The position numbers and the translations under genes were made by a program. A stretch of DNA of 59,177 nucleotides, counting the filler. It is 3 parts of 3 records of this genome, joined end to end, with 100 filler letters (N's around TTAATTAATTAA, not from the genome) between each part and the next. Parts side by side here need not be neighbours in the genome. Positions count along the whole stretch, not along the records: positions 30,757 to 40,620 come from SRR31156797_10035; 2 more parts are not named here. One strand, given 5' to 3'. Every line of letters begins with the position of its first letter. Position 1 is the first letter of the stretch. Positions 1 through 59,177 of this stretch are shown one piece after another. The notes beneath the pieces are model-generated. The model was not told the DNA's origin, ran no database searches, and was given only the letters and a program-made list of their open reading frames with translations.

Positions 1-108
1 ATGATTTTCTATGTGCGAAAGTTGAGTTATGTAATCTATACTTTTAAAACTCCCATCAGTCTATCTATATATAATCTTTTAATTCATCTTTAAAAAGGGA
101 GATCCTTC

Positions 109-2751
109 ATGAAAAAAGAAGAGTTTAAAAGCCACTTTGAGTTTGGTGGTAAAGTATATGCTTATTATGATCTAAAAAAACTTGAAACTTCAAATCTTGC
201 ACAAATCAATAAACTTCCCTTTTCAATTAGAGTTTTACTTGAAAATCTATTAAGAAACTTTGATGATAAAATAGTTGATTTTGTAGACATCAAAGAGCTT
301 GCTTCTTGGAAAAAATCTTATGAGACACCATATGAGATGGCTTATTATCCAGCACGTGTCATTATGCAAGATTTTACAGGAGTTCCTGCTATTGTAGACC
401 TTGCTTCCATGCGTGATGCAATGTTGGAGCAAAACAAAGATCCTAATCTTATAAATCCATTAGTTCCTGTTGATCTAATTGTTGATCACTCTGTGCAGAT
501 TGATTATTTTGGAAATAGTGATAGCTTAGATAAAAATGTGCAAAAAGAGTATGAAAGAAACTTTGAGCGATATAGTTTTTTAAAATGGGCACAACAAAGC
601 TTTGATAATCTTCAAATCGTACCACCACGTTCAGGTATTTGTCATCAGGTAAATTTAGAATATTTAGGACAAATTGTACAAAGAGATAATAAGAATGGTG
701 AAGATATAGCTTACTGTGATACCCTTGTAGGAACAGACTCCCACACAACAATGATCAATGCTATAGGTGTAATGGGATGGGGCGTTGGTGGAATAGAAGC
801 AGAAGCTGTGATGTTAGGGCAACCTTATTATATGCAAATTCCAGAAGTGATAGGAGTTCGATTAAAAGGAAAGATCCCAGAGGGGATTACAGGAACAGAT
901 GTAGTTCTTGCAATTACAAAAGTATTAAGAGATTATAATGTGGTAGAAAAGTTTGTAGAGATTTTTGGAAGTGGTTTAAAATCTTTAACACTTCCAGATC
1001 GCGCAACTATCTCAAATATGTCTCCAGAGTTTGGATCAACTATGGCATTTTTCCCAGTAGATGATGAGACGCTTAGATATATGAGAGAGACAAATAGGAG
1101 TGAGCAAGCGCAGTTTGTAGAAAACTATACAAAAATGAATATGCTTTTTTACGATGATGGGGATGAACCTGAGTATACAGATGTGATTGAATTTGATCTT
1201 TCCACTATAAAACCATGTGTTGCAGGTCCAAAGAAACCACAACAGCAAATCTATCTAGATCAGCTACACCAAACCGTTAAAAAAGAGGTTCCTACAACCA
1301 ATTCAACAAAAATAACTCTTCAAGATAAAGAGTACACTCTAAAAGATAATGATGTGGTAATTGCAGCTATTACAAGCTGTACAAATACTTCAAATCCTTT
1401 TGTAATGTTAGGGTCTGCCTTAGTAGCAAAAAAAGCTGTAAAGCAAGGACTTAGTATTCAACCATATGTTAAAACTTCTCTAGCACCTGGGTCTAAAGTA
1501 GTGACAGATTATTTAAAAGCTTCAGGTTTAGATGTGTATTTAGATCAGCTTGGGTTTAATGTAACTGCCTATGGATGTACTACTTGTATAGGAAACTCAG
1601 GACCTTTAAAAGAAGAGATCACTAGTGCAATTATAGATAAAAAACTCTCCGTTGCTTCAGTACTCTCAGGAAATAGAAACTTTGAAGCACGAGTACATCC
1701 ATTTGTAAGGCAAAACTATCTTATGTCTCCAATGTTGGTAGTGATCTATGCAATAGCTGGAACTGTAGATATTGACCTTTATAGTGAGCCTATAGGAAAA
1801 AGTAGTGATGGAGAAGATATCTTTATGAAAGATATCTGGCCAAGCAATGATGAGATATGGGAGCTTGTAAATACTTGTGTGAGCAATGAACAGTATAAAC
1901 AAAGATATTCTCAGATCTTAACAGGAGATGAGAATTGGCAAGAACTTCCAGTAGCAAAATCTAATATATATGATTGGCAAGAGGATTCTACCTATATTAG
2001 AAAGCCTCCATTTTTTGAAGAGTTTTCTTTAGATCTTGATCAAAAAGAGGATATAAAAGATGCCAAGATACTAGCACTCTTTGAAGATACTGTAACTACT
2101 GATCATATCTCTCCAGCTGGAGCTATCCCAAAAGAATATCCAGCAGGAGAATATCTATTATCTCATGGGATTAAAGCTGAAGAGTTTAACTCTTATGGTT
2201 CAAGACGAGGAAATCATGAAGTGATGATGAGAGGAACCTTTGCAAATGTTCGAATCACTAATCAATTAGTAGCTCCAAAAGAGGGTGGGTTTACAAAATA
2301 TATGCCACAAAATAGTGAGGATTATATCTATAATGTAGCGATGAAATATATAGATGAACAAATACCAAGTGTGATCTTTGCAGGAAAAGAGTACGGAACT
2401 GGGAGTTCAAGAGATTGGGCTGCAAAAGGTACAACACTCTTAGGGGTAAAAGCAGTGATTAGTGAAAGTTTTGAAAGGATTCATAGAAGTAATCTTGTGG
2501 GTATGGGAGTCTTACCTCTACAATTTATAGATACTAGTTGGAAACAATTAGGACTTGATGGAAGTGAAACTATCACAATTTTGGGATTAGATCAACTAAC
2601 ACCAAGAACCCACCTAAAAGTAGAAGCTAGAAAACTTAATGGTGAGAAAAAAGAGTTTGATGTGCTTTGCAGGCTTGATACTTCCATTGAGCTAGAGTAT
2701 TATAAAAATGGTGGGATATTATCTTATGTTTTAAGAGGTATGGCAAAATAA
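109..2751 (+). CDS. acnA: Aconitate hydratase A
   Basis: 880 aa with the motifs MQDFTGVP, DLIVDHSVQ, GTDSHT, AAITSCTNTSNP, GCTTCIGNSG, TTDHISPAG and GSSRDWAAKG. Confidence 0.97.
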   Translation: MKKEEFKSHFEFGGKVYAYYDLKKLETSNLAQINKLPFSIRVLLENLLRNFDDKIVDFVDIKELASWKKSYETPYEMAYYPARVIMQDFTGVPAIVDLASMRDAMLEQNKDPNLINPLVPVDLIVDHSVQIDYFGNSDSLDKNVQKEYERNFERYSFLKWAQQSFDNLQIVPPRSGICHQVNLEYLGQIVQRDNKNGEDIAYCDTLVGTDSHTTMINAIGVMGWGVGGIEAEAVMLGQPYYMQIPEVIGVRLKGKIPEGITGTDVVLAITKVLRDYNVVEKFVEIFGSGLKSLTLPDRATISNMSPEFGSTMAFFPVDDETLRYMRETNRSEQAQFVENYTKMNMLFYDDGDEPEYTDVIEFDLSTIKPCVAGPKKPQQQIYLDQLHQTVKKEVPTTNSTKITLQDKEYTLKDNDVVIAAITSCTNTSNPFVMLGSALVAKKAVKQGLSIQPYVKTSLAPGSKVVTDYLKASGLDVYLDQLGFNVTAYGCTTCIGNSGPLKEEITSAIIDKKLSVASVLSGNRNFEARVHPFVRQNYLMSPMLVVIYAIAGTVDIDLYSEPIGKSSDGEDIFMKDIWPSNDEIWELVNTCVSNEQYKQRYSQILTGDENWQELPVAKSNIYDWQEDSTYIRKPPFFEEFSLDLDQKEDIKDAKILALFEDTVTTDHISPAGAIPKEYPAGEYLLSHGIKAEEFNSYGSRRGNHEVMMRGTFANVRITNQLVAPKEGGFTKYMPQNSEDYIYNVAMKYIDEQIPSVIFAGKEYGTGSSRDWAAKGTTLLGVKAVISESFERIHRSNLVGMGVLPLQFIDTSWKQLGLDGSETITILGLDQLTPRTHLKVEARKLNGEKKEFDVLCRLDTSIELEYYKNGGILSYVLRGMAK

Positions 2752-2775
2752 AGAGATAAATTTTATCTCTTTTAC
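2750..2775 (+). terminator. Intrinsic terminator-like hairpin after acnA
   Basis: Inverted repeat AAAGAGATAAA-T-TTTATCTCTTT directly after the stop codon. Confidence 0.6.
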
Positions 2776-2790
2776 TATTTTATATAAATT

Positions 2791-2814
2791 CATTATATAT
2801 TAATATATACAACG
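2791..2814. promoter_or_regulatory. ModE box 1 upstream of modE
   Basis: CATTATATA-N6-TATACAACG, matching the ModE consensus CGTTATATA-N6-TATATAACG. Confidence 0.8.
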
Positions 2815-2858
2815 GTATACTTCTTGAATAGCGTATTTGATAGCGTTTTTATAAAATA

Positions 2859-2882
2859 CGTTATATATTTAATTATATAAGG
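2859..2882. promoter_or_regulatory. ModE box 2 overlapping the modE RBS
   Basis: CGTTATATA-TTTAAT-TATATAAGG. Confidence 0.85.
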
Positions 2883-2888
2883 AAACTT

Positions 2889-3671
2889 GTGGAATTTTTA
2901 TCATCTTTAACAATTTTTGACTCTGACACCCCTTTTTTATTGGAAAAAAGAATCAACCTTTTAAAAGCAATTGATCAAGTAGGCTCAATCAGTGGAGCTG
3001 CAAAACAAGTTCCCATGAGCTATAAAGCTGCATGGGACGCTATCGATGCTATAAATAACTTATGTCCAACACCAGTTGTTAGCAAAGAAACTGGTGGTAA
3101 AGGTGGAGGTGGAGCAAAAGTTACCCCTTACGGTAAAAACTTAATAGAAACATATTCGACGCTTAAAATTGAACATGAAAAGTTTTTATCGCAATTAACA
3201 AAGATGACAGATTTTAACACAGGTGCCCTTAAATCAATAGGGAGAGTTGCCATGCAAATAAGTGCAAGGAATAAGGTACAAGGGATTGTTGAGTATATAG
3301 AACAAGGGAAAGTAAATGCTTCAGTATTTATCAAACTAAAAAGTGGATATACCCTTGTCTCTGTGATCACAAACGAAGCAGTAGAGGATCTCAATCTTCA
3401 AGCAAAAGATGATGTGATAGCATTTTTTAAATCAAGTTCTGTTCTTATCACGACTGATCTCACACTGAATATTAGTGCTAGAAATAAGTTTCAAGGGAAA
3501 GTTGAAAAAATACATGTAGGTGAAGTCAATGCGGAAGTGATCGTAGATATTGGTGGTGGAGATAAGATCGCTTCAGTAATTACTGCAAACTCTATAGAAT
3601 CTCTTGGATTAAAAGAGGACTTAGAAGTAAGTGCTATTATCAAAGCAACAGATATTATGATAGGGAAATAA
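2889..3671 (+). CDS. modE: Molybdate-responsive regulator ModE
   Basis: N-terminal wHTH (GSISGAAKQVPMSYKAAWDAI, GGKGGGGA) and two TOBE/Mop domains (ISARNK twice). Confidence 0.93.
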   Translation: MEFLSSLTIFDSDTPFLLEKRINLLKAIDQVGSISGAAKQVPMSYKAAWDAIDAINNLCPTPVVSKETGGKGGGGAKVTPYGKNLIETYSTLKIEHEKFLSQLTKMTDFNTGALKSIGRVAMQISARNKVQGIVEYIEQGKVNASVFIKLKSGYTLVSVITNEAVEDLNLQAKDDVIAFFKSSSVLITTDLTLNISARNKFQGKVEKIHVGEVNAEVIVDIGGGDKIASVITANSIESLGLKEDLEVSAIIKATDIMIGK

Positions 3672-3680
3672 GGGAAGAAA

Positions 3681-4430
3681 ATGATAAAAAAACTTGTGTT
3701 AGGATTGATGTTTGTAGGACTTAGTTTACAAGCAGGAAGTATAAATATTGCAGTAGCTGCAAATGTAAGTTATGCAATGCCTGAGCTTAAAAAAGAGTTT
3801 AAAAAACTTTTCCCAGCTATTACAGTGCATGAAACACTTACAAGTAGTGGAAAACTTACAGCTCAGATCAAACATGGAGCACCATATGATCTTTTTATGT
3901 CAGCAAATATGAAGTATCCAAATGCTTTATATAGTGAAAAAATAGCAGTGACAAAACCTATTGTGTATGCTCAAGGTTCACTAGCATATTTAAGTAGCAA
4001 AAAACAAGACTATAAAAAAGGTATAGAGCTGACAAAATCAGCAAATATCGATAAGATAGCCATTGCAAATCCAAAAACTGCACCCTATGGAAAAGCAGCA
4101 GTTGAAGCGATGAAAAATGCAGGAGTGTATGATGCTATAGAGAAAAAACTAGTCTATGCAGAATCTATCTCTCAAACAGTTTCATATGCTCTTACAGCAA
4201 CTGATCTTGGGTTTATCGCTAAATCAACACTTTATAGTAATAAGATGAAAGAGTATAAAAAAGGGACACATTGGGAAGATGTAGATCCAAAACTTTATAC
4301 TCCAATTAATCAAGGAATAGTACTTCTTAGAAAAGCAGAGTCTAATGATGAAGCAAAAGCATTTTATGAGTTTATGTTAAGTGATCGTGCTAAAGAGATA
4401 TTTAAAGCGTATGGATATTTAGTACCATGA
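3681..4430 (+). CDS. modA: Molybdate ABC transporter substrate-binding protein
   Basis: Signal peptide; motifs AVAAN, SSGKL, GAPYDLFMSAN and IAIANPKTAPYG. Confidence 0.93.
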   Translation: MIKKLVLGLMFVGLSLQAGSINIAVAANVSYAMPELKKEFKKLFPAITVHETLTSSGKLTAQIKHGAPYDLFMSANMKYPNALYSEKIAVTKPIVYAQGSLAYLSSKKQDYKKGIELTKSANIDKIAIANPKTAPYGKAAVEAMKNAGVYDAIEKKLVYAESISQTVSYALTATDLGFIAKSTLYSNKMKEYKKGTHWEDVDPKLYTPINQGIVLLRKAESNDEAKAFYEFMLSDRAKEIFKAYGYLVP

Positions 4431-4822
4431 TAAAAGCAACAGTAAAAGAGATCAAAAACTCTGATAGTTTGCATATTGTTAAGTTTGACTTTTATGGTCA
4501 AACTTTAACAATGATGAGTTTAGAACTCGGAATTGAGATTCAAGTAGGTGTAGAGGTTTTATTACAAGCTAAACCTTCTCATGTATCTATAGGAAAAGAT
4601 ACCAAAGGGATGCTTGTCAGTTTTAGTAATAATCTGGAATCTAAAATAGTATCAATTTCAAAAGGATCACTTCTAGCAACTGTAAAAGTAGAGCTTGCAA
4701 GTGATACTATTTTAGAATCTTTAGTTACCGTTGAGACCTTAGAGCGAATGGATCTTAAAAAAGATGATAATGTAATAACATATATTAAAGCAAGTGAACT
4801 TTCAATCGTAAAGGTTTTATGA
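4427..4822 (+). CDS. TOBE/Mop domain molybdate-binding protein
   Basis: Two TOBE-like repeats (SFSNNLESKI...IKASE); lies between modA and modB with overlapping start/stop codons. Confidence 0.8.
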   Translation: MIKATVKEIKNSDSLHIVKFDFYGQTLTMMSLELGIEIQVGVEVLLQAKPSHVSIGKDTKGMLVSFSNNLESKIVSISKGSLLATVKVELASDTILESLVTVETLERMDLKKDDNVITYIKASELSIVKVL

Positions 4823-5511
4823 TGTATGAGATATTGACAAACTTAGATTTTGAACCATTTTGGATATCTTTTAAACTAGCAGGTATCACTACCTTGATCC
4901 TTTTTCTTATCTGTGCACCACTTGCATGGTGGCTAAGTCAAACAAGATCAAAAGCTAAGCCTATAGTTGAAGCAATTACTGCTTTACCAATAGTTTTACC
5001 ACCCTCAGTAATAGGATTTTATATCCTTATAGCACTCTCACATAACTCTCCAATAGGTCAGTTTTATGAAGAGATATTTGATGCAAAACTTGTTTTTACT
5101 TTTACTGGAGTTGTAGTAGCAAGCTGTTTTTACTCACTACCATTTATGGTACAACCACTTCAAAGTGGCTTTGAAGCGATCAATAAAAATATGCTAGAAG
5201 CAAGCCTAGTAGCTGGAAAGTCTAAATTTGAAACGATCCTAAAAGTAGCGATCCCAAATATAAAACCAGCACTTATGACAGCGATCATCGTAACCTTTGC
5301 TCACACAGTTGGTGAGTTTGGAGTAGTTTTAATGGTAGGGGGAAGTATCCCTGGAGATACAAAAGTAGCATCTGTGGCTATCTATGAGTTTGTAGAGATT
5401 ATGGACTATCAAGCAGCACATGTGTATAGTGCTATTATGGTAATTATTAGTTTTATAGTGCTTTTAAGTGTGTATATATTTAATGGGAAGATGAAGAAAG
5501 TAGGGATATAG
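4819..5511 (+). CDS. modB: Molybdate ABC transporter permease
   Basis: Motifs LPIVLPPSVIGFY, FAHTVGEFG and GGSIPG. Confidence 0.95.
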   Translation: MMYEILTNLDFEPFWISFKLAGITTLILFLICAPLAWWLSQTRSKAKPIVEAITALPIVLPPSVIGFYILIALSHNSPIGQFYEEIFDAKLVFTFTGVVVASCFYSLPFMVQPLQSGFEAINKNMLEASLVAGKSKFETILKVAIPNIKPALMTAIIVTFAHTVGEFGVVLMVGGSIPGDTKVASVAIYEFVEIMDYQAAHVYSAIMVIISFIVLLSVYIFNGKMKKVGI

Positions 5512-5570
5512 TTTAGTAGATTAACTAAATATAAAGTTTAGTTAAGTTATAGTTTAGTTAAATAGCTAAA
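5512..5570. promoter_or_regulatory. Repeated palindromic operator upstream of the AAA-ATPase gene
   Basis: TTTAGT-N6-ACTAAA (5512-5529) and TTTAGTTA-AA-TAGCTAAA (5553-5570), with a further TTTAGTTA half-site between them. Confidence 0.5.
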
Positions 5571-5589
5571 TATATGATAGAGGATAAAG

Positions 5590-6675
5590 ATGAAATTAAA
5601 TGCAGGAGGATTAAGCTCTTTAGTAATAGGTCGAGAACAAGAGATACAAACTCTTAAAGCATATATTGGCTTTTCTCAACATACCGTTATCACGGCTCCA
5701 AGACGTTATGGAAAAACAACACTTGCAAATAAAGTCTTAGATGAACTAAAAGATGAGTACCTAATAGTAAAGCTCGATATCTTTGAAGCCACAAGTGTCG
5801 AAGAGGTTTGTGATATCTATCTCAATGCAATTTATAGATCAGTAGGGATCACAAATTTTTTATACAATGCAAAAGAGTCTATCTTCAAGCTACTTGAAAA
5901 GTTCACACTGTCTTATGAAACTGAGGGGATAAAGATAGGATATGAGATCAGTAAAGAGAGTGATCTCAATAAAAAGATAGAAAAGACCTTTCAATTTGCC
6001 AATACCTTTGCAAAACTTATGTCTAAAAAAATGATCGTATTTATAGATGAGTTTGGAGATATAGAAAAGTTTGGAAAAGATTTTATAAAAAAACTAAGAT
6101 CGTATATGCAAACCCATGAAAATATAGTCTATATCTTTGCAGGATCACAAACCTCAGTGATCAATGATATCTTTTTAAATAAAGAAAATGCCTTTTTTAA
6201 TTTTGCAAGTTTGATGAATATAGATGTTTTAGAGTATGAATCAACAAATCAGTTTTTAAAAGAGCTGAAAATCGAAGAGAAATGTTTAAGTGAAAAAGCT
6301 ATAGAGAAGCTTTATAAGCTCACAAAGTTTCATCCATTTTATTTAGTAAAAACTATACAAGAATCTTATATAAAAGCACTTTTTGGCGATAGTGATATGA
6401 TCAAAGAGGAGCATATAACTCAAGCCATAGATAAGATACTAGATGATAATAACGCCTATTTTGAATCAATATGGCAAAGAATTAATCATAAAAAATATAA
6501 AGGAGCTATCTTTAAAGCATATTGTATGGGAGATGAAGAGATAAAAAAACTTCAAATGAATAGCTCTTATAAGTCTCAGCTTACTAAGGAGTTAAGATCT
6601 GAGAGTCTTTTATCTAGTGAGAATGTTGCTACTGATCCTTTTCTTTGTTTGTGGTTAGGGAAGGATAATATATGA
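5590..6675 (+). CDS. AAA+ ATPase, archaeal-ATPase-like
   Basis: IGREQE, Walker A APRRYGKT, Walker B VFIDEF, YIFAGS. Confidence 0.85.
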   Translation: MKLNAGGLSSLVIGREQEIQTLKAYIGFSQHTVITAPRRYGKTTLANKVLDELKDEYLIVKLDIFEATSVEEVCDIYLNAIYRSVGITNFLYNAKESIFKLLEKFTLSYETEGIKIGYEISKESDLNKKIEKTFQFANTFAKLMSKKMIVFIDEFGDIEKFGKDFIKKLRSYMQTHENIVYIFAGSQTSVINDIFLNKENAFFNFASLMNIDVLEYESTNQFLKELKIEEKCLSEKAIEKLYKLTKFHPFYLVKTIQESYIKALFGDSDMIKEEHITQAIDKILDDNNAYFESIWQRINHKKYKGAIFKAYCMGDEEIKKLQMNSSYKSQLTKELRSESLLSSENVATDPFLCLWLGKDNI

Positions 6676-6812
6676 GAAAGAAGTTTGAAAAGTATAATAA
6701 GCGCAAAAAGAAAAAGCATTTTAAAAAAGTAGCATTAAGAATCAAAGAACATTCTTTAAAAATTGCCAAAGAGTTAGAAGGTACTCTAGCTGATGGTTTA
6801 GAAGACAAATAA
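6672..6812 (+). CDS. 46-aa basic small protein, possibly an antitoxin-like remnant
   Basis: ATGA overlap with the ATPase stop; MRKKFEKYNKRKKKKHFKKVALRIKEHSLKIAKELEGTLADGLEDK; the TLADGL tail resembles the C-termini of some MazF-partner antitoxins. Confidence 0.4.
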   Translation: MRKKFEKYNKRKKKKHFKKVALRIKEHSLKIAKELEGTLADGLEDK

Positions 6813-6946
6813 GAATGTACAAGGAAAACTAACTTCTAATGGATAAAGTGCTAAAAATATCTATGTAGTTGAGGGATATAATTTAAGAGGTTATAAAAAG
6901 TTGATGAGAAAATAGTTGGATGTAATTATTTTGGAAGGGCAAGCTA

Positions 6947-7651
6947 ATGAATGAAAATGATGTATATATACAAATTGATTTTGATCATGACTATGAAATG
7001 AAAGAACTTTTGGAAAATATTATGTTGAATTTTAAAGAGGAGTCTTTGAGGTTTTTTGACCTTTGGGGATTTTTCCCTTTTACATATAGGGAGAAACAAG
7101 TACTATCCGCTCTTGCACCAGCAATTCATAAATATACTCACAATATTTGGCTTGAACAACCTTTTAAAACTCAAAAAGGTGAGATACAAAGGTTTTTAGA
7201 TATAGCCACTCTCTATAATGATAATATTTATCTAATAGAATTGAAACACTCTTGGAATAGCAAAAGTCAGAGTGTAGCTCAGTTTGCAGAGGTTGAATGG
7301 GAAACATCTATAAAGCAAATAGAGGATTTAAAGATTTCCCATGTACGCGAGTTTGTCAATATTAAAGATTTTAATGTATATAAAATAGCTTTGATGGTGA
7401 TGCCAACTTATTTAAAAAATAATTTTGACAATCCTATTTATAATATGACTGCAAAAGATTATTCTAAAGTTATATTTGATGATTTTATGTCATATAAAAG
7501 TAAAGAGTTTCGAGCAAATTATGTATGTACTTGGAAAATACAAAATTCAAAAGAATATGAACATGAATATCAAGATAGCAATCAAATATTTCCTTTCGTA
7601 AGTTTTGTAGTGAAAATTAAACATATTAAACTTCTTTGCAAGAACAAATGA
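6947..7651 (+). CDS. Hypothetical protein, putative PD-(D/E)XK nuclease fold
   Basis: WLEQPF...RFLDIATLYNDNIYLIELKH gives an E...D...ExK arrangement. Confidence 0.55.
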   Translation: MNENDVYIQIDFDHDYEMKELLENIMLNFKEESLRFFDLWGFFPFTYREKQVLSALAPAIHKYTHNIWLEQPFKTQKGEIQRFLDIATLYNDNIYLIELKHSWNSKSQSVAQFAEVEWETSIKQIEDLKISHVREFVNIKDFNVYKIALMVMPTYLKNNFDNPIYNMTAKDYSKVIFDDFMSYKSKEFRANYVCTWKIQNSKEYEHEYQDSNQIFPFVSFVVKIKHIKLLCKNK

Positions 7652-7826
7652 GTATTCCAAATTAAGAAACAATTTTTGTTACTAAAAAATTTGAAATAAT
7701 ACAGAAGGTTTATTATCTCAACTTAGAGTATACTCATTAAAAAGAATCAAAAGCAAAATGGGAAAAATATTAGTTGATGATTTTGGAAACTTAAAAATAA
7801 AATTAAAGGATTTAGCTAAATTATAA
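7632..7826 (+). pseudogene. Decayed 3' half of a PemK/MazF-family toxin gene
   Basis: One frame reads FFARTNEYSKLRNNFCY*KI*NNTEGLLSQLRVYSLKRIKSKMGKILVDDFGNLKIKLKDLAKL*; LLSQLR..S.KR...K.GK.....F..LK..L is the MazF/PemK C-terminal pattern; two in-frame stops. Confidence 0.65.
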
Positions 7827-7872
7827 ATACGCCCCACAAAAGTTGGGGCTTCCTGCAAGCAGGTTGGGTTGA
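7827..7872 (-). ncRNA. Candidate small RNA convergent on the pemK-like remnant
   Basis: GC-rich twin hairpins GCCCCA-N7-TGGGGC and CCTGC-AA-GCAGG in AT-rich DNA, just downstream of a minus-strand consensus promoter. Confidence 0.5.
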
Positions 7873-7877
7873 TAAAA

Positions 7878-7906
7878 ATTATAATATAAATTACAATAGA
7901 AGTCAA
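7878..7906 (-). promoter_or_regulatory. sigma70 promoter on the minus strand
   Basis: TTGACT-N17-TATAAT on the reverse strand. Confidence 0.7.
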
Positions 7907-7919
7907 GGAAGAAAATAGC

Positions 7920-8771
7920 ATGATAAAAATAGATATAAATAAAAAACTACACGGCGCAGATGGTGAGATGGACTTAAAAGTTGATCTTAATATAAACGAA
8001 GGGGATTTTATAGCATTAGCTGGACAAAGTGGAAGTGGAAAGACGACGCTTCTTCGAATCCTTGCAGGGCTTGAAGAGTCAAATGGGATTGTTAAAGTTG
8101 GAGATGAAATTTGGCAAGATGAGAAAAGTTTTTTAAAGCCTCAAAAAAGAGGTATTGGGTTTGTATTTCAAGACTATGCACTTTTTCCAAATATGAGTGT
8201 AGAAGAGAATCTTTTATATGTACAAAAAGATAAAGAGTTGTGTGATCATCTTTTAGAGATCACTGGACTAGGGGAGCTTCGAAAAAGATTGCCAAATACT
8301 TTAAGTGGTGGGCAAAAACAGCGGGTGAGTTTATGTCGTGCTTTGATGAATCGACCAAAGCTTTTACTTATGGATGAGCCACTCTCTGCTCTTGATCCAG
8401 CACTTCGTACAAAGCTTCAAAATGAGATATTGATGTTACACAAAGAGTTTGGGACTACTACGATTATGGTGAGTCATGATCCTAGTGAGATATATCGGCT
8501 GAGTAATAGGGTGGTACTTTTACATCTTGGAGCGATAAAAAAAGATGGAACTCCTAAAGAAGTACTTTTACAAACAAGCGGATCTCAAAAATTTTCTTTT
8601 GAAGGGGAGCTTTTAGATATTATAAAAGTAGATGTTATCCATATAGCAATCGTATCTATTGGTCAGCAGTTAGTGGAGATAGTGGTGAGTGAAGAGGAGA
8701 AAGAGTCTCTTGAGATAGGGCAGATTGTAAGGGTAGGTACAAAGGCTTTTAGTCCAAATATCCAAGGTTAA
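7920..8771 (+). CDS. modC: Molybdate ABC transporter ATP-binding protein
   Basis: GQSGSGKT, LSGGQKQR, LLMDEP, WQD...LKPQKRGIG and a C-terminal TOBE-like region. Confidence 0.9.
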   Translation: MIKIDINKKLHGADGEMDLKVDLNINEGDFIALAGQSGSGKTTLLRILAGLEESNGIVKVGDEIWQDEKSFLKPQKRGIGFVFQDYALFPNMSVEENLLYVQKDKELCDHLLEITGLGELRKRLPNTLSGGQKQRVSLCRALMNRPKLLLMDEPLSALDPALRTKLQNEILMLHKEFGTTTIMVSHDPSEIYRLSNRVVLLHLGAIKKDGTPKEVLLQTSGSQKFSFEGELLDIIKVDVIHIAIVSIGQQLVEIVVSEEEKESLEIGQIVRVGTKAFSPNIQG

Positions 8772-9138
8772 ATAATACAGATGGTAAGAAGATTATTATA
8801 GCTATCCCTATGCTTAAAAGGTTCCCTTTGAAGATATTAAAATCTTCAAAAACTTTCTCCCACGATAGTTTAAAAAGAACTTTTCCAACAAATATATCGT
8901 AACAGAGCATCAAAAATCCCCACAAGATACCTACAAAAAATGCCTCAAATATATTGTGTAGATTGAGCCAAGGGAGCAAGAGTAAATTTAATAAGACAAT
9001 AACAAATGAGCCAATCACAAAAGAGATCAACTGTGCATACTTTTTTGAAAACTTATATAAAATATTGATCCTAAAAACTCCATTAAGGGTTTCAACTAAA
9101 GCAATAAGGATAAATCCTAACAATATTTTTATCAGCAT
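8749..9138 (-). CDS. Hypothetical 4-TM membrane protein
   Basis: 129 aa, hydrophobic, in a same-strand run with its neighbours. Confidence 0.65.
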   Translation of the reverse strand: MLIKILLGFILIALVETLNGVFRINILYKFSKKYAQLISFVIGSFVIVLLNLLLLPWLNLHNIFEAFFVGILWGFLMLCYDIFVGKVLFKLSWEKVFEDFNIFKGNLLSIGIAIIIFLPSVLFNLGYLD

Positions 9139-9521
9139 ATGTTTAAAATGACTCTTTTTTCATACTCTTGTAACAGATAATATCCTATAAAATATAAGCT
9201 TATAAATAAACCTAAAAATAGCAGATTGGTTAAAAATTGCATTAGTTCTAGGGTGTAGTTATTGAGAATATTGGCTACTATCATTGGTATAGTAGTAAGA
9301 AGAAGTAACTCTTTTCTTTTAATAGGCTCAAAGATAAACCAAACAAAAAGCACTATCCAAGATATCTCAAGAGCAATGGCAGAGATCAAGATCTTTTGGG
9401 AATTATTTTCAATATCAATTTTTAAAAATTCACTAAAAAGTTCATAGGTATAAAAAATATTAATAGCAATAGTTAGCAAAGCTAAAAAATAGATATAGCC
9501 AAAAAGGTATTTATTTTTCAT
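9132..9521 (-). CDS. Hypothetical membrane protein
   Basis: Hydrophobic ORF; likely start MKNKY at 9521, overlapping the CPBP gene end. Confidence 0.6.
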   Translation of the reverse strand: MKNKYLFGYIYFLALLTIAINIFYTYELFSEFLKIDIENNSQKILISAIALEISWIVLFVWFIFEPIKRKELLLLTTIPMIVANILNNYTLELMQFLTNLLFLGLFISLYFIGYYLLQEYEKRVILNIC

Positions 9522-10312
9522 TTGAGATTCTTTTCTTGAAAAATAGCTCTTTTTCATTATAGACTATAATGATAGCTATAATAGTCAGGATAACTGTTTG
9601 AATCATTTTGGTAGTTTGGGTTATCTCAAACATCTCTTGTGAGAGGTTGATAATATAGTGAAATGCTATTGCCACAGGGATGTTTCGAGCACTTTTCGCC
9701 CATATCCAACTAATTATAAAACCAAGTGGTATGATGCTAAGGTAAAAGTTTATCCCATGAAATATACTTTCTTGAAACACCATATATTGATAAGAGTTAT
9801 TGACAAAACTTAAAGGTATATGCCATACTGACCATAAAATACTAAAAATAAAACTTGCATAAAAAAAACTGTACTTTTGCTCTAAACTCTCAAATCCATA
9901 GCCTCTCCAGCCAAGCTCTTCAAAAGTAGCAGCTAGAAGTAACAAGAGAAGTACGGGAACAGCTCCACTAGAGAATGAAAAATTTTGGGAGAGTTTAAAC
10001 TGTTCTATTGATTCACCAAATAAAAGTGAAAGTACAATAGAAAAAACTACAGATAAGGGCATTAAAAAAAGAAAATATGGCAATGTTCTTTTGTTGATAT
10101 CTTTAAAATTGGTAAATTTGGTTTTAAACTCCTTTTTTAAAAAGTTATTTTGCCCTTTATAGATAAAAACTAAAGCCATTACAAAAGGGATTATAAGTCC
10201 TATGAGTAAAAAAACACATAAAACTGATTATTTGGTTTAAAACTATAATATGCTCCAATTATCCAAAAGAGTGTTGTGAAAATAAAAGTGTAGGTAAAAT
10301 ATTTTTTTGCAT
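9511..10312 (-). CDS. CPBP/CAAX-family intramembrane protease (two apparent 5' frameshifts)
   Basis: EELGWRGY, WSVWHIP and FHYIIN motifs; the N-terminus from ATG 10312 is restored by adding one base to each of two 7-nt homopolymers (10302-10308 and 10208-10214). Confidence 0.8.
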
Positions 10313-10317
10313 TGTAT

Positions 10318-11061
10318 CTACCAAGCATATAAAACTCCTATGAAAAAATTGTGTTGATATTTTGTATCTACAATCGGACTATCAGAAATGCTATTATCTA
10401 AAAAGGTTGTTTTTAGGTGACTTATAATTGAGTAGTTTGTATCATATCGATAAGAATATTGTATCCCTATAGTAGTGTTAAGGGCTTCTTGTGCTGTGTA
10501 AGGATAAATATAAGGGTTTGTTTGAGTAGCTAAAACTCCGTAATAGTAATCTGTTTTCTCCTTATCCATATATTCCAATAAAAGACTGCTAGCAATAGTA
10601 TGCTTCCGATTTTGAAAAAGCATATAATCTATCCCTAATTCTATACTATAGCTATTATGTTTATTACTTATATCATAATGTAAATTTCCTATAAGCTTCA
10701 TATCTTTTAAGAGTGTGTATTGATTTTTTAAAACAGCATTAATGCTTGGTTTCTTATCTTTAAGGGTGTGCAGGTAGATACTATCACTATTTTTATAGCC
10801 CAAAAAATCTGAAGAGAGTTCCAAAGAACTTGTAAATGATCTCTTTTTATACATTGTATACCCTATAGCCAATCCTTTTATATAAAAATCTTTATAATCC
10901 ACAATTACAAGCGGTATAGTTTTTGTTTTTGAGGAGGTGCCTTTATAGATTTTGGATGTATGTACTATCCCAAGTCCTGTTTGAAATGAACGAGTTTCAT
11001 TAGCAAGTAAAAAAGAAGTGCAAAAAGCAATTCCTAAAAATATAGTGAAGATGATTTTCAT
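10318..11061 (-). CDS. MipA/OmpV-family outer-membrane protein
   Basis: Signal peptide from MKIIF; YKG, DYYYGV and ISDSPIVD motifs; terminal YAW. Confidence 0.85.
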   Translation of the reverse strand: MKIIFTIFLGIAFCTSFLLANETRSFQTGLGIVHTSKIYKGTSSKTKTIPLVIVDYKDFYIKGLAIGYTMYKKRSFTSSLELSSDFLGYKNSDSIYLHTLKDKKPSINAVLKNQYTLLKDMKLIGNLHYDISNKHNSYSIELGIDYMLFQNRKHTIASSLLLEYMDKEKTDYYYGVLATQTNPYIYPYTAQEALNTTIGIQYSYRYDTNYSIISHLKTTFLDNSISDSPIVDTKYQHNFFIGVLYAW

Positions 11062-11132
11062 AGTTTTTCCTTTTGGTTTTTTATAACTATAGAACAATAT
11101 AAAAAAATTGTATTGTAAAAATGCGCATTTAT

Positions 11133-11978
11133 CTACCAATAAAAAAGAACTTTTCCTTTGTATTTTTGAGTGATGTACTCTTTAGGGGTCATTCCACTAT
11201 ATTTTTTAAACTCTTTAATAAAGTGAGCTTGATCGTAGTAGTGACATTGATTTGCTAGGAGGCTAAAGTTGATATTTTGTTTTGACAATGTCATATGCCC
11301 AATAGTTTGAAGAGTCTGTAAAAATCTCATATTGTTATGAAGTTCTTTAAAGCTTAGCCCAAATATCTCTTTATACTCTTTTTGGATCCATCTTCTACTA
11401 TATCCTAACTCTTTTGAAAAACTTTCCAAAGAGTCGTTATACTTTAAAAATAATGGAAGATATGGATTGATCTGCATTGTTCTTTTTTCTAACAGTTTAA
11501 AAAAATACTCTTCAAATATCTTTATCATTTTCTCACCAGTAGTTGCAGTTTCCATCTTTTCAAGCATAACATGACACTCATTTTTATCATTCCATATATC
11601 CTCAACTTTCAAATCTTCATTTAATAGCTCTTTGGGAGATAGATCAAAGAGTGCAAAAAGGGTATGGGGAAGAAGATCAACTTTTAAGTTTTTAACAGGG
11701 ATGTTGTTTTTATCGGATTCTATCTCATAGATATCAAACCAATTGCCTATACCACTATTTATATAAGTTCTTTTTGTAATAGTCGTAGTATCATTTTTTG
11801 TTTGAAGTTTACTGATATTGCCATAAAACTCAAAGTAAAGTTGTGTGTGAAAAGTAGGAAATGCTCTGGTTATATATTTATTTGAAGTTGATTCTAAATA
11901 GCCAAGAGAATAGGTATAAGAAGATATATATTTTTGTAATTGAGTCTGAATCGGTTGTAAGGTCTTGTAATCTATCAA
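11133..11978 (-). CDS. AraC-family transcriptional regulator
   Basis: C-terminal HTH: GYSRRWIQKEYKEIFGLS...YYDQAHFIKEFKKYSGMTPKEY. Confidence 0.9.
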   Translation of the reverse strand: MIDYKTLQPIQTQLQKYISSYTYSLGYLESTSNKYITRAFPTFHTQLYFEFYGNISKLQTKNDTTTITKRTYINSGIGNWFDIYEIESDKNNIPVKNLKVDLLPHTLFALFDLSPKELLNEDLKVEDIWNDKNECHVMLEKMETATTGEKMIKIFEEYFFKLLEKRTMQINPYLPLFLKYNDSLESFSKELGYSRRWIQKEYKEIFGLSFKELHNNMRFLQTLQTIGHMTLSKQNINFSLLANQCHYYDQAHFIKEFKKYSGMTPKEYITQKYKGKVLFYW

Positions 11979-12093
11979 GGTATTCTCAGGTTTAAAATTT
12001 TTTATATAGTATCATATCATAATATAAATGATGTTTTTTTCTTTGAATAAAGTTTGATATGCTAAGATAAACTAAAATGAGAGGGAGGTTATT

Positions 12094-12357
12094 ATGGTAA
12101 AAAATAAGATACTTATATCATTTTTATTTATTGGAGTGTGTACTCTTTTTTTAGGTGCGAATGAGATAGAAAAGCTTGATAAAAGCTATATAGATGCTGG
12201 TCAGACTCTCAAAAGAGATTTAAATGAAGAGGATAGACAAGAGCTGATAAAAGATACTTCGGCATTGGATAAAAAAGATGTGTATTTCATACAATATCAT
12301 TTGTTTAATAAAAAACTCCTAGATACAAAAAGGACAAAACTTATAAAATATGAATAA
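12094..12357 (+). CDS. Small exported hypothetical protein
   Basis: RBS GGAGG, signal-like N-terminus, overlaps the mutY start. Confidence 0.55.
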   Translation: MVKNKILISFLFIGVCTLFLGANEIEKLDKSYIDAGQTLKRDLNEEDRQELIKDTSALDKKDVYFIQYHLFNKKLLDTKRTKLIKYE

Positions 12358-13288
12358 AACACTCCATCAATCTCTTTTAAAATGGTATAAAATACAAGGT
12401 CGTCATAATCTTCCTTGGCGAAATACAGATAATGTTTATCATGTGTATGTTAGTGAAATAATGCTTCAACAAACTCAAGTAAGTAGAGTAAAAGAGTATT
12501 TTTATCCTAATTTTTTAGAACAATACCCTACAATAAAAGCACTATCAAGTGCTGATATAGATGAAGTGATTTCTAATTGGAGTGGATTAGGGTATTATAG
12601 TCGAGCTAGAAACCTTCATAAAACAGCTATTTTAACAGCTGATAAAGGACTTCCTAAGAGTGCAAAGGAGCTTGAAAAACTCCCAGGTATTGGAAAATAT
12701 ACGGCAAGTGCTATTTGCAGTTTTGCACTAAAACAAAATATAAGTGTAGTTGATACCAATATTGCACGGGTATTAAAACGATTTTTTGCACTTTTACAAG
12801 TAAAAGACAAAATTGTATGGGAGTATGCAGATAAGTTTTTAAACGTAAAAGATCCTACTCATCACAATCTTGCTTTGATGGATCTAGGTTCAATCATTTG
12901 TACTCCAACAAATCCAAAGTGTGATGAATGCCCTTTAGGAAAAGCTTGCCTTGGAAAAGATGAACCTACTCTTTATACCCAAACAAAAAAAACAAAATAT
13001 GAAGCTTTAGAGCTTTTTTATGGAGTATTAAAAAAAGATAATCTTATAGCTGTTCAAAAATCACCTTCAAAACTTTATCATGGAATGTATGAGTTACCTA
13101 GCGTAGATCCAATAGAAGAGAATTTTATAGGAAGTTTTAAACACTCCTATACAAAATATCGAATCACAGTGAATCTTTATAATGTAGAGGAGTTAGAAGA
13201 AACGGTGGAGTGGTTAGCGCTTGACTCTATAGATCAAGCTCCTCTCTCTTCAATGATGAAAAAAGCTTTGGCTATTTGTTTGCAATAG
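12350..13288 (+). CDS. mutY: A/G-specific adenine glycosylase
   Basis: LPWR, VSEIMLQQTQV, WSGLGYYSRARNL, HhH LPGIGKYTA, Fe-S motif CTPTNPKCDECPLGKAC. Confidence 0.93.
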   Translation: MNKTLHQSLLKWYKIQGRHNLPWRNTDNVYHVYVSEIMLQQTQVSRVKEYFYPNFLEQYPTIKALSSADIDEVISNWSGLGYYSRARNLHKTAILTADKGLPKSAKELEKLPGIGKYTASAICSFALKQNISVVDTNIARVLKRFFALLQVKDKIVWEYADKFLNVKDPTHHNLALMDLGSIICTPTNPKCDECPLGKACLGKDEPTLYTQTKKTKYEALELFYGVLKKDNLIAVQKSPSKLYHGMYELPSVDPIEENFIGSFKHSYTKYRITVNLYNVEELEETVEWLALDSIDQAPLSSMMKKALAICLQ

Positions 13289-14174
13289 CCTTTGCTAGAT
13301 TTTTAAGGTTTTGTGACCATTTAGGATTAAGAGGACTTACTTTTATAACTGGTACTCCTACCTCTTTAGCAATCTGCTTTGCAACCTTTTCACTAAATTC
13401 AGGTGCTGTAAATACTGCTTTTACACCTTCTTCTTTTGCTTCTTCTATAAGGTGCATCACTTGTTTTGGTTTAGGGTTTTTCCCACCTGCTTCAATTGCA
13501 AGTTGAACTAGTCCATAATCTCTTGCAAAGTATCCCCAAGATGGGTGAAATACCATAAATTTACTCCCAGTTTCCACATCTATCAAAATCTTCTTGATCG
13601 CTTTATCAGTAGTTTTAATAGTATGTAAAAACTCTTTATAGTTTTTTGTATAGTATGCTTTGTTTACTTGATCTTGTTTGATAAGAGTCTCATAAATATT
13701 TTGGGCTATTACTTTTACATTTGAAGGACTAGTCCAAACATGTGGGTCTAGTGATTCATGTTCATTATGCTCATCTTTATGTTTATCATGATCATGTTCA
13801 TCTTTGTGGGTATCATGGTCATGCTCTTCTTCATGTGTATGTTTTCTTAGAGGAAGTTTTTTGATCCCATCTGCAAGATCTACTATAATCATATTTTTAT
13901 TTTGATCTTTAAATTTTGGTATCCATGTATGCTCAAACTCAACATCAATAGCAAAGTAGATATCAGCTTTTGCGATATCTTTCATTTGAGATGGTTTTGG
14001 CTCATATGTATGTGGAGAGTTTCCTGGCTTTACCATTAAAGCTACATTTACTTTATCCCCACCAATTGCTTCTACAAATGTTTTTTGAGGTAAGATACTC
14101 ACCACTGCATTTACATTTGCATATAAAAAGTTTATACTAAAAAGTATAGATAATCCTATAATTTTTTTTATCAT
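13272..14174 (-). CDS. znuA: Zinc ABC transporter substrate-binding protein
   Basis: SPHTYEPKP, DPHVWTSP, FHPSWGYF and a His/acidic loop containing a 9-aa repeat (HDHDxHKDE). Confidence 0.88.
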   Translation of the reverse strand: MIKKIIGLSILFSINFLYANVNAVVSILPQKTFVEAIGGDKVNVALMVKPGNSPHTYEPKPSQMKDIAKADIYFAIDVEFEHTWIPKFKDQNKNMIIVDLADGIKKLPLRKHTHEEEHDHDTHKDEHDHDKHKDEHNEHESLDPHVWTSPSNVKVIAQNIYETLIKQDQVNKAYYTKNYKEFLHTIKTTDKAIKKILIDVETGSKFMVFHPSWGYFARDYGLVQLAIEAGGKNPKPKQVMHLIEEAKEEGVKAVFTAPEFSEKVAKQIAKEVGVPVIKVSPLNPKWSQNLKNLAKAIANK

Positions 14175-14183
14175 TATTTCCTC

Positions 14184-15029
14184 CTAAAATTTAAAATTGA
14201 GTGCCAATGAGAACACTTCTTGGTCCACATCATCCTGATTTTCTGGAACCTCTTTTCCATTTTGATATGAGTATTTAGCAATTATATCAAAGGTTTGGAA
14301 CTTTTTCCCAAGACTTAACATATAAGTTTCATCTTGTTCCATTGCATGGTGTTGTACTTTATGTCCATTATTAAGAACCGTAAACATTCTTTTTCCAAAA
14401 AAAGCTCCAACACCTCCAAAATATCCATGATAGTTAAGTCCTAGTTTTACTCCAGTTGTAAAATAGTCTTTATCTGTAAAACTATAAGCCCCATAAGAAT
14501 CTCCATCTATATGGATAGATTTTGCTATGATTGTTGCTTTCCCTTTTACTTCTCCTAGTTTAAAGCCTTTAAAAAGTGTAAGATCATATTGATTTACATC
14601 AAATTGTTCATAATCACTTCTATAAAAATCAAGCCCAGCACCAAATCCTTTTGGAAATTTATAAGTGCTCCCTAGTCCATAGATCTTTCCTTGATCAGTT
14701 GGAGCAAGATTATCAATGATCTTGATAAATGAAGTGTGTAGGTCAAACTGTTTTGTAATGTTATATCCATACGATAGACTGTATTTTTCCACATGTAAAC
14801 TATCAATAGAAGCTTTTGTTACAGGATGTTCTCTGTTAACATCCTCTCTTTGATATCCTAGATAGACTTTATGATTATCAAATGAGCTAGTAAGTCCAGT
14901 GATAAAGTTTCTTCCATCAACTTTTGTTTTAGAGTTATCATACTCTTTTATTCCATGTTGGAATAATAGTTCATTTTTTGCATGTACTAATGTGAGTGTA
15001 CATAGCATTATGAAAAATATTTTTTTCAA
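14184..15029 (-). CDS. Putative outer-membrane beta-barrel protein
   Basis: TTG start with GGAG RBS, signal peptide, amphipathic beta pattern, terminal LNFKF, QHHAME motif; directly upstream of znuA. Confidence 0.65.
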   Translation of the reverse strand: MKKIFFIMLCTLTLVHAKNELLFQHGIKEYDNSKTKVDGRNFITGLTSSFDNHKVYLGYQREDVNREHPVTKASIDSLHVEKYSLSYGYNITKQFDLHTSFIKIIDNLAPTDQGKIYGLGSTYKFPKGFGAGLDFYRSDYEQFDVNQYDLTLFKGFKLGEVKGKATIIAKSIHIDGDSYGAYSFTDKDYFTTGVKLGLNYHGYFGGVGAFFGKRMFTVLNNGHKVQHHAMEQDETYMLSLGKKFQTFDIIAKYSYQNGKEVPENQDDVDQEVFSLALNFKF

Positions 15030-15049
15030 ACTATCTCCTTGCTTTATTT

Positions 15050-15111
15050 TGCAACCTAGTTGCACTAATGGAAGTATAAAGAAAGAAAACTTAAATGCAA
15101 CTAAGTTGCAT
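15050..15111. promoter_or_regulatory. Two Zur-like palindromes
   Basis: TGCAAC-CTA-GTTGCA (15050-15064) and ATGCAAC-TAA-GTTGCAT (15095-15111), upstream of the OMP-znuA pair. Confidence 0.65.
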
Positions 15112-15125
15112 ATTTTCTTATATTT

Positions 15126-15149
15126 CATTATATACTAAGGTATATAACG
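15126..15149. promoter_or_regulatory. ModE box 3
   Basis: CATTATATA-CTAAGG-TATATAACG. Confidence 0.85.
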
Positions 15150-15206
15150 GTACAATTTTTGCATGGTGTATTTTGCTTTACAAGAAAAGCGAAAAATTTT
15201 GTCTAT

Positions 15207-15230
15207 CGTTATATACTGGAGTATATAATG
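15207..15230. promoter_or_regulatory. ModE box 4
   Basis: CGTTATATA-CTGGAG-TATATAATG. Confidence 0.85.
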
Positions 15231-15247
15231 AAATTATAGGAGTGAGT

Positions 15248-15952
15248 ATGAACAAAGTTTTAATGATATTAGTATCTGTTGGATTGGTAGTATTTGCAGA
15301 TAATCTAAAAGTAGCAGCTGGAGCTGGATATAAAAAACCTTTGATGGATGTTATTAAACTCTATGAAAAACAAGGTGAAAAGGTCGAGCCTTTTTTTGGG
15401 AATATGCGTCAAATAACTACCCAAGCACAGCAAACTGACATTGCTATTATTGTAGGAGATAAAAATTTTTTATCGAAAAAAAGCAAATTGCCATTTAGTA
15501 AATATACTCTTTTAGGCAAAGGGAAAGTAGTAGTAGCATATCCAAAGGGAAAGAGGCTTGAGTCTCTTGAGATATTAGAGAATGAAAAGATACAAAAAAT
15601 CTCAATGCCTCAACCTAAAAAAGCTATTTATGGAATAGCTGGATTGGAGTTTTTACAAAACAGTAGTTTATATTCAAAAGTTGAAGATAAGCTTCATATC
15701 GTAGCAACGGTTCCTCAATCAATGACCTATATCATTACAGGAGAAGTTGATGCAGGAATCGTTAATCTAACAGCTACATTAGCCAATAAAGATAAAATAG
15801 GTGGATATATAGAGGTGGATCAGAAATACTATTCACCAATTGATATCGTAGCGGGAGAGTTGCCAGCCTGCAATTCTAAAAAATGTCATGATTTTTTAGA
15901 TTTTTTACATTCAAAAGAGGCACAAAATATCTTTAAAAGCTATGGTCTTTAA
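15248..15952 (+). CDS. modA: Second molybdate-binding protein (divergent ModA)
   Basis: Start after the GGAG RBS; signal peptide; VAAGAGYKKP, FFGN, MPQPKKAIYG and ATVPQ. Confidence 0.8.
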   Translation: MNKVLMILVSVGLVVFADNLKVAAGAGYKKPLMDVIKLYEKQGEKVEPFFGNMRQITTQAQQTDIAIIVGDKNFLSKKSKLPFSKYTLLGKGKVVVAYPKGKRLESLEILENEKIQKISMPQPKKAIYGIAGLEFLQNSSLYSKVEDKLHIVATVPQSMTYIITGEVDAGIVNLTATLANKDKIGGYIEVDQKYYSPIDIVAGELPACNSKKCHDFLDFLHSKEAQNIFKSYGL

Positions 15953-15955
15953 AAG

Positions 15956-16639
15956 ATGAATATTGCTTTTATTCAAATAACCCATCCATTGATCCTCTCT
16001 TTGGAAACTATTTGTGTATCTGCGATACTATTTCTAATGTTAGGGGTCCCATTGGCTTTTCTTTTATCAAAAGAGAAGCTCCCCTTTAAATGGCTTTTAG
16101 ACACTCTAGTGACTTTGCCACTTATCTTCCCTCCCATCGCCGTAGGGTTTTTTCTCCTTTTATTACTAGGGCGAGAGGGTTGGTTTGGTGTATGGTTATA
16201 TCAATTTGACATCTCTATAATCTTTAGTTTTAGTGGGATTGTCATTGCTGCTTTTATAGCAGGGTTACCTTTGATGGTAAAACCACTACAATCGGCAATA
16301 GAGAGTTTTCCTAGATCTATTAAAGAAGCTTCTATAATTAGTGGGAAAAGTGAGATAGTTACATTTTTGTTTGTGGTATTACCAGCAGTAAAAAACTCTA
16401 TGTTTGTGGCACTTTTAATAGCAACTGCAAGAGCTTTGGGGGAAGTTGGAATTACCTTGATGTTAGGTGGTAATATCATAGGCAAAACAGATACAGTTTC
16501 ATTGGCAATTTATAATGCTGTTTTTGATGGAGAGTATGAATTGGCAATGACTTTAAGTGGGATACTTGTATGTATCTCTTTGGTGTTTTTTATCTCTTTA
16601 CACATTTTACAAAAAAAAGAGAAACTTTATAAAATATAA
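15956..16639 (+). CDS. modB: Second molybdate ABC permease
   Basis: LPLIFPPIAVGFFLL and ARALGEVGITLMLGGNIIGKT. Confidence 0.88.
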   Translation: MNIAFIQITHPLILSLETICVSAILFLMLGVPLAFLLSKEKLPFKWLLDTLVTLPLIFPPIAVGFFLLLLLGREGWFGVWLYQFDISIIFSFSGIVIAAFIAGLPLMVKPLQSAIESFPRSIKEASIISGKSEIVTFLFVVLPAVKNSMFVALLIATARALGEVGITLMLGGNIIGKTDTVSLAIYNAVFDGEYELAMTLSGILVCISLVFFISLHILQKKEKLYKI

Positions 16640-16647
16640 GGATAAAT

Positions 16648-17490
16648 ATGAATCTATTAAAAGAAGATGTAGGGTATAAAGATCTTACCACATTTGGATT
16701 AGGGATTGAAAAAGAGCTAGGAGAGATTATTTTTAAAGCAAGGGAAGATATTATTTTAAGTGGTGTAGATCCTGTGGAACAAATTTGTAAGAATAGTTCA
16801 CTTGAATATAAGATTTTAAAACAAAATGGAGATAAAGTCTTAAAAGGTGAAGTGATTCTTATATGTAAAGGGGAATCAGGGGAGATCCATAAAATGTGGA
16901 AGATCTCACAAAATATTTTAGAATATTGTAGTGGCATTGCTAGCTATACACATCAATTAGTACAAAAAGCAAAAAAAATAAATCCAGATATTGTAGTAGC
17001 TACGACTAGAAAAAATTTCCCTGGATCAAAAGAGATGATGATTCAAGCTGTGATGGATGGTGGTGGAGTGATTCATCGAATGGGATTATACGATTCAATT
17101 TTGATTTTTCCCGAGCATTTAGAGTTTATTGCTGATAAAAAAGAATTAGAGCAAAAGTTTCTTAGGCTAAAAAAAAGATTTATAGAAAAAAAGATCACTG
17201 TAGAGGTAGATTCATATGAAGTTGCTTTGTCATTTGCTACTTTAGGGGTAGATATTTTACAATGTGAAAAAATGGATGAAAAAACATTACAAAAATGTAT
17301 TAACTTAAAAAGAGAGTTTCCAAATCTTTTAATAAGTGCTACAGGAGGAGTCAGTCTTCAAAATATTGAGAAGTATGCAAAACTTGGAGTTGATCTTGTA
17401 GTGACATCATCCCCTTATCATGCAAAACCAGCAGATATAAAAGTGGTTATAGAAGCAGATAAAAGCTGGATGATCTTTGATTCTATTTAA
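16648..17490 (+). CDS. modD: ModD (NadC/quinolinate phosphoribosyltransferase-like)
   Basis: EDVGYKDLTT, WKISQNILEY, TTRKNFPG, HRMGL and Y/HAKPADI; lies in a mod operon. Confidence 0.85.
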   Translation: MNLLKEDVGYKDLTTFGLGIEKELGEIIFKAREDIILSGVDPVEQICKNSSLEYKILKQNGDKVLKGEVILICKGESGEIHKMWKISQNILEYCSGIASYTHQLVQKAKKINPDIVVATTRKNFPGSKEMMIQAVMDGGGVIHRMGLYDSILIFPEHLEFIADKKELEQKFLRLKKRFIEKKITVEVDSYEVALSFATLGVDILQCEKMDEKTLQKCINLKREFPNLLISATGGVSLQNIEKYAKLGVDLVVTSSPYHAKPADIKVVIEADKSWMIFDSI

Positions 17491-18420
17491 TTATTCAGCT
17501 AAAGTTGTTTGATTTCTGCCATTCTCTTTTGATTTGTAAAGAGCTGTATCAGCTCTTGCAACAGTGAGTTCAAGATTGTTAGTATCTTGGTGTTGGTCAT
17601 ACTCTGCTACTCCAAAACTTGCTGTAAAATTGATTTTCTCTTTTGTTGGAAGGGTTACAAAGGACTCTTCTATATCACGTCGTGTTTTTTCAGCGACTTT
17701 TTGTCCATTTTCAAGATCACAATCTTGTAATAGCATCACAAACTCTTCCCCTCCAAAACGAGCAGCAATATCACTTTGGCGGATATGCTTTTCAAGAGTT
17801 TTCGCTACTTTGATGATCACTTCATCTCCTATAAAATGTCCATAGTTATCATTGATATCTTTAAATTTATCGATATCTAAAATAAGGATAGTGAGTGGTA
17901 GATCATTTCGTTTTGAAAAGGAAAGAAGTTTTGCCGATTGTTCTGCAAAGTAACGTCTATTATAAATATGTGTAAGGGGATCTCTGTGGGACATATCTAT
18001 TAGCTCTTCATTGGCTTCTTTTAGCATATGGTTAATCTCAGATAAAGCTGTTACATCGTAGATATAGATACATACAAGTTTCTTTTCTATATTATAAGGG
18101 AGTATTGTGACCTCTTGTTTCATAGAAGAGAAGATCTTATTGGTAATATTACTTACTGGAATATCTATCAAAAAATCATTGGTATCCAAAGAGATAAAAG
18201 ACGCGTTATTGGTCACAAGAACAGTTTTGATCTTTCTTTTGAGTTTTTTATCATTGATATAAGGAAAAAGTTCATATAAGTTTTTCTCTAAGACCTCTTC
18301 TTGTTTTATATTTGTAAAGATCTGGAGCCAGTTATTCCATGCGTGTACTTTAAGATCTTCATCTAGAATTATGATCCCATTATTTACAGTATCAAAGATT
18401 ACATTATTGTCTATTTGCAT
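17491..18420 (-). CDS. PAS-GGDEF diguanylate cyclase
   Basis: N-terminal PAS-like domain; DPLT..YNRR, DIDKFKDIND, ARFGGEEF and an RxxD I-site (RQSD). Confidence 0.92.
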   Translation of the reverse strand: MQIDNNVIFDTVNNGIIILDEDLKVHAWNNWLQIFTNIKQEEVLEKNLYELFPYINDKKLKRKIKTVLVTNNASFISLDTNDFLIDIPVSNITNKIFSSMKQEVTILPYNIEKKLVCIYIYDVTALSEINHMLKEANEELIDMSHRDPLTHIYNRRYFAEQSAKLLSFSKRNDLPLTILILDIDKFKDINDNYGHFIGDEVIIKVAKTLEKHIRQSDIAARFGGEEFVMLLQDCDLENGQKVAEKTRRDIEESFVTLPTKEKINFTASFGVAEYDQHQDTNNLELTVARADTALYKSKENGRNQTTLAE

Positions 18421-18428
18421 AATTTTTC

Positions 18429-19046
18429 CTATAGATCTTCTAGTACTTTTTCAAGAGCCATCTTAAGGTACTGAGAAGATTTTTCTCTCGTTAAAAGCAT
18501 AAGTTCACCTTTTATATTCTGGTCTTGGAAGTTTAGTTCGGTTGCTATAATGATCACTTGGACATATTCACTTTCAAAACGTTTATCAAATTGATCAAGG
18601 GATTCTATTTTTGTGATATGTGGAGCATTAAAAGAAACAGATGCATCTATTAAAGAAGCAAGTTTTCCTGAAGTTGCAGAGGAGAGGATATTTGTGATCT
18701 CTAAGACCACGTCTTTAAGCTCATTTTCATCGATATGCTCTAAATGATCATTAAACTCACGTGCTAGATTTTGACTCGATCTCTCATCGATGAGAAAAAT
18801 ATTTTCTCCACTTAAGTGTCCATTGATCAGTTGATTACAAATATAATATTTTTTATGGGAAAGTAGTTTTTCATTAAGATAGCTATTAAGCTCTTTTGAT
18901 GAGATAGTATTGATTTTTGGGATACTAAGAGTTGCAAATTTACCAAGTATCTCAGAAATAGAAGCAGTAGCAAATCCATATGCGATATTCATCAACTCTT
19001 GTAAACAATCTTTTTCATCATCATTGAGTATAATTTGGTTTTCCAT
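18429..19046 (-). CDS. CheC/CheX-family phosphatase-like protein
   Basis: ExxN motifs in DCLQELMNIAYG and DVVLEITNIL. Confidence 0.8.
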   Translation of the reverse strand: MENQIILNDDEKDCLQELMNIAYGFATASISEILGKFATLSIPKINTISSKELNSYLNEKLLSHKKYYICNQLINGHLSGENIFLIDERSSQNLAREFNDHLEHIDENELKDVVLEITNILSSATSGKLASLIDASVSFNAPHITKIESLDQFDKRFESEYVQVIIIATELNFQDQNIKGELMLLTREKSSQYLKMALEKVLEDL

Positions 19047-19411
19047 TATAGTAATCCTAAAGTTGTTAACATACTTTTTAAGCTCTCTATATTGACTGGT
19101 TTTTTGATAAAACCTAAAGCACCATTCTCTTTTGCTTTTTTCATAGAAAGCTCTTGAATATCTGCACTAATTACTATGATTTTTGCTTCTTTATCATAAT
19201 CACAGATCTTTGAGATCGCAGTAAAACCATCCATTACAGGCATGGTGAGATCCATAAAGCAGATCTGTGGCTGATACTGTTTATACTGCTCAACTGCTTC
19301 TTTTCCATTTTGTGCTTCGATAATCTCAATTGAATCACTTAATAACGAAAGAAGATTGTTTTTGATGATCTTTCGTGCCATTTTTGAGTCGTCTACGACC
19401 AAATATTTCAT
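19046..19411 (-). CDS. Single-domain response regulator (CheY-like)
   Basis: LVVDDS, FMDLTMPVMDG and FIKKP; likely start at 19411. Confidence 0.9.
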   Translation of the reverse strand: MKYLVVDDSKMARKIIKNNLLSLLSDSIEIIEAQNGKEAVEQYKQYQPQICFMDLTMPVMDGFTAISKICDYDKEAKIIVISADIQELSMKKAKENGALGFIKKPVNIESLKSMLTTLGLL

Positions 19412-19502
19412 TTTAATTCCTAATGTGCTAGAATCTATATCATTTAACGATAGCATAATAATGCTAAAATTTATATTGTATTATAAAGGAAAATTATTTC
19501 AA

Positions 19503-20309
19503 ATGGATTTTTTTTGTGTTTTAGAAGCACTTTTATTGCAAACAGATATTGAAAAAAAACTTCACAGCTTTAAAGAGTTTTATCAAGAGTTTTTAAGTTC
19601 ACCAAATATCGATTTTAGCTCAGATAAAGAGCCGATAGTTTTTAAAACCCCATCATTTGAGAAACACTGCACTATTGTATATCCTACAAAAGTACCCCAT
19701 AGAAAAAATCTTCAAACAAAAGAGGGGATGGGAAATCTTCTTCATGCGATCGCCCATATTGAATATAGTGCGATTGATCTAGCTTTAGATGCATGTTATA
19801 GGTTTCGTGGGCTTCCAAGAGCCTATTATGAGGATTGGATGGAAGTGGCTGATGATGAGGTGAGACATTTTGAGATGATTTGCGAGCTTATGAGCGAATA
19901 TGATATAAGTTATGGAGATATTCCTGTGCATCAAGGGCTTTTTGATGCAAGTATGAAAAGCTTGGAGTTTATTCCACGAATGGCTTTGATCCCTAGATAT
20001 ATGGAAGCTAATGGACTTGATGCAAATCAGATGCTTATAGATAAACTAAAGTTTATCCCAAATACACAAAAAGTGATTGATCTTCTTCATATTATTTTAG
20101 ATGAAGAGATCGATCATGTAAAAAAAGGAGATCATTGGTATAAATACGGATGTGCAAATAAAGAGAACTTTTCGTGTGATTATTTCAAAATTGTAACATC
20201 AATCTATCCAAATTCCTTTCAAAATAACAAACATGTAAATGTTACAGCAAGGCAGCAAGCTGGTTTTAGCAAAGAGGAGATCGACAAACTTGTAAATTTT
20301 ATGGAATAG
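19503..20309 (+). CDS. DUF455 ferritin-like protein
   Basis: LHAIAHIEYSAIDLALDA, DEVRHF, EANGLDA and EEIDHV. Confidence 0.85.
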   Translation: MDFFCVLEALLLQTDIEKKLHSFKEFYQEFLSSPNIDFSSDKEPIVFKTPSFEKHCTIVYPTKVPHRKNLQTKEGMGNLLHAIAHIEYSAIDLALDACYRFRGLPRAYYEDWMEVADDEVRHFEMICELMSEYDISYGDIPVHQGLFDASMKSLEFIPRMALIPRYMEANGLDANQMLIDKLKFIPNTQKVIDLLHIILDEEIDHVKKGDHWYKYGCANKENFSCDYFKIVTSIYPNSFQNNKHVNVTARQQAGFSKEEIDKLVNFME

Positions 20310-20317
20310 AAATTGCA
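20302..20317 (+). promoter_or_regulatory. sigma54 (-24/-12) promoter
   Basis: TGGAATAGAAATTGCA, i.e. GG-N10-GC, ahead of a run containing nifT and nifA. Confidence 0.75.
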
Positions 20318-20356
20318 TCCTTGTAGATGATTTTAGTTTACAAATAAAGGAAGTAT

Positions 20357-20458
20357 ATGGAAAACATTTATTACATTATGATATCAGTGTCTCTTGCATA
20401 TGCTGCAATTATTGTATACTATACAAACAAAGTATATGGAAAAAAAGAAGAGAAGTAA
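20357..20458 (+). CDS. 33-aa single-TM small protein
   Basis: AAGGA RBS; MENIYYIMISVSLAYAAIIVYYTNKVYGKKEEK; stop lies 2 nt before the next ATG. Confidence 0.65.
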   Translation: MENIYYIMISVSLAYAAIIVYYTNKVYGKKEEK

Positions 20459-20460
20459 AA

Positions 20461-21567
20461 ATGGTAACTGCAACAAAAGAAGACACATTAAACTACGCGA
20501 AAAAATTTTCAAGCTATAAAGATTTTTTTATACAAAGTAATGATCTTATCTTTTCAAAACTTGGACTTGGTACGTTCAATAAAGAACCTTATAAAGAGGA
20601 AAACTATGTTTTTCACTATATTGAGGGTGTAAAAGAGGCTGTAAAAAATGGTATCAATCTAATTGATACAGCGAGTAATTATAGATATGGACAAAGTGAA
20701 AGAGAGATCGGTGAGGCTTTAAAAGAGCTTTATGATGAGGGGATTACAAAAAGAGAAGAGCTTATTATCTGCTCAAAAGGTGGATTTATTCAATTAGATT
20801 ATCCATTTCCTGAGAATCCTTACACTTGGATCAATGAAAATGTTATTGATGCAGGTTTAGCAACTGCAGAGGATATAGAACTAGACCAGCACTGTATGAC
20901 ACCTGATTTTTTAGAGTGGTCATGTAAAAGAAGTTTAGAAAATGTTGGAGTTGATAGCTTTGATATCTATTATCTACATAATCCAGAGATGCAAAAGTTA
21001 AAACTTGGAGAGAAAAAGTTTTATAAAGCGGTAGAATTAGCTTTTAAACGATTTGAAAAGTTAGCAGATGAGGGGCTTTTTAAATACTACGGAGTAGCTG
21101 TATGGAATGGCTTTATCAGTGATAGTGATGAACAAATAGATCTTGAAAAACTTGTGGAGATCGCTCAAAAAGTGGGTGGAGAAAACCATAGGTTTAAATA
21201 TATCCAAACCCCTTTTAATATGGGAAAAACTGCTATTTATACAACATTTACACAAAATGTCGATGGGCAGGAGTGTACACTTTTACAAGCGGCTCATAGA
21301 TTAAAAATAGGAGTGATCAGTAGTTCTAGTTTATTACAAATGAATCTCTTTAAAAAATCATTTACAGCAGAAACAGGAGTGATCTTAGATGATTCTATGA
21401 CTTTAAAAAGTGATATTCAATTAGCATTACAATTCGTACGTTCAACCCCAGGAATAGTAAGTTCACTTTTTGGATCAAAAGTTCCTGTAAATATCAAACA
21501 TAACTGTGAGATATCAAAAGTTAGAGCAGTGGCAAGACAGAAATATGACTTACTTTACAGGCTCTAA
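20461..21567 (+). CDS. Aldo/keto reductase, nif-associated
   Basis: LGLGT; catalytic tetrad in IDTASNY, CSKGG and YYLHNP. Confidence 0.88.
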   Translation: MVTATKEDTLNYAKKFSSYKDFFIQSNDLIFSKLGLGTFNKEPYKEENYVFHYIEGVKEAVKNGINLIDTASNYRYGQSEREIGEALKELYDEGITKREELIICSKGGFIQLDYPFPENPYTWINENVIDAGLATAEDIELDQHCMTPDFLEWSCKRSLENVGVDSFDIYYLHNPEMQKLKLGEKKFYKAVELAFKRFEKLADEGLFKYYGVAVWNGFISDSDEQIDLEKLVEIAQKVGGENHRFKYIQTPFNMGKTAIYTTFTQNVDGQECTLLQAAHRLKIGVISSSSLLQMNLFKKSFTAETGVILDDSMTLKSDIQLALQFVRSTPGIVSSLFGSKVPVNIKHNCEISKVRAVARQKYDLLYRL

Positions 21568-21571
21568 CTAG

Positions 21572-23218
21572 ATGATTTATGATATAGTTGTAGTAGGAGC
21601 TGGTGTTGCAGGCTTGATGGCTGCAATAGAAGCAAAAAAAGATTCACCTACAAAAAAAGTAGCGGTGATCACTAAAGGGAATCTCTTTAAATCAAATAGT
21701 TCTCTTGCAAGTGGTGGGATCAATGCGGTTTTAGATAAAAGTGATAGTAGTTCTATAGAAAAGCATATTGAGGATACTTTAAAAGGCTCATATGATCTAG
21801 CTGATAGAAAAGCAGTATCATATATGTGTGAGCGTGCAAGTGATATTATCTCTAAGTTGATCGACTATGGGGTTGAATTTGATAGAGATGAAAATGGAAA
21901 TATCGCTCAAAGAAGCTTTGGTGGCGGAAGTGAAAAAAGAACCTGCTATGTGGGAGACAAAACAGGTTCTGCGATCACTGCAGCACTTATAAAAAAGGCA
22001 AAAAGCGTTGGTGTTGATTATTTAGTAAATAACTTTGTACTTAATATTACTCAGCTTGAAAATAAAGTAACAGGAGTAGTTGCTATAAGAAGATTTGATT
22101 CTTCAGTGATGGTATATCCTGCAAAAGCTGTTATTTTAGCTGGTGGTGGATATTCTGGACTTTATCGAGGATTTAGTACAAATGCTCAAGATTATACAGG
22201 AGATTGTATAGCAATAGCTTTGCGAGCTGGACTAAATGTAAAAGATATGGAGTTTGTACAGTTTCATCCAACTGGGTTTGTCAAAACAAGCTATCTTGTA
22301 AGTGAAGCTGCCCGTGGTGAAGGTGGTCATCTAGTCAATATTGATGGTGAGCGTTTCGTAGAAGAACTTGCTACAAGAGATGTGGTCTCTAAAGCGATCT
22401 CAGAGCAGATAAAAAATGGACAAAAAGTCTTTATCGATCTAAGACATCTTAGTAAAGAGCATATTGAGACAAAACTTCCAAGCCTTTATAAAGCTGCATA
22501 TATGCAAGCTGGAGTTGATGTAAGTGAAGAGCTTTTAGAGATAAAACCTGTAGCTCACTATACAATGGGTGGAATCGAAGCCAATATGACAACCACTGCT
22601 CTTAAAGGACTTTATGTATGTGGTGAGTGTGCAGTCAATAATGTACATGGAGCCAATAGACTTGGTGGAAACTCACTCTTAGAGGGTGTAGTATTTGGAG
22701 AACTTGCTGGGCAAAAAGCTATCAAATATATAGATGGGAAAGAGTTCTTACCAATTGACTATAATATCGTAGCAAAAGATCAAAAATGGGTGGATCATAT
22801 CTTTGATCAAGATACAACAAAAAACTTCAACTCTATGAGAATCAGTTTAGGGCGTACCCTTTTTGAACACGCTGGAATAGCAAGAACAAAAGAGAGTTTG
22901 ACAAAAGCTTTTGATTATTTAAAATACTTAAGACGTGAATCAAGTACACTACATTGTATCGATAAAAGTAGAAATAATAATGTAGAACTTATAGCCATTT
23001 TAGAACTTAGAAATGCTTTGGTAGTTTCTGAAGCCTTGGTTTTAAGTGCTATGAAAAGAGAAGAGAGTCGTGGAGCTCACCATAGAGATGACCATGCAGA
23101 GCAAAATGAAAACTTTAGTAAGCATATATTAGTCAATGAGCTTAAAAAGAACTTTTTTAAAGTTTGGCTTGAAGATACTAGCTTTCTAAGTAGGATTAGG
23201 GGCTGGCTGTCACATTAA
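21572..23218 (+). CDS. FAD-dependent oxidoreductase of the SdhA/FrdA/NadB family
   Basis: GAGVAG, SNSSLASGG, QFHPT, SEAARGEGG, AHYTMGG, HGANRLGGNSL and ESRGAH. Confidence 0.88.
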   Translation: MIYDIVVVGAGVAGLMAAIEAKKDSPTKKVAVITKGNLFKSNSSLASGGINAVLDKSDSSSIEKHIEDTLKGSYDLADRKAVSYMCERASDIISKLIDYGVEFDRDENGNIAQRSFGGGSEKRTCYVGDKTGSAITAALIKKAKSVGVDYLVNNFVLNITQLENKVTGVVAIRRFDSSVMVYPAKAVILAGGGYSGLYRGFSTNAQDYTGDCIAIALRAGLNVKDMEFVQFHPTGFVKTSYLVSEAARGEGGHLVNIDGERFVEELATRDVVSKAISEQIKNGQKVFIDLRHLSKEHIETKLPSLYKAAYMQAGVDVSEELLEIKPVAHYTMGGIEANMTTTALKGLYVCGECAVNNVHGANRLGGNSLLEGVVFGELAGQKAIKYIDGKEFLPIDYNIVAKDQKWVDHIFDQDTTKNFNSMRISLGRTLFEHAGIARTKESLTKAFDYLKYLRRESSTLHCIDKSRNNNVELIAILELRNALVVSEALVLSAMKREESRGAHHRDDHAEQNENFSKHILVNELKKNFFKVWLEDTSFLSRIRGWLSH

Positions 23219-23250
23219 AAAATTAATTTAAACAAAATAAAGGAGAAAAT

Positions 23251-23460
23251 ATGGCAAAAGTTATGTTAAGAGAAAATAATGGAGAGATCTATTTTTATAT
23301 TGCAAAAAAAGATATGGAAGAAACAATTGAAACAATAGAGTTTAATACGGATGAAAACTGGGGTGGAGAAGTTGAGCTTAGTAATGGTGAAACTTGGTGG
23401 ATTCAACCAGGTCCAAAAAACTTACCAAAAGAAGAAGTTTGTAAAAAACTCGCTGACTGA
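23251..23460 (+). CDS. nifT: NifT/FixU nitrogen fixation protein
   Basis: 69 aa; KVMLR..., YIAKKDMEE, WGGEVELSNG. Confidence 0.88.
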   Translation: MAKVMLRENNGEIYFYIAKKDMEETIETIEFNTDENWGGEVELSNGETWWIQPGPKNLPKEEVCKKLAD

Positions 23461-23506
23461 TTATATTATATACAGTTATTGTCTTTATAAAGTTATCAAA
23501 TAATAC

Positions 23507-23539
23507 TATAATTAGTACTTGAAATATATACTAATTATA
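23507..23539. promoter_or_regulatory. 11-bp perfect inverted repeat upstream of nifA
   Basis: TATAATTAGTA-N11-TACTAATTATA. Confidence 0.5.
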
Positions 23540-23553
23540 CAAATAGGATAAAT

Positions 23554-25080
23554 ATGAACGACGATTTAAAAGATAGTTTACATCAACTAGAATTAAATGT
23601 ATTATATGAGATCGCTGATATTATGGCAGCTTCAAGGGGAGAGATCATACACTCCTTGGAGAAGTGCTTAAGTGTTTTAAAGAAAAATCTTGATCTAGAT
23701 AATTGTGTTATTTACAAACTAGAAGATGATATTTTAAACATTTTTGCTGCAATCAATTTCAATAAACATCAAAAAGTAATTTCAGAGTACAGAATGGGTG
23801 AGGGAGCCACTGGCCTTGCTGCAAAAAGCATGGAACCAGTAGTGATCGAAAATGTTCACAATGATATACTTTTTTTAAATAAATCAGGACATAGAAGTAG
23901 TGATACGATCTCTTATATAGCAGTTCCTATGATAGTAGAGAACGAAGTATTAGGAGTTTTAGCTACAAACCTAACAAAATCAACAAAAATAGGATTTGAT
24001 GATACTGTCAGAATTTTAAGTATCGCAAGTTCACTTTTTGCCCAAAGTATTTATTCTTACTTAGTTGTAGAGAATGAAAAAGAGCGGTTAACAGATCTAA
24101 AACAATATTATAAAATGGAGTGGGATTCAAAAGTGCATAACTTTGGAGATATAATCGGCGAAAGCAAAAAGATGAAGGATGTCTATAAAGTTATAGAAAG
24201 AATTGCACCAAGTGATGTAACAGTACTTGTTAGAGGTGAAACTGGAACAGGAAAAGAGCTAGTCGCCGCTGCAATTCACAAAAGAAGTAAAAGAGCAGAG
24301 GAGCCATTTGTAAAGCTTAATTGTGCTGCTATTACTGATACACTACTTGAAAGTGAACTTTTTGGACATGAAAAAGGTGCATTTACCGATGCAAAAGAGA
24401 CAAGAAAAGGGCGTTTTGAACTTGCTGATAAAGGAACTTTATTTTTAGATGAGATAGGAGATATCTCAGCATCAGCACAAGTAAAACTTCTAAGGGTTTT
24501 ACAAGAGCGAGAGTTTGAAAGAGTTGGTGGTACAAAAACCATTAAAGTAAATGTACGACTAGTGGCTGCTACAAATCGAGACCTAGAACAGATGGTAAAA
24601 GATGGAGAATTTAGAGAGGATCTATACTATAGATTAAATGTGATTCCTATCGATCTTCCACCACTTAGAAAAAGAGGGGATGATATAAGACTATTGGTAA
24701 ACTTCTTTCTTGAACGTGCTATTAAAAATCATAAAAAACCTGTCTCTATCACTGAGGAAGCGATGGCAAAACTGATGAAATATCCATGGCCTGGAAATGT
24801 TAGAGAGATGGAAAATACATTGGAGAGAATCGTACTTATGGGTGATGAAAATGGTATTAGTGCAGAAGATATGCTTCTACTTCTACCAGCACTTAATAAT
24901 GAAAACTTAGTAGATGAATATAAAGCGATCCCAATGGCAAATAAAACCTTAGATGAGTTAGAGTGTGAAGCGATTCAAAAGGCTCTTAAAGAGTGTGATG
25001 GAAACCAAAGTAAAGCTGCTAAAATGCTTGGTATCACAGTTCGACAAATAGGATATAAAGTAAAAAAATATGGAATCTAA
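23554..25080 (+). CDS. nifA: NifA-type sigma54 enhancer-binding protein
   Basis: GAF domain ([15 protein letters not shown]), [30 protein letters not shown] and [22 protein letters not shown]; next to nifT. Confidence 0.9.
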
Positions 25081-25609
25081 AATAAAATACAATGATGAGC
25101 TTTTAGAGCTCACAGATGACTTTATCGATGTTGGGTATATGGCTGAAAATCTTGAAGTCACAACTGTTGAGGGTGAAACAAAAGAGATAAAAAGAAGTCA
25201 TAGTGATGATGCTATGACACTTCTTATCTCAATGCCAACCACAGAAGATGCTTTTGTAAAAGAGATGCTTAAACTTGATGAGTTTATGAGTCATATTGAA
25301 GTGCAGACTCACTGTTACTATATAGCAAATGAAAATAGCGAAGATATCAAACTTATCTCAAAGGCGTTGAAAAAGTTTGAGATGGTTATAGATAGTGAAG
25401 AAGAGTATGGAAATATGTATGGTACAAAGATAGTAAGCGGAAGCTTAGAAGATAAACTTACAAAAGCTCTTTTTCTTATCTCAAAAGATGGAGCAGTATT
25501 TTATCTACAGATGCCAGATGATATGGCAACGCCTCTTGATATGGAAAGATTAAAAGTGGAGCTTAATAAAGCTTTTGCTACTTACAATGGAGTAGGGTGC
25601 CACGGATAA
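25070..25609 (+). CDS. Tpx/redoxin-fold protein lacking the peroxidatic Cys
   Basis: Tpx-like pattern ([36 protein letters not shown]) with no PxxxTxxC; C-terminal GVGCHG. Confidence 0.65.
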
Positions 25610-25680
25610 TATTGCACTTTGCAATATAATTAAACCAACTTTTAAAATTGTGCTAAACTCAAAATAAAAAAGGGTTTAGT

Positions 25681-26325
25681 ATGAAACAACTTCATCAACT
25701 TGATAACTTCGACAAACCAAGAGAAAAACTTCTTCAAAAAGGTGCAAAAAACCTCAAAGACTATGAACTTGTAGCGATACTTTTAGGAAGTGGAGTAAAA
25801 GGGAAAGATGTCTTTAAACTCTCCCGTGAGATCGTAGAACTAATGGACAAAGAGTTTGATACACTTACATTAGAAAAGCTTTTATCAGTTCATGGACTTG
25901 GTCTTGCTAAAGCTTCTCAAATTCTCTCAGCAGTAGAACTCTCAAGTAGATATCTTATCAAAACCCATAAAAAGATCAATAACGCAAAAGATGTATATGA
26001 AGAACTAAAAGAGTATAGAGATAAAAAGCAAGAGTATTTTTTAGCTCTCTATCTAGATGGAGCGAATAATCTTTGTGAGTTAAAAGTGATCACGATAGGA
26101 ACTCTTAATCAAAGCTTGGTTCATCCAAGAGAAGTATTTGCTCCAGCTATTGAAAAAAGATGTGCAAGTATCATTGTGGCACATAATCATCCAAGTGGTA
26201 TCTTAGAAGCTAGCTATGAAGATATAGAAGTGACAAAAAGATTAAAAGAGTGTGGGAAACTTTTGGGTGTAGAGATGCTTGATCATATTGTTTTTACTAA
26301 AGATGGATATATAAGTGTGGAATAG
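25681..26325 (+). CDS. radC: RadC/JAB-domain protein
   Basis: KPREKL, ELVAILLGSG, VHPREVF, AHNHPSG and LDHI. Confidence 0.92.
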   Translation: MKQLHQLDNFDKPREKLLQKGAKNLKDYELVAILLGSGVKGKDVFKLSREIVELMDKEFDTLTLEKLLSVHGLGLAKASQILSAVELSSRYLIKTHKKINNAKDVYEELKEYRDKKQEYFLALYLDGANNLCELKVITIGTLNQSLVHPREVFAPAIEKRCASIIVAHNHPSGILEASYEDIEVTKRLKECGKLLGVEMLDHIVFTKDGYISVE

Positions 26326-26327
26326 AT

Positions 26328-26405
26328 ATGATAAAAATGTTTAATAAACAAATCAAGCTTTATGATATAGAAGTAGGTTCTTTAGTGTGGGTTGATTTTA
26401 TTTGA
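26328..26405 (+). pseudogene. Possible 5' fragment of a PemK/MazF-like gene
   Basis: MIKMFNKQIKLYDIEVGSLVWVDFI*; GSLVWVDF resembles the MazF N-terminal GDLIWVDF strand. Confidence 0.35.
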
Positions 26406-26430
26406 TTTTTTTTCTAAGTTGTTATATAAT
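26402..26430 (+). promoter_or_regulatory. sigma70 promoter
   Basis: TTGATT-N17-TATAAT. Confidence 0.65.
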
Positions 26431-26436
26431 TTAAAT

Positions 26437-26536
26437 ATAAAGAATTTGGGCGGTTACACTTGTAGCGGGCTCGCCGATGGCAGGGGTACTGAAAACAAAC
26501 GAAGTGCAGTTTCCTGTAAAAGGTACTCCTTTTTTT
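26437..26536 (+). ncRNA. Candidate structured non-coding RNA (about 100 nt)
   Basis: GC-rich island between a consensus promoter and a T7 run; stems GGCG/CGCC, GTTAC/GTAGC, AGGGGTAC/GTACTCCT and TGCAG/CTGTA. Confidence 0.55.
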
Positions 26537-26581
26537 ATGGCTGAATTATTCTCTTTACATATCCTAAATAGATCTGACATA

Positions 26582-27058
26582 CTAAAGAGTATCATTAAAC
26601 TCTTTGATCTCTTTTAGCTTTGCAATAAAATTTTGAAGCAGAGGCTTTGGAGCATAAGGAAGTAGTGAGAGAAGTTCACTCTGTGTTGAGTTTTTTTCAT
26701 AAGAGTTTGAAGGCTCCCCTATAAGTGAGCTATCAAATTTAAGATCAAACTTCTTTTTTAATATCTCAATTTCATCCTTTGAAGCAGTTTTTACAAGATT
26801 TTGAAAAAACTTTTTACGAGATTTTTCATCATGAGTAAAAAGCTCTTGTTCACTTACTTGTAATACTTCAGCGATATAAGGGATAAGCTCTATTTTAATA
26901 GCAATAGAGCCATCTAGATATTTGTAGATCGTTTTTTCTGTGGGTGTTTCCCCTGTGCTTTTTAGCTTTGGTTCTAAATCTTGGAGTTTTTTAGAAAAAG
27001 CTCTTTTTGATAAATTTTGTTCACGTAATAATAGATTGATTCTCTCATAGACTTCCAT
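26582..27058 (-). CDS. XRE-family HTH regulator
   Basis: N-terminal HTH ERINLLLREQNLSKRAFS...TIYKYLDG...IAEVLQVSEQELF. Confidence 0.75.
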   Translation of the reverse strand: MEVYERINLLLREQNLSKRAFSKKLQDLEPKLKSTGETPTEKTIYKYLDGSIAIKIELIPYIAEVLQVSEQELFTHDEKSRKKFFQNLVKTASKDEIEILKKKFDLKFDSSLIGEPSNSYEKNSTQSELLSLLPYAPKPLLQNFIAKLKEIKEFNDTL

Positions 27059-27168
27059 TTAATTCCCTTAAAAATATAATTTTATAAAAATCTTGTATAT
27101 ACTTAATAGAATATTAATACTCTAATAAGTAGAATAGTTTTATGCTTGATTTTGCTAAAGGGGTAGTT

Positions 27169-28215
27169 ATGAAAGAGAAAGCAAAGTATCTATTTGTGGT
27201 TTTTCTGATATTTAGTATAAATATCTCTTTGTACTATACTATCTTAGTTCAAGAGTATATAAAAAGTATTTTTGGATGTCAGCTAATAGTTTACCTATCC
27301 ATAGCTGTTTTAATTAATGGATTTTTTTATCTTTTTATTCTCTCTTTAAAACAAAAAAAGCAGATCGTTTTTATCTCTAATGATGTCAAAACAGTTGAGA
27401 AAGAGTATTATGCTCTTCATAAAGAGTTTAAAAAAAGGCTTGAAGAAGAGATCAATACTATAAAGAAAAAAGATAAAGTGATCTACGAACAATCAAAACT
27501 TCTCTCTATGAAAGAGCTTATCAACAACATTTCCCATCAATGGAGACAACCTCTTTCTATCATCTCAGTAGCAGCTACATCCTTACAATTTGAAGAGGAG
27601 AATGGGATCATTCTTAATAAAAAGAAGATACTAGATGTCTGTACTATGATCAATGAAAATGCCCAATACCTCTCAGCTACCCTTGATAATTTTAATAACT
27701 TTTCCGCCCAACAAAAGCAGAAAAATATCTTTAAGCTTAAAAGTTTTTTACATCAAGTCTTTGGGCTTACAAATCTGTTTCATGATACCTATAATATTCA
27801 GATGGGATATGATCTAAAAAAAGATATCTCCATATGTAGCTACCAACATGATCTAACACAAGTACTTTTAAATATCTTTAATAATTCCAAAGAGATCTTT
27901 GAATATAGAGATATAAAAGATCGTTTTATCTTTGTGGAGATAGATGCAGATGAAAAATATTGTTATATCCATATCAAAGATAGTGCTGGAGGAATTGATG
28001 AGGAGATTATTGATAGAGTGTTTGAACCCTATTTTACTACAAAACATCAGGCTCAAGGAGTAGGGCTAGGGCTTTATCTTTCTTATGTGATCGTCACTCA
28101 AAAACTACAAGGAGAGATTCGTGTATTTAATACTACTTTTGAGCATGAATTATGTGAGAAAGAGCTTTATGGTGTGGAGGTGGTGATCAGTGTTCCTATA
28201 ATTGGTCAAAGTTAA
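27169..28215 (+). CDS. Membrane sensor histidine kinase
   Basis: Two TM segments; ISHQWRQPL, N-box LNIFNNS, DSAGGI, FEPYFTTK and GVGLGL. Confidence 0.9.
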   Translation: MKEKAKYLFVVFLIFSINISLYYTILVQEYIKSIFGCQLIVYLSIAVLINGFFYLFILSLKQKKQIVFISNDVKTVEKEYYALHKEFKKRLEEEINTIKKKDKVIYEQSKLLSMKELINNISHQWRQPLSIISVAATSLQFEEENGIILNKKKILDVCTMINENAQYLSATLDNFNNFSAQQKQKNIFKLKSFLHQVFGLTNLFHDTYNIQMGYDLKKDISICSYQHDLTQVLLNIFNNSKEIFEYRDIKDRFIFVEIDADEKYCYIHIKDSAGGIDEEIIDRVFEPYFTTKHQAQGVGLGLYLSYVIVTQKLQGEIRVFNTTFEHELCEKELYGVEVVISVPIIGQS

Positions 28216-28381
28216 TAGTTCAAGCAAGTTTTCTTAACTATAATAACCATTCAAAAAACACATAAGTATAATCTAATACCATAGATATAAATATAAAATA
28301 AAGTCATAAAAATAAAACAAATAATAATCAAATAGATATTTAGCTAAAATAATACTTTATTAGTCCAAGGAGAGTTTTTTA

Positions 28382-29959
28382 ATGACAAATAACCAGCAAC
28401 AACAGCGAAAAGAATTACACCGCCGAATTTGGCAAATTGCAAATGATGTTCGTGGCTCAGTTGATGGCTGGGATTTTAAACAGTATGTATTGGGAACTCT
28501 TTTTTATAGATTTATTAGTGAGAACTTTACTGAGTATATTGAGGGCGGCGATAAGAGTGTCGACTATGCTTCATTTGATGATGAAGATGAGAGAATCGCA
28601 CTTATAAAAGATGATGCTATAAAGACAAAGGGGTACTTTATATATCCTAGTCAGTTGTTTGTAAATGTTCTTAAAAAAGCAAAGACGAATCCAGATTTAA
28701 ATACAGATTTGAGAAAAATATTTTCAGATATTGAAAACTCTGCAAATGGGTATGCTTCTGAATCAGATATCAAAGGTTTATTTGCTGATTTTGATACTAC
28801 AAGTAATCGTCTAGGAAATACTGTAGCAGATAAAAACAAAAGGCTTTATGATGTTTTAAAAGGCGTAGATAATCTAAAGCTTGATGAGTTTAAAGATAGT
28901 GAGATAGATATATTTGGTGATGCCTATGAGTATCTTATCTCAAACTATGCAGCAAATGCAGGGAAATCGGGTGGGGAGTTTTTTACTCCTCAAAGTGTTT
29001 CTAAGCTTTTAGCAAAACTTGTTATACATGACCAAGAAAAAATAAACAAAATTTACGACCCTGCTTGTGGTTCTGGTTCACTTTTGCTACAAGCAAAAAG
29101 GCAGTTTGATAAGCATATCATAGAAGATGGTTTTTTTGGTCAAGAGCTAAATCACACCACTTTCAACCTTGCTCGTATGAATATGTTTTTACACAATATC
29201 AACTACGATAAGTTTGATATAGCCCTTGGAGATACTTTAACAAACCCACACTTTGGAGATGATAAACCCTTTGATGCTATCGTATCAAACCCTCCATACT
29301 CTGTAAAATGGAAAGGTAGTGATGACCCAACTCTTATAAACGATGATAGATATGCACCTGCTGGAGTACTAGCACCAAAGTCTAAAGCAGACTTTGCTTT
29401 TATATTGCATACTTTAAGTTATCTATCTAGTCGTGGTCGTGCTGCTATTGTGTGTTTTCCTGGTATTTTTTATAGGGGTGGAGCTGAACAAAAGATAAGG
29501 AAGTATTTAGTAGATGGCGACTATGTGCAAAGTGTGATCTCTCTTGCTCCAAATCTATTTTTTGGTACTTCTATCGCTGTAAATATCTTGGTACTTTCAA
29601 AAAAGCAAAAAGACAATGTCATGAAAACCCAATTTATAGATGCTAGTGGATTATTTAAAAAAGGGACAAATAACAACATACTTACAGATAGTGATGATTC
29701 AGCAAATTTAGGACATATTCAACAAATAGTAGAACTCTTTGATACAAAAGAAGATATTCCTTACTTAGTAAAATGGGTCGATCATAAAGAGATAGCTGAT
29801 AATGAGTATAATTTATCAGTAAGTTCTTATATAGAAGCTAAAGATACAAGAGAAGTGATAGATATTGATGAGCTAAATAAGCAGATAAAAACTACAGTAG
29901 AGAAGATAGAGAAGTTACGAAGTAGTATTGATGATATAGTTATGGAGATTGAGGCTTAG
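28382..29959 (+). CDS. hsdM: Type I restriction-modification methyltransferase subunit M
   Basis: [18 protein letters not shown] and VSNPPYS (m6A motif IV). Confidence 0.96.
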
Positions 29960-29961
29960 AT

Positions 29962-30567
29962 ATGGTATTGAAAAATAAGTTAAATATTACCAATCAAATA
30001 GAATTAGCAAAAGCTGAAGAGAAGATAAGTAAGCAAAAAGCAAAACAACTTTTTGACTCTAAAGACATCTCTAAAGTGCAGATTGGTACATTTGCTGGGC
30101 TTAGTTTTATACATAGATATCTATTTGATGATATATATGATTTTGCTGGAAAAGTGCGTGATGTAAATATCGCTAAAGGTGAGTTTCGTTTTGCGCCTTT
30201 GATGTACCTAGAACACTCTCTTAAACATATAGATACCATGCCACAAAATAGCTTCGATGAGATAATCGAAAAATATGTGGAGATGAATATAGCCCATCCT
30301 TTTAGAGAGGGCAATGGTCGTGCTACTCGCATCTGGCTTGATCTTATACTTAAAACCCAGATAAAAAAAGTGATTGACTGGAATCTTGTGGATAAAGAGG
30401 AGTATCTTAGTGCTATGAAAAGAAGTGTAGTGAAAGATATAGAGATAAAAGTTTTACTAAAAGAGGCTCTTACAGATAAGATCGATGATCGTGCTTTATT
30501 TATGAAAGGTATTGATGTGAGTTATTACTATGAGGGTTATAGTGAATTTAAGATAGAGGAGCTTTAA
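29962..30567 (+). CDS. fic: Fic-domain protein adenylyltransferase
   Basis: Canonical motif HPFREGNGRATR; C-terminal (G)IDVSYYYEG inhibitory helix of class III Fic proteins. Confidence 0.92.
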   Translation: MVLKNKLNITNQIELAKAEEKISKQKAKQLFDSKDISKVQIGTFAGLSFIHRYLFDDIYDFAGKVRDVNIAKGEFRFAPLMYLEHSLKHIDTMPQNSFDEIIEKYVEMNIAHPFREGNGRATRIWLDLILKTQIKKVIDWNLVDKEEYLSAMKRSVVKDIEIKVLLKEALTDKIDDRALFMKGIDVSYYYEGYSEFKIEEL

Positions 30568-30569
30568 TC

Positions 30570-30650
30570 GTGAGTGAAATAGGCTCTATTAAAAAACTAC
30601 TTAAAGGTGTGGAAGTTGAGTGGAAGCTAGCTCAATCCACTAAAAACTAA
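30570..30650 (+). pseudogene. hsdS: Truncated hsdS 5' end
   Basis: GTG start; SEIGSIKKLLKGVEVEWKL is a typical HsdS N-terminus, followed by a stop after 26 codons and before the contig end. Confidence 0.7.
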
Positions 30651-30656
30651 ATTTTA

Positions 30657-30756
30657 NNNNNNNNNNNNNNNNNNNNNNNNNNNNNNNNNNNNNNNNNNNN
30701 TTAATTAATTAANNNNNNNNNNNNNNNNNNNNNNNNNNNNNNNNNNNNNNNNNNNN
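30657..30756. other. Artificial contig linker
   Basis: N44-TTAATTAATTAA-N44, with stops in all six frames. Confidence 0.98.
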
Positions 30757-30757
30757 T

Positions 30758-30823
30758 GCTACAGAGATGGTGAAAAAGAAAAATATTATTAGTAATCTAA
30801 TTCAAGCAAGGAACAATAAATGA
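30758..30823 (+). CDS. hoxU: 3' end of the diaphorase Fe-S subunit (partial)
   Basis: ATEMVKKKNIISNLIQARNNK* overlapping the hoxY ATG; position and sequence fit a HoxU C-terminus. Confidence 0.55.
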   Translation, partial: ATEMVKKKNIISNLIQARNNK

Positions 30824-31356
30824 GTAAAGCAAGAGTAGCAACGATTTGGCTTGATGGATGTTCTGGGTGCCATATGTCATTTTTAGATATGGATGAAAGA
30901 CTTGTGGAACTCTCAGAGTATATGGATGTAGTATTTAGTCCATATGTTGATGCAAAAGAGATACCTGAAGATATTGATCTTTTTATTGTTGAGGGTGCTT
31001 TAAGTACAGATCATGATATTAAAATCATTAAAGAGATAAGAAAAAAATCTAAAAAGATACTTGCTCTTGGAGACTGTGCCATTACTGGAAATATCTCAGC
31101 GATGAAAAACCTTGCAGGGACTGAAGCGGTACTAGAAAAAGGGTATTTTGATCTAGCAGATTTTAATAAAGGAAAATATCCCAATAAAGTAGTTCCAAAG
31201 CTTTTAGATAAAGTGATACCTTTAAATGAAGCGATCGATGTGGATTATTTTGTACCAGGATGCCCAACTCCTGCAGATGCGATCTATGAAGTGGTTAAAG
31301 GTGTATTATTAGATAAAGAAGTAGATATTAGCTCATTAACAAGGTTTGGTAAATAG
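30820..31356 (+). CDS. hoxY: Bidirectional NAD-linked [NiFe]-hydrogenase small subunit (group 3d)
   Basis: WLDGCSGCHMSFLDMDE, ALGDCA and PGCPTP; 178 aa. Confidence 0.92.
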   Translation: MSKARVATIWLDGCSGCHMSFLDMDERLVELSEYMDVVFSPYVDAKEIPEDIDLFIVEGALSTDHDIKIIKEIRKKSKKILALGDCAITGNISAMKNLAGTEAVLEKGYFDLADFNKGKYPNKVVPKLLDKVIPLNEAIDVDYFVPGCPTPADAIYEVVKGVLLDKEVDISSLTRFGK

Positions 31357-31357
31357 T

Positions 31358-32788
31358 ATGGAAAAGAAAAAAATTATAATTGATCCTGTCACAAGAATAG
31401 AAGGGCATGCAAAAATAACAGTTGATCTAAATGAAAACGGAAAAGTTGATGATGCACGAATCCATGTAACACAATATAGAGGATTTGAAAAGATGTGTGA
31501 GGGGCGACCTTATACGGAGATGCCCGCTTTGACTGCTAGAACATGTGGAATTTGTCCTGTAAGTCATGTGATCTCTTCAACACAAGCGTGTGATAATATC
31601 TTAGCAGTAAGACCTCCAAAGGCAGCAAGAAACCTTCGACGGATCATCAACTTAGCACAGATCATCCAATCTCATGCTTTAAACTTTTACCATTTAAGTT
31701 CTCCAGATTTTGTTTATGGTTTTGATGCTTCAAAAGAGGATAGAAATATCTTTAAACTAATGCAGACTCATCCAGATATGGCTAAAGATGGGATTCGACT
31801 CAGAGCTTTTGGACAAAAGATCATTGAAGAACTCGGTGGGAAAAGAATCCACCCAGAATGGATCGTGCCAGGAGGCGTAAGTCATAAGATCACAACAGAA
31901 CAAAGAGATAAGATCTTAGCACAAATCCCTGAAGCGATGGATATAGCAAAAAGAACAGTAAAGTATTTTAAAAACAATTTACATAAATTTGAAAAAGAGA
32001 TCAACTCTTTTGCTTCTTTCCCATCTTTGTTTATGGGATTAGTAAATAAAAAAGGAAACTTAGAACATTACGATGGATATCTACGATTTGTTGATGCAAA
32101 TGGAACTATCTTAGAAAATGGAATAGAGCCTAGGTTTTATAAAGATTATATTGGTGAAGCGGTTGAAGAGGATAGTTATCTAAAGTCGCCATACTATAAA
32201 CCTATGGGATATCCTGAGGGGATGTATAGAGTAGGTCCTTTAGCTCGTATGAATATTATCAATAGATGTGGTACTCCTGAAGCTGATGCAGAGTTTGATA
32301 ACTTTAAAAATATCAACAATGGAAAACCAGTACTGAATTCATTTTATTATCACTATGCGCGGCTTATTGAGATCATCTATGGAATTGAGAGAATCGAAGC
32401 GATGCTACGAGATCCAAAAACTATGACTGATAATATTCGTTCACACGCAAATATCAATAGAAATAAAGGGGTAGGGTGTTCAGAAGCTCCAAGAGGGACA
32501 CTTTTCCATGATTATGAAGTAAGTGATAGTGGTGTGATCACAGGAGTGAATCTTATTATTGCTACAGGAAATAATAATCTAGCAATGAATGCAGGGGTAA
32601 AACAAGTAGCTCAAACCTTTGTTGATGGTTCAAACATAACTGATGGAGCTTTAAATAGAGTAGAAGCAGTTATTAGATGTTTTGATCCATGTCTTAGTTG
32701 TTCAACTCACGCTTTAGGGGTTGTCTCTTCACGTATTGAGATTAGAGATCACAATAAAAAAGTTCTGGATATTATAGATAGAAGTTAA
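31358..32788 (+). CDS. hoxH: Bidirectional [NiFe]-hydrogenase large subunit (group 3d)
   Basis: DPVTRIEGH, L1 RTCGICPVSH, L2 DPCLSCSTH with a 25-aa cleavable extension. Confidence 0.95.
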   Translation: MEKKKIIIDPVTRIEGHAKITVDLNENGKVDDARIHVTQYRGFEKMCEGRPYTEMPALTARTCGICPVSHVISSTQACDNILAVRPPKAARNLRRIINLAQIIQSHALNFYHLSSPDFVYGFDASKEDRNIFKLMQTHPDMAKDGIRLRAFGQKIIEELGGKRIHPEWIVPGGVSHKITTEQRDKILAQIPEAMDIAKRTVKYFKNNLHKFEKEINSFASFPSLFMGLVNKKGNLEHYDGYLRFVDANGTILENGIEPRFYKDYIGEAVEEDSYLKSPYYKPMGYPEGMYRVGPLARMNIINRCGTPEADAEFDNFKNINNGKPVLNSFYYHYARLIEIIYGIERIEAMLRDPKTMTDNIRSHANINRNKGVGCSEAPRGTLFHDYEVSDSGVITGVNLIIATGNNNLAMNAGVKQVAQTFVDGSNITDGALNRVEAVIRCFDPCLSCSTHALGVVSSRIEIRDHNKKVLDIIDRS

Positions 32789-33204
32789 TGCGTATCATTG
32801 TAGGGTATGGAAATAGTTTACGGGGTGAGGATGCTTTTGGAGTTGATATTATACAAGCTCTTCAAAAGTACCCCCTAAAAGATACTTTGTTAATTGAAAC
32901 TTTTCAATTAACACCTGAGCTTTGTTTGGAACTCAAAGATGCAGATGAACTCATCTTTGTCGATGCTGCATATAGTAAGTGTGATCATTATAAACTAGCT
33001 TGTCCTCTATCCCAAACATCTCTGAATACTCTTTCTCATCACATCTCACCACAGGTGATCATAGCTTTTTTAAATACTCTTTATAATGTTTATCCAAATT
33101 TTGAGATCTATTCTATGCTCACAAATAGTTTTGATGAGATAAAAGATTTGAAAAAATATCAAGATTGTATAGGGGTTGTTAGCAGTTTTTTCAAAAAATT
33201 ATAG
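32788..33204 (+). CDS. hoxW: Hydrogenase maturation endopeptidase (HoxW-like)
   Basis: GYGNSLRGEDAFG, QLTPEL, IFVDA and SHH. Confidence 0.8.
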   Translation: MRIIVGYGNSLRGEDAFGVDIIQALQKYPLKDTLLIETFQLTPELCLELKDADELIFVDAAYSKCDHYKLACPLSQTSLNTLSHHISPQVIIAFLNTLYNVYPNFEIYSMLTNSFDEIKDLKKYQDCIGVVSSFFKKL

Positions 33205-33243
33205 TAAAGTATATCTATCTGATATTAATTGCGGAGGTTTGAT

Positions 33244-35697
33244 ATGAGAGTAGTTATAGTAGGTGGTGGAATAGCCGCAACATATTTAGCAAATAATATT
33301 AAAAAACAAGATAATAGCATAGAGGTTTTAGTCCTAAGTGATGAAAAATATCCCCCGTATGATAGAATCCATCTTTGTCGTTTAGTAGATGATAAAGAAG
33401 ATGTAGAAGGAATCAAACTTCCCCTTGATCCAACTGTTCGTTTAGAGCTGAATCAAAAAATAGTCAATATTGATACAAAAGCTAAACAAGTATACTCTGA
33501 AACTTCAATGTTTAGTTATGATAAGCTTATTCTTGCTACAGGATCTATTCCAGTTTCTCTTTTTGATATCAATGGTCTTAAAAATGCTAGTGTTTTTAGA
33601 AGTGCTGATGATTGTAATATTATTAAAAATTGTTCAGGAGATAAGTGTTACACAGAAGTTGTGATCGTAGGAAGTGGACCGATTGGGCTTGAACTTCTTG
33701 AAACACTTAATGAAATAGAACGAGTCAAAAATATCACTTTATTAGTAAGAGGAAAACACCTTTATGATAAAACTTTATCAGTTGATTCTATTAAAACTAT
33801 TGAAGAGTGTTATTTAAAATCTGGGAAAATCAAGATATCTTATGAAGATCAGATCGTAGATAAAATAGTTGAAGATGGAGAGATCAAAAAACTGATTACT
33901 AAAAAATTGGAAATTGAGAATCCTTTTTTAGTTTTTGGAGTTGGTATTAAGCCAAATATTGGAGATTTTAGAGAGGTTCTTAGATGTGATAAAGGGATTT
34001 TAACAAATACTTTTATGCAAACAAGTGCTGAAGATGTGTATGCTGTCGGTGAGTGTGCACAAGTAGAAGATTTTGATTTTGTTGCAGGGCATGTAAAAGA
34101 GTGTACGATGCAAGCTGATGTGGCTATTGCACATCTTTTAGGTGAATCAAAAAAAGAGTTTGAACTTGAAGTTGCAGTTGATATGCTTAAAGCTGAAGAG
34201 TTTGATTTGATCGAAGTACGATCTCCAACATTTGACAATGAATTTGAAAAGGTTTTGATCACTTCGAAAAAAGATAATAGAATCGATGAATATTATCTAA
34301 AAGATGATAAGTTAGTGCGATTTATAGGGATCAACTCAAACGTAGATATCGGCTATGTTGAGACCTTGATCCAAGATGAAGATGAAGTAGATATCAACTA
34401 TCTTTACCAAAATAGACTCATAGGTGAACGAGGAAGGCTGATTTGTTCATGTGAACATATCTATCATCAAGATATCATCGATATAGTGGTTCAAAGTGGT
34501 ATTGGAAGTTTTGCGGAATTGAAAGATTTTAGTGAAGCTGGACGGGTATGTGGTCGTTGTAAGATCATGGTAGAAGATGTGATCAAAGAGGCTCAGCCTA
34601 TGATCGATCCAAATATGCCTAGAAAAACACCTGAACAGATTAAACGTGAACGTGAGATCGCAGAGGTTCAAAAAAGAATTGATAAGTTCAATAAACTACA
34701 TCCAAGAAATAATCTTACAACAGATAATCTTGAATCAGCAATGGAAAGCTTAGATATAGGAAAACATGAAGTAAATAGCTGGATCTCTATGGTTACGGCA
34801 AATATGCAGCTTCATCCAAGTTTTGAACAGGTTGTTGAAGGGGCTATTTGTAATCTTAATAAAGTCCCAATCATCTGGCTTGAACTTGCTGATTGTAGTG
34901 GGAACTCAGAAGCTTTTATAAAATCAACCAATCCAGCAGTTGAAGATCTTATCTTTGATTATGTGAGTTTAGATTATCATGAACTTATTATGACTGCAAG
35001 TGGAGATCAAAGTGAAACAATTTTAGAAGATATAATTACCAATCAAAAAGGGGAATATATCCTTTTAGTTGAGGGTGCAATTCCAATGGCAATGGATGGA
35101 AAGTATCTTCGAATAGGCCCTAAAGGGGAAACAGGACTAGAACTTTTACAAAAGTGTGCAAAAGATGCAGCACTTGTTATCTCTGTAGGAAGTTGTGCTC
35201 TTGATGGTGGTGTAGTTGCAGCTGAGCCTAACCCAACTGGAGCAGTTGGGGTAGCAGAAGCTTTAAATAGAGATGATATTATCAATCTTCCAGGATGTCC
35301 AGTCAATCCAACAAATATAGTGGGGACATTGTTATCGTATCTTATGTTTGAAGAATTACCACCACTAGATAAATATAATCGTCCTCTTTGGGCTTATGAA
35401 GGACGAGTTCATGATAACTGTGAAAGACGTGGTCACTATGAACTTGGTGAATTTGTAAAAGAGTGGGGTGATGCTGGAGCGAAAAAAGGGTATTGTCTAT
35501 TTGAGATGGGTTGTAAAGGACCATATGCAAATGTAAACTGCCCTACAATGAAATTCAATAAAGGTGTTAGTTGGCCAGTTCAAGCAGGGCACGGTTGTAT
35601 GGGATGTGTTGAGCCAAAATTCTTTGATAAGTATGCAACAGAGAGAAAGTTTGATGAAAAACAATTTGAAAAAGAGGAAGAGGGTGTAGAATCATGA
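33244..35697 (+). CDS. Fusion of a NirB-like FAD/NAD(P) oxidoreductase, a BFD [2Fe-2S] domain and a [NiFe]-hydrogenase small subunit
   Basis: GGAGG RBS; GGGIAA, PYDRIHL, LILATGS, GSGPIGLE and VYAVGEC; CSC...CGRC; WLELADCSGNSE, GSCA, LPGCP, HDNC...CLFEMGCKGP and NCP...WPVQAGHGCMGC, all in one continuous ORF. Confidence 0.9.
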   Translation: MRVVIVGGGIAATYLANNIKKQDNSIEVLVLSDEKYPPYDRIHLCRLVDDKEDVEGIKLPLDPTVRLELNQKIVNIDTKAKQVYSETSMFSYDKLILATGSIPVSLFDINGLKNASVFRSADDCNIIKNCSGDKCYTEVVIVGSGPIGLELLETLNEIERVKNITLLVRGKHLYDKTLSVDSIKTIEECYLKSGKIKISYEDQIVDKIVEDGEIKKLITKKLEIENPFLVFGVGIKPNIGDFREVLRCDKGILTNTFMQTSAEDVYAVGECAQVEDFDFVAGHVKECTMQADVAIAHLLGESKKEFELEVAVDMLKAEEFDLIEVRSPTFDNEFEKVLITSKKDNRIDEYYLKDDKLVRFIGINSNVDIGYVETLIQDEDEVDINYLYQNRLIGERGRLICSCEHIYHQDIIDIVVQSGIGSFAELKDFSEAGRVCGRCKIMVEDVIKEAQPMIDPNMPRKTPEQIKREREIAEVQKRIDKFNKLHPRNNLTTDNLESAMESLDIGKHEVNSWISMVTANMQLHPSFEQVVEGAICNLNKVPIIWLELADCSGNSEAFIKSTNPAVEDLIFDYVSLDYHELIMTASGDQSETILEDIITNQKGEYILLVEGAIPMAMDGKYLRIGPKGETGLELLQKCAKDAALVISVGSCALDGGVVAAEPNPTGAVGVAEALNRDDIINLPGCPVNPTNIVGTLLSYLMFEELPPLDKYNRPLWAYEGRVHDNCERRGHYELGEFVKEWGDAGAKKGYCLFEMGCKGPYANVNCPTMKFNKGVSWPVQAGHGCMGCVEPKFFDKYATERKFDEKQFEKEEEGVES

Positions 35698-37373
35698 GTT
35701 TAAAAAAAGTTGTAATCGATCCAATTACTAGAATTGAAGGGCACTTAAGAGCTGAAGTTGAAGTAGATGAAAACGGTATCGTACAAGAAGCTTATGTGAG
35801 TGGACAGCTTTTTCGTGGAATTGAGATCATCTTAAAAGATAGAGACCCTAGAGATGCGGGGCTTATGGCTGGAAGAATCTGTGGAGTGTGTACAAACTCA
35901 CATTTTCGTGGAGCGATCCATGCAGTAGAGGATGCCTATAAGATAGATGTTCCTAAAAATGCTGAGATCATAAGAGATCTTATGGCTATGGCACTTTTTA
36001 TCCAAGATCATGTGGTACATTTTTACCATCTTCATATGCTTGATTTTGTTGATGTGACAAGTGCTTTAAGTGCTGACCCTAAAAAGGCATCTAAAGAAGC
36101 CCATAAATACCATGATAAACCGTTTAGAAATTCACATTCACATTATGAAGAGGTATTGGCAAAACTTCAAAAATTTGTTAGTGCAGGGAAACTTGGACCA
36201 TTTTCAAATGGATATTGGGGGCATAGTGATTATAAACTTACACCTGAACAAAACCTGATTTTAGTATCTCATTATCTTGAAGCATTAAAGTTTCAAACAA
36301 ATATCTCAAAAGCAGTTGCAATCTTTGGTGGAAAAACTCCACATCCACAAAGTTTAGTAGTAGGCGGGGTGACAAGTGTTGCAGATATGCTTAATCCACA
36401 AAGATTAAATGACTATATTTTTATTTTAAAAGAGGCAAAAGAGTTTGTTGATCGGGCATATTTACCTGATATGAAGCTTTTAGCTATTGCTTATCGTGAT
36501 GAGATCAAATCTGGACTTGGTCGAGCAAATGGAAATTTTATGGCAGTTGGAGGCTATCCATTTGAGGGAGATCAACGACTTTTTTGTAATGGGATAGTTT
36601 ATAATCATGACTTTTCTAATATTGAAGAGTTTGATGCAACAAAAGTAACTGAAGAGGTAGATCGTGCTTGGTATGACAATGAAGATAAAGAAAAGCCTTT
36701 TTATACAGATCTTAATGAGGATGGAAGTTTAAAAACAGCTAAAAATGATGATAAATACTCATGGATAAAAGCTCCTAGATATGATGGAAAAACTATGGAG
36801 AGTGGCCCATTAGCTAGGGTACTTATTAGTTATAGTAAAAAGAATAAACTTATTCAGCCTTTTGTCGATGAGTTTTTACAAGAGACAGATCTAGAACTTC
36901 TGGATCTTTCAACTACAGTTGGAAGAAATTGTGCAAGAGCGATTGAAACAATTTATGTATGTGAATATATTTTTAAACTAGTAAGTCGACTCACTCAAAA
37001 TATTAAATACTATGATACTGATACTTGGGGAAGATATGATTTTAATTCACTTCCAACAGATACAAAAGGAAAAATGTTTCTTGAAGTTCCAAGAGGAGTA
37101 TTAGGACATTTTGTAAATATAAAAGATGCAAAGATCTCAAATTATAGTGTAATAGCTCCAACCACTTGGAATGCTACACCTAAAAATTATGATGGGATAA
37201 GAGGAGCATATGAAGAAGCTCTTGTAGGCATAAAAGTAGAAGATACTTCAAAACCTCTTGAAGTTTTAAAAGTACTTCACTCTTTTGATCCATGTTTGGC
37301 ATGTGCTGTACATATTGTTGATACAAAAGGGAAAGAGCTCAGCAGATATAAGATCAAGAGTTTAACTTTATAG
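35694..37373 (+). CDS. Group-1-type [NiFe]-hydrogenase large subunit
   Basis: DPITRIEGH, RDPRDA, L1 RICGVC, HVVHFYHLH, YSWIKAPR, L2 DPCLACAVH with a 19-aa extension; ATGA-coupled to the fusion gene. Confidence 0.93.
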   Translation: MSLKKVVIDPITRIEGHLRAEVEVDENGIVQEAYVSGQLFRGIEIILKDRDPRDAGLMAGRICGVCTNSHFRGAIHAVEDAYKIDVPKNAEIIRDLMAMALFIQDHVVHFYHLHMLDFVDVTSALSADPKKASKEAHKYHDKPFRNSHSHYEEVLAKLQKFVSAGKLGPFSNGYWGHSDYKLTPEQNLILVSHYLEALKFQTNISKAVAIFGGKTPHPQSLVVGGVTSVADMLNPQRLNDYIFILKEAKEFVDRAYLPDMKLLAIAYRDEIKSGLGRANGNFMAVGGYPFEGDQRLFCNGIVYNHDFSNIEEFDATKVTEEVDRAWYDNEDKEKPFYTDLNEDGSLKTAKNDDKYSWIKAPRYDGKTMESGPLARVLISYSKKNKLIQPFVDEFLQETDLELLDLSTTVGRNCARAIETIYVCEYIFKLVSRLTQNIKYYDTDTWGRYDFNSLPTDTKGKMFLEVPRGVLGHFVNIKDAKISNYSVIAPTTWNATPKNYDGIRGAYEEALVGIKVEDTSKPLEVLKVLHSFDPCLACAVHIVDTKGKELSRYKIKSLTL

Positions 37374-37391
37374 TTTAATTCTTGAATAGTT

Positions 37392-37411
37392 CTTGTATAT
37401 TCTTATACAAG
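37392..37411. terminator. Hairpin between convergent genes
   Basis: CTTGTATA-TTCT-TATACAAG. Confidence 0.5.
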
Positions 37412-37412
37412 C

Positions 37413-38726
37413 TTAGATATTTAAGATGATCATCCCTTTTGCTTTTTCTATAAGTGATGCTTCAGGATTTGCATTTGGAAGTGTACTTCCCAAATCTAGG
37501 GTTGAAAAAATAGTTCTTCCTATGATCTCTCTTCCCTCATTTCCTTTTTCATCTTTGGTTTGGATACCCCAAAACTGATGAAAAAGGATTGGTTCATTAT
37601 CAAAAGATCCTACATATAACATAATATGGCCTTTTAGATATATCAAAGTGCGAAAGGGCTTTCCTATCTCTACTATAGTTTGTTTTTTTTGCTCATTTGT
37701 AAGATTATTAAAAGAGACATATTGTCCATTGAAAGTTTGACCATAGGAGTTTCTTTCAAGATAGATACCAAATAAAGAAAAAAAGTCTCTAGTCATAGAA
37801 GAACAATCTCGTGTATCTAATAGTCCACCCCAACCATACGGTTCATTTTTAAGCTCATTCATAATATGAACTATGTTTTCTTCACTAAATGCTAAAGGTT
37901 TTGATGATACATGTTTCGTTTGAACAAATGTAAGCTTTCCATTGAGTCCTTTATCTCTTGTAACGATAAAGAGTTTTTTATTTGATTTAGGAAAAATAGT
38001 TCCTATTTTAATATATTCAATAAACTCTCCATCATCATACAATGGAAAATTGTCTGTAGTGGCTACCATATAGTTTTCATTTTCAAATATCTTTCTTCTT
38101 TTAGAATCTAAGTAAGCTATAGTATTTATTGGAACCCATCCTGTTGTAAAATTACTCTCTACAAATGCCCACGCTTTATCACGTGATAAGTGAGAAATTA
38201 TAATAGGAGTATTGATATAGATCAAAGAGACTTGATTGTAATCAAATGGAAATCCTTCTCCTGCTTCTTTTGGATCATAAAAGATTGGCTTTTTTGTAGG
38301 AAAGACTCTCATATTTGTATTTTTAAGCATGATCCCTTTTTTTCTAAGATGATTATACTGATCAAAGTTTGCATTTGATTTTTGTGTTTCATACCAAGTA
38401 TCGTCCAGTGGTTGATAGTTCATCCCAAATGTTTCTTTTTGTTGGTAGCTAAATCCCCACATAGCTTCACTTTTTGGAGGGCTAAGTTTTGGTATATGCC
38501 ATGGTTTAAAGTAACGTTTATTAAAAAATTCATCTTTTTGAATAAGTCCTCTATGGTCTATATTTGGAAGATATTGCATATATGTTGCAGGAGTTTGAGA
38601 GATACCATAGAGTTTATCTGAGTATTGGGCAGTTTGTTTTTGTGGTTCTATTTGTACAGGTTGGTTTTTTGAACTACATCCAACAAAGATGAAAATAGTG
38701 AAAAATATTCCTAAAATTTTATACAT
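37413..38726 (-). CDS. NlpC/P60 endopeptidase lipoprotein with SH3-like domains
   Basis: Lipobox FVGC; PYGWGG, RDCSS, RNS and GHIMLY. Confidence 0.88.
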   Translation of the reverse strand: MYKILGIFFTIFIFVGCSSKNQPVQIEPQKQTAQYSDKLYGISQTPATYMQYLPNIDHRGLIQKDEFFNKRYFKPWHIPKLSPPKSEAMWGFSYQQKETFGMNYQPLDDTWYETQKSNANFDQYNHLRKKGIMLKNTNMRVFPTKKPIFYDPKEAGEGFPFDYNQVSLIYINTPIIISHLSRDKAWAFVESNFTTGWVPINTIAYLDSKRRKIFENENYMVATTDNFPLYDDGEFIEYIKIGTIFPKSNKKLFIVTRDKGLNGKLTFVQTKHVSSKPLAFSEENIVHIMNELKNEPYGWGGLLDTRDCSSMTRDFFSLFGIYLERNSYGQTFNGQYVSFNNLTNEQKKQTIVEIGKPFRTLIYLKGHIMLYVGSFDNEPILFHQFWGIQTKDEKGNEGREIIGRTIFSTLDLGSTLPNANPEASLIEKAKGMIILNI

Positions 38727-38807
38727 AAACTTTAACCTTTTTTAAATTTTGGCTATTGTATCTATATAAATATTGTAATAAAGTAAAATTTGGTTAAAAT
38801 TTTTCTT

Positions 38808-40620
38808 ATGAAAAAAGCTTTAATAGTAGGATTAATATTAGCAACATGTTTTTTATTAATTCATCAATTTTATTATAAACCAAACCATAATCAACTCACT
38901 CAAAAAATCTATCTCCAGTCTAGCAAAGAGTTAAAAAGTATTTTTCAAGAAGAGGTTGCTAAAAAGCAAGGAAGAACAGCAGCACTTACATATATCTTAA
39001 GTCAAGATAGTGGGGTAATAGAAGCTCTTTTAACAAAACAAAACACTTCCATAGATTATGAAACACTAATTGAAGGGATTGAGGCATTTAGTGATTATAA
39101 AAATCTTTGGATACAAATCATTGATAAAGATGGATATAGTTTTTATAGAAGCTGGACTAAAAAAGTTGGAGACCATGCTGCAAGTGCTAGAGTAGATATC
39201 CAAGAGATGATCAAAAATCCAAGACCTATGAAGCAGGTGAGTACAGGAAGATTTGATATGACCTTTAAAACAATGCTTCCTCTTTATCATAATAAAGAGT
39301 ATATTGGAATGATAGAGCTTATTTCCCATTTTAATTCCATAGCCAATGAATTGAAAAAAGAAAATATAGAGCCTATTTTTGCAGTAGATAAAAGTTATAC
39401 AAAAAGATTTATAAAACCTTTTACAGGACTTTTTATAGGAGAAAACTATATAGCTAACTTAAATGCTTCAAAAACTCTTATGAAAAAAGTTGAAAAGTTT
39501 GGAATTGAGAAGTTTTTATATCTGGGTGAGTATCTTTTATTTGAAGATTATTTAGTAACCACTGATACAATCAAAAATATTAAAAATCAGCCAATGGGAT
39601 ATTTTATTTTATTTAAGAAAAAAGATTCTATTGATATGACAATTTTACAAGAGTTTCAAGTAGCATATTTGCAAAAGATCACAGGGATCATGTTGATCCT
39701 TATTTTAGCGATCCTTTTATATATCAATAGAAACTATGTGAAAACTCTCAATGCAGAAGTATTAGAAAAAACGAAAAAGATCAAACGGCAAAAAGAGAAT
39801 CTCTCAAGACTTTTACGAATATATGATAAACATGTGATTTTTTCAAAAACAGATCCAAATGGTACTATTACCCATGCCAGTGAGGCTTTTTGTAAAGTAA
39901 GTGGGTATACAAAAAAAGAGTTAATTGGACAAAATCATAATATTATCCGTCATCCAGATATGCCAAAATCTGCCTTTAAATATCTTTGGAAAGAGATTAA
40001 AAGAGGTAATAGTGTAAAACTTGAAGTAAAAAATAAAACAAAAGATGGTGGATATTATTGGGTTGTAGCTGAAATCGAACCAGAATATGATAAACATGGT
40101 GTTTTAGTTGGATATGTTGCTGTAAGGGATGATATCACTGCAACAAAAGATATTGAAGAGATACAAAAAGAGATTATCTTTACTATGGGCTCTATTGGGG
40201 AGAGTAGATCATTAGAAACTGGAAATCATGTAAAAAGAGTTGCTGAGTATTCTAAAATCTTAGCAGAACTTTGCGGACTTTCCAAAGATGAAGCAGAGAT
40301 GTTAAGACAAGCAAGTCCAATGCATGATATTGGAAAAGTAGCAATTCCTGATTCTATATTAAATAAACCGGGAAAGCTCACTGGTGAAGAGATGGTTATT
40401 ATGCAAAGTCATGTATTAAAAGGGTATGATATGTTAAAAGTATCCAATAGGACTCTTTTAAAAACAGCAGCTATAGTAGCTCTTGAACATCACGAAAAAT
40501 GGGATGGCACAGGATATCCTACTGGATTAAAAGGAGAAGATATCCATATCTATGGAAGAATCACCGCTATTGCAGATGTCTTTGATGCACTAGGAAGTGA
40601 TAGATGTTATAAAAAAGCTT
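38808..40620 (+). CDS. Sensor-PAS-HD-GYP c-di-GMP phosphodiesterase (3' truncated by the gap)
   Basis: Two TM segments flanking a periplasmic domain; PAS (HNIIRHPDMP); ETGNHVKRV, MHDIGK, HHEKWDGTGYP and ADVFDAL. Confidence 0.9.
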
Positions 40621-40720
40621 NNNNNNNNNNNNNNNNNNNNNNNNNNNNNNNNNNNNNNNNNNNNTTAATTAATTAANNNNNNNNNNNNNNNNNNNNNNNN
40701 NNNNNNNNNNNNNNNNNNNN
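40621..40720. other. Artificial contig linker
   Basis: N44-TTAATTAATTAA-N44. Confidence 0.98.
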
Positions 40721-41351
40721 AAACAAGGATCTGATAATCGAAGCACTTACGCATAAAAGCTATAAAAAGCCTTATAACAACGAGAGGCTTGAGTTTTTAG
40801 GTGATGCTGTTCTTAACTTGATTGTTGGTGAATATTTATTTAAAAAGTTTCCACAATCAAATGAAGGTGAACTTTCGAAAATAAGAGCTAGTTTGGTAAA
40901 TGAAACAGGTTTTACAAAATTAGCAAATGAGATTAAACTTGGTGAATATATTTTTATATCAAATGCGGAAGAGAGAAATAAAGGAAGAAGCAAAGCTTCT
41001 ATTTTATCAGATGCATTTGAAGCGATTATGGGCGCTGTTTATTTAGAATCAGGTTTAGAAGTTTTAAAACCTATAATATTAAAACTTTTAGAAAACTCAT
41101 ATGATAAAATAAATTTAGATGTATTATTTAGTGATTATAAAACTGCTTTACAAGAAGTAACTCAAGCAGAATTTGGAAGTATTCCAGAATATAAAATTGA
41201 AGGTTCTTATGGACCAGATCACAAAAAAGAATTTGAAGTATCTATTTGGATAGATGGTAAAAACTATGGAAAAGCAATTGGAAAAAGCAAAAAATTAGCA
41301 CAACAAGCTGTTGCTAAAATTGCTATTGACAAACTAAAAGGAAAAAATTGA
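40721..41351 (+). CDS. rnc: Ribonuclease III (5' truncated by the gap)
   Basis: ALTHKS...[13 protein letters not shown] upstream of the tracked ORF; DAFEA; ds[11 protein letters not shown]...GPDHKK. Confidence 0.95.
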
Positions 41352-42424
41352 TGAATAGCTTTGGACAAAAGTTTAGATTTACAACCTTCGGAGAAAGCCA
41401 TGGGAAAGCTTTAGGTTGTATTGTAGATGGTGTTCCAGCAGGTATAAAGATTGATGAATCTTTTATCCAAAAAGAGATGGATAGAAGAAAGCCAGGTAAA
41501 AATGCATATGCAACTGCTAGAAATGAAGGCGACAGAGTTGAAATATTAAGTGGTGTATTTGAAGGACTTTCTACTGGAACTCCTATCTCAATGGTGATTT
41601 TCAATGAGAATCAAAAAAGTAAAGATTATACAAATGTTAAAGATTTGTTTAGACCAGGTCATGCAGACTTTTCATACTTTCATAAATATGGTATTAGAGA
41701 CTATAGAGGTGGAGGAAGAAGTAGTGCAAGAGAAACTGCGGCAAGAGTTGCAGCTGGAGCTATTGCAAAACTGATGCTTAAAGAGCTTGATATTGAAGTT
41801 CAAAGTGGAATTTGTGAAGTGGATGGAATAAAAGGTAGCAAAACTGATTTCGAGTTTGCAAAAACTTCTGAAATATTCTCTTTAGATAAAGATAAAGAGG
41901 ATTTCCAAAAAGAAGCAATTTTAGCTTCAAAAAAAGAGCATAACTCTGTTGGTGGAGTTGCACTTGTAAATGTGAAAAATGCACCAAAAGGTTTAGGTGA
42001 ACCACTATACTTTAAACTTGATTCACAAATTGCAAATGCAATGATGGGAATAAATGCTGTTAAAGGTGTTGAGATTGGAGATGGTTTTGAAAGTTCTTCA
42101 AAAAAAGGCTCAGAAAACAATGATGAGATAAGAAGTACAGGATTTAAAACAAATCATAGTGGTGGAATTTTAGGTGGAATTAGTACAGGTGAAGATATCA
42201 ATGTAAAAGTTTACTTCAAACCTACTCCATCTATTTTTATTAAGCAAGAAACAATTGATGTAAACAACAATGAAGTTGACTGTGAACTAAAAGGTAGACA
42301 CGACCCTTGTGTTGCAATCAGAGGAAGTATTGTTGCTGAATCAATGATGGCATTAGTTATTGCAGATATGTTACTTTTAAATATGAGTAGCAAAATTGAA
42401 AATATTAAAAAAGTATATAACTAA
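41351..42424 (+). CDS. aroC: Chorismate synthase
   Basis: [25 protein letters not shown] and GRHDPC. Confidence 0.97.
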
Positions 42425-42505
42425 TTAAATAGTTTCACTTATCTATAAAGATACTTTTTGTAGTATTCCAATGGTTCTTTACTTTGGTTAAGTTGAAAGA
42501 ACTGC

Positions 42506-42532
42506 AAGCGAAACTTTTAGTTTCGCTTTTTT
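42506..42532 (+). terminator. Intrinsic terminator between aroC and ynfA
   Basis: AAGCGAAAC-TTTTA-GTTTCGCTT followed by a T run. Confidence 0.75.
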
Positions 42533-42564
42533 ACGACTAGCCTATAAACTTTAAGGTATTTATA

Positions 42565-42894
42565 TTGTACACAGAATTGTTAATATTCTTTCTCGCTTCA
42601 ATTTTTGAAATAATCGGATGTTATAGCTTTTGGGCAGTATTTAAACTACAAAAATCATTTTATTTTTTAATTCCAGGTTTTATTTCACTAATTTTGTTTG
42701 CATATCTACTTACAAAAACAAATCTCGAATTTGCAGGAAGAGCTTATGCTATCTACGGTGGAATATATATAATTTCATCATTATTCTGGTTATTCTTCAT
42801 AGAAAAACAAAGTTTCAATAAATGGGATGTTATTGGTTCACTTATCATATTTGTAGGAATTTCTATCATTTTAATAGGAAATCAAAGAAGCTAA
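42565..42894 (+). CDS. ynfA: YnfA/UPF0060 small membrane protein (SMR-related)
   Basis: FEIIGCY, AGRAYAIYGGIYI and WDVIG; 109 aa. Confidence 0.85.
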   Translation: MYTELLIFFLASIFEIIGCYSFWAVFKLQKSFYFLIPGFISLILFAYLLTKTNLEFAGRAYAIYGGIYIISSLFWLFFIEKQSFNKWDVIGSLIIFVGISIILIGNQRS

Positions 42895-42939
42895 AAAATT
42901 ATTTCATATCAGTTTTATTTTTTTTTAATTTTTATTTAT

Positions 42940-42960
42940 ATACTATAGGGGGTATAGTAT
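42940..42960. promoter_or_regulatory. CsoR/RcnR-type operator
   Basis: ATACTATA-GGGGG-TATAGTAT, an AT-rich inverted repeat around a G-tract. Confidence 0.85.
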
Positions 42961-42973
42961 TAAAGGAATAGAT

Positions 42974-43273
42974 ATGGCATATTGTTGCGATGTTGAAAGA
43001 AAAAAACTTCAAAATAGAATAAGTAGAATTGCAGGTCAAATTAATTCATTAAAGAAAAAATTTGATGATGAAAAATTTCATTTAGATACTGATCCTTATG
43101 AAACTATCAGACAACTAACTGCAATCAAAGGTGCTGTAAATGCAATGACCACTTCATATGTTGAACATTATGCAAAGGGACATATGATAGAAAAAATCAA
43201 AAGTGGCGATAGTGTTGAAGCGGAAACTCAGATAGATAATCTTCTTGAGATAATTAAAGTATTTGGAAAATAA
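42974..43273 (+). CDS. CsoR/RcnR-family metal-sensing repressor
   Basis: RISRIAGQI...QLTAIKGAVN...EH..KGH; 99 aa; upstream G-tract operator. Confidence 0.85.
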   Translation: MAYCCDVERKKLQNRISRIAGQINSLKKKFDDEKFHLDTDPYETIRQLTAIKGAVNAMTTSYVEHYAKGHMIEKIKSGDSVEAETQIDNLLEIIKVFGK

Positions 43274-43274
43274 A

Positions 43275-44231
43275 ATGGAAACTTGTAAATTTGGTTTAAA
43301 CGAACACAAACCATTCTTAGGTGAAACGAATCATCATCACCATCATCACGAACATAGTCATGATCATAACCACGAGCACTCACATAGTCATGACCATAGA
43401 GGAGCAGATAAAAAAGTTTTAAAATGGGCTCTTTCAATAACACTCATAACAATGTTTTTGGAATTTTTTTATGGCTTTTTATCAAATTCATTAGCCTTAA
43501 TTTCAGATGCAATTCATATGTTTACCCATTCTTTTGCACTTATTATTTCACTTGTTGCAATTATTATAGCAAGTAAAAAAGCTCCAATTGAAAAATCATT
43601 TGGGTACTATAGAATTGAAGTTATTGCAGCATTTATAAATGGAATTACGATTGTATTATCAATATTTTGGATTTTATATGAAGCTGTTGAAAGATTTTTG
43701 AATCCACAAACAATTGATATCAAAATGGCAATGACTGTTGCTATTATTGGTCTTGTAGTAAATATTATTACCGGAATAATTTTAATGCAAGGTGATAAAG
43801 AAAATATCAACCTTAAATCTGCTTTTATTCATATGTTAAGTGATGCACTATCATCTGTTGCAATTATAGTTGGCTATATTGTTATATATTACACATCTTG
43901 GTATTTTATTGATATTATCCTTGCTATTTTAGTTGCTGTAGTTATTGGTAAATGGGCAATGGATGTTCTTAAGTCTTCAGTTCACACACTAATGGAAGGC
44001 TCGCCTTTAGATTTAAATGAAGTAAAGAAATTTATAGAAAATCATAAAGAAGTTTTAGAACTACATGATGTACATATTTGGGAAATTACTCAAGATATGT
44101 ATAATATGACAGCTCATGTGAAAATTGACAAAAATTCATTTGACAATTATGAAAAAATACTTCATGAGATAAATCACGATTTAAAAGAAAAGTTTAAAAT
44201 TGTTCATACAACTTTTCAATTTGAATGGTAA
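43275..44231 (+). CDS. CDF-family cation efflux transporter (CzcD/DmeF-like)
   Basis: His-rich N-terminus; SLALISDAIHM, SFGYYRIE, AFIHMLSD and HDVHIW. Confidence 0.92.
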   Translation: METCKFGLNEHKPFLGETNHHHHHHEHSHDHNHEHSHSHDHRGADKKVLKWALSITLITMFLEFFYGFLSNSLALISDAIHMFTHSFALIISLVAIIIASKKAPIEKSFGYYRIEVIAAFINGITIVLSIFWILYEAVERFLNPQTIDIKMAMTVAIIGLVVNIITGIILMQGDKENINLKSAFIHMLSDALSSVAIIVGYIVIYYTSWYFIDIILAILVAVVIGKWAMDVLKSSVHTLMEGSPLDLNEVKKFIENHKEVLELHDVHIWEITQDMYNMTAHVKIDKNSFDNYEKILHEINHDLKEKFKIVHTTFQFEW

Positions 44232-44273
44232 AGTATAAGAAAAATCTCTTATACTTTATCTATAAAAAGAGGT

Positions 44274-45266
44274 TTAATAAAAATATTTTCTAGTATTTTT
44301 TTTAACTTCTATAGGATTGATACCAAAATGTTCTTTAAAAATTTTACTAAAATGACTTATACTTTTATACCCAACAAGAAAGCAAGCTTCACTAACATTG
44401 ATTTCATTGTTTTCTAAAAGTTCTTTTGATTTATTTAATCTATATTCTTGCAAAAATCCATAAACAGTATTTCCAAATAATTGTTTAAACCCTTTTTTTA
44501 ATTTATACTCATTTATTGCACATTTACGAGCAAGTTCTACTAATGAAGGTGGATTTTCTAATGATTCTGTCAATATCTTTTTTGATTTTTTTAATGATTC
44601 AATATCTTTTTCATTTAAATATATTTCATCATCTTTTAAATTTCTAACATCAAATTCATTTACGGTTGTATACACTAAATCTAAAAGTCTTGATTCAACA
44701 AATAAATCTTTAAGTATCCCTTCTGCTAGATTAACCGTACTTAAATCATGTAATATTTTTTTTTGATTTACATTCATTTTAGAATTAAAATTTATATAAA
44801 AGCTATCAGACTTAAAAATTGGCTTTGAGTTTAAATAATTGGCTTTTTCTTTTATAATATCTCTAAATAAATTGTTATTTATAGTTATATAATGGCATGA
44901 ATAATAATTGTCTTTTTTATAATATCCATAAGAACTTTCACCTTTATTTAAACTTCCATTTAGGCAATTATAACTATTAAAATCCAACTTTTTTTTATCT
45001 TTTTTATCTTTCATTGAAATTTTATCACCTACATTAAAACAAATAAAACTAAATTCGTCTTTATTTATTCCTTCAATAATAGTATCTTCGTTGAAATTAC
45101 CTTTTAAAGTTGAGTATGTAATACCTAACCCTGTACTAAAAGAACTGATTTCAATATTTCCATGTTTTTTATCAAAAAATTTAGAATCAGTTTTTCTATT
45201 ATTATTAGGAAGATAAACACCATTTACATTTTTCCAATATTCATCAAATGAAATAAACTTACACAC
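44274..45266 (-). CDS. AraC-family regulator (PchR/YbtA-like) 1
   Basis: LFVESRLLDL, NPPSLVELAR, NEYKLKKGFKQLFGNTV and VGYKSISHFS. Confidence 0.9.
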   Translation of the reverse strand: MCKFISFDEYWKNVNGVYLPNNNRKTDSKFFDKKHGNIEISSFSTGLGITYSTLKGNFNEDTIIEGINKDEFSFICFNVGDKISMKDKKDKKKLDFNSYNCLNGSLNKGESSYGYYKKDNYYSCHYITINNNLFRDIIKEKANYLNSKPIFKSDSFYINFNSKMNVNQKKILHDLSTVNLAEGILKDLFVESRLLDLVYTTVNEFDVRNLKDDEIYLNEKDIESLKKSKKILTESLENPPSLVELARKCAINEYKLKKGFKQLFGNTVYGFLQEYRLNKSKELLENNEINVSEACFLVGYKSISHFSKIFKEHFGINPIEVKKNTRKYFY

Positions 45267-45268
45267 AA

Positions 45269-45342
45269 ATTACTCCCTTCACAAAAAAAAATCCTTTCAA
45301 AAGAAAAATGATATTGATAATGATTCTTGATTAAACTATAAT
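45269..45342 (+). promoter_or_regulatory. Activator repeat, Fur box and -35/-10 of receptor 1
   Basis: AATCCTTT at 45290; GATATTGATAATGATTCTT (15/19 to the Fur consensus); TTGATA-N17-TATAAT. Confidence 0.75.
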
Positions 45343-45375
45343 AATCCTTTATTTTTAATTAAAATTGGAGAGAGT

Positions 45376-47451
45376 ATGCATATTAGCAGTTTAGTAAAAC
45401 CTATTTCTTTATCTATCATTTTATGTAGTTTTATAAATGCGAAAGATATTGAAGAATTAAATGAAATCACCGTTACAGCTAACAAAGTTGAAGAAAATAT
45501 ATTAAAAGTTCCTCAAAGTATAACTGTATTAGATAAAGAGACAATAAAAGAAAAAAATATTAACACAATCTCTAAAGTTATAAATGAGATTCCAAATATG
45601 AGTTCTACTAATATATCAGGAATGGGTACATTTACTAATTTTAGAGGAATAAACACATCAACTTTTAATATGTTTAGTAGTCCAATAGTTGTATATATCG
45701 ATGGGATACCTATTGTAAACAGATATGAATATGAAGCCTTATTGGTAAATGTGAAAAGAATAGAAATATTAAGAGGTCCACAAGGAACATTGTATGGGAA
45801 GGACTCAATAGGAGCAGTTATTAATATTGTGACAGAAGATACGCCAAAAGAACCTACAGCTTATTTAAATATTGAACATGGAGATAATAATTATCTAAAA
45901 ACTAAGTTTAATTTTGCATCTTCATTAATTGAAAAAAAATTATATGCAGGAATAAATGGCGAATTAAAAAGTGATGATGGTAATCTTACAAATCATTTTA
46001 ATAACGATAAAAAAGCAGGAAAAAGTTGGCAAAATAATTTTAACTTATTTTTTAAGTATTTACCTACAGAAAATTTAAATCTAAAATTAAATCTGAATAA
46101 ACTAAAAAGTAAAGTAAATGGTTCTAGTTCTGCTACATATACTAGTTCACTTGATAGTTTAAATCAGTCAAAACCAGAAGATGTTGAAAATATTAACTAT
46201 GAGGTTCCAACAAATGAAACTAAAGGTATCACTTCTCAAAGCTTAAGCATAAATTATAACTTTGACAAAGTTAACTTAGATTGGGTAATGACTCATAAAA
46301 AAACTAATTTTGATGGTATCTATGATATGGATTTTTCAAATAATACCATATATGATAATGTTACACAATATAACAATTTCACAACAAAAACATATTCAAA
46401 TGAAATTCGATTGTCAAATAAAAATAACAACTTTGAATGGATAGGTGGGATATATCTAGATTATGAAAAATTTAAAGAATCAACAGGCTATGGTAATTAT
46501 CTTTCTTATGGGACATATGATGCATCAGGCGAAATAAAAAGTAAAACTCAAGCGATATTTGGTCAAATTATATTTCCATTATACGATTCATTTGATTTAA
46601 CTTTAGGAGGAAGATACCAAAAAATTAAAAAAGATGCAAAAATTAACGTATCCATTGAAAACTACCCTTCAAATAATTATAATTTTACTTCAGAAAAAAC
46701 ATGGAACAGTTTTCTACCTAAAATTGCATTGAGCTACAAAAAAAATGAAAAATTTGTTCCATTTCTTTCTATATCAAAAGGTTATATGCCTGGAGGATTT
46801 AACACTTTCCCTAATTCAAGTGCCAATGATAATACTTATGAATCTCAGCAATCTATAAACTATGAATTAGGAATAAAAGGATACTACAATGATTTAGACT
46901 ATTCAGCTTCATTGTTTTATATGGATATAAAAAATCTTCAAGTATATAGAGTTGATGGCAGCACTGGATCTTGGCTTGTTAATAATGCAAAACAAGCACA
47001 TTCCTATGGTATTGAACTAGAAACTAAATATTACTTAACAGATGAAATAACATTAAATAGTAGTTTTGGTATTACAAAAGCAATTTATGATGATTTTGAT
47101 GCAGGAAGTACCAATTTAAAAGGTAAAGAAATTGAGAATACTCCTAAATATAAATTAAATTTGAGTTTGAATTATCAAAAAGATAATGGAGTTTATACTA
47201 ATGCCAGTATTTACAGTAGAGGTTCTACAAAATATTATGATACCTCAAACCAAAACTTTTTAAAGAGTAATTCTGCAACAACCCTAAACTTTAAAATAGG
47301 ATATATGTTTCAAAATTGGGACATTTATACATTTGTAAATAATGTAACAGACAAAAGATATGTTACAGGTTATTCATCAAAAGGAACTCTATCTTCTGTA
47401 TCATATAATCAAGAAAGATTTGTTGGTCTAGGAATTAGTTACAAATTTTAA
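45376..47451 (+). CDS. TonB-dependent siderophore receptor 1 (FyuA-like)
   Basis: TonB box EITVTANK; plug RIEILRGPQGTLYG; SKGYMPGGFN; terminal F. Confidence 0.92.
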   Translation: MHISSLVKPISLSIILCSFINAKDIEELNEITVTANKVEENILKVPQSITVLDKETIKEKNINTISKVINEIPNMSSTNISGMGTFTNFRGINTSTFNMFSSPIVVYIDGIPIVNRYEYEALLVNVKRIEILRGPQGTLYGKDSIGAVINIVTEDTPKEPTAYLNIEHGDNNYLKTKFNFASSLIEKKLYAGINGELKSDDGNLTNHFNNDKKAGKSWQNNFNLFFKYLPTENLNLKLNLNKLKSKVNGSSSATYTSSLDSLNQSKPEDVENINYEVPTNETKGITSQSLSINYNFDKVNLDWVMTHKKTNFDGIYDMDFSNNTIYDNVTQYNNFTTKTYSNEIRLSNKNNNFEWIGGIYLDYEKFKESTGYGNYLSYGTYDASGEIKSKTQAIFGQIIFPLYDSFDLTLGGRYQKIKKDAKINVSIENYPSNNYNFTSEKTWNSFLPKIALSYKKNEKFVPFLSISKGYMPGGFNTFPNSSANDNTYESQQSINYELGIKGYYNDLDYSASLFYMDIKNLQVYRVDGSTGSWLVNNAKQAHSYGIELETKYYLTDEITLNSSFGITKAIYDDFDAGSTNLKGKEIENTPKYKLNLSLNYQKDNGVYTNASIYSRGSTKYYDTSNQNFLKSNSATTLNFKIGYMFQNWDIYTFVNNVTDKRYVTGYSSKGTLSSVSYNQERFVGLGISYKF

Positions 47452-47477
47452 AAGATATTGAGTTAATCAATATCTTT

Positions 47478-48418
47478 TTATATAAAAAGTTTTTTATATT
47501 TTTTTCTAATGTTTATAGGTGAATATCCGAAATGTTTTTTAAAGGCTGTACTAAAATGACTTACATTTTTGTACCCTACAAACAATGCAGCTTCACTGAT
47601 ATTTATATCATTTGATTCTAATAGTTTTTTTGCTTCATTTAATCTATACTCTTGTAAAAATCCATAAACTGTATTTCCAAATAATTGTTTAAAACCCTTT
47701 TTTAGTTTAAATTCATTTATTGCAGACTTTAATGCAAGATTTTTTAAAGATGGAGGGTTGTGAATATTTTCAATAAGCATTTTTTTTGCTCGCTTTAAAC
47801 ACTCAATATCTTTTTCACTCAAATAAATATTACTTGTATTTGATGATTCGTTTATGTCACTTACTACACTATAGATTAATTCTAAAACTTTTGATTCAAA
47901 ATAGATTTCTGTAATCTTTGAATCTAGATTTGATGTATTATGAAGTTGTGTTAATAATAAATTTTGATCCAACAAAATTTGTTTATTTGAAATTGTGTCT
48001 ACATTATCAATCAATGATTTAAATAGATCATTTTCAAATAATAAATAATGAAAAATATACTGCTTGTTTTTTGAATATAATGCCTTTTGACTATCGCCAC
48101 TTTCTCTTTTTCCTTTACAATATGTTGAGTGTTCAAATTCAACTGTTTTTCTACTTGAAGAAAGAATATCTGTAGAATGTCCTGTATTAAAAATCAGATA
48201 TGAAAGACTAGCATTATAATTACCCTCAAAAATAGTATCCTCATTAAATGTTGCAATACAAGAAGAGTAAATTACACCTGACCTGTACTAAAGTGAGAGA
48301 TGCTCATTTTACCAAAGTCTTGTTCCATTTGAAAAGAGCCAAATTCTCTTTCTTTTTTTGGTGAAAATTGATTTTGGATATTATCCCATAATTGATTTGA
48401 ACTTATATATTTACTCAA
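47478..48418 (-). pseudogene. AraC-family regulator 2 with a single -1 frameshift
   Basis: TTG at 48418 reads SKYISSNQLW...HFSTG; the frame then shifts at about 48280 into GVIYSS...FNEDTIFEG and the 47478-48014 ORF; colinear with AraC 1. Confidence 0.8.
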
Positions 48419-48421
48419 AAT

Positions 48422-48483
48422 ATTACCTTAGAGAAAAGGAATAATCCTTTATAGAAAATTTTAATATTGATAACTGTTTTCAA
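48422..48483 (+). promoter_or_regulatory. Activator repeat and Fur box of receptor 2
   Basis: ATTACCTT/AATCCTTT 21 bp apart; TTGATAACTGTTTTCAA. Confidence 0.7.
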
Positions 48484-48530
48484 TTTAACTAGAATTCTAC
48501 TTAATTTATTATTAATTAAGAGGAAAATAA

Positions 48531-50642
48531 ATGAAGATTAAAAAATTAGTACAACTCTCATTAATTTCTTTTGTTGCGAGTCAACAATTAGCATATTCAG
48601 TAGAAAATGATGAAAAGAAAAACTTAACATTACCTTCTGTTTTAGTCAAGGAAAATGAATCTAAAAGTAGTTTTAAAGATTTACCCTTTAATATTATTGA
48701 GATTGATGGTAAAGAGATTGATGAAAAAGGATACAAAAGTTTAGAAGAACTTTTAAGATCAACGCCTGGAATTAATGTAAATACCTCAGGAGGGGCAAAT
48801 GTATCCAGCGCTTATGTTAGAGGTATTGGAGCAATGTATCCTTTAAGTATGGATGATGCTTTTGTACTTGTAAATATAGATGGTGCTCCAATTAGTCAAA
48901 GACATTTATCATTAAGCAGTTTAGATGTACAAAGTATAGAGGTTTTAAAAGGACCTCAGGGAACAACTTTTGGAGGATTAGGTGGTGTTGGAGCAGTAAA
49001 TATTATTACTAATAAACCAACTTCATATACACAAGGATATTTTAAAAGTGAAATTTCATCTGATGGAGAACATAAAGTAGATGCAGCAGTTGGAGGTGCA
49101 CTAAGTGAAAATGTAAGTGGAAGACTAGCAATACACCACTCAAAATATGAATATCCTATAAAAAATCTTGAAACTGGTAAAGCCGTATCTGAGCCAAGTG
49201 TGCTAGGAATAAGAGGTAGTCTTAACTGGAATATAAATTCTAATACCTCAGCATTACTATCACTAGAGCATCAAAAAAGTAAACATATGGGAGAAAATAT
49301 TGTTCTCAAGCCTTATGATAATGACCCTAAAATGGATGTTACTGCTGGAATATATAATTATAGCCATAAAACATTAGATAAAGGGACATTACAAATAGAT
49401 CATATGTTTAAAAATGCAAAACTTACATCTATAAGTTCTTATTCAGATGTTTATAATATTTCACCTGTTATCTATGATAAGTTACTTTATAATGCGATGT
49501 ATGGATATGAAAGTGAATATTGGAATGATCAAGAATCATCAGATAAAGTTTTTACCCAAGATATTAGGTTATCATCTATTAATAATTCAAATTTCTCTTG
49601 GATTTCAGGAGTTAGCTTACTAAATTCAAATAGAACTTATAATCACTCAAGAGCTGGAGGTCCAAATTTTGTAGTATATCCAGGGACATCTCAATATAGA
49701 GACTTTGATACACAAAGATATGCTATTTATGGAGAAGTAACCATTCCATTTTATGAGAAGTGGAAGTTAATTGCAGGTTTAAGACATACTTGGGATTATA
49801 AAGATTACAGTGCTACATATACTTCAAGTGGAGTAAGTGTTTATGATAAAGACCAATTAAATGATAATTTTACAACAGGAAGAATTGGTTTAAGTTATGA
49901 GATATCTCCTGAAACAAATATATATGGAATTGTTTCAAAAGGTTATAATCCAGGTGGTTTTCAAGACTATGCAAGAAAAATTGGTGATGCAAAATATGAT
50001 GCAGCAACAATATATACTTATGAATTAGGAACAAAATCTAGCTTTTTTGATGAAAAACTTACTATTAACAACTCTATATTCTATACTGATGTAAAAGATA
50101 ATTATTTGATTGATAGTACAGGCTTTGACTATTTTGTTGTAAATGCAGATACTAAAAGTTATGGTTACGAATTATCTTCAAACTGGAATATAAATGATAA
50201 TCTTTCTTTAGCTGGAAATATAACTTTTACCAATGCCACAATTGAAGATAATGCAAGTAGTGATATAGGAGGTTCAATAAAAAAAGGAAATGATGTCCCA
50301 GACATTGCAAATTTCAGTTCAAGCTTATCAATTATGTATAATACCCCTCTACCAAACTTTAAAATTTTTGATGCAAGTACTAGACTAAACACTAGATTAG
50401 ATTATATGTATGTAGGGAAAAGGGCTGCTGATGTTCAAAATAATTTTGATTTAGATGCATATCATAATATAAATTTACACTTAGGAATAGAACAAGGCAA
50501 AAAAGAGTTTTATTTATGGGGAAGAAACCTTCTGAATGAATATTATGATCTATATGGTTTTTATGACAAAGGCACTTCTGTAAAGTATGGTTCACCTGCA
50601 AAAGGTAGAGCTATAGGAATAGGCTTTAGTTATACTTTTTAA
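48531..50642 (+). CDS. TonB-dependent siderophore receptor 2
   Basis: Signal peptide; SIEVLKGPQGTTFG; SKGYNPGGF; terminal YTF. Confidence 0.9.
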   Translation: MKIKKLVQLSLISFVASQQLAYSVENDEKKNLTLPSVLVKENESKSSFKDLPFNIIEIDGKEIDEKGYKSLEELLRSTPGINVNTSGGANVSSAYVRGIGAMYPLSMDDAFVLVNIDGAPISQRHLSLSSLDVQSIEVLKGPQGTTFGGLGGVGAVNIITNKPTSYTQGYFKSEISSDGEHKVDAAVGGALSENVSGRLAIHHSKYEYPIKNLETGKAVSEPSVLGIRGSLNWNINSNTSALLSLEHQKSKHMGENIVLKPYDNDPKMDVTAGIYNYSHKTLDKGTLQIDHMFKNAKLTSISSYSDVYNISPVIYDKLLYNAMYGYESEYWNDQESSDKVFTQDIRLSSINNSNFSWISGVSLLNSNRTYNHSRAGGPNFVVYPGTSQYRDFDTQRYAIYGEVTIPFYEKWKLIAGLRHTWDYKDYSATYTSSGVSVYDKDQLNDNFTTGRIGLSYEISPETNIYGIVSKGYNPGGFQDYARKIGDAKYDAATIYTYELGTKSSFFDEKLTINNSIFYTDVKDNYLIDSTGFDYFVVNADTKSYGYELSSNWNINDNLSLAGNITFTNATIEDNASSDIGGSIKKGNDVPDIANFSSSLSIMYNTPLPNFKIFDASTRLNTRLDYMYVGKRAADVQNNFDLDAYHNINLHLGIEQGKKEFYLWGRNLLNEYYDLYGFYDKGTSVKYGSPAKGRAIGIGFSYTF

Positions 50643-50681
50643 GAAAAATTAAAACTAGAAGCATAAACGTCTAGTTTTAAA

Positions 50682-51632
50682 CTAATAATAATATTTCTTT
50701 GTTTTTATAACATCTTTAGGTCTTATTCCGAAATACTTTATAAAAGAGTTTGTAAAGCTTTGTTGATATTTATAACCTACTAATTTAGATACTTCATTTA
50801 TATTATATTCACTTGTTTCAAGTAACTTTTTAGCTTTTTTCATTTTTTCTTCAAGTATCATATTTCCAGGACTTGTATTAAAATATTTTTTAAAACCATA
50901 TTTTAGTTTAAACTCATTTAGTGCAACTTTTTTTGCTAAAGTAGATATAGTATAATTATCATTGTTTTGAAGAATTAATTCTTTTGCTTTTTTCAAAGCA
51001 TTAATATCACTTTCACTAAATTTTACTTTTTCTTTTGAAGTTTTTTGCTCTTTTAATAAACTATTTAATTCATAATAAATTAACTCTAAAACTTTTGACT
51101 GTAAAAAAATATGTTCTAAATCATTTTCATAAATATTATTAGAAAAAATCTCATTTAAAATTTTATTTATTGGATATGTAGTATTTCTACTTGCTAAAAC
51201 TTCATGACAAAACCTACTTTCAAGTTTTGATAGTAAATCATCTTTTCTAAGCCCCAAAGGTATATTTTTTTCTAAAAATTCTTTTTCTAAAATTAGTGTT
51301 ATTTTATTTAAATCACCTTTTTGAGCAAGGGATTGTGTTGATTCATCTTTAATAAGTTCAATATCTGTTCTATTACTTGAAGTAGAAAGATTATATGATG
51401 ATAACTTAGAATTATAAACCACATCACCAGAGAGATTATAATCGATTATTATTCCATTAATCTGAGAATTGGAATCTACTGTTATATTATCTTTTAAAAA
51501 AAGTTTTGACTTTATAAAGTGAACTGAATCAAACATCTCTTTTGATAAAATTTCACCTTCTACTTTTTCCTCAGGGAAACTCATTGTTCCATTAAAGTTA
51601 TCAAAATTAAATGAATTCATATTAAATGACAT
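50682..51632 (-). CDS. AraC-family regulator (PchR/YbtA-like) 3
   Basis: FLQSKVLEL, NEFKLKYGFKKYF and VGYKYQQSF. Confidence 0.9.
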   Translation of the reverse strand: MSFNMNSFNFDNFNGTMSFPEEKVEGEILSKEMFDSVHFIKSKLFLKDNITVDSNSQINGIIIDYNLSGDVVYNSKLSSYNLSTSSNRTDIELIKDESTQSLAQKGDLNKITLILEKEFLEKNIPLGLRKDDLLSKLESRFCHEVLASRNTTYPINKILNEIFSNNIYENDLEHIFLQSKVLELIYYELNSLLKEQKTSKEKVKFSESDINALKKAKELILQNNDNYTISTLAKKVALNEFKLKYGFKKYFNTSPGNMILEEKMKKAKKLLETSEYNINEVSKLVGYKYQQSFTNSFIKYFGIRPKDVIKTKKYYY

Positions 51633-51636
51633 AAAT

Positions 51637-51711
51637 ACTCCTGAAATACTAAAAAAAAATACTATTTGGATAAAAACAATATTGAAAATAGTTATTATTA
51701 TTGATTATACT
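51637..51711 (+). promoter_or_regulatory. Activator-like repeat and Fur-like box of receptor 3
   Basis: AATACTAT at 51658; TTGAAAATAGTTATTAT at 51682; TATACT -10. Confidence 0.6.
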
Positions 51712-51745
51712 TACTTTTTAATAAAAAATTTCAATGGAGTAAAAA

Positions 51746-53854
51746 ATGAAAAAAAATTTATTTGTAACATTTGTTATATTTTTCAGTGGTACAATATTAT
51801 TGGCAAACTCAACTGTAAATTTAAATGAAGTTACAGTAACTGCAAATAAAATGGATGAGAATATAAAAGAGATCCCTCAGAGTATTTCATCTTTAGATGA
51901 ATATGAGATTGAACAAAAACAGATTCAAAATATTCCTGATGTTATAAAATACATTCCAAATCTAAGTTCTACATACATGTATTCAGATAGAGTTAACTTT
52001 AGAGGGATAAATACCTCTGTATTTACAAATAATAACCCTATAGTTATATACATTGATGGAATACCTCAAAGTAGTGTTTATGATTTTGATGCTTCTTTAT
52101 TAAATATCAAAAGTGTAGAAGTTTTAAGAGGTCCACAAGGCGTGCTTTATGGTAAGGACAGTATTGGTGGAGTAATTAATATTACAACTAAAGAAGCAAC
52201 AAACGAACTTGAAGGGTATCTTGGTGCAGAATATGGTTCAATGCAATTTATGCAAACTTCTCTTGACATAAATGGACCAATAATAAAAGATAAATTGTAT
52301 TTTGGGATAAATGCAGCATTAAGTAAAGATGATGGATGGCAAACAAATCACAATTCGTCTCAAGATAATGATTCAAACAGAAAAAGTTTTAATCAATTAA
52401 ATGCCAATTTATATTATAAAGCAAATGATGATTTAAGTATAAACCTAAATGTATTTAATAATGAGAAAAAAAGATATGGTTTTCAAGGTGGTGCAGTTTC
52501 TCAAAGTGAAGATATAAATTCTTACAATTATGATGATTTCAAAGATGTAAATTTTGAAACAGACTCTTATATTAAAACAAAAGCACATGCACAATCACTT
52601 AAAATAGAATATTTCTTAGATAACAATACAACATTTACATCTGTTACTGCAAATAAAAATATTGATATAGATGGTAAATGGGATGTGGATTATGGTTCTA
52701 ATTCTGCATATGATAACTTAGCAATGTTTCAAGATGCACAGTCAAAAGATTTTTCTCAAGAATTTAGAATCGTAGGAGAAAATGAAACTTTTAGATATGT
52801 AACAGGTTTATATTTTGAAAGAGATGAATTTAAATTTAATAAATATGGAATGGAATACCCTTCTTATTTAGTAGGGAACCCTTTTGGTTCTGGAGTTGCA
52901 GCTGAATTTAATTCTGCATCAAAAGCTATTGGAAAAACTTATGCTGCATTTGGACAAGTTGTTATTCCTTTTTTAGAGACATATGAATTAACATTAGGTG
53001 CAAGATATCAAAGTATACATAAAAGTATGAATTTAGATTATTACTTTAATCCAATAAATACAAGTTCTTCTCCTATATTTAATTTTAATGAAGATAACAA
53101 ATGGAACGCTTTTTTACCTAAAATTGCAATTTCAAAAAAAATAAATGAAGACTTATCTACTTATATAAATATTTCAAAAGGTTATTTACCAGGAGGATAC
53201 AACAACTTTGCAAGCAGTGGAACAGAAAAAGATAATCGATTTGATGCACAAACTTCAATGAATTACGAAATTGGAATGAGAGGAAGCTTTTTTAACGACA
53301 AGTTGTATTTATCAAGTTCGATTTTTTATATGGATATCAATGATATTCATGTGTATAGCACAGACCCTACAACAAAAATGATGTACACTTCAAATGCAGG
53401 TGAAGCAACTTCAAAAGGTATTGAACTTGAAGCAAACTACAATATTAATTCAAACTGGAAAATTGATGCTTCAATTGGACTTATCCAAGCAAAATATACT
53501 AAATATATTGACGCAAATGAACAAGATAATAAAAACAAAAAGATAGAAAGAACACCTTCTCATTCAATTAATCTAGGAGTTTCTTATTATGCAGATAATG
53601 GTTTTTATGGAAGAGTAGATATTAGAAATCAAGGGAAAATGTATTTTAACGCCCAAAATAGCTTGAAACAAGATGCTTATACAATAGGAAATATAAAACT
53701 TGGATATTTATTTAAAAACTTAGATATTTACAGTTATGTAAAAAACATTACTGATGAAAGTTATATTGAAGCAGTTGAAGAGATGGCAGAGTACAGACAG
53801 TTATCTTATGGAGAAGGAAGAATTGTTGGGATAGGTTTAAAGTATACCTTTTAA
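51746..53854 (+). CDS. TonB-dependent siderophore receptor 3 (FyuA-like)
   Basis: EVTVTANK, SVEVLRGPQGVLYG and SKGYLPGGYN; terminal YTF; paralog of receptor 1. Confidence 0.92.
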   Translation: MKKNLFVTFVIFFSGTILLANSTVNLNEVTVTANKMDENIKEIPQSISSLDEYEIEQKQIQNIPDVIKYIPNLSSTYMYSDRVNFRGINTSVFTNNNPIVIYIDGIPQSSVYDFDASLLNIKSVEVLRGPQGVLYGKDSIGGVINITTKEATNELEGYLGAEYGSMQFMQTSLDINGPIIKDKLYFGINAALSKDDGWQTNHNSSQDNDSNRKSFNQLNANLYYKANDDLSINLNVFNNEKKRYGFQGGAVSQSEDINSYNYDDFKDVNFETDSYIKTKAHAQSLKIEYFLDNNTTFTSVTANKNIDIDGKWDVDYGSNSAYDNLAMFQDAQSKDFSQEFRIVGENETFRYVTGLYFERDEFKFNKYGMEYPSYLVGNPFGSGVAAEFNSASKAIGKTYAAFGQVVIPFLETYELTLGARYQSIHKSMNLDYYFNPINTSSSPIFNFNEDNKWNAFLPKIAISKKINEDLSTYINISKGYLPGGYNNFASSGTEKDNRFDAQTSMNYEIGMRGSFFNDKLYLSSSIFYMDINDIHVYSTDPTTKMMYTSNAGEATSKGIELEANYNINSNWKIDASIGLIQAKYTKYIDANEQDNKNKKIERTPSHSINLGVSYYADNGFYGRVDIRNQGKMYFNAQNSLKQDAYTIGNIKLGYLFKNLDIYSYVKNITDESYIEAVEEMAEYRQLSYGEGRIVGIGLKYTF

Positions 53855-53855
53855 A

Positions 53856-53930
53856 AATCCTTTTTAAATAAAAAAAAATCCTTTCAAAGAAAAATAGATA
53901 TTGATATTATTTATCAATATCTATATACTT
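53856..53930 (+). promoter_or_regulatory. Activator direct repeat and Fur-like palindrome of the ABC operon
   Basis: AATCCTTT twice, 21 bp apart; GATATTGATA-N6-TATCAATATC; TATACT -10. Confidence 0.7.
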
Positions 53931-53956
53931 TAAATAAAAATAGGTCTATTATAAAT

Positions 53957-55741
53957 ATGAAAAAATCTAAAAAAAAAATCTTATTAAATTTAATAAAACC
54001 CGTTAAATTCCAGATTCTACTAGCAATGATAATATCTGGTATAAGTGCACTTAGTTTAATTATTTCCTTACTCTTAATTAGTCTAACTCTTACTAGTTTA
54101 TTTGAAAATACAAAAGTAGCAATTCTAGGTATACATTTTAGTTTGTACAATACAATTTTATTATTAGCTATATTTACTGTTTCTTCTTTTTTACTCAGAT
54201 TATTTAGTTTTATAGTTTCTCACCTAGCAGCATTTAAGTTAGAGCAAATTTTAAGAACAGAAATATCTTTGCACTTATCAAAGCTTCCCTTAGGTTTTAT
54301 TATATCTAATGGCTCAGGAAGATTAAAAAAAATAATACAAACAGATGTAAGGGCATTACACACTTTAGTTGCAGATAGCACACCAATGATAGCCAAAAGC
54401 ATTGTAGCTCCACTTTCAACTTTTATTATTTTGATTATAATTGATTATAGATTTGCATTAGTCAGTTTAGGAGTTTTGATTGTTGGTTGGTTAGCAATGG
54501 CTTTTGCTATGAAAGACTCAGAAGAATTGAGAAAAAAATATGAATCAAGCCAAGCGAATATAAATAAAGTTGTTGTTGAATTTGCTCAAGCTATGCCTGT
54601 AGTTCGTACATTTGATGACGGAAGTAATTCTTTTAATAAATATCAAGGGGCACTTGATATTTATAAAAAAAATTTAAATAACTGGATGAAAACTAGTTCT
54701 TTCCCTGCAAAACTAGGAATACTAATATTAAGTCCTTTGCCTACTATAATTGCCGTTTTAACTTTAGGGTTTATTCTTCAAATAAATAATAACTTAGAAC
54801 TATTTAGTTTTGTTTCAGCACTTTTTTTAAGTACAGGAATGGCAGATTCTATGATGCCAATAATGTGGATAAATAACCATATAAAAAAATCAAATGCATC
54901 AGCAATAAAAATTCAAGAACTATTAGATGTCGAACCCTTAGCTGAAAGCAAAATACCAAGAACTCCAAGAGCCTATAATATCGATTTTGAAAATGTATAT
55001 TTTAAATATGAAAATACAAAAAACTTTGCATTGGCAGATATAAATTTTTCAATAAAAGAAAATACAACTATAGCTTTAATAGGAGCAAGTGGTGCAGGGA
55101 AAAGTACAATTGCAAAACTTATTCCAAGATTTTGGGATATAACTCAAGGAAAGATTTGTATTGGAGGAATAAATATAAAAGATATCAATACACAAAAACT
55201 AATGGAGATTGTGTCTTTTGTTTTTCAAGATACTTTTCTCTTCCATGACACAATTTATAACAATATAAAAATATCAAAACCAAATGCTACAAAAGAAGAG
55301 ATAATAGATGCAGCAAAAGCAGCCCAAATTGATGAATTTATTAACTCACTTCCCAATAAATATGAAACCATTGTAAAAGAAAGAGGTCATAATCTATCAG
55401 GAGGACAAAAACAAAGAATAACAATAGCAAGAGCTATTTTAAAAGATTCTCCTATTATAGTTTTGGATGAAGCTACAGCTTTTTCTGATTCAGAAAATGA
55501 AGAAAAAATAATCAAAGCATTAAGTAATCTTACCAAAAACAAAACTGTAATAATGATTGCACATAGACTTTCAACAATAATCAATTCTGATCAAATTTTA
55601 GTGTTTGATAAAGGTCAGGTTGTAGAAAAAGGGAAACATGAAGAGCTAATAAAAAATAAACATTTATATCTTAAACATTGGCAAAAATATAAAGAAGCCT
55701 CAAACTGGAATCTAGAAAAAGGAATAGAAAATGAGAAGTAA
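53957..55741 (+). CDS. YbtP/IrtA-like ABC transporter (TMD+NBD)
   Basis: SHLAAFKLEQILR, AQAMPVVRTF, GASGAGKST, LSGGQKQR and LDEATAF. Confidence 0.88.
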   Translation: MKKSKKKILLNLIKPVKFQILLAMIISGISALSLIISLLLISLTLTSLFENTKVAILGIHFSLYNTILLLAIFTVSSFLLRLFSFIVSHLAAFKLEQILRTEISLHLSKLPLGFIISNGSGRLKKIIQTDVRALHTLVADSTPMIAKSIVAPLSTFIILIIIDYRFALVSLGVLIVGWLAMAFAMKDSEELRKKYESSQANINKVVVEFAQAMPVVRTFDDGSNSFNKYQGALDIYKKNLNNWMKTSSFPAKLGILILSPLPTIIAVLTLGFILQINNNLELFSFVSALFLSTGMADSMMPIMWINNHIKKSNASAIKIQELLDVEPLAESKIPRTPRAYNIDFENVYFKYENTKNFALADINFSIKENTTIALIGASGAGKSTIAKLIPRFWDITQGKICIGGINIKDINTQKLMEIVSFVFQDTFLFHDTIYNNIKISKPNATKEEIIDAAKAAQIDEFINSLPNKYETIVKERGHNLSGGQKQRITIARAILKDSPIIVLDEATAFSDSENEEKIIKALSNLTKNKTVIMIAHRLSTIINSDQILVFDKGQVVEKGKHEELIKNKHLYLKHWQKYKEASNWNLEKGIENEK

Positions 55742-57503
55742 AAATACTTCATTGTACGAATCATATAAAATAACACTAGAACTAGCTGGTTCACAAGCAC
55801 ACTTATTAAAAAAAAGTTATCTGTTTTTTATCATTTCATATATATTTCAAGGTTTAACTTTTTTATCTTTTTTCCCTTTTTTAGAAAATATATTCAGTTT
55901 GCATTTTAACTTGGAAAACACTCTACTTTATTTGCTACTTGTTATTTTTTTATCTTGTATATCATTATACTTTAGATGGTTGGCCTCAGAATTCCAATAT
56001 TCAGAAGATTTAGTAAATATAAGTCATGAACTAAGATTAAAACTTGGAAAAAAAATAAAAAATATGCCTTTAAAAAACTTATATCAATATAGAACAGGTG
56101 AATTAAATTCTATTTTGGCACAAAATGTTGATGACTCAGTTTTACATATGGGAATTATTGCTGGAATGTTTTTTGAAGCAACGGTTGTACCTTTGGTTAT
56201 AATTATAGGAACTTTTTTTATTTCAACAAAAATTGCATTAAGTCTTGTAATTGTTTTAATTATTGCCATTCCTATATACAGATTTAGTAGGAAAGAAACA
56301 AAGTGGGAAAAAGAACAAGGGGCGATAGCCCATGCAAAATTAGAGGCTGATACTATTGAATATATTCAAGGTCTTCCAATATTAAAAGCCCTTAATCAAG
56401 TTGGGGAAAATGCAAAAACTTTACAAAAATCTATTGAAGATGTAAAACAAATACAAAAAAAAGGCGTATTAGTTTCATCATTGCCTCTTGTTATTATGAA
56501 TACATTAATTGAGTTTGTATTTTTATCTGTTTTAATAGTTGGCTCTTTATGGATTACTCAAACAGAATTTTCTATCTCTGCTTTAATTTCCCTTTTGATA
56601 ATACTATCTAGACTTTCTGAACCTTTGGCAAATTTTTTAGCTGTAAGTTCTGTTTTGGATATCATGGAAAATGGATTTATAAATATCAAAAAAATTCTAA
56701 AAACAAAAGAATTAAAAGTAAATAAACCTAATCTAAGCCCCTTAGCTTTTAATATCAATTTTGAGAATGTCTTTTATTCTTATGACAATTCACAACAATT
56801 GACATTAAATAACATTTCCCTAGAAATAAAAGAAAAAACTTTAAATGCTATAGTTGGTCCCTCGGGAAGTGGGAAAACAACTATTTCAAAAATGATTATG
56901 AGATACGCTGACCCACAAGAAGGTAAAATCACTATCTCAGATATTGATATAAAAAGCATTGAAACAAAAGAATTAATGTCTTACATTTCTGTTGTTTTTC
57001 AAGATGTATATTTATTTGATGACACAATATTTAATAACATCAAAATGGGAAAGAACAACGCAACAAAAGAAGAAGTTATCGCTGCTTCAAAAGCTGCATA
57101 CTGCGAAGAGTTCATTAATAAACTGCCAAATGGCTATGAAACAAAAGTTGGAGAAATTGGTGGAAATCTAAGTGGAGGAGAAAAACAAAGAATAAGTATT
57201 GCAAGAGCTATTTTGAAAGACACCCCAATAGTGATCTTAGATGAGCCTACATCTGCACTTGACACAGAAAGTGAAATTGAAGTACAAAAAGCATTAGATC
57301 AATTAATAAAAAATAAAACTGTTATTGCAATAGCCCATAGATTATCAACTATAAACCACTCAAAAAATATTATAGTTTTAGAAAATGGACAAGTTGTTGA
57401 AACTGGAACTCATAAAGAATTAATAGAAAAAAAAGGTAAATATTACAATATGTATGAAACTCAAGAAAAAACAAAACAAATAAGACAAGGCACACTTAAA
57501 TGA
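55731..57503 (+). CDS. YbtQ/IrtB-like ABC transporter (TMD+NBD)
   Basis: EYIQGLPILKA, GPSGSGKT, LSGGEKQR and LDEPTSALD. Confidence 0.88.
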   Translation: MRSKNTSLYESYKITLELAGSQAHLLKKSYLFFIISYIFQGLTFLSFFPFLENIFSLHFNLENTLLYLLLVIFLSCISLYFRWLASEFQYSEDLVNISHELRLKLGKKIKNMPLKNLYQYRTGELNSILAQNVDDSVLHMGIIAGMFFEATVVPLVIIIGTFFISTKIALSLVIVLIIAIPIYRFSRKETKWEKEQGAIAHAKLEADTIEYIQGLPILKALNQVGENAKTLQKSIEDVKQIQKKGVLVSSLPLVIMNTLIEFVFLSVLIVGSLWITQTEFSISALISLLIILSRLSEPLANFLAVSSVLDIMENGFINIKKILKTKELKVNKPNLSPLAFNINFENVFYSYDNSQQLTLNNISLEIKEKTLNAIVGPSGSGKTTISKMIMRYADPQEGKITISDIDIKSIETKELMSYISVVFQDVYLFDDTIFNNIKMGKNNATKEEVIAASKAAYCEEFINKLPNGYETKVGEIGGNLSGGEKQRISIARAILKDTPIVILDEPTSALDTESEIEVQKALDQLIKNKTVIAIAHRLSTINHSKNIIVLENGQVVETGTHKELIEKKGKYYNMYETQEKTKQIRQGTLK

Positions 57504-58708
57504 AAAAAAAATTATCAATATCATCTATTCTTCTACTTTTTGGACTTTACACAACTCAATATTTAGGTTTAGCTTTTTTCACTGAAGCTTTAATTGCTAT
57601 TCTAAGAAAAAATAATGTTTCCCTAGAATTTTTAGGGTTGATATATATGCTAGGTCTTTTTTGGGTATTAAGGTTTTTATGGGCACCAATTATTGATAAA
57701 ATAGAATTTAAAAAACTAGGACATTTTAAATCTTGGATTATAATATTTCAATCATTGATGGTTTTAACACTTTTTTTAATCTCATTCTTCAATTTAACTA
57801 CTAGTTTAGAAACAATTATTATCTTGAGTATCTTCTTTGCATTTTTTTCTGCATCTCAAGATGTATCTCTAGATGCACTCGCTTTTAAAACAGTATTTAA
57901 AAAACAAAGACCATTAGTAAATGCTTTAAAAATTGCTGGGGGATTAATTGGTATGGTTTTAGGAAGTGGAATGGGACTAATAATTTATAAAAATTATGGT
58001 TGGAATATCACTATTTTAAGTTTAGCTTTTCTAACATTAGTTCCCCTTATCCAAATATTTTTCTTCAAAGAAGCACAAAATAGTTATAAACACTCTACTT
58101 TAATAAATTATAAACAATATTTAGTTTTTTGTGAAGGTAAAAACAAAAAAAAATGGATTATTTTACTTTTTATTTATCCAATTACTATTAGTAGTGCGTT
58201 TGGATTAATATCTCCTTTACTTGTTGACATAGGATGGGAACTTGACAAAATAGGTTTTGCAGTTCACATAGTTGGTTATGGACTAGGAATAGTCGCTGCT
58301 TTATTTTCATCTTCTCTTATTAATAAATTTAGTAGAAAAAGAATTTTAATTTTTGCAGCTTTTGGACAATCATTTAGTATGTCATTACTACTATTTCTAT
58401 TACAAGGTTATGATAATATCTACTTTGCAATATTTATAGTTGGTACAATATTTATTTTCTACACCCCGTCTCAAGTTGTTATTACAACATTAATAATGGA
58501 CAAATGCTCTAACTTAACCCCTGCAACTCAATTTGCTTTGCAACACAGTGTGTATATGTTTAGTGGGATACTTTTTAGTAGCTTAAGTGTTACAGCATCT
58601 GGTTTTTTTGGCTATGAAGCAATAATCCTATTAGGAACATTTTTCGGATTGTTTGCAGCTTACTATTCTTCTAAACTTGACATAATAATTGGGAAAAATA
58701 AAAATTAA
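57500..58708 (+). CDS. YbtX/FptX/RhtX (AmpG-like) MFS siderophore transporter
   Basis: LYTTQYL, WVLRFLWAPIID and SASQDVSLDAL. Confidence 0.85.
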   Translation: MKKKLSISSILLLFGLYTTQYLGLAFFTEALIAILRKNNVSLEFLGLIYMLGLFWVLRFLWAPIIDKIEFKKLGHFKSWIIIFQSLMVLTLFLISFFNLTTSLETIIILSIFFAFFSASQDVSLDALAFKTVFKKQRPLVNALKIAGGLIGMVLGSGMGLIIYKNYGWNITILSLAFLTLVPLIQIFFFKEAQNSYKHSTLINYKQYLVFCEGKNKKKWIILLFIYPITISSAFGLISPLLVDIGWELDKIGFAVHIVGYGLGIVAALFSSSLINKFSRKRILIFAAFGQSFSMSLLLFLLQGYDNIYFAIFIVGTIFIFYTPSQVVITTLIMDKCSNLTPATQFALQHSVYMFSGILFSSLSVTASGFFGYEAIILLGTFFGLFAAYYSSKLDIIIGKNKN

Positions 58709-58738
58709 TTGTATAAGCAACTATGCTTATACAATTAA
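58705..58738. terminator. Bidirectional hairpin between convergent genes
   Basis: TTAATTGTATAAGCA-ACTA-TGCTTATACAATTAA. Confidence 0.65.
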
Positions 58739-58740
58739 AG

Positions 58741-59082
58741 TTAGCAAGTTAATTTTTGAAGCTTATCTTGTACAAAATCACTAAAAACAGTTAGAACCAT
58801 TTCACTTTTTTTAGCATTAAATACAGATATACCATTAGTTGAAAGTTCTTCTATTGGTAATTGATTATTATCAATTGAAACCAAAACATCAAATTTTTTT
58901 TTCTTACAGAATTCACTAAAACCATCAATAGTCTCTTTAAAAGGATTTTTGATGATATCAACACCATCAATTTTTTGACCCTTGCAATGTAATATTGTAA
59001 GATAGTTTGATTTGCAGAATTGATTTTCAACTGTTGAAATATAACTTAATTTTTCTTGTGTAGGAAATACAACTTTTGTCAT
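58741..59082 (-). CDS. NifB/NifX-domain (FeMo-cofactor-binding-like) small protein
   Basis: KVVFPT...STVENQFCKSNY...IIKNP...DVLVS...NGISVF pattern; AAGGAG RBS. Confidence 0.65.
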   Translation of the reverse strand: MTKVVFPTQEKLSYISTVENQFCKSNYLTILHCKGQKIDGVDIIKNPFKETIDGFSEFCKKKKFDVLVSIDNNQLPIEELSTNGISVFNAKKSEMVLTVFSDFVQDKLQKLTC

Positions 59083-59177
59083 ATTTTCTCCTTGTAGGGG
59101 GATTAAAAAAGGAGTTTCAAAACATCAGTCGCCTATTAGGACGAGTGAAAAAAAGTAATGACTAGGGAAAAGACAAT

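What the first reader, a model, noticed from the sequence alone, without database searches (positions are those of the whole stretch)
33244..37373. Group-1b-derived [NiFe]-hydrogenase rebuilt as a cytoplasmic flavin/NAD(P)-coupled enzyme by fusion to a NirB-like reductase and a BFD domain
Seen in the sequence: one ORF of about 817 aa joins a NirB/rubredoxin-reductase-like FAD/NAD(P) domain (GGGIAA, GSGPIG, YAVGEC), a BFD [2Fe-2S] motif (CSC at 34444, CGRC at 34549) and a complete three-cluster hydrogenase small subunit. It is translationally coupled to a large subunit with group-1 L1/L2 motifs (RICGVC, DPCLACAVH). The small subunit ends in an acidic soluble tail with no TM anchor, and no cytochrome b (HydC) gene follows. 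Established knowledge: group 1b enzymes are Tat-exported, membrane-anchored and quinone-linked, whereas NAD(P) coupling is the hallmark of group 3 enzymes. Inference: this is a two-subunit soluble H2:NAD(P)+ oxidoreductase with an electron path NiFe - 3 FeS - BFD 2Fe2S - FAD. That would be an independent route to pyridine-nucleotide coupling, sitting directly behind a conventional hoxYH. I cannot confirm whether it has already been described.
Basis: partly seen in the sequence, partly recalled or inferred. Interest (0 to 1): 0.88.

Follow-up and report, generated by a model that had tools for sequence, protein, structure and literature searches.

The report
Flavoprotein-fused cytoplasmic nickel-iron hydrogenase, already described
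This bacterium encodes a two-gene nickel-iron hydrogenase whose small subunit is fused to an NAD(P)H-type flavoprotein, so it could pass electrons from hydrogen to NAD(P)+ inside the cell; the design was described from genomes in 2006 and has never been shown to work.

Summary
ORF 33244-35697 (817 aa) joins a FAD/NAD(P) reductase, a BFD [2Fe-2S] domain and a three-cluster [NiFe] small subunit. It overlaps (ATGA) a group-1-type large subunit at 35694-37373. There is no Tat signal, no membrane anchor and no cytochrome b gene.

The fusion is not an assembly artefact. All 120 listed homologues share the architecture, 26 (+1 partial) of 401 Campylobacterota genomes carry it, and a contig from another study bridges all the domain junctions.

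It is not new. Scott et al. 2006 described the same two-domain small subunit in Thiomicrospira crunogena XCL-2 and proposed direct H2:NAD(H) coupling. Hansen & Perner 2016 noted it in Arcobacter, Sulfurimonas, Sulfurovum and Sulfuricurvum. This scan also met it in three earlier windows.

No activity has been shown; XCL-2 showed no H2 uptake.

Added here:
- The interdomain linker is a decayed Tat signal peptide.
- The proximal-cluster Cys-to-Asn change is shared with canonical exported small subunits of the phylum.
- A Val-Arg-Gly signature hints at NADP(H).
- In some relatives the genes abut ech and hoxEFUYH clusters.
- A sister strain has a 2.18-kb deletion in the gene pair.

The window is three contigs joined by N linkers.

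The parts
30758..30820 (+). 3' end (21 codons) of hoxU, cut by the contig start at 30757
   Evidence: tblastn with HoxU of the sister strain L022: 21 of 21 residues identical. The N-linker ends at 30756.
30820..31356 (+). hoxY-like small subunit of a group-3-type [NiFe]-hydrogenase (178 aa, four Cys, proximal cluster only)
   Evidence: Pfam Oxidored_q6. NCBIfam VhuG-like over residues 2-171. 98.9% identical to L022 HoxY, which follows NuoE-, NuoF- and NuoG-like genes.
31346..32788 (+). hoxH-like large subunit (480 aa)
   Evidence: Best solved matches are 7t2r_D (524 bits) and 5xf9_D, an NAD-reducing hydrogenase (383 bits).
32788..33204 (+). hydrogenase maturation endopeptidase (hoxW-like, 138 aa)
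   Evidence: NCBIfam TIGR00072, E 2e-11, below its cut-off.
33244..34428 (+). FAD/NAD(P)H reductase module of the fused small subunit (aa 1-395)
   Evidence: Pyr_redox_2 over residues 1-295. Foldseek best matches are putidaredoxin reductase and BphA4, TM-score normalised to target length 0.81-0.85. G7, G9, A12, G143, G145, P146, R169 and C45 are invariant in 57 sequences.
34438..34590 (+). BFD-like [2Fe-2S] domain (aa 399-449)
   Evidence: Pfam Fer2_BFD, E 9e-10. C401, C403, C436 and C439 are invariant in 57 sequences.
34636..34863 (+). Interdomain linker (aa 465-540), a decayed Tat signal presequence
   Evidence: It aligns colinearly with the presequences of 21 canonical Campylobacterota small subunits. 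The twin arginine is replaced by KH, KK, KS, EH and similar pairs, and the hydrophobic core has become polar. Canonical small subunits match the query from about residue 470 onward.
34864..35697 (+). [NiFe]-hydrogenase small-subunit domain with an acidic tail and no anchor
   Evidence: Pfam and NCBIfam. PDB alignment. Ligand positions: proximal C551, N554 (in place of Cys), C651, C685; distal H723, C726, C751, C757; medial C766, C785, C788 plus P778.
35694..37373 (+). Group-1-type [NiFe]-hydrogenase large subunit (559 aa), ATGA overlap with the small subunit
   Evidence: PF00374 full length, E 7e-195. Best solved match 1h2a_L, 482 bits. 49% identical (571 bits) to the canonical large subunit of G001. 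RICGVC and DPCLACAVH plus a 19-aa extension.

Best explanation
This is a two-gene, cytoplasmic derivative of the membrane-bound, Tat-exported uptake [NiFe]-hydrogenases of Campylobacterota. A putidaredoxin-reductase/NirB-type FAD-NAD(P)H reductase carrying its own BFD [2Fe-2S] domain was fused in front of the small subunit. The Tat signal then decayed into a linker, and the C-terminal anchor and the cytochrome b partner were lost.

Proposed electron path: H2 is split at the Ni-Fe site. Electrons pass through the proximal cluster (three Cys plus Asn554), the medial [3Fe-4S] cluster and the distal [4Fe-4S] cluster. They then reach the BFD [2Fe-2S] cluster, the FAD and finally NAD(P)+. NADP+ is probably preferred, because of the invariant Val-Arg-Gly at the coenzyme-specificity position.

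The reaction may run either way in vivo. It could supply reductant from H2, or act as a valve that oxidises NAD(P)H to H2.

Shown here: the architecture, conservation of every ligand position, loss of the export and anchor features, a single origin, and purifying selection.

Inferred: which cofactors are bound, the electron path, the coenzyme, and the direction.
For: - Domain architecture.
- All 120 listed homologues (75-91% identical, 795-818 aa) carry the same four Pfam domains.
- Full-length fused matches occur in 26 genomes, plus 1 partial at a contig end, of 401 Campylobacterota genomes sampled.
- The large subunit directly follows the fused small subunit in 17 of 24 related loci. In six of the other seven the contig ends within 0.6 kb of the small-subunit match. 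The seventh (L022) has a deletion.
- In 57 aligned sequences the FAD and NAD(P) glycine motifs, the four BFD cysteines and 10 of the 11 canonical FeS ligand positions that are kept are invariant. C685 is present in at least 90%.
- Non-synonymous differences are far below synonymous ones in all four segments against the two closest loci (pN 0.007-0.098 against pS 0.64-0.77). Synonymous sites are saturated.
- The predicted N-terminal module (pLDDT about 80-95) is closest to [2Fe-2S]-ferredoxin reductases: putidaredoxin reductase and BphA4, TM-score normalised to target length 0.81-0.85. CoA-disulfide reductases score 0.70-0.73.
- BphA4 variants carrying T176R/Q177G score 6-7 bits better against this protein than wild-type BphA4 (58.6, 58.1 and 57.7 bits against 51.6). 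This fits V168-R169-G170 here.
- The Tat vestige, the absence of an anchor and the absence of cytochrome b.
- The same reading is in print: Scott et al. 2006 (PMC1635747, passages).
Against: - No biochemical evidence exists for any member.
- T. crunogena XCL-2 has this enzyme as its only hydrogenase. It consumed no H2 under any condition tested, and neither its soluble nor its membrane proteins showed uptake activity (PMC4744846, passages).
- The H2 uptake of strain SP-41 is attributed to a second, group-1d enzyme (PMC6501319).
- Hansen & Perner judged the FeS motifs non-canonical and raised the possibility of an inactive relic.
- One proximal-cluster Cys is Asn.
- A sister strain carries a 2.18-kb frameshifting deletion, so the enzyme is dispensable there.
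- The NADP(H) call rests on three residues. It also rests on my recollection of why the BphA4 mutants were made.
- The AlphaFold model of the small-subunit domain is poor (pLDDT 30-45). No geometry between the BFD and distal clusters could be obtained.
Confidence: 0.6

Rival explanations
1. The flavoprotein module does not deliver electrons to NAD(P)+. Instead it reduces another acceptor at the flavin and the invariant Cys45, such as a persulfide, polysulfide, CoA disulfide, O2 or peroxide. H2 (and perhaps NAD(P)H) would be the donor, making this a sulfhydrogenase-like or detoxifying enzyme.
For: - C45 is invariant in 57 sequences. It sits in the PYDRIHLC loop next to the flavin-binding fold.
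- The best sequence matches in the PDB are CoA-disulfide / CoA-persulfide reductases (67 bits). NADH peroxidase and NADH oxidase are also hit.
- The hosts live on sulfur compounds.
Against: - In the HMMER alignments the catalytic Cys of the CoA-disulfide reductases falls on I42/H43, not on C45. C45 aligns with the Ser of the 'LS' motif of a rubredoxin-reductase-type enzyme (1xhc).
- By fold, ferredoxin reductases fit better than CoA-disulfide reductases.
- NCBIfam's best model is the NirB N-terminal part including BFD (154 bits).
- The complete NAD(P) dinucleotide motif is invariant.
Confidence: 0.15
2. The gene pair is an evolutionary relic. After losing export, anchor and one cluster ligand the enzyme is inactive or barely active, and it is on its way to loss.
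For: - XCL-2 shows no H2 uptake in any fraction. Hansen & Perner 2016 suggested mutational decay.
- The 2.18-kb deletion in sister strain L022 is also seen as a contig joint in run X2.
- Only 27 of 401 genomes of the phylum carry it.
Against: - pN is far below pS in every module, including the linker.
- All remaining ligand positions are invariant in 57 sequences that span 53-91% identity.
- The Asn at the proximal cluster is not decay. It is shared with 11 of the 21 canonical Tat- and anchor-bearing small subunits that I picked from the listing.
- The genes keep strong ribosome-binding sites and translational coupling.
Confidence: 0.08
3. It is an H2 sensor or regulatory hydrogenase rather than a catalytic one.
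For: - It is cytoplasmic and two-subunit.
- Two-component genes lie near it in several loci (L008, L019, L020, L021).
Against: - The large subunit keeps the C-terminal extension that is cleaved in catalytic enzymes. That regulatory hydrogenases lack this extension is recalled.
- The large subunit is group-1-like, not group-2-like.
- A fused NAD(P)/FAD module has no evident role in sensing.
- The sister genome G001 has a separate 423-aa hydrogenase large-subunit-like ORF next to its canonical operon.
Confidence: 0.04

Closest known systems
'Hydrogenase gene cluster I' of Hydrogenovibrio (Thiomicrospira) crunogenus XCL-2 and SP-41 (Tcr2037/2038). Sources: Scott et al. 2006, PMC1635747; Hansen & Perner 2016, PMC4744846; Gonnella et al. 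2019, PMC6501319.
   Same: - The small subunit is about 813 aa, with a pyridine-nucleotide-disulphide-oxidoreductase domain carrying FAD and NADH sites.
- There is no Tat motif and no cytochrome b gene.
- The large subunit has group-1b L1/L2 motifs and forms a clade with epsilonproteobacterial ones.
- The authors state that Arcobacter nitrofigilis, Sulfurimonas autotrophica, Sulfurovum sp. AR and Sulfuricurvum kujiense encode the same unusual small subunit.
   Different: - The host is different (an Arcobacteraceae-like genome; nearest loci are 90-91% identical).
- Here the pair follows hoxYHW instead of sitting among hyp genes.
- The passages I read do not mention the BFD domain, the Tat vestige or the Asn.
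- I could not compare sequences directly, because no Hydrogenovibrio sequence was in hand.
Canonical membrane-bound uptake [NiFe]-hydrogenases of Campylobacterota (HydABC type: Tat signal, C-terminal anchor, cytochrome b)
   Same: - The large subunit is 49% identical.
- The small-subunit domain is 44-48% identical.
- The three-cluster layout is the same.
- The DC(A/S)GN(S/T)E proximal motif is the same as in 11 of the 21 canonical small subunits I picked.
- The presequence is colinear with the linker.
   Different: - The twin arginine is lost.
- The anchor and cytochrome b are lost.
- About 460 aa of reductase plus BFD have been added.
NAD(P)-linked group 3 [NiFe]-hydrogenases (HoxEFUYH, group 3d; sulfhydrogenase, group 3b)
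   Same: Both are cytoplasmic and would couple H2 to a pyridine nucleotide through FeS clusters and a flavin.
   Different: - Group 3 enzymes use separate diaphorase subunits. In the sister strain's Hox cluster these are NuoE-, NuoF- and NuoG-like.
- Their large subunits belong to another group. The hoxH-like gene next door matches the fused enzyme's large subunit at only 37% over 119 residues.
NirB / putidaredoxin-reductase-type FAD reductases with a BFD [2Fe-2S] domain
   Same: The N-terminal 450 aa match the NirB N-terminal part and the ferredoxin-reductase fold.
   Different: There is no sirohaem or nitrite-reductase domain. A hydrogenase small subunit takes its place.

Membership tests
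Group 1 (1b-like) [NiFe]-hydrogenase | Large subunit with group-1 L1/L2 motifs and a full-length PF00374 match | tested here: met
   RICGVCTNSH and DPCLACAVH. PF00374 over residues 41-540, E 7e-195. Best solved match 1h2a_L, 482 bits. HydDB itself could not be run.
Group 1 (1b-like) [NiFe]-hydrogenase | Small subunit with proximal, medial and distal cluster ligands | tested here: inconclusive
   11 of 12 canonical positions are kept. The second proximal Cys is an invariant Asn. The same Asn occurs in canonical exported small subunits of the phylum.
Group 1 (1b-like) [NiFe]-hydrogenase | Tat signal peptide on the small subunit | tested here: not met
   The RR is replaced and the presequence lies internally, after 460 aa.
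Group 1 (1b-like) [NiFe]-hydrogenase | Membrane anchor and cytochrome b partner | tested here: not met
   The C-terminus is an acidic tail. No PF01292 and no tblastn hit in the window.
XCL-2-type flavoprotein-fused hydrogenase (Scott 2006) | Small subunit of about 810 aa with an N-terminal FAD/NAD(H) oxidoreductase domain | tested here: met
   817 aa, Pyr_redox_2 over residues 1-295.
XCL-2-type flavoprotein-fused hydrogenase (Scott 2006) | No Tat motif, no cytochrome b, group-1b-type large subunit | tested here: met
XCL-2-type flavoprotein-fused hydrogenase (Scott 2006) | Direct sequence relatedness to Tcr2037/2038 | not tested
   No Hydrogenovibrio sequence was retrieved. The link rests on the papers' statements that Arcobacter, Sulfurimonas, Sulfurovum and Sulfuricurvum encode the same small subunit, and on my hits in those genera.
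Group 3d/3b NAD(P)-linked hydrogenases | Separate diaphorase subunits and a group-3 large subunit | tested here: not met
   The large subunit is group-1-like. The reductase module is FAD-type and fused.
NirB-type reductase module | FAD and NAD(P) dinucleotide motifs plus a four-Cys BFD domain | tested here: met
NirB-type reductase module | Sirohaem/[4Fe-4S] nitrite-reductase domain | tested here: not met
   The NirB model matches only positions 1-467 of 794.
CoA-disulfide reductase / NADH peroxidase family | Redox-active Cys at the conserved active-site position | tested here: inconclusive
   Invariant C45 lies 2-3 residues from the aligned catalytic Cys, in a low-confidence stretch of the alignment. 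The fold fits ferredoxin reductases better.

The most novel reading that the evidence does not exclude
The fused enzyme is the NADP(H) arm of a cytoplasmic 'hydrogen hub'. In this lineage three cytoplasm-facing hydrogenases are encoded head to tail: Ech (ferredoxin-linked, membrane-bound), HoxEFUYH (NAD-linked) and the fused enzyme (NADP-linked). In relatives, ech directly abuts the fused genes. Through intracellular H2 they would equilibrate the ferredoxin, NAD and NADP pools, for example by supplying reduced ferredoxin and NADPH for reductive-TCA carbon fixation. It would be the first pyridine-nucleotide-reducing hydrogenase derived from group 1.
Probability: 0.15. Interest if true: 0.7.

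Novelty: new member of a known kind. Interest (0 to 1): 0.35.

Why it matters
If active, a hydrogenase that reduces NAD(P)+ with only two polypeptides would be the simplest known H2-to-pyridine-nucleotide catalyst, which makes it attractive for cofactor regeneration. It would also show that pyridine-nucleotide coupling arose a second time, from an exported respiratory enzyme.

Genome surveys currently count it as an ordinary 'Group I' uptake hydrogenase (PMC4584964 and PMC7952632). This may overstate the respiratory H2-oxidation capacity of Sulfurimonas-type bacteria.

The idea is about twenty years old and still untested, so the value now lies in the experiment rather than in the discovery.

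Tried and rejected
- Complex prediction of the reductase+BFD module (aa 1-460) against the small-subunit domain (aa 535-817) gave no verdict. The scores were 0.07 and 0.02 against a mark of 0.34, and the alignment was not used. This is no evidence either way.
- AlphaFold2 of the whole 817-aa protein with 57 sequences gave mean pLDDT 67.6. The N-terminal module is good, but the small-subunit domain is at pLDDT 30-45, so no interdomain geometry can be read.
- I first read the HsdM/Fic genes upstream of hoxY as an island that had replaced hoxEFU, and built a 'reciprocal decay' idea on that. I rejected it. The junction is an artificial N44-TTAATTAATTAA-N44 contig linker, and the contig simply starts inside hoxU.
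- I first took Asn554 for a signature unique to the fused family. I rejected that too: 11 of the 21 canonical small subunits fetched have it, and so do 10 of the 63 representatives in which the motif could be located (87 of the 150 had no locatable motif).
- No whole genome is held for the window, so hyp genes, a second protease and other hydrogenases of this organism could not be looked for.
- The look-up of sequencing runs listed no RNA holder.
- The promoter/terminator scan was uninformative in this AT-rich DNA.
- The careful tree did not finish, so only the quick tree is reported. Only 6 of the 11 Asn-type canonical rows passed my domain-cutting pattern.
- Ka/Ks ratios are unreliable because synonymous sites are saturated. 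Only pN against pS is used.
- A short-region PDB search meant to display the BphA4 alignment returned only CoA-disulfide reductases.
- Literature searches for a biochemical characterisation found none. Supplementary files, such as the operon figure S5 of PMC4744846, were not seen.

Full report
**1. What is in the sequence**

ORF 33244-35697 (+) encodes 817 aa. The ATG at 33244 follows a GGAGG by 7 nt, and all homologues start MRVVIVGGG.

Pfam finds four domains:
- Pyr_redox_2, residues 1-295.
- Fer2_BFD, residues 399-449.
- Oxidored_q6, residues 551-698.
- NiFe_hyd_SSU_C, residues 718-798.

NCBIfam finds the NirB N-terminal part (residues 3-449) and hydA (residues 494-811).

The next ORF, 35694-37373, overlaps by ATGA. 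It is a full-length [NiFe] large subunit (PF00374, E 7e-195). It has RICGVC, and DPCLACAVH followed by a 19-aa extension.

The small subunit ends in an acidic tail. The downstream gene is a convergent NlpC/P60 gene, and no cytochrome b is found in the window.

**2. The window is a concatenation**

Two N44-TTAATTAATTAA-N44 linkers, at 30657-30756 and 40621-40720, join three contigs. The hydrogenase contig is 30757-40620.

It begins with the last 21 codons of hoxU. These are followed by hoxY-like, hoxH-like and protease genes, and then the fused pair.

A sister strain (L022, about 97% nucleotide identity) shows the fuller arrangement on one strand: echCDEF, then NuoE-like, NuoF-like and NuoG-like genes, then hoxY, hoxH, the protease and the fused small subunit.

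The best solved relative of the hoxH-like protein is 7t2r_D (524 bits), followed by the NAD-reducing hydrogenase 5xf9_D.

**3. The fusion is real and conserved**

- All 120 listed homologues carry the four domains. They are 75-91% identical and 795-818 aa long. In all, 722 proteins had E <= 0.001 among 7999 scored candidates.
- 24 genome loci were fetched, from Arcobacteraceae, Sulfurimonas, Sulfuricurvum and Sulfurovum assemblies.
- The large subunit follows directly in 17 of these 24 loci. Six further contigs end within 0.6 kb after the small-subunit match, and one (L022) has a deletion.
- In an even sample of 401 genomes of the phylum, 26 have a full-length fused match and one has a partial match at a contig end. 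The rest match only the small-subunit domain.
- At 50% clustering only one full-length representative appears among the best 150, so the family is compact.
- The ESM Atlas holds two clusters with this architecture, of 322 and 69 members.
- Contigs of a run that may be the source reproduce the whole 9864-bp contig. A contig from another study's microbial-mat runs spans 32956-37056 at about 92% identity, and so bridges every domain junction.
- Against the two closest loci, pN is 0.007-0.098 and pS is 0.64-0.77 in all four segments. Synonymous sites are saturated.

**4. Where it comes from**

- The large subunit is 49% identical (571 bits) to the canonical large subunit of a sister genome. That canonical subunit sits with a Tat-bearing small subunit and a cytochrome b gene. 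This exceeds the best solved match, D. vulgaris 1h2a (482 bits).
- I picked 20 canonical small subunits from the listing and added one from G001. All 21 have an RR motif: 20 by pattern, and the 21st is visible in the alignment. They carry a hydrophobic C-terminal anchor, except the shorter L036, whose C-terminus differs.
- Residues about 465-545 of the fused protein align colinearly with their presequence. The RR is replaced by KH, KK, KS, EH or similar in the 14 fused rows that were cut correctly. A 15th row was mis-cut by my pattern. The hydrophobic core has turned polar. The linker is therefore a fossil Tat signal.
- A quick maximum-likelihood tree of small-subunit domains was built from 41 rows. 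Only 6 of the 11 Asn-type canonical rows passed my cutting pattern. It puts all 15 fused rows in one clade (SH-aLRT 100). Its position relative to the two canonical types is unresolved.

**5. Cofactor sites**

In 57 sequences the following are invariant:
- G7, G9, A12 (FAD motif).
- G143, G145, P146 and R169 (NAD(P) motif).
- C45.
- C401, C403, C436, C439 (BFD domain).
- C551, N554, C651 (proximal cluster; C685 is present in at least 90%).
- H723, C726, C751, C757 (distal cluster).
- C766, C785, C788 and P778 (medial cluster, [3Fe-4S] type). The assignment of ligand roles is recalled from standard enzymes.

The PDB alignment shows N554 in the place of the second Cys of the CxxC motif. This Asn is not special to the fusion. 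Of the 21 canonical small subunits, 11 have it and 10 have Cys. Among the representatives in which the motif could be located, 47 have Cys, 10 Asn, 4 Asp, 1 Glu and 1 Pro (63 of 150 located).

**6. The reductase module**

The AlphaFold model is confident for residues 1-390. Foldseek places that part with putidaredoxin reductase, BphA4, toluene-dioxygenase reductase and similar [2Fe-2S]-ferredoxin reductases (TM-score normalised to target length 0.78-0.85). These rank ahead of CoA-disulfide reductases (0.70-0.73).

BphA4 variants with T176R/Q177G score better against this protein than wild type does: 57.7-58.6 bits against 51.6 bits. This matches V168-R169-G170 here. I recall that those variants were made to switch BphA4 from NADH to NADPH. 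If that is right, the family probably prefers NADP(H).

**7. What is known**

- Scott et al. 2006 (PMC1635747, passages read) described the two-domain small subunit of T. crunogena XCL-2. They noted FAD and NADH sites, no twin-arginine leader and no diaphorase. [quoted passage not shown]
- Hansen & Perner 2016 (PMC4744846, passages) gave its length as 813 aa and placed the large subunit in group 1b with Epsilonproteobacteria. [quoted passage not shown] They found its FeS motifs non-canonical. They detected no H2 uptake in XCL-2.
- Gonnella et al. 2019 (PMC6501319, passages) showed that SP-41 has an additional group-1d enzyme, which explains its membrane-bound activity.
- Sulfurimonas reviews count the enzyme among 'Group I' hydrogenases without comment (PMC4584964 section 11; PMC7952632 passages).
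- Three earlier windows of this scan reported the same design. Two of those notes led me to the 2006 paper, which I then read.
- My searches found no biochemical characterisation. PMC11439405 (passages) adds none. Supplements were not available.

**8. Context and dispensability**

An ech (group-4-type, six-gene) cluster abuts the fused genes in 4 of 24 loci: L001 and L006 upstream, L008 downstream, and L022 upstream of hox. HypF or maturation-protease genes lie nearby in eight others.

L022, and a contig of run X2, lack window positions 34132/34134 to 36312. This deletion of about 2.18 kb removes the end of the reductase, the BFD domain, the small-subunit domain and the first 200 or so codons of the large subunit. 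L022 and X2 may derive from the same data.

**9. Verdict**

The mechanistic reading is reasonable and is now better grounded in sequence. It is neither new nor tested. The only published experiments that bear on it are negative. This window holds one more member of a known but uncharacterised enzyme type.

Noticed in passing
window 30657-30756 and 40621-40720: Two N44-TTAATTAATTAA-N44 spacers show that the window is three contigs joined artificially. Gene neighbourhoods across them (Fic/HsdM next to hoxY; the PAS/HD gene next to RNase III) are not real.
   Followed up: yes
L022 7851-9811 (equivalent to window 34132-36312 missing); run X2 contig joint 34131->36313: A sister strain about 97% identical carries a frameshifting deletion of about 2.18 kb. 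It removes most of the fused small subunit and the start of the large subunit, while its hoxEFUYHW and ech genes are intact.
   Followed up: partly
L022 1-7826; L001 3057-7998; L006 3054-8001; L008 12091-17022: An Ech-type six-gene membrane hydrogenase cluster directly abuts the fused hydrogenase genes in 4 of 24 related loci. In L022 the order is ech, hoxEFUYHW, then the fused genes, all on one strand.
   Followed up: partly
L025 4152-5435 (-) and L027-L036: Canonical small subunits of Campylobacterota, with a Tat signal and (except the shorter L036) a C-terminal anchor, come in two types. One has Asn in place of the second proximal-cluster cysteine (DCAGN(S/T)E, 11 of 21 fetched). The other has the standard ECTGCSES (10 of 21).
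   Followed up: partly
P0122, P0276: Two proteins of 600 and 604 aa match residues 195-807 of the fused subunit only. They lack the FAD-binding start. This may be a gene-call artefact or a shorter variant.
   Followed up: no
runs X3/X4, window 35657-35671: A related microbial-mat strain has 91 other letters in place of 13 at the junction between the small and large subunits. The ATGA overlap is therefore not universal.
   Followed up: no
P0134, P0139, P0141, P0150, P0165, P0248, P0261: Several hydrogenase small subunits of 580-808 aa match only through their N-terminal halves. Other, C-terminal fusions of small subunits therefore exist.
   Followed up: no
window 38790-40620: A dCache/PAS/HD-domain signalling gene is cut by the contig end. 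Its apparent C-terminus in the ORF list runs into the N linker.
   Followed up: no
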